Source: Armatimonadota bacterium | GTDB lineage: Bacteria; Armatimonadota; UBA10988 | DNA: 28,018 nt | Direction of reading: 5' to 3' | NCBI GenBank assembly: GCA_016235455.1 | Contig: JACRKZ010000122.1 | Coordinates: 1 to 28,018 of the forward strand | Shown: positions 1 to 28,018 of the stretch, in pieces | How the letters are laid out: each line of letters opens with the position of its first letter | Numbering within the stretch: the first letter of the stretch is position 1 | Translations under genes and position numbers: made by a program | The notes under the pieces: model-generated | Database searches by the model: none | Told to the model about the DNA's origin: nothing | What the model saw: the letters and a program-made list of their open reading frames with translations, nothing else

Positions 1-28
1 GAGCTGGCGCTCCCAGTACCGTGCCCGC

Positions 29-57
29 TTGACACCCAGCCCCCCTTTCGCCACAAT
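29..57 (+). promoter_or_regulatory. Sigma70-type promoter for the URO-D-like gene pair
   Basis: TTGACA (29-34), 17-nt spacer, CACAAT (52-57); AGGA SD-like at 70-73 before ATG 84. Confidence 0.7.
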
Positions 58-83
58 CCCCCGCGACGCAGGACTCCAGCCCC

Positions 84-977
84 ATGACCCCCAAGCAGCA
101 GCTCCAGACGCTCCCCGACGGCGGCACGCCCGCCCGGCCGCCGCACTGGGAGCTGGTCTTCCAGATCCCGGGCGATATGTTCGACATGCGCTGCACCGGC
201 AGCACGGAGGCCGACTACGACGCCTTCCACCTCGATGTCGCCGCGCGGCTGATCGAGGAGTTGCACTGGGCCGCGACGCCCGCGCGCAACGCCTACTCGC
301 CGACGCATGTGGCGCAGGCCAAGGCGGCGCTGGGCGATCGCGCGCTGGTGCCCGGCTACGAGGGCCAGGGCGTGTTCCATATGCCCAGCGGCAGCGACAT
401 GATGGACTTCGCCATCCGCCTGTTCGAGCGGCCCGAGGACATCCTGGCCGAGGCCCGCGCCAAGTGCGAGGCCGCCAAGGCCAACCTGCGCGCGATGCAC
501 GACGCCGGCGCCGACTTCTTCGTGCTGACCTATGACTTTGGATTCAACAACGCGCCGTTCATCTCGCCCGCGCAGTTCGACTGGCTGTGCGCGCCGTTCC
601 TGGCCGAGATCGTGGCCACCGCGCACGACCTGGGCAAGATCGCCATCCTGCACTCCGATGGCTGCATTACCTCCATCCTCGACGCCATCCACGCCACGGG
701 GATCGACGGCTATCAGTCGGTGGACCCGCAAGGGCACATGGACATCAAGAGCGTGCGCGAGGCCTATCCCGACTGGCTGCTGATGGGCAACGTGCCCTGC
801 AACCTGTTGCAGGACACCCAGGAAGAGCCCATCCGCGAAGCCGTGCGCTACGCCATGGCCGAGGGCGGCGTCGGGCGACGGTTCATCCTGTCCACCAGCA
901 ACTGCATCTTCGCGGGCATGCCGCCCGAGAGCTACCGCATCATGCTCGATGAGTACGAGACGCTTCTGGGAGCCTGA
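84..977 (+). CDS. Uroporphyrinogen decarboxylase (URO-D)/MtaA-CmuA-like family protein
   Basis: 297 aa; DFGFN..ISP, ILHSDG, LMGNV, FILSTSNCI motifs typical of the URO-D-like TIM barrel; GC3-rich codon usage. Confidence 0.85.
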   Translation: MTPKQQLQTLPDGGTPARPPHWELVFQIPGDMFDMRCTGSTEADYDAFHLDVAARLIEELHWAATPARNAYSPTHVAQAKAALGDRALVPGYEGQGVFHMPSGSDMMDFAIRLFERPEDILAEARAKCEAAKANLRAMHDAGADFFVLTYDFGFNNAPFISPAQFDWLCAPFLAEIVATAHDLGKIAILHSDGCITSILDAIHATGIDGYQSVDPQGHMDIKSVREAYPDWLLMGNVPCNLLQDTQEEPIREAVRYAMAEGGVGRRFILSTSNCIFAGMPPESYRIMLDEYETLLGA

Positions 978-979
978 CC

Positions 980-1936
980 ATGCTCAATGACGACCGCTAC
1001 CTCTCGATGACCTTCCAGCGCCCGGCGCGCATCCCGGTCTCGGTGGGCATCCTGCCGGCGGCCTGGATGCGCTATCGCGAGGAGCTCGACCACCTGTGCG
1101 CCGAGCACCCCCGGCTGTTTGGCAACCACCGGGCGGGCCAGCGCGACTACGACGCCGTGGGCGGCACCTATGTCATGGGCCGGCACATCGACGCGTGGGG
1201 CTGCGTGTGGGACAACGTGCAGCATGGCTGCGAGTCGATTGTCACCGGCCATCCCGTACCGACGCGCGCGGACGTCTGGAAGCTGCAGCCGCCCAAGCCT
1301 GGCGCCGGCCTGCCCCATGGCTTCATGTGGCTGCGGCTGGGCGACCTGCGCGGGTTCGAGGAGCTGATGTGCGATTTCGGCGAAGAGTCGCCCGAACTGG
1401 GGCACCTGCTGGACATCGTGCGCGACTACAACGTGGCGGAGATGGCGCGCATCTGTGAGGGCTACTCGCACTGGATGATCTACGTCGGCGACGACCTGGG
1501 CATGCAGACCGCGCTACCCATCAGCCCGCGCCAGTGGCGGCAGTACCTCAAGCCCTGCTACGAGCGGATCTACGCCATCCCCAAGGCCAAGGGGCTGAAG
1601 GTGTACATGCACACCGATGGCCACATCCTGCCGATCATCCCCGACCTGGTCGACGCCGGCGTGGACGTGGTCAACCCGCAGGTGCGCGCCAACGGGCTGG
1701 CCGGGCTGCGTGAGGTGTGCTTCGGCCGGGTCTGCGTCGACCTCGACCTCGACCGACAGCTCTTCCCCTTCTGCACGCCCCAAGACATCGACGACCATGT
1801 GCGCGAGAGCGTGGAGACGCTGGGCAGCCCCGAAGGCGGGTTGTGGCTCAAGGCCGAGATCGGGCCCGATGTGCCGCTGGCCAACTGCGAGGCTATCTTC
1901 GTGGCGCTGGAGACGTATCAGGACTGGTTCGCCTGA
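980..1936 (+). CDS. URO-D/methyltransferase-like family protein
   Basis: 318 aa; DAWGCVW, LRGFEEL, GDDLGMQ..ISP, YMHTDG, DLDRQ motifs; 2 nt after the upstream stop (operon). Confidence 0.85.
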   Translation: MLNDDRYLSMTFQRPARIPVSVGILPAAWMRYREELDHLCAEHPRLFGNHRAGQRDYDAVGGTYVMGRHIDAWGCVWDNVQHGCESIVTGHPVPTRADVWKLQPPKPGAGLPHGFMWLRLGDLRGFEELMCDFGEESPELGHLLDIVRDYNVAEMARICEGYSHWMIYVGDDLGMQTALPISPRQWRQYLKPCYERIYAIPKAKGLKVYMHTDGHILPIIPDLVDAGVDVVNPQVRANGLAGLREVCFGRVCVDLDLDRQLFPFCTPQDIDDHVRESVETLGSPEGGLWLKAEIGPDVPLANCEAIFVALETYQDWFA

Positions 1937-2015
1937 CCTGGGCGCGCGAACGTCCGCGCCTGCGTGTCGCTTGGCGCCAAGAGAAGGTGCTGACCTGGCG
2001 GGCCTTGCTCCCGGG

Positions 2016-3665
2016 TCAGCGCTCCAACCCGCACTTGGGGTTGGCCGGATCATCCAGCCGCGGCCGCGCGATGGGCTCCCCGTCGGGCAGGCCGCAGGTA
2101 AAGCGCCAGGTGGCCACCTTGTTCTTGCCGCCGCTGACCACCGTCATCGTCGCGGTGTAGGTCTCGTGTTCCTTCAGCGGCGCCAACGGCACCAGCACCG
2201 CGGTGGCGCCGCCTTTGGGCGGGCCCTGCAGGCTGCAGGCGACGGGTTGCTTGAGGCGATCGACCAGCGTGGCCGCGGCCACCAGGTCGATGCCGGTGGG
2301 CACGGTCAGCGACACTGGGCAGCCATACGGCCGGGGCTGGTCGGCCGGCACCAGGGCGGGCTCCTCCAGGCCATTCCACGTGCCGGGCACGCCGGCGGCG
2401 TTGTCGGCCGGGTAGACGGCGGCATCCGGCAAGCGCGACTTGTTGGGCAGCGCGCCGGTGACCACCACGCAGACCGGCGTCTGCCCCGACGCCACGCCGA
2501 CTCCTACCGCCGTGGCGCGTGGGTCGGCCAGCGCCATGCGCTGACGCACCGTCTGCCAGAGACCGTCGACAGCGCGCACGCCATCGGTGTAGCCGTGGCT
2601 GGCTTCGCTCAGGAACTGGCCGCCAAAGCCGGCCACGCGCTCGCGCGCCGCTTGTGCCGCGGGCGCTGTCGGCGCCAGACCGGCCAGATACTCCGCCTGG
2701 GCTTGCGCGGCGCGCATGAGCTCGGGCGAGGTCGCCGGCGCCGGCAGCATGAGGGCGCGGCGGTACTGGCAGAGGCGCAGGTAGGCCATCTGGCGCTCGT
2801 AGTCCTGGGCCGCCACCTCGGCCCGTCGGCGCAGCTCGGGCGTGGCCGGCTGCGCGCCGCGCACCACCACGGTCAGCGCGCCGCTGCGCTCGTGACCCTC
2901 ATACTGCCCGACCGCCGGCCGGAACTGGACCAGCCCGCTCTGCTTGGCACGCACCACGCGCTGCCCGCCCACCTGCTGCCACTCACCAACGCCAAAGCCG
3001 GGGCCGCCGAAGCGCACCATCAGCCGGCCCCAGGCGACGCCATCGGCGATGCGCCGGCGCAAGTCACCGTCGGGCCCGAGCAACTGGCCATCGGCATACA
3101 TGCGCCACTGGCCAAACGCGTCGAAGCGCACTTCCTGGCCGGCCTCCACGTACAGATCGGCGATCGTTCCGTCGCCGGCGGCCGGCACCTGCACTTGAGC
3201 GCCCTTGGCGGCCAGTTCGGCAATCACCTGGCCCTCGGGCCGGCCACCGCGGATGGTGACCTTCAGCTCGCCGTCGCCTTCGGTCATGCCCACAGCGCCG
3301 AGGTTGGGATACAGCACCAGCGCGCCGGAGGCGTCGGCGGTCAACGTGCGGCCGGTGCCCACGGAGAACTCGCCGCCACCGCCTATGCGCGCCATCAGGC
3401 AGCCCCACCCGTACAGCCCGACGCGGTAGCGATGGCCGATGGCGTTGGACCGGCCGAAGTGACCGGCCCACATGGTCCACTCGCCCTCTACGGCAAAGGA
3501 CAGCGACTCGCCGCGCGCCAGCCACAGCCCGGTCTCCAGGCGCTGGCTCTTGGCGGGGAAGATCAGCGTCACGGCTGGGCCAGCGGGCTCCGCGCCAACC
3601 GACATCACCGGCCCGCGCGCACCCACCAACGACAGCATCAGAGCAAACAGAGTGGCAGCCGACAC
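2016..3665 (-). CDS. Secreted protein: two lectin (LecA/PA-IL)-like beta-sandwich repeats + CAP/SCP domain + Ig-like C-terminal domain
   Basis: 549 aa from GTG with GGGAGA SD; signal peptide; repeats G(E/Q)x(L/V)xF..GxWxM...WGxLMxR(I/F)GG; CAP-like ELMRAAQAQAEYL...W..VRQR..LADP.ATAVGVG; PLAPLK..ETY Ig-like tail. Confidence 0.7.
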   Translation of the reverse strand: MSAATLFALMLSLVGARGPVMSVGAEPAGPAVTLIFPAKSQRLETGLWLARGESLSFAVEGEWTMWAGHFGRSNAIGHRYRVGLYGWGCLMARIGGGGEFSVGTGRTLTADASGALVLYPNLGAVGMTEGDGELKVTIRGGRPEGQVIAELAAKGAQVQVPAAGDGTIADLYVEAGQEVRFDAFGQWRMYADGQLLGPDGDLRRRIADGVAWGRLMVRFGGPGFGVGEWQQVGGQRVVRAKQSGLVQFRPAVGQYEGHERSGALTVVVRGAQPATPELRRRAEVAAQDYERQMAYLRLCQYRRALMLPAPATSPELMRAAQAQAEYLAGLAPTAPAAQAARERVAGFGGQFLSEASHGYTDGVRAVDGLWQTVRQRMALADPRATAVGVGVASGQTPVCVVVTGALPNKSRLPDAAVYPADNAAGVPGTWNGLEEPALVPADQPRPYGCPVSLTVPTGIDLVAAATLVDRLKQPVACSLQGPPKGGATAVLVPLAPLKEHETYTATMTVVSGGKNKVATWRFTCGLPDGEPIARPRLDDPANPKCGLER

Positions 3666-3752
3666 GAGCGGATTCTCCCAACGGATTGGACAGCCAACGA
3701 GCAGTTGGAGTCTCCAGTAACGTCAGAATGAACCTCACCGCCGCCACACGCC

Positions 3753-3781
3753 TTGACCCTGGCCGACTCCCTTTCTAAGAT
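3753..3781 (+). promoter_or_regulatory. Sigma70-type promoter of the corrinoid/MtaA-like/kinase operon
   Basis: TTGACC (3753-3758), 17 nt, TAAGAT (3776-3781); the ORF-track TTG start at 3753 is this -35 box. Confidence 0.65.
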
Positions 3782-3830
3782 AGCCCTGGGTCCAGCCGCT
3801 ACCGCCGCCACCGCCAGTACCGAGGGCTCT

Positions 3831-4478
3831 ATGCCACACAGGTCCGACCAGGAAGACATTGCGTCGATCAGGGCCGCGCTCCTTGGGGCCGACTACGTCA
3901 CCGCCTTGGCGTTGCTGCGTCGCGACGGCGATGGTTCAGGGCTGCTGGCGCGCATCGAGCAACAGGTGGTGCCCGCGCTGGACGACATCGGCGACGCCTG
4001 GGGCCGGGGCGAAGTGTCGCTGGCCGAGGTTTACATCAGCGGGCGGCTGTGCGAGCGACTGATCGACGATGTGCTGCGCGAGGCCAATGTGTCGCGGCGC
4101 GCGCAGCCCAAGATGGCCATTGCTGCGCTCGATGACTACCACCTGCTTGGCAAGCGTTTGGTCCATGCCTCGCTGCGTGCGGCCGGCTACGAGGTCGCGG
4201 ACCATGGCCGCGGCACCGCCGAGGAGATTGTGCGGCGCGCGGCCGACGAAGAGATCGAGGTGTTGCTGATCTCGGTGCTGATGCTGCCCTCGGCGCTGCG
4301 CGTGGCCGAGGTGCGCAGCGGCCTCGCGCAGCGTGGCCTGCCGACCAAGGTGGTGGTCGGTGGCGCGCCGTTCCGCCTCGATCCGGACCTGTGGCGGCAG
4401 GTGGGCGCCGATGCCAGTGGTCCCACGGCGGCATGCGCCGTGTCGCTGGTCGACACCGTCTGGAAGTCCTCGCCATGA
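3831..4478 (+). CDS. Cobalamin (B12)-binding corrinoid protein (MtbC/MttC-like)
   Basis: ATG 3831 with GAGGG SD; cap domain VVPALDDIGDAWGRGEVSLAEVY; DxHxxG = DYHLLG (His codon 4140-4142), SxL = ISVLM, VVVGGAPF. Confidence 0.9.
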   Translation: MPHRSDQEDIASIRAALLGADYVTALALLRRDGDGSGLLARIEQQVVPALDDIGDAWGRGEVSLAEVYISGRLCERLIDDVLREANVSRRAQPKMAIAALDDYHLLGKRLVHASLRAAGYEVADHGRGTAEEIVRRAADEEIEVLLISVLMLPSALRVAEVRSGLAQRGLPTKVVVGGAPFRLDPDLWRQVGADASGPTAACAVSLVDTVWKSSP

Positions 4479-5521
4479 CCTCCATCGAGCGCGTTCTGAC
4501 CACGCTGGGGCACAATGAACCCGATCGGGTGCCGCTGTTTCTGCTCTTGAGCATGCATGGCGCCAAGGAGCTCGGCCTCTCGATACGCGACTACTTCGCG
4601 CGGCCAGAGCATGTGGTCGAAGGCCAGCTGCGGCTCCGCGAGCGCTACGGACACGACTGCTACTACCTTTTCCACCATGCGCCGTTGGAGGCCCAGGCAT
4701 GGGGCGGTGAGGTCGTCTTCGTCGAGGACGGTCCACCCAACTCGGGCGAGCCGCCACTCACGCGCGCCGAGCAAATCGACCACCTGGAGCTCCCGGTCGT
4801 GGCCGACTGTGCCGCGTTGACGGGTGTGCTGGCAGCGACGTCCGCGCTCAAGTCGCGGGCCGGCGACGAGGTGCCGCTGATCGGCGTCGTCATGTCGCCG
4901 TTCTCACTGCCCGTCATGCAACTCGGCTTTGAGCTGTACCTGCAGGTCCTCCTGGAACAGCCCGAGCGCTTCGCACGACTGATGGCGCTGAACGAGGCGT
5001 TCTGCGTCGAGTGGGCCAACGCGCAGTTGCGCGCAGGCGCCACGGCCATCTGCTACTTCGATCCGGTGGCCTCGCCGACCATCGTGCCACCGACCACCTA
5101 CCGCGCGTTGGGCCAGCCCGTGGCACGGCATACGCTGTCGCGCATCGAGGGCCCGACTGCCACGCACCTGGCCTCGGGTCGCGCGCTGCCCATCGTCGAT
5201 GACCTGGCCTCCACCGGCACCGCCATCATCGGCGTAGGCCACGACGAGCCGCTGGCGGCGCTCAAGGCGGCAGCGCACGGTAAGGTGAGCCTGCTCGGCA
5301 ACCTGAACGGGGTGGCCATGTGCCGCTGGACGGGCGAGCAGGCCGAGGCCGAGGTGAAGCGCGCCATCGGTGCCGCCGGGCCGGGCGGCGGCTTCATCTT
5401 GGCCGAGGGGCACGGCGAAGTGCCGTGGCAAGTGACCGACGACACACTGCTCGCCGTCGCCGACGCGGCCCGGCGTTGGGGCGCCTACCCGCTGAGTTGG
5501 GTCGGTGACCATGGACCGTGA
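4475..5521 (+). CDS. URO-D/MtaA-CmuA-like (methylcobalamin methyltransferase fold) protein
   Basis: ATGA overlap with the upstream stop; MTSIERV...EPDRVP start, SPFSL, GATAICYFDPVAS, LLGNLNG, GGGFIL. Confidence 0.88.
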   Translation: MTSIERVLTTLGHNEPDRVPLFLLLSMHGAKELGLSIRDYFARPEHVVEGQLRLRERYGHDCYYLFHHAPLEAQAWGGEVVFVEDGPPNSGEPPLTRAEQIDHLELPVVADCAALTGVLAATSALKSRAGDEVPLIGVVMSPFSLPVMQLGFELYLQVLLEQPERFARLMALNEAFCVEWANAQLRAGATAICYFDPVASPTIVPPTTYRALGQPVARHTLSRIEGPTATHLASGRALPIVDDLASTGTAIIGVGHDEPLAALKAAAHGKVSLLGNLNGVAMCRWTGEQAEAEVKRAIGAAGPGGGFILAEGHGEVPWQVTDDTLLAVADAARRWGAYPLSWVGDHGP

Positions 5522-8066
5522 CGTCGAGATCGTCGTCTGCGAGACGCTGCGGCGCGAGGTCGTCGCCGCCCTGCGGGCCGAAGGGCTCGACGATGTGACG
5601 GTGACCACGCGCGAAGCCTCCTGCGGGCGCGCGGCTCAGGCCGATGGGGCGGCCTTCCACTCACTGAGCGGCGCGGCTCGCCTGGTGCTGCTGGGCGGCG
5701 CGTGTTGCCGAGGCATCAGCGACACGATGGCGCCCTCGGTGACACGGATTCCCGGTGTCGGCGGTTGTTGCGCCGAACTGCTGCTGCCCGGCGCTCTGGT
5801 GGACCACCTGACTCGCTCCGGCGCCTACCTGGCGACGCCGGGCTGGCTGGCCGGCTGGGAGCGACGGCTGGCCGAATGGGGCTTCGACCAGGCCACGGCG
5901 CGTGCCCTCTTCGGCGAGAGCTGCCAGCGCCTGGTCCTGCTGGACACCGGCTTGGACCCGGACGCGCCGGCGCGGCTGATCGAGATGGCCGCTTACGTCG
6001 ACCGGCCGTGCGAGCTGCTGCCCGTGGGGCTCGACCTGCTCCGCGCCTATCTGGCCAAGGAAGTGTACGCCCAGCGCGCGGCCCGGCCGGAGCCCAGCGG
6101 GCCCGCCGTGCAGCCGGCGCGCTCGCTGGCCGACGCCGCCTTCGTGCTCGATGTCGTCGGCCGGCTGGCGGAGCTGACCACCGAACGCGAGGTCGCGGAC
6201 CGAGTGTTCGAGCTGGTGGAGATGCTCTTCGCCTCGCGCCGGCTGGCCTACCTGCCATGGCGTGACGGGACCTGGCAGGAGCCCGTCTGGCGGCCAGCGC
6301 CGCCCACCGACGCGGCCGAGGCCCGCCGTGCCATGGTGGCGGCGGCGGACTCCGTCTTGCGCACCGCCTGCGGCGCCGGCTTCGCCATGCCCATCCGCGC
6401 CGACCGCGACCTGGTGGGGGTACTGCTCGTGGACGGGGTGGCCTTGCCGGACCACCTGGACGACTACCTCAATCTGGCCCTGCACATGGCGCCCATGTTG
6501 GCCATGGCGCTGACCAACGCGCGCCGCTATGAGCAGATGGTCGAAGAGCGCGCCCGCTACCGGCTGGCACGGTTCACACTCGATACCGTGTCGGAGCTCG
6601 CCCTCTGGCTGAGCCCCGACGGGCGTATCGTCGACGCTAACGAGGCCGCCTGCGCGGCCCTGGGCTACCGCCGCGACGACCTGCTCGGCACGGCCATGGC
6701 GGGCGTGGACCACAGCTTCGAACCCGACATGGCGCGCGATGTGTGGCACAGAGCCCGGCACGGCGATCGCTCCACCTGGCTGACCACCTTCCGCACGCAC
6801 ACGGGCGGGTCGCTCCCGGTCGAGGTATCGACGCGCATCGTCGAGCATGGCGGCGGCGCACTGCTGTGCGTGCTGGCGCGCGACGTTGCCGAACGGCTGC
6901 GCGCCGAGGCGCTTGGCCGCCAGCTGGACCAGCGGCTGCGCCAGGCGCGGCAGGCAGCCAGCCTCGGTGCCCTGGCGGGCGGGCTGGCCCACGAGTTCAA
7001 CAACCTGCTGGCCACCGTCATGGCCGAGGCCGAACTGGCGCTCGGCGAGCCGGCGGACGCAGAGGCCGGACTCGGCGTCATCATCGGCAGTGCCCAGCGC
7101 GGTGCCGAGCTCTGCCAGATGATGCTGGCCTGCGCGGGTCGAGCGCCGTTCTCGCTACAGCCCACCAACCTGACCGAGGTGGCGAACGCTGCCCTGCGGG
7201 ACATCCGCGCCGGGCTGCCCGAGCAGGTCGCCATAACAGTGGAATGCGCGGATGCCGTACTGCTCGTGCAGGGCGACGCGTCGCAGTTGCGTGGCGTGGT
7301 CGCCGGCCTGCTGCACAACGCGGTCGAGGCCATCGGGGAGGCCAGCGGCGAAGTGGCCCTGGAGTTGCGCGTCGCCTGGCGTGAATCCGGCCAACTGGGT
7401 ACGGACCAGGCGGGCCGCCCGCTGCCGGCCGGCACCTACGTGCTGCTGACCGTACGCGACACCGGCCACGGCATGGACCGCGAGACCGCCGAAAGGGCAT
7501 TCGACCCGTTCTTCACCACCCGCTTCGCCGGTCGCGGCCTGGGGCTGGCCGCTGTGCTGGGCATGGTCTGGTCGCACCATGGGTCGATCACCCTTGACAC
7601 CGAGCCCGGCCGCGGCACCACCGTGACTGTGGCGCTGCCCGCGCTGGCCCAGCCAGCGGCGGAGACGACCGCGGCTGCTTCGCGGTATGAACCAGGCGGG
7701 CTGGTGCTGCTGGCCGACGACGAGGGCAGTGTCCGACGGGTCTCGACGCGCGTTCTGTCGCGCCTGGGGTTTGAGGTGGTCGCCGCCGCCGGCGGTGAAG
7801 AGGCGATCCGCCTCTTTGGCGACCATGCCGAGCGCATTCGCGCGGTCGTGCTCGACGTGATGATGCCGGGTGTGAGCGGTGCCGACGCTCTGGCGGGCAT
7901 GAGGCGAGTGCGGCCTGACCTGCCAGCCGTGCTGATGAGTGGGCACAGCGATGTCGACCTGAAGGCCGCCGGCGTGGCAGGCACGCCGACGGCCTTCCTC
8001 ACCAAGCCGTTCTCCCAGGCCCGCCTGCGTGATGCCCTGGCCGGTCTGCTCAGCGAGCCAGACTAG
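5511..8066 (+). CDS. Hybrid sensor histidine kinase: DUF1638-like + GAF-like + PAS + HisKA + HATPase_c + receiver
   Basis: ATG 5511 (alt GTG 5505) overlaps upstream gene; N-terminal C..L / GGAC / CCAELLL / YLATPGWLAGW / VLLDTG (DUF1638-like); PAS IVDANEAACAALGY..DDLLG; H-box LAHEFNNLL; N/G1/F/G2 boxes HNAVEA, DTGHG, FDPFFTT, GRGLGL; REC LADDE, LDVMMP, MSG, TKPF. Confidence 0.9.
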   Translation: MDRDVEIVVCETLRREVVAALRAEGLDDVTVTTREASCGRAAQADGAAFHSLSGAARLVLLGGACCRGISDTMAPSVTRIPGVGGCCAELLLPGALVDHLTRSGAYLATPGWLAGWERRLAEWGFDQATARALFGESCQRLVLLDTGLDPDAPARLIEMAAYVDRPCELLPVGLDLLRAYLAKEVYAQRAARPEPSGPAVQPARSLADAAFVLDVVGRLAELTTEREVADRVFELVEMLFASRRLAYLPWRDGTWQEPVWRPAPPTDAAEARRAMVAAADSVLRTACGAGFAMPIRADRDLVGVLLVDGVALPDHLDDYLNLALHMAPMLAMALTNARRYEQMVEERARYRLARFTLDTVSELALWLSPDGRIVDANEAACAALGYRRDDLLGTAMAGVDHSFEPDMARDVWHRARHGDRSTWLTTFRTHTGGSLPVEVSTRIVEHGGGALLCVLARDVAERLRAEALGRQLDQRLRQARQAASLGALAGGLAHEFNNLLATVMAEAELALGEPADAEAGLGVIIGSAQRGAELCQMMLACAGRAPFSLQPTNLTEVANAALRDIRAGLPEQVAITVECADAVLLVQGDASQLRGVVAGLLHNAVEAIGEASGEVALELRVAWRESGQLGTDQAGRPLPAGTYVLLTVRDTGHGMDRETAERAFDPFFTTRFAGRGLGLAAVLGMVWSHHGSITLDTEPGRGTTVTVALPALAQPAAETTAAASRYEPGGLVLLADDEGSVRRVSTRVLSRLGFEVVAAAGGEEAIRLFGDHAERIRAVVLDVMMPGVSGADALAGMRRVRPDLPAVLMSGHSDVDLKAAGVAGTPTAFLTKPFSQARLRDALAGLLSEPD

Positions 8067-8143
8067 GGCGTGAAGGGACAGCAGGGCAAGATGGCCAATA
8101 GGGCCTGACGGGCATCTCGCCACGCTCAACGGATGACGACTCC

Positions 8144-8779
8144 ATGACCAACGAACTCCTGCTCATGCACCGCCGCATCGACCTCGACGCCTCGCCCATC
8201 CTGTATGACCGCCCATTCACCGCCGAGAGCTTCGCTGAGGACTGGGAAGCGCGCAACGCCGAGTGGATCTGCCGCGATGGCTCACTGTGGGGCACGAACC
8301 CACTGCCCGCGCCGGGCGTGGTGCTGTGCCGGCGTGCCTTCCCCGGCAACGTGCTGGTCGAATGCACCGCGCGCACGGTGGCGCCGTCGACGCACGACAT
8401 CGACGTCATGTGGAACCTGACCTGGGACGAGGCCACCAACACCCGCGGCGCGGCCTATGTGGCCGGTGTGCAGGGCTGGTGGGACGGCAAGGTGGGCATC
8501 GAGAAGTCGCCCGCCTACCTGCTCAACGCCACGGCGCCCTGCCCGTGGTTCGAGCCCGGCCGCGAATACCACATCCAGGCCGGCAGCATCGACGGCCACT
8601 GCTTCCTGTTCGTCGACGGGCTGCTGCGCCTGGAGTTGACCGATCCCGACCCCATCGACTCGACCGTGAACAACCGCATCGGCTTCGAGGCCTATCAGAG
8701 CAAGGTGCAGATCAGCGCGCTGACCGTACGCCAGATCGTCTGGGAGCCGCGGAAGATGGGGTATCCCGCGGAATTCTGA
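8144..8779 (+). CDS. Hypothetical protein, probable concanavalin A/LamG-like beta-sandwich (DUF1080/DUF1961-like)
   Basis: 211 aa, good codon usage; EPGREYHI...LFVDG...NRIGF...ISALTV pattern of jelly-roll domains; no signal peptide. Confidence 0.6.
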   Translation: MTNELLLMHRRIDLDASPILYDRPFTAESFAEDWEARNAEWICRDGSLWGTNPLPAPGVVLCRRAFPGNVLVECTARTVAPSTHDIDVMWNLTWDEATNTRGAAYVAGVQGWWDGKVGIEKSPAYLLNATAPCPWFEPGREYHIQAGSIDGHCFLFVDGLLRLELTDPDPIDSTVNNRIGFEAYQSKVQISALTVRQIVWEPRKMGYPAEF

Positions 8780-8877
8780 CCGCCAGCCGACCGGGTACCG
8801 GTCAGGAACCTGTCACGATCGAGAAGGTCGGATGCTATCGGGGGTGTGGCAAAACACCGACAGCCAGAGGGAGTCTC

Positions 8878-10464
8878 ATGCTTAGGTTCTGGCAGGCAGG
8901 GCTGGCTGTGCTGGCTACAACCATGGTCTGGGCCGAGGCGCCCAGCGCGCAAGCGGTGGACAGCTGCCGGGCTGGTCTGGCCCTCAAGCGCGAAGGCAAG
9001 CGAGCCGAGGCGGTTTTGGCCCTGCGCCGCGCGGTGGTCCTCGCACCCGAATATGCCGAAGCCCGCTTTGTGTTGGCCTGGGTGCTGGTGGCCGAGGGCG
9101 ACACCGACGGCGCCCGAGCCCAGTTTGACCGCGTGGTGGCGCTGGAGCCCCACTCGGACCGGGGCCGCCAGGCCCGGGCCGCGCTTGAGCGGCTGGTGCC
9201 ACCCGCGCCGCCGCCGGCGGTGTTGGCCACGACCCCGCCCGACCTCGCCGCCTGGCCGGGCGAGGCGCTGCTGCAAGGGATGGCGACCGAGGCTCAGCCC
9301 AGTGAGGGCCGGCTCGCCGTGCAGGCCACTGCCCTGCAACTGCCGGGCCAGGCCGCGCCCTCGGCCTGTTCGTTCTCGGTCTCGCTGCTGGTCGGGCTGG
9401 GCACCGTCGGGCTGCCGCTGCGCTCGGCCCAAGGCGGCACGGTGGACCTGCGCGACGTGCAGGCCGGCGTCCCGCTCAGTCTGGCCTTCACGCCAACGAA
9501 CGGCGCCATTGCGCCGGTGCGTTGCGCGGTGCTGGCCCAAGCGGCCAGCGCGCCCCGACCCACGGCGTTGGGCGTGCCCGTGCTGCCGCCCGACGCGGCG
9601 CGCGACCCCGACGGCGTGGTGCGCGCGACGGTCACTGTGCCGCTGGTCTTCCCGGCTCCCGGCCGCGAGCGAAGCTGGTCCGACACGTTCCTGGCGCCAC
9701 GGGGTGGGGGCACGCGACGCCATCTGGGCCAGGACATCATGGCCCCCAAGATGACTCGGCTGGTGGCCACCTTTGCCGGCACAGTGACCTTCCGCGACCC
9801 GACAGACGGTGGTCACAACCTACTCTATCTGACCGGCGACGATGGCTGGACCGTCGTCTACATGCACATCAACAACGACACGCCCGGCACCGACGACGGC
9901 AAGGGCGGCGCCCAGTACGCCTACGCGCCCGGCCTGCGCTCCGGCCAGCGCGTGGCCGCCGGCCAGCACATCGCCTACGTGGGTGATAGCGGCAACGCCG
10001 AGGAGACCGACCCCCACGTCCACTTCGAGCTGCATTGGCGCGATGGTGGTGTGCTCAACGCGGCCTCGTCGCTGCGGGCCGCGCGGCGCGAGGCGCGGCC
10101 GGTGCTGCACATCGACAACACCGGCCTGCTGGCCGGCCGCGGTGAGGCCAAGCTGGCCGGCGTGGCCCGCGAGGTGGATGCCGGTTCAGGCCGGCTGGTG
10201 CTGGCGCCGTGCGCCAGAAACGTCGAAGGCACCAGCGTGCCGTTCGACGGGGAGGAGACGGTCACCGTCACCTGTTCCCAGCAGGCCAAAGTCACCGTGC
10301 TGGGCGACGACAGCCAGACCCGCACGCTGACCGATCTGCGCGCAGGCCAAGTGATCGTGGTGGCCCTGGCCGACGCCGCCAGCACCACGGCCCGCGCCGT
10401 GCAAGTGCAGCAGATCGGCCTGGCCATAGCGCCACAGCTGGTTCGCGCCGCAGCCGGCCCATAG
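8878..10464 (+). CDS. Secreted TPR-containing M23 family peptidoglycan metalloendopeptidase
   Basis: Likely ATG 8878 (GAGGGAG SD), signal peptide MLRFWQAGLAVLATTMVWA; TPR AVVLAPEYAEARFVLAWV; M23 zinc motifs HLGQD (HxxxD), YMH, PHVHFE (HxH). Confidence 0.85.
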   Translation: MLRFWQAGLAVLATTMVWAEAPSAQAVDSCRAGLALKREGKRAEAVLALRRAVVLAPEYAEARFVLAWVLVAEGDTDGARAQFDRVVALEPHSDRGRQARAALERLVPPAPPPAVLATTPPDLAAWPGEALLQGMATEAQPSEGRLAVQATALQLPGQAAPSACSFSVSLLVGLGTVGLPLRSAQGGTVDLRDVQAGVPLSLAFTPTNGAIAPVRCAVLAQAASAPRPTALGVPVLPPDAARDPDGVVRATVTVPLVFPAPGRERSWSDTFLAPRGGGTRRHLGQDIMAPKMTRLVATFAGTVTFRDPTDGGHNLLYLTGDDGWTVVYMHINNDTPGTDDGKGGAQYAYAPGLRSGQRVAAGQHIAYVGDSGNAEETDPHVHFELHWRDGGVLNAASSLRAARREARPVLHIDNTGLLAGRGEAKLAGVAREVDAGSGRLVLAPCARNVEGTSVPFDGEETVTVTCSQQAKVTVLGDDSQTRTLTDLRAGQVIVVALADAASTTARAVQVQQIGLAIAPQLVRAAAGP

Positions 10465-10477
10465 CCGACGGCGCGCC

Positions 10478-11977
<1,500 letters not shown>

Positions 11978-11984
11978 GGCCGGC

Positions 11985-11990
11985 ATTGTA
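11985..11990 (-). promoter_or_regulatory. -10 element for a probably leaderless lysS transcript
   Basis: Minus strand TACAAT-GCCGGCC-ATG(11977); no SD. Confidence 0.55.
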
Positions 11991-12017
11991 CCGCAGGCTC
12001 CGGTATCGCGGGAGCGC

Positions 12018-12046
12018 TGTAACGCCCGGGCGGGCTCGCGTGTCTA
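12018..12046 (+). promoter_or_regulatory. Possible ECF-sigma promoter
   Basis: TGTAAC (12018-12023), 17 nt, TGTCTA (12041-12046) upstream of the secreted basic protein. Confidence 0.35.
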
Positions 12047-12109
12047 CTCAGTAGGAAGCAATCGACGCCGTTGATGGCCCCGGCCGGGGCCGGAAACGAG
12101 AGTCCTGAG

Positions 12110-12676
12110 ATGAAGCGAATATCCAAGATCCTGCCGTTGGCGCTCTGCCTGCTGGTCAGCCAGGCCTTCGCGGCCACCTCCAGCGTGGGCCGGAGCATCA
12201 AGCCAGCTGCCAAGACCGCGGGCCGGTCAGTGGCCAAGACCACCGCCAGGCCCGCCGCCCATAGCACCAGCCGACCCGTCGCCAAGACCACGGGCCGCGC
12301 GGCCAACCGCTCGGCCACGTCGCCGACGCGCCGGTCGACCGCCAAGTCGGCGCGCTCGAGCAAGGGCACGCCCAAGCATGTGACCCGGCACCACCGCAAG
12401 CACGCGGTGACCAGCCGGCACCACAAGCGCAGTCGCCCGACGGCCAAGACGCACAAGACAGCGAAGCACACCTCGAGCCCCGCGCGCCGGCATCGCCCGG
12501 TGTCAACGCATCATCGCGCCATCCAGCGCGGCTCGAACGCGACTCCGTCGCATCGCAGCAGCATCAAGACTACGACCCCGGCCCGGCACAAGCCGCTGGC
12601 ACATGCCCGACCTTCCACCTCGGCCGTTCGGCCGACCACCAAGGCCAAGGGCGTCGGGGAGCGCAGTAACCGTTGA
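12110..12676 (+). CDS. Secreted, highly basic low-complexity (histone H1-like/Asr-like) protein
   Basis: ATG 12110; signal peptide MKRISKILPLALCLLVSQAFA; mature part rich in K/R/H/S/T/A/P with one acidic residue and no aromatics; xxVAKTT repeats. Confidence 0.75.
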   Translation: MKRISKILPLALCLLVSQAFAATSSVGRSIKPAAKTAGRSVAKTTARPAAHSTSRPVAKTTGRAANRSATSPTRRSTAKSARSSKGTPKHVTRHHRKHAVTSRHHKRSRPTAKTHKTAKHTSSPARRHRPVSTHHRAIQRGSNATPSHRSSIKTTTPARHKPLAHARPSTSAVRPTTKAKGVGERSNR

Positions 12677-12683
12677 CAGCACC

Positions 12684-12757
12684 GGCGTCGCCCGCGGGCG
12701 ACGCCACGGCGTGATTGCATCCTGAGCATGGCGGGCCGAGGGCGACCTCGGCCCGTC
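12684..12757. terminator. Two GC-rich hairpins between convergent genes (probable terminator/stabilising structures)
   Basis: Perfect 22-nt palindrome GGCGTCGCCCGCGGGCGACGCC (12684-12705); CGGGCCGAGG-GCGA-CCTCGGCCCG (12732-12755) followed by GGCGTTT; U-tract weak. Confidence 0.55.
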
Positions 12758-12769
12758 GGCGTTTGGGGG

Positions 12770-14020
12770 TCAGCCGGCGTCGTCTCGCCGGGTCAACTGC
12801 TCGTCGAACTCGCGCGCGGCCACCAACAGTTCCTCGCGCAACGGCGTCAGGTCGGGCCGGCTGTCCAGATAGCGACCCAGGGCGTCGAGCGTGTCGTGGT
12901 GTTCGTTGATCTCGACCCGCGGCCGGCGCGGATCGGCGGGCCGCTCGCGGGTGATGCCGGCCACCAGATGGGCCTCGCGCAGGGCCGCGCGGACGGCGCG
13001 CAGGTCGAGCGCGCGTTCCTGGTCGTCGGTACAGCGGTAGCGCAGGCGCACCACCGCGTCGGCGATGGGGAAGCCGTCGATCTGCTTGACCAGCCACTCG
13101 GTGGGCTCGGCTTCGGGTGCGATGTCCAGCTCGATGGGCACGAACGGCCGGGCCGGCACGGCCAGGAAGTCGTAGCGCGCGGCCCGGGCCGCTGGGTCGG
13201 CGCCCTCGCCGAGCGTGACCAGGCAGACGCCCTTGGCGTCCTTGGCCTCGCCGAAGTCGATGCGGTCGAGGCTGCCACAGTAGACCACCGCCGGCCGGCC
13301 GGTCGGGTTCAGGTTCTGGTGGCGATGCACATGGCCCAGCGCCACGTAGTCGAAGCGCGGGTTGGCCAACATGCCGGGCGAAACCACCGGGTCGACCGAA
13401 CCCAACAGCATCTGCTCCGAGCCGGTGAAGCTGGCGCCCATCACGGTCAGATGGCTCAGCAGCACGGCGGGCTGGGCCACGTCGACCTGCTCGGCGAGCT
13501 GGTCGATGACGGCGCGCAGCCTCGTCTCCAGCCAGATGCGGATGTCGCGGTCGGCTTGGCCGGCGATCTCCTCATCGGCCAGCACGGAACTACGCGTGGG
13601 CCAGGGCACGCAGGCCACCTGCAGCGGGCCGGACCGCGTGGCGAGCGTGACCAGTTCGGGCCGACGCACCACCTTGACCTGCTCGGGCGCGAAGGTGGCG
13701 AAGATGTCGAGCGACGTGGCGCGGCCGTAGCTCACGGGCAGGTCGTGGTTGCCCGTGATCATGACGATGGGCAGCCCGGCATGCAGCAGCCGCAACAGCG
13801 CGCCGGCCAGCACCTGCTGGTGGGTGGGGCTGGGCGTGGCGGTGCGGTAGGCGTCGCCGGCAAACAGCACGGCGTCGACCTCGTGTTCCAGCGCCAGGTC
13901 GACGGCACGCTCCAGGCAGCGCGCGAAATCCTGCAGGCGCGTGTGATACCCTGTCGCGGGATCGATGCGTCCGTAGCTTTCGACGCCGATGTGGATGTCG
14001 CCCAGGTGGAGGAGTCGCAC
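12770..14020 (-). CDS. sbcD: Exonuclease SbcCD subunit D (Mre11-like metallophosphoesterase)
   Basis: GTG 14020 with AGGA SD; LLHLGDIH, FAGDAY, ITGNHD, LSH, YVALGHVH, YCGSLDRIDFGE. Confidence 0.92.
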   Translation of the reverse strand: MRLLHLGDIHIGVESYGRIDPATGYHTRLQDFARCLERAVDLALEHEVDAVLFAGDAYRTATPSPTHQQVLAGALLRLLHAGLPIVMITGNHDLPVSYGRATSLDIFATFAPEQVKVVRRPELVTLATRSGPLQVACVPWPTRSSVLADEEIAGQADRDIRIWLETRLRAVIDQLAEQVDVAQPAVLLSHLTVMGASFTGSEQMLLGSVDPVVSPGMLANPRFDYVALGHVHRHQNLNPTGRPAVVYCGSLDRIDFGEAKDAKGVCLVTLGEGADPAARAARYDFLAVPARPFVPIELDIAPEAEPTEWLVKQIDGFPIADAVVRLRYRCTDDQERALDLRAVRAALREAHLVAGITRERPADPRRPRVEINEHHDTLDALGRYLDSRPDLTPLREELLVAAREFDEQLTRRDDAG

Positions 14021-14040
14021 GCGTGTCCTGCCTTGGCGCC

Positions 14041-14050
14041 ATGATAGCAT
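14041..14050. promoter_or_regulatory. Candidate bidirectional extended -10 element between divergent sbcD and cyclohydrolase genes
   Basis: ATGATAGCAT reads TG-A-TAGCAT on + and TG-C-TATCAT on -. Confidence 0.5.
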
Positions 14051-14137
14051 TGGCCGTGGCGTGAAGGAAACAGCCCCGACCCCGACCCTCCCCGCGAGCG
14101 GCGAGGGAGCCAAGTCAGCCACCCAAGGAGTCCGACC

Positions 14138-14749
14138 ATGCTCGACCAGCCCGTAACCGACTTCCTGGCCCAGCTCGGGTCCGCCGCGCCGACGCCCGGT
14201 GGCGGCAGTGTGGCCGCGCTGACCGGCGCGCAGGCCGCCGCGCTGGTGGCCATGGTCTGCCATCTGACCATCGGCAAGAAGCGCTACGCCGAGCATGAGG
14301 ACGACCTGCGCGCCGTGCTGGCCCAGGCCGAGGCGCTCCAGGCCGAGTTGACCGAGCTGGTCGCCGCCGACATGGCCGCCTATGAGCAGTTGTCGGGCGC
14401 CTACAAAATCCCCCGCGACGACCCGGCGCGGGCCGACGCGCTGGCGGCCGCGCTGGTGCCGGCCACCGAGGTGCCGCTGGCCATCGCCGAGGCCAGCGCG
14501 CGCGTGCTCGAACTCGTGCCCACCGTGGTCGAGAAGGGCAGCGTGGTGGCGGTCTCCGACGCTGGCATGGCCGCGCTGCTGGCCGCGGCGGCGGTGCGCT
14601 CGGGCGCGCTGAACGTGCTCATCAACCTCGGCGCATATCAGGACGACGAGGCGACCGCCGGCTACCGCGCGCGGCTGAACAAGGTCCTCGGCGAGCCGCT
14701 GAGCCAGGCCGACGCGCTGTACGCGGATGTGGTCAAAAGGATTGGCTGA
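14138..14749 (+). CDS. fchA: Cyclodeaminase/cyclohydrolase family protein (FTCD_C; methenyl-THF cyclohydrolase-like)
   Basis: AAGGAG SD; FLAQLGSAAPTPGGGSVAAL, LVAMVCHLTIGKKRY, D..AY, ATEVPL, SDAG, LNVLINL. Confidence 0.9.
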   Translation: MLDQPVTDFLAQLGSAAPTPGGGSVAALTGAQAAALVAMVCHLTIGKKRYAEHEDDLRAVLAQAEALQAELTELVAADMAAYEQLSGAYKIPRDDPARADALAAALVPATEVPLAIAEASARVLELVPTVVEKGSVVAVSDAGMAALLAAAAVRSGALNVLINLGAYQDDEATAGYRARLNKVLGEPLSQADALYADVVKRIG

Positions 14750-16110
14750 TGGCCCTTCGACTCGCGCAGATCACGGACCTGCACCTGCGCTGGCATCAGC
14801 CCGGCGGCAGCCCCAGCTTCAAGCGCCGCAGCCGGCTCATGCCCGAACTGCTGGCCGAAGCCATCGAGCAGATCAAGACGCTCGATGTCGACCTGCTGGC
14901 GCTCACCGGCGACGTGCTGGACGTGCCAGACTACGTGGTGGCCAACGACGAGTGGATCGCCCACGACCGCGCGCAGTGGCTGGCCGAGGCCGAGCAGGAT
15001 TACCGGCTGATCCGCGAGTTGCTCGACGCCTCCGGCCTGCTCTACCGCGTGCTGCCGGGCAACCACGACAACCAGGGCGCCATGGCCCGCGTGTTTGGCC
15101 ACCAGTCGCGCATCGTCGAGGTCGGCGGGCATCGCGTGGTCTGCTTCTGGGATCGTGAGGGCGAGTACCATGTGCCGCGCCGGCTCGGTGCCGAGCGCAT
15201 CATGGCCGAGGAGCAACTGGCCCTGCCGGGGCCGCAGGTGCACCTCCAGCACTACCTGCTGGCGCCCGACCTGCCTGATGCCGGCTGGCCGTACAACTAC
15301 CTGGAGGCGGCGCACATGCGCCGCACGGTCGTCGAGTCGGGCCGCGTGCGCTTCTGCCTGGCTGGGCATTACCACGACGGCACCGAACTCGAACGCCACG
15401 GCGACACCTGGTTCGGCGTCGGCCCGGCCTTCGGCGTGCGACCCTACCCGTACCGCGTCTACACCATCGACGACAACGGCGTGACCCAGGAGACCTTTCG
15501 GCTGCGCGAAGCCGCCTACGAGGCGGGTCGGCCGGCGGTGTTCCTGGACCGCGACGGCGTGTTGACCGTGGCGCCGTCGTACCGCTCAGGTCCCGAGGAC
15601 CTGGAGCTCGTACCCGGCGCGGGCGCGGCGCTACGACGCTTGGCCGATGCCGGTTACGTGCTGGTCGCGGTGAGCAGCCAGAGCGCCATCGGCTACGGCT
15701 ACGTGACCAACTACTGCGTCAATGCGGTGTTCGACGAACTGGCCCGCGGCCTGTGGCGCGACGGCGTGGCCCTGTCCGCGGCGCGCTACACGGCCGTGGC
15801 CGGCGACCATGCGGTGCATCCCCAGTGGGCCGGCCACCACCGCGCCAAGCCGGCGCCCGATCTGCTGCTGGAGACCGCCGCCGAACTCGACCTCGACCTG
15901 TCGCGCTCGTGGATGATCGGCGACAACCTCGGCGACCTGCAGGCGGGCCTCAATGCCGGGGTGCAACCGTTGCTCGTGCTCACCGGCCACGGCCAGCAGT
16001 CCAGACCGAGCCTGGCCAGCCACCCCGCCCTCGCCTCGGCACCCGTGGCCGACGACATCAGCGCCGCCGCGGAGCACATACTCCGCCAGGCGCTGCCGGT
16101 CTCATCCTGA
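14749..16110 (+). CDS. Fusion of calcineurin-like metallophosphoesterase (CpdA/Icc-like) and HAD-IIIA phosphatase (GmhB/histidinol-phosphatase-like)
   Basis: TGATG coupling; ITDLH, TGD, PGNHD, QH, AGHYH; then AVFLDRDG (DRDG 15547-15558), VSSQS, KPAP, SWMIGD, VLTGHG. Confidence 0.85.
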   Translation: MALRLAQITDLHLRWHQPGGSPSFKRRSRLMPELLAEAIEQIKTLDVDLLALTGDVLDVPDYVVANDEWIAHDRAQWLAEAEQDYRLIRELLDASGLLYRVLPGNHDNQGAMARVFGHQSRIVEVGGHRVVCFWDREGEYHVPRRLGAERIMAEEQLALPGPQVHLQHYLLAPDLPDAGWPYNYLEAAHMRRTVVESGRVRFCLAGHYHDGTELERHGDTWFGVGPAFGVRPYPYRVYTIDDNGVTQETFRLREAAYEAGRPAVFLDRDGVLTVAPSYRSGPEDLELVPGAGAALRRLADAGYVLVAVSSQSAIGYGYVTNYCVNAVFDELARGLWRDGVALSAARYTAVAGDHAVHPQWAGHHRAKPAPDLLLETAAELDLDLSRSWMIGDNLGDLQAGLNAGVQPLLVLTGHGQQSRPSLASHPALASAPVADDISAAAEHILRQALPVSS

Positions 16111-16117
16111 ATATGAC

Positions 16118-16146
16118 TTGCGCGTCCGCCTGAGTTGTGCCATCAT
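16118..16146 (+). promoter_or_regulatory. Sigma70-type promoter for the rhodanese gene
   Basis: TTGCGC (16118-16123), 17 nt, CATCAT (16141-16146) preceded by TG-n. Confidence 0.5.
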
Positions 16147-16149
16147 GAT

Positions 16150-16167
16150 TATACCCATTAGGGTATA
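16150..16167. promoter_or_regulatory. CsoR/RcnR/CstR-family operator-like palindrome
   Basis: TATACCC-ATTA-GGGTATA perfect inverted repeat, AT-rich in a GC-rich background, between the -10 box and the GAGGA SD (16168-16172). Confidence 0.75.
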
Positions 16168-16177
16168 GAGGACGGCA

Positions 16178-16771
16178 ATGGCGAAGACGATGGCGGGCAG
16201 TGGACTGTTGAAGGTGGACGCGGCGACTCTCCGCGAGTGGCTGGCCGACGACAAGTGCGTGCTGGTGGACGTGCGCGAGCAGCGCGAGTTCGACACGGTG
16301 CGCATCCCCGGCGCGATCCTCGTGCCGCTATCGAGTTTCGACCCGGCCAAGGTGCCGGACCCGCAGGGCAAGCACCTCGTCCTGCACTGCCAGGCGGGCA
16401 TGCGTGCCACGGACGCCGCGCGTCGGCTGCTCAAGTCGGGCGTGGAGACCGTGTGGTGCTTCGAGGGCGGCATGGGCGAATGGACCAGTGCCGGCTTCGC
16501 CACCGAAGGCAGCCAGGGCCAGGCCCAGAGCGCCGAGGGCGCCAGTTGCTGCGCGCCGTCGGCCCGGCCAGCCGGCGGTGGGCTGTCGGTGCAGCGGCAG
16601 ACGCAACTGGGCATCGGCATCATGATGCTGGTCTTCACGCTCCTAGGCCAGCTGATTGACGAGCGGCTGGGTTGGCTGTGCCTGCTGCCGGCGCTGGGCC
16701 TGATCAACGCGGGGGTCACTGGCCTCTGCCCGCTGGCTACCGGCATCGCCAAGGCGCCCTGGAACCGCTGA
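16178..16771 (+). CDS. Rhodanese-like sulfurtransferase with C-terminal DUF2892 membrane domain (YgaP-like)
   Basis: LVDVRE..EF...RIPGA, active loop HCQAGMR, FEGGM.EW; C-terminal QRQTQL...hydrophobic...GVTGLCPL...PWNR. Confidence 0.9.
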   Translation: MAKTMAGSGLLKVDAATLREWLADDKCVLVDVREQREFDTVRIPGAILVPLSSFDPAKVPDPQGKHLVLHCQAGMRATDAARRLLKSGVETVWCFEGGMGEWTSAGFATEGSQGQAQSAEGASCCAPSARPAGGGLSVQRQTQLGIGIMMLVFTLLGQLIDERLGWLCLLPALGLINAGVTGLCPLATGIAKAPWNR

Positions 16772-16781
16772 GCGTTGCAGC

Positions 16782-16810
16782 TTGCGGCGAGCGCGGCGAG
16801 CGGCTACCGT
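16782..16810 (+). promoter_or_regulatory. Promoter for a probably leaderless amidase transcript
   Basis: TTGCGG (16782-16787), 17 nt, TACCGT (16805-16810), 7 nt, ATG 16818. Confidence 0.5.
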
Positions 16811-16817
16811 AGTGGGC

Positions 16818-17501
16818 ATGAAGCCCGTGGCCGCCACAGATGCCGAGGCCCGTCGCCGCCGCCAACGCCGTATGGCCCGCACCTGGGCGGCGCGCCTGGC
16901 CGTGCTATTAGCAATCTGTATTGCCTATCGCTACGGCTACCGACGCGGCGCCCACTCGCTGCCCGCGGTCGTTGGCCGTGAGAGCCAGCCGGAGATGATC
17001 GGCACACGGCACCCGTGGTGGGAGATCGAGCGGGTCATCGCCACGCAGCCCTGCCGGCGGCGGATCACCGAAGTCATCCTCCACCACACCTGGGATCCGA
17101 CCGCGGCGCAGTATGCGGGCGAGCCCACGGTCGAAGCTATCCTGCGCTTCCACGCACGCGATCGCGGCTGGCACAACATCGCCTACCACTACATCATCGG
17201 CCCCGACGGCACCATCTGGCTGGGCCGGCCGCTCAGCCAGGTGGGCACCCACACCCAGGGCCACAACGACGGCACCATCGGCGTCTGCCTGATCATCAAT
17301 GCCGACGTGGAGCAGCCCAGCGAGGTGCAGATCAAGGCCACGGCCATCGTGCTCCGCACGCTGTTCGATCGCTTCGGGCTGTCGGCCAGACGCAACTTCG
17401 CACCCGGCCACGGGTTCCACCGCGACTACGCCGACAAGACCTGCCCCGGCACGCTGATCACCAAGGCCCGCGTGCTCCGCTGGCTCCAGGGCTCACCGTA
17501 G
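16818..17501 (+). CDS. Membrane-anchored N-acetylmuramoyl-L-alanine amidase (Amidase_2/PGRP family)
   Basis: Arg-rich N-terminus + TM segment; VILHHT, RGWHNIAYHY, GTHTQGHN, IGVCL, FHRD, KTCPG. Confidence 0.88.
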   Translation: MKPVAATDAEARRRRQRRMARTWAARLAVLLAICIAYRYGYRRGAHSLPAVVGRESQPEMIGTRHPWWEIERVIATQPCRRRITEVILHHTWDPTAAQYAGEPTVEAILRFHARDRGWHNIAYHYIIGPDGTIWLGRPLSQVGTHTQGHNDGTIGVCLIINADVEQPSEVQIKATAIVLRTLFDRFGLSARRNFAPGHGFHRDYADKTCPGTLITKARVLRWLQGSP

Positions 17502-18263
17502 CCCGATGGCCAGAAGCGCCCGCACACCGCGCACGTAGCCGGCGATCTCCTCGTCGTCGAGCACGCGCGCCAGCACCATCAGTTCGTCGATGCGTGTCGT
17601 CGGACCGCCGCCGGAGCCCAGCTCGAGTTGGTGGATCTGGTCGTCGGGGCTGATCGGCCGGCCTTCGAGCTGGTTGTGCGTGGAGGGCTGGCCGTCGGTG
17701 TACAGCCGGACCATGCGCCCGCCGGCCACGGTCAGCGCCGTGTGGTGCCAGACCGGCTGATCAAGCGTCAGCGACTTGCGCGGGCTACCGTCGTAGATGT
17801 TGTTGATGTTGGGGATGCCCGGCAGATTCCAGATTTGCAGCACCGCCGCGGTGTCGCTCAAGCCGCACCACGGGCCGCCTCGGCCGAACACCGAGATGTA
17901 CCCGCGACCGTTGAGCTGGCACAGGCTGTAGCCGCCATTGGCCGGCATGGGCTCGGGCAACTGCCACCAGAACATGACCGTCAGCGGCCCGTGGGGCGAC
18001 AACCCGTCGGCGGCCAGTCGGAAGCCGGCCTTGACCGGCCCGCCGACCTGGCCGGACTTGCCCACCAGCCCCGTGCTGGCCAGCGCGGGCGCGCTCTGCT
18101 CGGCCGCGGCCAGGGCATCCACCTCGGGCTTGTCGCCGGGCGCGTCGAAGGTGCGGTAGTAGACCAGCCGATCCTCCAGCGCCGGTGGCAGGTAGGGATA
18201 GAGCAGCGGGTTGGCGTAGCGCGGCTGGCCCACGCTCAGACACAACAGCCACCAGATGCCCAT
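17493..18263 (-). CDS. Secreted LamG-like (concanavalin A-like) jelly-roll protein
   Basis: ATG 18263 in a TGATG overlap with the upstream gene; LVYY.TFD, LTVMFW, WHHTALT, LYTDG, IDELMV..RVL..EEI. Confidence 0.8.
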   Translation of the reverse strand: MGIWWLLCLSVGQPRYANPLLYPYLPPALEDRLVYYRTFDAPGDKPEVDALAAAEQSAPALASTGLVGKSGQVGGPVKAGFRLAADGLSPHGPLTVMFWWQLPEPMPANGGYSLCQLNGRGYISVFGRGGPWCGLSDTAAVLQIWNLPGIPNINNIYDGSPRKSLTLDQPVWHHTALTVAGGRMVRLYTDGQPSTHNQLEGRPISPDDQIHQLELGSGGGPTTRIDELMVLARVLDDEEIAGYVRGVRALLAIGLR

Positions 18264-21200
18264 CACTTGGCCTCCAGGCGTACAAGTCGGACGTCGTGCT
18301 TCTTGAGCGGGAAGACCAGGCGGCCGCCTTGCGGCTCGATGGCCGCTCCGGTCTCGGCGTCGGTCGCCTTCCACCCGCCGGCCAGGCCGAGCGCCGCGGC
18401 ATCGACGTTGAGCTCACAGGTCGTGTCACCATCGACATAGCCGACGACCGCGGCCAGCGCCTGCTTGCCCTTCACGCCGTAGACGATGGTCGGCAGGTCG
18501 GGGTTGGCCGACTTCACCGGCTGTGGCCGCTCGTCCCAGTAGCGCCAGATATCGCAGCCCGGCTGCTCCAGCAGCGCCCACACCGGCCGGTAGAGCTTGT
18601 CGGCCACGCTGGCCATGACCGGGCCATCGAGCTCGTGCAGCAGGCTGACCGCGGCGAAGGTGCGCTGAGTCCAGGGATCCTCACTCTGGTTGCCGTGGTC
18701 GCCCAGCAGCACCGGCCAGGTGCCGGCCAACTCGCCGTTGCTCACGAGCAGGATGTACTCACGCGGGAAGCGGTACTGCACGTCGCCCTCGGAGTACTTC
18801 CACTCCCAGTCGTACTGCACCGTGGCGAAGCCGTGCAGCGGCAGGATGTTGGTCGAGGTCATGTGCGGCATGGTGATCGGCAGCATGCCCTTCTCGTTCA
18901 TCATCTGGAATGTGCGGCGGCTCAGCTCGCGCAGGCCCCACAGGCCCGCGGACGGCGTGATGCGGCCATCGGCGCCACGGTAGGCGCTGGTCATCTGCGT
19001 GTTGTAGCTGCCCGCGAAGAACCAGTTGTCCCAGTACACGCCGCGGTTGCCGCCGACCTCGAACGACTTGGCATACCAGTGGACGGCGTGGTCGATGTAC
19101 GACTCGCTGGGCACCACCTTGATCTCGCCAATGCCCTTGCCCGGCCCGACCGTGCGCCAGTCGCTCAGGCCCCATTCATCTTGAAAAGTCTGGAACTCGT
19201 CGGCCGCCTGGTAACTGGCGCGGTTGTAGTAGAAGACCATCTTGGTGCCGTACCGGCTGCGCAGGTTGTAGTAGACATGCGCGCGCCAGGCCTTGACCCG
19301 CTCCTCGCCATACGGCTGGTTGTAGGGCAGGCTCTTCTGGTAGACCGCCTCGATCTCGGCGTCGGTCAGCTTCTCGGTGTTGCCGCGCCGAATGGCCTCC
19401 CACAGGGCCATGTCCTTGCCGGCCGGATAGACCGAGCCGCAGTCGCCCAGCGCCAGCCAGTTAATGTCGGTGCCCAACAGGCTGTACCGGTCGCGCAGCC
19501 AGCGGTAGCGCCAATCGCCCGGCTGCCCCCCGGCGGACAGCCGGGGTTTGACCGGCGCGGCCTGCAGCCCGAAGGTCAGCGTACGCGGCTGGTCGAGGGT
19601 GACCGGCAGGTTGACCAGGTGGACCACCAGCGTCAACACGCCACCGCGCCGCACCAACTCCAGATTGGGCGTCTTGCGGTCCCACGACCAGCCCTTGTCG
19701 TTCTCGGCGAACCAGGCCAGCCCGCGCTTGGGCCCGCCCAGGTAGAGATACGTGCAGAAGCCGACCGGCAGGTCCTCGGCGCGCGTCTTGCGCGAGTCCC
19801 ATACGCTGCCCTCGCCCGCGGGCACCTTCTGGTAAAGCGTGTTGCGGATGGCGTCGCCCATGGCGTGCATCAACGGCGCGGCTTTGTCGTCCAGCGGGAT
19901 GACCAGGTCCAGCGCGTCGATCGACTTGCCCGCGGTGGCCGGCAGCGTCAGGTCGTAGCGCATCATGCCGTCCACATCCCAGGTGGTGCGGTAGCGGAAG
20001 GCAGGCACGCCGCCTTGTGTCGGACGGAACGCGCCGTCGATGACCATGCGGTCCTCGGCGCGGCCCCCCGGCGCAAAGGTGCTCTGGCCGGTCATGGCGC
20101 CGAGCTTCTTGCCGTCGTAGGTCAGGTCGAAGCGCATGGCCTCGGCCAGCAGAGGTGCACCCGTGGCGGTGACCTGGTCGAGCAGCCCGCTGCCGCCGAG
20201 CCGGTGGTCGCGCAACACGGTATGGAGCGTGCGCGTGCGCTCGGCATAGGTCAGCGGCTCAAACGGCGGGTAGACTTTGCGACTGCGGCCCAGCGGCGTG
20301 TGCTCCCACTCGTAGACCGTGCGCTCCAGCGGCTTGACCACCTCGCCGGCCGGCACCTTGGCGCCGCGTAGCGACAGCGCCAGCTCGTATCTGCCCGACA
20401 GTGGCGGCAGGTCGACCGACTGGGCCTGCTTGCCGCCGACCAGCTTGTCGAAGGCGATCTGCTTGACCATAGCGCCACCTGTGGCGCGCACGGTCAGCAC
20501 AGCCTGCTCGGGCTTGGCGTCGGTGGGCAGGTTGGTCAGGTCGACCTCGGCGCGCAGGTGGTTGGCGTAGGGGTAGTAGGCGAACTGGAAGTCCACCGGC
20601 GGCGCGCTCTTGGTGACCGTGGTCCAGCGCCAGGCCGGCCCGCGGCGCCAGCCGTACTCGCGCTCGAAGTAGACCCGCGCGCCATCGGCCGAGGTCACCT
20701 TGGCCTTGAGCTCGAAGCGGTTGGTGCTGCCGTCGGTAGTCTTCACGGCCAAGCGCTCGCGCGCGCCAGGCGCCAAAGTCAAGCGCCGCTGCTCGTGTAG
20801 CTCGGGCATCACGTCGCGCGTGATCAGCAGGTCGGCCATCACATCGATCGGCATCGCGCCGGGGTTGCTGAGTGTCAGCGTCTGGTCGATCTCGCCGAGT
20901 TGCGCATCACCCGACTGCTCCTGGCCAACCAGCGGCGCGGCCGGATCGAAGACGAAGCGCGTGCTGGGCGCGTAAGCGCCGCCGGCCAGGCACGACCAGG
21001 CCCAGTCGGGCTTCCAGTCGCGACACAGGTTGATGCCCCAGGCGCCGTCGGTTGCCTTGCGGCCGGGCTCGATGCTGGCGATGGGGATGGCCACCTCGGC
21101 TGACCACCAGCCGTCGGCGGAACGCTGGGCGAACGGCCAGTCGGCCTGCCAATCGGCCCGTGCGGCCACATTGCCGCGTGGCAGGAAGTTGAACCCGCGC

Positions 21201-21589
21201 CGGCCAAGGGGGTTGGCCAGCATCTGGTAGGCTCTGCCGTGGTCGCTGCCGGGGGAGGGATCGACCCAGACCTCCAGCGCGTCGTCGTAGACCACTTTGA
21301 GGCTGTCGCGGTCGACGGTGGCCAACAGCACTCCCTCGGCCGGCAGCTGGCTGCGCAGGGCGAGGAACAGTGTGTCGCTTGTCGCGCCCACCCAGGCGGC
21401 GGCCCGGCGCCGCTCCAGCGTGCCGTTCCAGACGAGTCCATCGAAGCGCATGGCGCCGGCCCACTCGGCGCCGTCCACCTGCCCATCGACGCGTGGCGCG
21501 GCGGACATGAGCGGCAGCCGGAAGTCAGCACCGTGAACGGCACAGGCCAGGAAGAGAAGGCCCAGCAGGCGGGCGGATTGAGCGGTCAC
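18263..21589 (-). CDS. Large secreted putative carbohydrate-active protein: CBM9-like N-terminus + DUF6067/GH123-like domain
   Basis: 1108 aa; signal peptide; PRVDGQVDGAEW, DDALEVWVDP, WSAEVAIP, WGINLCR (CBM9-like); FGLQAAPVKP, GVYWDN, HMTS (DUF6067-like). Confidence 0.7.
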   Translation of the reverse strand: MTAQSARLLGLLFLACAVHGADFRLPLMSAAPRVDGQVDGAEWAGAMRFDGLVWNGTLERRRAAAWVGATSDTLFLALRSQLPAEGVLLATVDRDSLKVVYDDALEVWVDPSPGSDHGRAYQMLANPLGRRGFNFLPRGNVAARADWQADWPFAQRSADGWWSAEVAIPIASIEPGRKATDGAWGINLCRDWKPDWAWSCLAGGAYAPSTRFVFDPAAPLVGQEQSGDAQLGEIDQTLTLSNPGAMPIDVMADLLITRDVMPELHEQRRLTLAPGARERLAVKTTDGSTNRFELKAKVTSADGARVYFEREYGWRRGPAWRWTTVTKSAPPVDFQFAYYPYANHLRAEVDLTNLPTDAKPEQAVLTVRATGGAMVKQIAFDKLVGGKQAQSVDLPPLSGRYELALSLRGAKVPAGEVVKPLERTVYEWEHTPLGRSRKVYPPFEPLTYAERTRTLHTVLRDHRLGGSGLLDQVTATGAPLLAEAMRFDLTYDGKKLGAMTGQSTFAPGGRAEDRMVIDGAFRPTQGGVPAFRYRTTWDVDGMMRYDLTLPATAGKSIDALDLVIPLDDKAAPLMHAMGDAIRNTLYQKVPAGEGSVWDSRKTRAEDLPVGFCTYLYLGGPKRGLAWFAENDKGWSWDRKTPNLELVRRGGVLTLVVHLVNLPVTLDQPRTLTFGLQAAPVKPRLSAGGQPGDWRYRWLRDRYSLLGTDINWLALGDCGSVYPAGKDMALWEAIRRGNTEKLTDAEIEAVYQKSLPYNQPYGEERVKAWRAHVYYNLRSRYGTKMVFYYNRASYQAADEFQTFQDEWGLSDWRTVGPGKGIGEIKVVPSESYIDHAVHWYAKSFEVGGNRGVYWDNWFFAGSYNTQMTSAYRGADGRITPSAGLWGLRELSRRTFQMMNEKGMLPITMPHMTSTNILPLHGFATVQYDWEWKYSEGDVQYRFPREYILLVSNGELAGTWPVLLGDHGNQSEDPWTQRTFAAVSLLHELDGPVMASVADKLYRPVWALLEQPGCDIWRYWDERPQPVKSANPDLPTIVYGVKGKQALAAVVGYVDGDTTCELNVDAAALGLAGGWKATDAETGAAIEPQGGRLVFPLKKHDVRLVRLEAK

Positions 21590-21592
21590 GGC

Positions 21593-21620
21593 GTATCCCC
21601 GTCAGATGAGACGGGAATAC
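21593..21620 (-). promoter_or_regulatory. Hairpin covering the RBS of the 1108-aa gene
   Basis: Minus-strand GTATTCCCGTC-TCATCT-GACGGGGATAC, an 11-bp stem with one G-U pair, ending 3 nt before GTG 21589. Confidence 0.5.
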
Positions 21621-21644
21621 CACGCGGCGGTGTTGGCCGTCAAC

Positions 21645-22034
21645 TCAGGCCGCTGGGTCGCTGGCCGAGTCGAGCACCAGGTCCACCGCGGCGAGCACCT
21701 CTTCGCGGGTGAACGGCTTGCTCAGCGTGAAGGCCGCGCCGAGCTTGTCGGCGGTGGCCAGATGCTCCAGCGCGCCGCGCGCGCCGCCGCCGGACATGGC
21801 GATGACCGGCACGTCGCGATGGCGCCGACGCAGACCCATGATCGTCTCCAGCCCCTCCATACGCGGCATGAAGATGTCGGTCATGACCAGGTCGGGCGGC
21901 TCCGCCTCGGCCATGGACAGGCCGGCATCACCGTCTTCGGCCTCCACCACCACGTGGCCCGCATGCTCCAGCGTTCGCCGGAGCATCGTCCGAAGATGCG
22001 GGTCGTCATCGATCACGAGAATATGTGCCATCAT
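21645..22034 (-). CDS. Single-domain response regulator (CheY-like receiver)
   Basis: ILVIDDD, VMTDIFMP..EG, IAMSGG, LSKPF; start 22034 or 22031. Confidence 0.92.
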   Translation of the reverse strand: MMAHILVIDDDPHLRTMLRRTLEHAGHVVVEAEDGDAGLSMAEAEPPDLVMTDIFMPRMEGLETIMGLRRRHRDVPVIAMSGGGARGALEHLATADKLGAAFTLSKPFTREEVLAAVDLVLDSASDPAA

Positions 22035-22124
22035 CAGCGCTCAATCCACGGTGGCCGAGGGCAGAGCCCCCGACCTCACGACTCAGTATCTGCCGATCGG
22101 CGCCCCGGCAGTAGGTCGGCGCCC

Positions 22125-22137
22125 GTCACAATGTGAC
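22125..22137. promoter_or_regulatory. Palindrome upstream of the response regulator, possible TF site
   Basis: GTCACA-A-TGTGAC perfect inverted repeat in the intergenic region. Confidence 0.35.
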
Positions 22138-22158
22138 ATGGAGCGCCCTAACCGCGGC

Positions 22159-24411
22159 TTAGCCGGGGTCAGGCGCCTCACCGGGGGCGGGTTTGGGCTC
22201 AGGTTTGGGCTTGGGCTCTGGTTTGGGCTCAGGCTTGGGCTCGGGTTTCGGTTCGGGCTTGGGCTCGGGTTTGGGCTCGGGCTTGGGGCCAGGGGCGACC
22301 ACGCCAGGCCCGTCGGGCGTGCCGGTGGTGCCCGGTGTCGGCCGTCCGCCGACGGGATCCGTGACCGGCGTGCCGGGCACGGGCTTCGTGTTGGCGCCCG
22401 GGACGTTGGGGTCGACCGTCGTGGCGATCGGACCGGTCGGCCCAGCCTTGGTCTCCGTCTTGGCCTCGCCCTTCTCTTCCTTCTTCTGTTCCTCGGCGTT
22501 GGCGTTGCCGGTCTGGGCCACGCTCGGCGGCCCCTCCTCGCCCGGCCGCGGGAATTCGTCCGGCCAGGCGTGACCGCGGTCACGCGCGAGTTCGCGGGCG
22601 CGCAGCGCCATGCTGCGCCAGATGGGCGCGCAGAAGTCGCCACCGGTGGCGCCGTACATGCGGATGTTGGAGTCGTTGCCGATCCATACCGCACAGGCCA
22701 GCCCCGGCGTGATGCCGACGAACCAGACGTCCTTGGCCGAGTTGGTGGTACCCGTCTTGCCGCCGCACGGTGAGTTGATCGCCGCGCGCCGACCGGTGCC
22801 GTTGGACACGACGCCCTGCAGCATCGAGTTCATGTTGGTGTAGGTGCGCGGCGACATGACCCGCCGCGGCTTGACCTGGTGCGTGAAGATGGGGTTGCCG
22901 CGGCTGTCGGTGATGCACTCCACGCCGTAGCCATCGACCCGGAAGCCGCCGTTGGCGAAGGCGCAGTAGGCGTTGCCCAGCTCCAGCGGCGTGACCTCGC
23001 CCGAACCCAGCGCCAGCGACGGATAGGGCTGCAGCTTCTTGCCCTTCTCGTCGATACCCATGCGGTGCGCCTGCTCGATGACCGACTGCGGCCCGGTCTT
23101 GATGATCACGCGCACGGCCACCAGGTTGACGCTCTGGGCCAGGGCGGTGGCCACACTCATCTCGCCGCCCTGGTTGGCGCTGAAGTTCTGCGGGCTGTAG
23201 ACACCCCAGTAGCCCCGGAAGGTCGACGGCGAGCCGCTATAGGTGTCGTACGGGCTCAGTCCGATCTTCTCCATGGCCGTCGTGTAGACAATCGGCTTGA
23301 AGCTCGAGCCTGGCTGCCGGTACGCCTGCGTGGCGCCGTTGAACTCGTCTTTCTCGAATTCCTTGCCGCCGACCATGGCCAGGATGGCGCCGGTCCGCGG
23401 GTCGAGCGCCACCACGGCACCGCGGTTGGCCCGCGCATGGGCCAGGTTGGCCATCGACTCGCTGAGCAGTTCCTGCGCCTGCGCCTGCAGTTCCAGGTCG
23501 AGCGTGGTGTAGATCTGCAGGCCGCCGCCATAGACCTTGTCATGGCCGAACTGCTTCTCGAGTTGGTCGATTACGTAGGTGGTGAACCACGGCGCGCGGT
23601 AGTTGTGCAGCTTCCAGGGCTCGGCGCCCTTCTTGCGCGCGTGGATGGGCTCGGCCTTGGCCTCATCGAGTTGCTGCTGACTGATCTTGCGCTGCTCCCA
23701 CATCTTCTGCAGGACCATGTTGCGCCGGCCCTTGGCCGCCTCGGGGTGCAGGATCGGGCTGTAGCCCACCGGGTTCTTGGCCAGCCCGGCGATCAGCGCG
23801 CACTCGCCCAGCGTCAACTGGTCGAGTTTCTTGCCGAAGAACGTGTCCGCCGCGGCGACCACGCCGTAGGCCCGATGACCGTAGCAGATCTCGTTGAGGT
23901 AGAGCCCGAGGATCTCTTCCTTGCTGAACCGCCGCTCGATGCGCACGGCCAGCGTCATCTCCTTGAACTTGCGCAGCATGGTCTGCTCGCGCGACAGGAA
24001 GACCTGCCGGGCCAGCTGTTGCGTGATGGTGCTCGCGCCCTGCTTGGAGCTGCGCGCGGCGTTCTCGCGGAGGGCCCGCCCAATGCCGCGGGGGTCCACG
24101 CCGGGATGCTCGTAGAAGCGCTGGTCCTCGATGGCGATGGTCGCATTGACCAGGTTGCGCGGCATCGAAGCCACCGGCACCACCTGCCGGTTCTCGACGA
24201 ACAAGGAGGCCAGCAAGGTGCCGTCCTTGGCGAAGATGCGCGTCGTCTCCTGCGGCCGGTAGTTGCCCAGGGTCGCCTCATCCGGCACCATCGGCGCCAC
24301 GGTGGCATACACCCCCAGCGCCAGACCGAGCACCAGACCGTCGACCATGAGCGTGCCCAACAGCACCGCTCGCCAGACCGTCATCCGCCGCCAACCGCCG
24401 CGATTCGTCAT
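22159..24411 (-). CDS. Class A penicillin-binding protein (PBP1A family transglycosylase/transpeptidase) with Pro-rich tail
   Basis: Likely ATG 24411 (GAGGA SD); TM segment; GT51 EDQRFYEHPG, GASTITQQL, RKFKE; transpeptidase SxxK (GSSFK), SVN, GKTGTT. Confidence 0.95.
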   Translation of the reverse strand: MTNRGGWRRMTVWRAVLLGTLMVDGLVLGLALGVYATVAPMVPDEATLGNYRPQETTRIFAKDGTLLASLFVENRQVVPVASMPRNLVNATIAIEDQRFYEHPGVDPRGIGRALRENAARSSKQGASTITQQLARQVFLSREQTMLRKFKEMTLAVRIERRFSKEEILGLYLNEICYGHRAYGVVAAADTFFGKKLDQLTLGECALIAGLAKNPVGYSPILHPEAAKGRRNMVLQKMWEQRKISQQQLDEAKAEPIHARKKGAEPWKLHNYRAPWFTTYVIDQLEKQFGHDKVYGGGLQIYTTLDLELQAQAQELLSESMANLAHARANRGAVVALDPRTGAILAMVGGKEFEKDEFNGATQAYRQPGSSFKPIVYTTAMEKIGLSPYDTYSGSPSTFRGYWGVYSPQNFSANQGGEMSVATALAQSVNLVAVRVIIKTGPQSVIEQAHRMGIDEKGKKLQPYPSLALGSGEVTPLELGNAYCAFANGGFRVDGYGVECITDSRGNPIFTHQVKPRRVMSPRTYTNMNSMLQGVVSNGTGRRAAINSPCGGKTGTTNSAKDVWFVGITPGLACAVWIGNDSNIRMYGATGGDFCAPIWRSMALRARELARDRGHAWPDEFPRPGEEGPPSVAQTGNANAEEQKKEEKGEAKTETKAGPTGPIATTVDPNVPGANTKPVPGTPVTDPVGGRPTPGTTGTPDGPGVVAPGPKPEPKPEPKPEPKPEPKPEPKPEPKPKPEPKPAPGEAPDPG
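22189..22287 (-). repeat. Coding tandem repeat (PEPK)n, about 8 units of 12 nt
   Basis: PKPEPKPEPK... at the PBP C-terminus; units differ at synonymous sites. Confidence 0.9.
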
Positions 24412-24457
24412 CGCCGCTCGTCCTCGACCCTCAACGCCGTACGCCAGGGCATCGTTC

Positions 24458-24486
24458 AGCATACCCGCGCCCTCGGCGTGAGTCAA
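24458..24486 (-). promoter_or_regulatory. Sigma70-type promoter of the PBP gene
   Basis: Minus strand TTGACT (24486-24481), 17 nt, TATGCT (24463-24458). Confidence 0.7.
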
Positions 24487-24505
24487 GTCGCGTGCAAACG
24501 CATGT

Positions 24506-25834
24506 TCACTCGACGGTGCGCAGTTGCGTGGTGTTCTGGCCGTCGCACACCGACAGCGCGAAGCGCACCGCCGCGGCGTCCGGCCCGCGATGCGGGTCGG
24601 CCGAGAGGTGGTAGCGCAGCAGGCGCGCGCCGGGCGGAGCCATGACCTTCCAGAACAGGCGACAGGTATAGCCCGGCTCGGGCGGCGCCAGCACGCCGAC
24701 GCCCTGTCGGCCCGGATGCGGCTGGCCGACCTCGTTGCGCGGGTTGTCTATCCAGCGCGGCGTGTTGCGGCCGGGTCGGCGCACCAGGACCCGCGCCCAG
24801 TCGGCGGGCGTGTCGAACCCCAGAATGGCGTCGCGATCGCCAATGAGCCGCCGGTACAACTCCTCGGGCTTGGGCGGGATAGGCACCGCGATGCCGCGGA
24901 ACCCGCGCAGCCGTTCGACCAGGGCCAGCGGTGCCCCGCCCGCAGGCTGCGCCGTCTTGCCATACCAGTAGACGGTCGACGTCACGTCAACCTCGGCTGG
25001 CTCGGCCCGCTGGGCAGCGCCGTAGTCCAGGCTGAGGCGACAGGACTGCTCGAAGTGCAGGGGCTCGGGGAACAGCCGATAGCCGGTGACGCGGCGCAGA
25101 TCGCCCACGAAGTCGCCGCGCAGCAACCCCGACTCGGCGGTGCCGCGCGGCTGGCCCGTGCGAAACAGCTCGCGCCAGGTGGCGGCGACCAGCCCTTCAG
25201 GCTGCCCGTCGAGCGCCACGCGCAGTTGGCCGGGCAGCGCGTCGGCATCGTCGGTCATCTGCGAGTCGAGCCGCACGGCGGCGATCTGGCCGGGCACGCC
25301 GCGCACCTCGAGCAACGGCGCGGCGCCGGTGGCGGGCACGGTCTGCCGGCGCCAGGCCACATGCAGCCGGCCGCGCTCGGGCGGCGCCGTCAGCGCATCC
25401 CACTGGCTGCCGAAACGCGTCACGATCTCGGCGTCGCCATCGTTGACGAGCTCAATCCGCGCGCCGTCGGCGAACGGCATCGGCAACCGCAGCGACCAGA
25501 CCTCGTCGCTGACCTCGCCCAGCAGGCAACTGTAGGGCGCCACGCCCGGCGCGGCGCCCATGAGGTCCGCCACCGGCGCATCGACGCTCGGCTCGGCCGC
25601 GCCGTCCCAGGTCATCAGCAGACGCAGCGCCGGCCCGGCGGGCCGCGGGGTAGTCAGCGCGATCTCGCGGATCAGGCCGGCGCCGTTGGCACTCAAGACC
25701 GTCCGTCGCTCGCCCGCGGCGAGATGCAGCAGGTTGTCGCCGGGCGCGGCCGGCGGGACAATGCTGACTCCCGGCTGGAGCACGGACGGATCGAAGACGG
25801 CGAGCAAGGCCAGGCCAACCAGATGCCAGGGCAT
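24506..25834 (-). CDS. Secreted DUF2961/GH172-like protein (divergent)
   Basis: GGGAG SD; signal-like N-terminus; AGERRTVL...GAGLIREIALT, LLMTWDG..EPSVDAPVADL.G, LPMPFADGARIELVN, YRLF.EPLHFEQS, STVYWY. Confidence 0.75.
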   Translation of the reverse strand: MPWHLVGLALLAVFDPSVLQPGVSIVPPAAPGDNLLHLAAGERRTVLSANGAGLIREIALTTPRPAGPALRLLMTWDGAAEPSVDAPVADLMGAAPGVAPYSCLLGEVSDEVWSLRLPMPFADGARIELVNDGDAEIVTRFGSQWDALTAPPERGRLHVAWRRQTVPATGAAPLLEVRGVPGQIAAVRLDSQMTDDADALPGQLRVALDGQPEGLVAATWRELFRTGQPRGTAESGLLRGDFVGDLRRVTGYRLFPEPLHFEQSCRLSLDYGAAQRAEPAEVDVTSTVYWYGKTAQPAGGAPLALVERLRGFRGIAVPIPPKPEELYRRLIGDRDAILGFDTPADWARVLVRRPGRNTPRWIDNPRNEVGQPHPGRQGVGVLAPPEPGYTCRLFWKVMAPPGARLLRYHLSADPHRGPDAAAVRFALSVCDGQNTTQLRTVE

Positions 25835-25946
25835 GGGCGACTCCCAAGGCTAACGGTACCATTTTGCCCCGAACCCTCGACGACCACACTCGGATGGGTA
25901 ACATTACGGCCGTCGGCCTCGCGTAGCGACGCCGCTGGAGTTAGGC

Positions 25947-27467
25947 ATGGCGCGACCGGTGCGACAGGGAACGGCGTACTTGGTGGGTGCGGGCCCCGGC
26001 GATCCGGGTCTGTTGACGGTGCGCGGACGCGAGATCCTGGTGGCCGCGGACGCGGTCATCTATGACCGACTGGCCAACCCGACGCTGCTCGGTCTGGCCC
26101 GGCCCGACGCCGTGCTGATCGATGTCGGCAAGACGCCCGGCCGCCACGCCATGACTCAGGAAGAGATCAACGCGGCCATTGTCGAGCAGGCCAGGCTCGG
26201 CCGCAGCGTCTGCCGGCTCAAGGGCGGCGACCCGTTCGTCTTCGGCCGCGGCGGCGAGGAAGCGCTGGAGTGCCTCGCGGCGAGCGTGCCGTTCGAGATC
26301 GTGCCGGGCGTCACCTCGTCCATCGCCGCGGCGGCCTACGCCGGCATTCCCGTCACGCACCGCAACGTGGCCACGTCGTTCGCCGTGATCACCGGCCATG
26401 AGAACCCCGACAAGCCCGAGACGCAGGTGGACTGGGCTGGCATCGCCCATGGCGCCGACACGCTGGTCTTCCTCATGGGAATCGGCAATCTGGCCGAGAT
26501 CACCGCGCAACTGATCCGGCATGGTCGCGCCGCCGACACGCCGGTGGCCGTGGTGCAGTGGGGCACCTGGACCCGCCAGCGCGTGGTCGAAGGCACGCTG
26601 TCCACCATCGCGCAGCTTGTCGCCGACAGCGGACTCAAGCCGCCGGCGGTGACCATTGTCGGAGCCGTGGCCGCGCTACGCGAGCGGCTGGCGTGGTGGG
26701 ACCGCAAGCCTTTGTTCGGTCGGCGCGTGGTGGTTACGCGGTCGCGTACGCAGGCCTCCGACCTGACCGACCTGCTCACCGATGTCGGTGCCGAGGCCAT
26801 CGAGCTGCCGGTCATCGCCATCGCCGCGCGCGACGTGGCCGAGGCCGTCGGCCGGCTCGTGGCGGCCGGCCTGCCGCATGACTGGGTGGTTTTCGCCAGC
26901 AGCAACGCCGTGGACCTGTTCTTCGCCGCGCTGGCCGCCGCGGGCGCCGACGCCCGCCTGCTCGCCGGCAGCAAGGTCGGCGCGGTAGGCGCTTCCACCG
27001 CCGAGGCACTGGCCCGGCATGGTCTGCGCGCGGATTTCGTGCCGACGAGCTTCAGCGGCGAGGATTTCGCCAAGCAGGTGGGCTCGCCCGAGGGCCTGCG
27101 ATTCCTCTTCCCCGGCGCGGCGGCAGCCAGTGACGACATGCCGCGCGAACTGCGCGCGCGGGGTGCCGAGGTGGAGCTGCTGCCGCTGTACGACACCGTA
27201 CCCGACCCCAGCGACGGCGCCGCCGTGGCGCGGCGCTTCGCCGATGGCGAAGTGGACGCGGTGACCTTCACGTCATCGAGCACGGTGCGGCTGTTCCGCG
27301 AATTGCTGCCCGACGTGGACCTGAGCGGCATCTGCCTGGCGGCCATCGGCCCGCGCACGGCGGACACCATGCGCGAACTGGGCCTGGAGCCGACGGTTGT
27401 GGCGGCCACCAGCCGGCTCAGCGCGCTGGTCGAGGCGCTGAGCGACTGGTGGCAACCGGCGGGCTGA
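25947..27467 (+). CDS. cobA: Uroporphyrinogen-III C-methyltransferase / uroporphyrinogen-III synthase fusion (CobA-HemD)
   Basis: GGAG SD; YLVGAGPGDPGLLT, RLKGGDPFVFGRGGEE, VPGVTS, AGIPVTHR; HemD part VVVTR, FASSNAV, LYDT, FTSSST, IGPRTA. Confidence 0.95.
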   Translation: MARPVRQGTAYLVGAGPGDPGLLTVRGREILVAADAVIYDRLANPTLLGLARPDAVLIDVGKTPGRHAMTQEEINAAIVEQARLGRSVCRLKGGDPFVFGRGGEEALECLAASVPFEIVPGVTSSIAAAAYAGIPVTHRNVATSFAVITGHENPDKPETQVDWAGIAHGADTLVFLMGIGNLAEITAQLIRHGRAADTPVAVVQWGTWTRQRVVEGTLSTIAQLVADSGLKPPAVTIVGAVAALRERLAWWDRKPLFGRRVVVTRSRTQASDLTDLLTDVGAEAIELPVIAIAARDVAEAVGRLVAAGLPHDWVVFASSNAVDLFFAALAAAGADARLLAGSKVGAVGASTAEALARHGLRADFVPTSFSGEDFAKQVGSPEGLRFLFPGAAAASDDMPRELRARGAEVELLPLYDTVPDPSDGAAVARRFADGEVDAVTFTSSSTVRLFRELLPDVDLSGICLAAIGPRTADTMRELGLEPTVVAATSRLSALVEALSDWWQPAG

Positions 27468-28018
27468 TCAGCCGGCGAACCCGAGCCGACCCAGCCAGCC
27501 CGCGCAGAGCGTGGTCCACTGGCTGACATCGGGCCAGTCGGGAGCCAGCCCCAGGCCATGCTGGCCGTAGGGGAAGACGTGCAATTCCACGGGCACGCCG
27601 TGGGTGCTGAGCGCGTCGGCCAAGCGCAGGCTGTTGGCCAACGGCACGGCGCCGTCCTCGGCGGTGTGCCACAGGAAGTGCGGCATGGTGTCGGCGTTGA
27701 CGCAGAGCTCGGCCGACAGTTTGGCGCGCAGTTCCGGCAGCGGCTCCTCGGTGCCCAGCAGGTTCAGCATGCTGCCCTGGTGCAGCCGCTCGACGAAGGT
27801 GACCACGGCGTAGCACAGGATCACCGCGTCGGGCCGACAGCTCACGCGTTCCACCGGATCTTCGGCGTCGGCCCGGCCGGCATCGAAGTGCGTGGCCGTG
27901 GTCGAGGCCAGATGGCCACCGGCCGAGAAGCCGAGGATGCCGACCTTGTCGGGCTGCACGCCGAACTCCGGCCCATGGCACCGCGTCCAGCGTAGCGCGC
28001 GCTGCGCATCGAGCAGCG
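27468..28018 (-). CDS. Alpha/beta hydrolase (esterase/lipase), 5' end beyond the window
   Basis: Frame open to the window end (LLDAQRALRW...); nucleophile GFSAGGHLA, RPDAVILCY, EDGAV (Asp), GQHGLGL (His). Confidence 0.9.
   Translation of the reverse strand, partial: LLDAQRALRWTRCHGPEFGVQPDKVGILGFSAGGHLASTTATHFDAGRADAEDPVERVSCRPDAVILCYAVVTFVERLHQGSMLNLLGTEEPLPELRAKLSAELCVNADTMPHFLWHTAEDGAVPLANSLRLADALSTHGVPVELHVFPYGQHGLGLAPDWPDVSQWTTLCAGWLGRLGFAG

Follow-up and report, generated by a model that had tools for sequence, protein, structure and literature searches.

In the MtaC/MtaA system, a small two-domain corrinoid protein (DxHxxG...SxL...GG) is encoded beside a URO-D-fold partner, and three-component systems combine MT1, a corrinoid protein (CP), MT2 and an activase. 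The thiol-activating zinc site of the MtaA type has the ligands His-x-Cys ... Cys. The B12-binding domain is regulatory rather than catalytic in the CarH/LitR class, made up of single proteins, or of a protein with an antirepressor, associated with DNA-binding partners and with light or B12 binding; AerR is a further cobalamin-binding-domain regulator. For their part, phytochromes and DosS contain tetrapyrrole-binding GAF domains. In the parts of the reports drawn on here, stand-alone DUF1638 proteins are accessory proteins of ∼200 to 250 aa, acting with split methionine synthase or in glycine betaine demethylation, for which those parts propose no mechanism (PMC5764234, PMC12478193); according to the former, DUF1638 is genetically required along with split methionine synthase, and it is found together with a RamA-like protein (PMC5764234). 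The signature of the CarH-type AdoCbl photoreceptor is given, in the sections of its description cited here, as a cap plus B12 domain with GxxW ... EH (E141-H142) ... H (PMC11796333).

The locus described here encodes a corrinoid protein, a URO-D-fold protein and a soluble hybrid histidine kinase whose N-terminal DUF1638-GAF region we call the head. Unlike MtaC/MtaA, the first two genes have no MT1 or RamA gene nearby and are, among the matches listed, always followed by a gene for a signalling protein. Unlike CarH/LitR, the corrinoid protein is separate, is accompanied by an enzyme-like partner and a putative DUF1638-GAF reader, and lacks the CarH EH signature.

Gene layout and domains of the three proteins

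The locus (positions 3753 to 8066) lies in a window of 28,018 nt, that is, the whole stretch of DNA analysed (Armatimonadota bacterium, assembly GCA_016235455.1, contig JACRKZ010000122.1, positions 1 to 28,018). Its plus-strand open reading frames span 3753 to 4478, 4475 to 5521 (inside a longer frame, 4391 to 5521) and 5505 to 8066. The overlapping start and stop codons reported in the first-pass annotation were found on reading the sequence: the corrinoid stop and the URO-D start share the ATGA at 4475 to 4478, and the URO-D stop codon (TGA, 5519 to 5521) overlaps the kinase start, whether ATG 5511 or GTG 5505. The TTGACC-N17-TAAGAT promoter that it had proposed is likewise present on the plus strand at 3753 to 3781, as a candidate sigma-70-like promoter identified by consensus match only; it is the sole such site across positions 3400 to 8500 (one found versus 0.2 expected from shuffled sequences). 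Since the TTG at 3753 belongs to the -35 hexamer, ATG 3831 is the most likely start of the corrinoid gene. No RNA run was found to contain the stretch.

Two further URO-D-family frames were detected upstream on the plus strand with Pfam (84 to 977 and 980 to 1936), separated from the trio by a minus-strand gene; lying 1.8 to 3.7 kb upstream, they are two of the 43 URO-D-family matches in the genome. The window contained no cognate Hpt or response regulator, no cobalamin riboswitch, no substrate-specific MT1 of the MtaB/MttB type and no RACo/RamA activase. A Co(I) cycle would need an activase; none adjoins the trio, and the single RACo gene of the genome is on a different contig, which, like the lack of an Hpt or response regulator, counts against the sensory reading favoured below. 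The same genome carries, on C61, a split paralogous cassette consisting of a corrinoid protein, a URO-D protein, a stand-alone DUF1638 protein and a GAF-GAF-HisKA-HATPase-REC protein.

The corrinoid protein (215 aa; positions 3831 to 4478, plus strand) showed the cap plus Rossmann architecture of methyltransferase-cognate corrinoid proteins (PF02607 and PF02310, with DxHxxG/SxL/GG), with E values of 7.6e-18 for B12-binding and 1.6e-6 for B12-binding_2. The residues D102-x-H104-x-x-G107, S148-x-L150 and G177-G178 were invariant in all 68 orthologues; the protein thus has an intact base-off/His-on B12 motif and is predicted to bind a cobamide. The named NCBIfam corrinoid models (MtaC, MtbC, MtgC and pyl_corrinoid) all scored far under their cut-offs, the best being TIGR02370 (56.4 versus 215.3 bits), and the CarH model reached 42.3 bits versus a cut-off of 400. 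The GxxW element of CarH is present (G54 and W57 in 68/68 orthologues), whereas its Glu-His pair is replaced, with Val at W+10 in 58 and Tyr at W+11 in 67 of the 68.

The URO-D-fold protein (348 aa; 4475 to 5521, plus strand) belongs to a clade dedicated to the cassette, and its Pfam URO-D match is full-length (E 8.4e-55). The nearest solved structure was MtaA 4ay7 (E 1.7e-12) and the top NCBIfam matches were the MtaA and MtbA models, but all scores fell far under the cut-offs (PRK06252, 100 versus 244 bits; MtaA_Meth, 97.7 versus 400; TIGR01463, 89.3 versus 235.4). Identity to 71 orthologues ranged from 46 to 66%, with 38 invariant columns and a mean column identity of 69%. In the alignment to 4ay7 both zinc cysteines of MtaA are missing (HiCG to THLASG and GCG to GHG), and none of the Cys columns reached 90% conservation among 72 orthologues; His231 occurred in 63 and His313 in all 72. 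Without the zinc cysteines, the protein may be unable to methylate thiols, or may have no methyltransferase activity whatever; its earlier description as MtaA-like fits the fold and not the zinc site or the family scores. Identity as HemE, whose catalytic Asp sits in an FSD motif, was rejected: TIGR01464 gave 58.4 bits versus a cut-off of 302.95, and the "sd" of "lfsdil" in 4zr8 aligns with "hh" of the present protein.

The third protein (5511 to 8066 from ATG 5511, or alternatively from GTG 5505, plus strand) begins with an alpha/beta DUF1638 domain (5511 to 6095; PF07796, E 2.6e-8), recognized at a modest 34.3 bits versus a gathering score of 27. It is followed by a GAF domain (6117 to 6539), a PAS domain (6567 to 6896, or residues 355 to 464 from GTG 5505; Pfam PAS_9/PAS_4/PAS), the HisKA and HATPase_c kinase core (6966 to 7643; HATPase_c E 2.6e-18) and a receiver (7704 to 8039; Response_reg E 2.5e-18). 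Its His box (LAHEFNN), ATPase domain and receiver, with the DD...D...K residues and the acceptor Asp in the context VLDVMMPG, make it by sequence a hybrid histidine kinase. The N-terminal match to DUF1638 and the absence of a transmembrane segment in the kinase (highest 19-residue Kyte-Doolittle mean, 1.31) were as first annotated; the claim of a complete HisKA-HATPase-REC kinase behind DUF1638 stood as to its domains and H-box, with HATPase_c and REC exceeding their cut-offs, but HisKA scored under its own (18.8 versus 26.9 bits) and the GAF domain had been overlooked.

This GAF fold was predicted by AlphaFold for residues ∼203 to 343 (pLDDT 89.1), and Foldseek matched the model to the GAF domains of KdpD (4y2f, TMt 0.71) and Nlh1 (4g3k, TMt 0.68). 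The predicted arrangement resembles that of GAF-input kinases and cyclases such as KdpD and NifA/Nlh1, in which the GAF fold directly precedes the signalling helix. Unlike known GAF inputs, the domain matched no Pfam GAF model in either the window kinase or the homologous heads, has motifs of its own (ADYAMxxDLL ... YLNLA ... NAR) and was found, among the matches listed, only behind the corrinoid/URO-D pair. The DUF1638 domain was recognized (E ≤ 1e-4) in 78 of 80 homologous heads, the exceptions being L091 and L111. It carries a GAYLxTPGWL motif and four conserved cysteines (Cys10 in 72/72, Cys38 in 70/72, Cys65 in 59/72 and Cys87 in 66/72), and no clear relative was found among solved structures. 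Its model has a pLDDT of 89.6, with dips to 66 to 79 near residues 40 to 90, where Cys residues lie. Cys10, Cys65 and Cys87 are common to the heads and the three other DUF1638 paralogues of the genome, which are stand-alone proteins, whereas Cys38 is restricted to the heads. As far as the cited parts of the reports describe them, stand-alone DUF1638 proteins (PGA1_c13340 of Phaeobacter inhibens and SPO2162 of Ruegeria pomeroyi) share PF07796 and the association with B12-binding proteins; the domain studied here differs in being fused to GAF and signalling outputs and in its fourth conserved Cys.

Conservation of the cassette and exchange of outputs

A survey based on the head yielded 85 relatives, of which 80 loci were kept and 73, with more than 2100 nt upstream, were assessable. 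Both partner genes lay upstream on the same strand in 70 of the 73, across more than ten phyla, L046, L079 and L116 being the exceptions. They were immediately adjacent in 69 loci, and in L091 the URO-D gene is part of a tandem cassette. The head start is usually overlapped by the URO-D stop, by up to 16 nt. The reciprocal survey, based on the URO-D protein, gave at least 562 relatives; the matches listed provided 78 new loci, six of them on contigs of the head-based survey. Among these matches, the corrinoid gene preceded URO-D in 76 of 77 loci, and the 74 that had 300 nt or more of downstream sequence encoded a fused DUF1638 and GAF (59), a split version (1), GAF only (11) or DUF1638 only (3, two of them cut by the contig end), with none lacking both. 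One protein (P0101) is a 576-aa fusion of B12-binding and URO-D domains. In hundreds of bacterial species these two genes precede the sensor head, and the linkage, in which the first-pass annotation had placed its test, is far beyond chance. Since DUF1638 is absent from 11 of the 74 cassettes among the matches listed, it is not a universal reader, and GAF is the constant one; four of five genomes with GAF-only cassettes carry DUF1638 elsewhere. DUF1638 is N-terminal, as proposed for the input end, though not the sole or obligatory input.

The head was N-terminal in all of the best 150 profile matches, in proteins of 359 to 1479 aa. Its outputs varied: among 80 head proteins, HATPase_c was found in 43, GGDEF in 12 (one also with EAL), SpoIIE/PP2C in 1 and a CxxC...CxxC tail in 12, the others being coiled-coil only (2), DUF1638-only split proteins (2), cut by the contig end (7) or unclear (1). 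The earlier prediction of swappable outputs was thus borne out for kinase and GGDEF, and extended to GGDEF-EAL, PP2C and the CxxC tail, but not for MCP, which occurred in none of the 80. Of the 68 same-strand genes within 350 nt of homologous cassettes, 28 encoded signalling proteins and none encoded MtaB, MttB, MtrH, a pterin-binding protein or RACo, so that the absence of an adjacent substrate methyltransferase or RamA-like activator, first noted for this locus, extends to its homologues and sets them apart from the MT1, CP, MT2 and activase systems. Two of the 68 were cobalt or B12 related, a CbiM cobalt-uptake gene after the L117 cassette and a B12-radical SAM gene before that of L081. Swappable outputs together with the absence of substrate methyltransferases and activases among these neighbours characterize a sensory input module rather than a catabolic pathway.

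Complex prediction and alternative explanations

Complex prediction for the corrinoid protein and the head gave a score of 0.36, versus 0.00 for the best of three controls, and weakly favoured this pairing, part of the complex for which the first-pass annotation had suggested such a model. The runs shared at least 71% of contacts, with a partner pLDDT of at least 78. In a benchmark with 80 solved complexes and 110 mismatched pairs, 58 and 2, respectively, reached that mark, counts only roughly valid here because our own alignments were used for the corrinoid-head prediction; at 0.60 or under, only 7 of the 80 solved complexes reached it, together with both passing mismatches. The modelling therefore lends weak support to a contact between the corrinoid protein and the head.

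The cassette might instead report cobamide availability, with the head registering whether the corrinoid protein is in its apo or holo form, and so B12 supply, while the URO-D protein loads or holds the cofactor without methyl transfer. The strictly conserved B12 ligands, the missing thiol-activating zinc site and the CbiM and B12-radical SAM genes agree with such a role, as does the binding of tetrapyrroles by the URO-D fold in both HemE and MtaA. We nevertheless consider it unlikely, given that just those two neighbours of 68 are cobalt or B12 related, that the window has no cobalamin riboswitch and that the URO-D protein, being so highly conserved, would seem to be an enzyme acting on a defined substrate and not a chaperone. 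It also seems improbable that the head is a sensor by itself, with a Cys-ligated metal or Fe-S centre responding to redox or the GAF pocket taking up a small ligand, and that the corrinoid and URO-D genes stand outside the sensor as a regulated or merely co-expressed enzyme pair. GAF domains often bind small ligands, three of the Cys are kept in heads and paralogues with Cys38 specific to heads, and the dips in pLDDT around the Cys may be those of cofactor-dependent loops, which often show them. However, a regulator and its target need no fixed order and no stop/start overlaps over more than ten phyla while outputs change, the URO-D clade occurred without a head in 0 of 74 loci among the matches listed, and it is hard to see what such an enzyme pair would do in metabolism when no substrate-specific methyltransferase goes with it.

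It appears very unlikely that the genes form a conventional pathway of corrinoid methyl transfer in which DUF1638, as reactivation helper, has by chance become joined to the kinase that regulates the pathway, even though metabolic corrinoid enzymes work with stand-alone DUF1638 in the portions of the reports cited (PMC5764234, PMC12478193) and URO-D-family genes are numerous in this genome, two of them close upstream. The output domains have been exchanged many times behind a constant head, no substrate:corrinoid methyltransferase or RACo was found among the 68 neighbours, and the upstream URO-D frames are isolated by the minus-strand gene and have no plus-strand counterpart upstream of the corrinoid gene in the 80 head loci, the extra one in L052 being on the minus strand. 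Finally, the head could respond to light, by reading whether an alkyl-cobamide carried by the corrinoid protein has been photolysed. B12-binding domains do serve as photoreceptors in CarH, in the sections cited (PMC11796333), and phototrophs occur among the carriers (Oscillochloris trichoides, Candidatus Viridilinea and Thiocapsa marina). This is extremely unlikely in view of the replacement of E141-H142, the low CarH score and the carriers, which by their record titles are mostly sediment or groundwater anaerobes.

A proposed cobamide-based input module

On balance, we favour the view that the three genes form a cytoplasmic, cobamide-based sensory input module in which the cobalt state is read by the kinase head. 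The small corrinoid protein would carry a His-on cobamide; the URO-D-fold protein would dock on it, as MtaA does on MtaC, and set or alter the cobalt state (methyl-Co(III), Co(I) or Co(II)); the DUF1638-GAF head would bind the corrinoid protein, or the corrinoid/URO-D pair, according to that state; and the change would be relayed via the helical linker after GAF to PAS-HisKA-HATPase-REC and a phosphorelay. The domains, the intact B12 ligands, the two-way linkage, the swappable outputs and the lack of metabolic partner genes nearby were computed directly; physical docking, the cobalt state as signal and the external cue that drives it we infer. Cobalt methylation or redox state is our best guess for the signal, and the likeliest cues are a methyl donor and a redox or oxygen signal of very low potential. 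Many carriers are, by record title, organisms of oxic-anoxic interfaces (Desulfobacterota, Geobacterales, Anaerolineae, Thiomargarita, Parabeggiatoa, Methylobacter, Magnetococcales and Thiocapsa), and for this reason the module might serve to sense oxygen or redox conditions in the region of the Co(II)/Co(I) potential.

The proposal that a methyltransferase module has been repurposed as a cytoplasmic sensor remains the best reading of the DUF1638 match, the trio with its swappable outputs and the lack of an adjacent methyltransferase or activase; its sensory half fits the linkage, outputs and neighbours, while the missing zinc cysteines place methyltransferase activity in doubt. In concordance with the first-pass annotation, which knew of no characterised example, no description of a corrinoid/URO-D/DUF1638-GAF cassette was found in the literature searched. 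Tentatively, the cassette may represent a new class of input whose sensing element is a cobamide bound to a dedicated corrinoid protein. A URO-D-fold enzyme lacking zinc would methylate or demethylate this cofactor between Co(I) and methyl-Co(III), and DUF1638-GAF would read the cofactor's extreme responsiveness to oxidation (Co(I) to Co(II)) or to the supply of methyl donor and pass this to two-component, c-di-GMP or PP2C signalling. If true, this would be an undescribed route from B12 chemistry to a cellular signal.

Layout of the cassette and its contig

The window, an entire 28,018-base contig (C74), belongs to a 6.5-Mb draft genome of ∼70% G+C. Three plus-strand open reading frames (ORFs) lie within 3753 to 8066, encoding a corrinoid protein (3831 to 4478), a URO-D protein (4475 to 5521), and a hybrid kinase (5511 to 8066). 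The TTGACC-N17-TAAGAT sequence, proposed as a promoter in the first-pass annotation, is present and was the sole sigma-70-like site in the region 3400 to 8500 (1 found versus 0.2 expected). As listed, the corrinoid ORF begins at TTG 3753; since this codon coincides with the first hexamer of the promoter-like site, ATG 3831 is more likely to be the start of the gene. The overlaps between the stops and starts of the three genes, also annotated in the first pass, were observed as an ATGA at 4475 to 4478 (corrinoid stop and URO-D start) and as a kinase ATG at 5511, within the URO-D gene, whose TGA stop occupies 5519 to 5521.

The rest of the window contains housekeeping and cell wall genes (lysS, PBP1, an amidase, and an M23 peptidase), and Pfam revealed no Hpt, response regulator, MT1, or activase there. 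Two plus-strand genes lie on the same contig at some distance from the cassette, an FTCD_C cyclodeaminase-like C1-folate gene (14138 to 14749; ∼6 kb) and a CobA-HemD fusion of tetrapyrrole methylase and uroporphyrinogen-III synthase (25947 to 27467; 18 kb). No RNA runs containing 3753 to 8066 were listed, and the DNA runs containing it were groundwater and freshwater metagenomes.

The first-pass gene inventory was right about the trio but missed two further URO-D-family ORFs in tandem on the plus strand (84 to 977 and 980 to 1936), whose Pfam matches are restricted to the C-terminal half of the model. A minus-strand gene parts them from the trio; this 549-amino-acid ORF (2016 to 3665) has a CAP (cysteine-rich secretory protein) domain in Pfam and a weak biotin-lipoyl-like match, and it is overlapped by a 704-amino-acid plus-strand ORF with no Pfam match. 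The genome holds 43 URO-D matches in total, an unusual expansion.

The first gene encodes a corrinoid protein, as annotated, with Pfam B12-binding and B12-binding_2 domains. Since the DxHxxG, SxL, and GG motifs are invariant in 68 of 68 orthologues, it would be expected to carry a His-on cobamide.

The second protein matches the Pfam URO-D model over its full length (E value of 8.4e-55). The earlier label "MtaA-like" held for the fold, MtaA (4ay7) being the nearest solved structure (1.7e-12), but not for the zinc site: in the alignment to MtaA, HiCG is replaced by THLASG and GCG by GHG, and no cysteine is conserved in ≥90% of the orthologues. The protein also scored far below the cutoffs of the NCBIfam MtaA, MtbA, CmuA, and HemE models. 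Thus, unlike MtaA, it does not belong to the zinc-thiol MT2 family, and it is not HemE either; both assignments were rejected. Residues R6, R18, D61, Y155, S200, K264, H313, and E315 are invariant in its orthologues, and the protein probably acts as an enzyme on a single universal substrate. The clade is very tight, with members of different phyla 46 to 66% identical to the window's protein, a mean column identity of 69%, and 38 invariant columns, and its profile matched at least 3,784 clusters at an E value of ≤1e-40. Source databases name its members automatically as "uroporphyrinogen decarboxylase (family protein)" or "MtbA."

The third protein is the DUF1638-fused hybrid kinase originally described. 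Pfam recognized DUF1638 (34.3 bits; cutoff, 27), placing the head in that family, together with PAS, a weak HisKA, HATPase_c, and REC; the H-box and receiver residues are present, and no hydrophobic stretch reaches the length of a membrane helix. The domains listed in the first pass were thus found, but a GAF domain had been missed. In an AlphaFold model of residues 1 to 343 (pLDDT of 89.1; 72-sequence alignment), an alpha/beta domain corresponding to DUF1638 (1 to 195) is followed by a second domain (203 to 343) that is recognized by no Pfam GAF model and that Foldseek matched to the GAF domains of KdpD (4y2f; TMt of 0.71) and Nlh1 (4g3k; 0.68). For its part, the predicted DUF1638 domain alone gave Foldseek TM values of ≤0.47 to two-lobed alpha/beta proteins (PBP, LacI, and PrpR-like) and background-level matches in a wide VIA-align search to Toprim (2i5r; best Z of 8.7, with 94 residues aligned and an rmsd of 2.8) and creatinine amidohydrolase (3lub; Z of 8.3). 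Neither method would therefore name a solved relative, from which a new fold does not follow. Four cysteines of DUF1638 are conserved (Cys10 in 72/72 sequences, Cys38 in 70/72, Cys65 in 59/72, and Cys87 in 66/72) and lie at the C-terminal ends of successive beta-strands in the predicted model; Cys10, Cys65, and Cys87 are common to the three other DUF1638 paralogues of the genome. A metal or Fe-S site in this domain is plausible.

Linkage of the three genes

When kinase residues 1 to 345 were compared with a collection of 5.8 billion proteins, 22 proteins of similar length were obtained, all aligning over 85 to 99% of this region and carrying outputs of the HisKA/HATPase (REC and Hpt present or absent), GGDEF, or HWE-kinase type. 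The head profile matched 1,073 cluster representatives (50% identity clusters) at an E value of ≤1e-30 among 1.84 billion; in all of the best 150 of these matches, proteins of 359 to 1,479 amino acids, the head was N-terminal. A total of 85 head relatives were confirmed in species genomes, from which 80 loci covering more than 10 phyla were kept, and the ORFs called in them were searched with the window's three proteins.

The survey of gene neighborhoods proposed in the first-pass annotation revealed a conserved trio. Corrinoid and URO-D genes were located upstream of the head, on the same strand, in 70 of the 73 loci having >2,100 nucleotides (nt) upstream of it, and in 69 of the 73 they were immediately adjacent; in L091 the URO-D gene is part of a tandem cassette. 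Loci L046, L079, and L116 departed from this arrangement. As in the window, an overlap between the URO-D stop and the head start is usual in the 80 loci, reaching 16 nt. None of these homologous loci contained a plus-strand URO-D match upstream of the corrinoid gene, the single extra match (L052) being on the minus strand.

The reciprocal search gave the same picture. Relatives of the window's URO-D protein occur in at least 562 species genomes, from which 78 new loci (6 of them on contigs already among the head-search loci) were taken and searched with hidden Markov models of DUF1638, the GAF part, the corrinoid protein, and URO-D. Among the 74 loci with ≥300 nt 3′ of URO-D, this gene was followed by fused DUF1638 and GAF in 59, by both on separate ORFs in 1, by GAF only in 11, and by DUF1638 only in 3 (2 of them cut by the contig end); in none were both lacking. 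The corrinoid gene was found upstream of URO-D in 76 of 77 assessable loci. Thus, this URO-D clade is dedicated to the cassette, and the B12 protein, its URO-D-fold partner, and the DUF1638-GAF head are inherited as one unit.

The 11 GAF-only loci belong to Desulfobacterales, including Desulfocicer vacuolatum DSM 3385, plus one Thermodesulfovibrio, and in them the same GAF domain directly follows URO-D and continues into a CxxC...CxxC tail, a kinase, or a PAS-kinase. Since four of five genomes of these loci encode DUF1638 elsewhere, it may act in trans. The constant reader is the GAF domain, not DUF1638; the proposal that DUF1638 forms the input end agreed with the match at the N terminus, but not with the 11/74 cassettes that have GAF only.

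Outputs, neighbors, and related cassettes

The unit feeds many kinds of output. Among the 80 head proteins, 43 continue into HATPase_c kinases (many with PAS, REC, and Hpt), 12 into GGDEF (1 also with EAL), 1 into SpoIIE/PP2C, 12 into a conserved tail, and 2 into a coiled coil only; 2 are DUF1638-only split forms, 7 are cut by the contig end, and 1 is unclear. Of the swappable outputs foreseen in the first pass, kinase and GGDEF were found, but MCP was not (0/80). The tail (PICxxCKKIRDDxGYW...HS..FSHGxCPxC; ∼60 C-terminal amino acids with two CxxC pairs) is matched by no Pfam model, and many short head proteins have no other "output"; no constant gene was found 3′ of the short forms of 400 to 440 amino acids. 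The tail is present in loci L044, L045, L051, L054, L055, L075, L084, L099, L100, L109, L112, and L113 and also in L137, L140, L142, L155, L166, L169, L187, and L190. The cassettes are flanked, at distances of up to 350 nt, by 68 genes on their own strand (30 upstream and 38 downstream), of which 28 encode signaling proteins (REC-kinases, hybrid kinases, GGDEF, CheB, PP2C, and single receivers). Such a pattern, in which the head stays constant while the outputs are exchanged and signaling genes lie nearby, is that of a sensory input module.

Physical coupling is suggested by a natural fusion of the B12-binding domains to the URO-D protein in P0101 (576 amino acids), a protein from the URO-D profile search. 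The genome also contains, on contig C61 (15034 to 19596, minus strand; locus L033), a split second cassette with overlapping ends, in the order corrinoid protein, URO-D, stand-alone DUF1638, and GAF-GAF-HisKA-HATPase-REC kinase. Its URO-D and corrinoid proteins are each 34% identical to those of the window (E values of 1e-30 and 1e-15, respectively), which by sequence makes it a distant paralogue; between its kinase's GAF and the dedicated GAF of the head, no significant match was obtained (BLASTP E value of 0.88; hhalign probability of 0.3). A corrinoid protein followed by URO-D fused to thioredoxin_3, without DUF1638, is encoded on C169 (54275 to 56415, minus strand; L036). On C158 (26470 to 31122, minus strand; L035), a REC-PAS-HisKA protein with no HATPase_c match is followed by a stand-alone DUF1638, a xylose isomerase-like TIM barrel, an Rrf2 regulator, and a radical SAM/DUF3463 protein. 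In the genomes of L149, L137, and L190 (G001, G002, and G005), DUF1638 matches (E values of 1e-41 to 1e-43) lie inside open frames of ∼950 amino acids, suggesting another DUF1638 fusion protein.

On C97 (22132 to 23700, plus strand; L034, 8132 to 9700), DUF1638 is fused to a hydantoinase_A_N/MutL-like ASKHA ATPase, which hints that it works with ATP-dependent corrinoid reactivation and recalls the co-occurrence of DUF1638 with ATP-dependent activases (PMC5764234). In that paper, DUF1638 was needed genetically alongside a split methionine synthase and co-occurred with a RamA-like protein, and the authors declare no specific proposal for it; a later paper mentions "predicted" reductive recharging in connection with DUF1638 (PMC12478193).

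Proposed cobalt-state sensing and its alternatives

The closest functional parallel to the cassette is an MtaC/MtaA pair coupled to a sensor kinase of the GAF type. By analogy with MtaA and MtaC, the URO-D protein would dock on the corrinoid protein and set its cobalt state; the head, chiefly through GAF, would bind the corrinoid protein or the corrinoid/URO-D pair according to that state and would signal via the post-GAF helix to PAS-HisKA-HATPase-REC. Complex prediction for the corrinoid protein and the head gave a score of 0.36 (best of three controls, 0.00), with contacts agreeing at ≥71% and partner pLDDT values of ≥78. Of 80 solved complexes, 58 reach the mark used, as do 2 of 110 mismatches; at scores of ≤0.60, just 7 of the 80 do so, along with both passing mismatches. 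The prediction weakly supports a physical coupling. Methyl donors, or oxidants that attack Co(I), are candidate cues that might move the cobalt state. We lean slightly toward this cobalt-state-sensing model.

Known B12-based regulation relies on riboswitches or on single B12-binding regulators, such as CarH, that answer light or B12. That the cassette reports B12 availability is, in our view, unlikely; among the 68 neighbors, one CbiM and one B12-radical SAM protein are linked to B12 or cobalt, and no Rfam match reached the gathering score in the whole window, which thus has no cobalamin riboswitch. Just as doubtful is autonomous sensing by the head, with the corrinoid/URO-D pair as a coexpressed enzyme.

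A corrinoid-protein/enzyme pair is normally a piece of C1 metabolism, and the cassette could accordingly be an ordinary pathway with a fused helper. This is very unlikely: no MtaB, MttB, MtrH, pterin-binding methyltransferase, or RACo was found among the 68 neighbors, extending the first-pass observation that the window has no adjacent substrate methyltransferase or activase, and the cassette comes without the genes that would make a pathway. Light sensing, the mode of CarH, is more improbable still, as the corrinoid proteins have Val at W+10 and Tyr at W+11 and lack the AdoCbl signature of that regulator (key residues W131, E141, H142, and H177; PMC11796333). Comparative genomics strongly supports the sensory role suggested in the first pass, whereas the signal proposed there and the functions given to the single components are putative.

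A search of the main text of openly licensed papers and bioRxiv preprints turned up no account of the cassette, of a DUF1638-kinase, or of a corrinoid-coupled kinase, and the nearest papers treat other systems (PMC13602510; bioRxiv 10.1101/2025.05.05.652248). Within this searchable literature, the cassette is undescribed and unlike any characterized B12-based regulator. Its cultured carriers, which include Geomonas spp., D. vacuolatum DSM 3385, Thiocapsa marina 5811, Oscillochloris trichoides DG6, Dethiosulfatarculus sandiegensis, and Desulfatitalea alkaliphila, render the hypothesis testable.

In at least 562 species genomes, a corrinoid-protein/enzyme pair is wired before kinases, cyclases, and phosphatases. 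If the model is true, bacterial signal perception would gain a new cofactor chemistry, that of the Co-C bond or the cobalt redox state, and a function would be assigned both to DUF1638 and to a large clade of "uroporphyrinogen decarboxylase family proteins." It would also help to explain how methyl donors or very low redox potentials are perceived by anaerobes and by organisms living in gradients.
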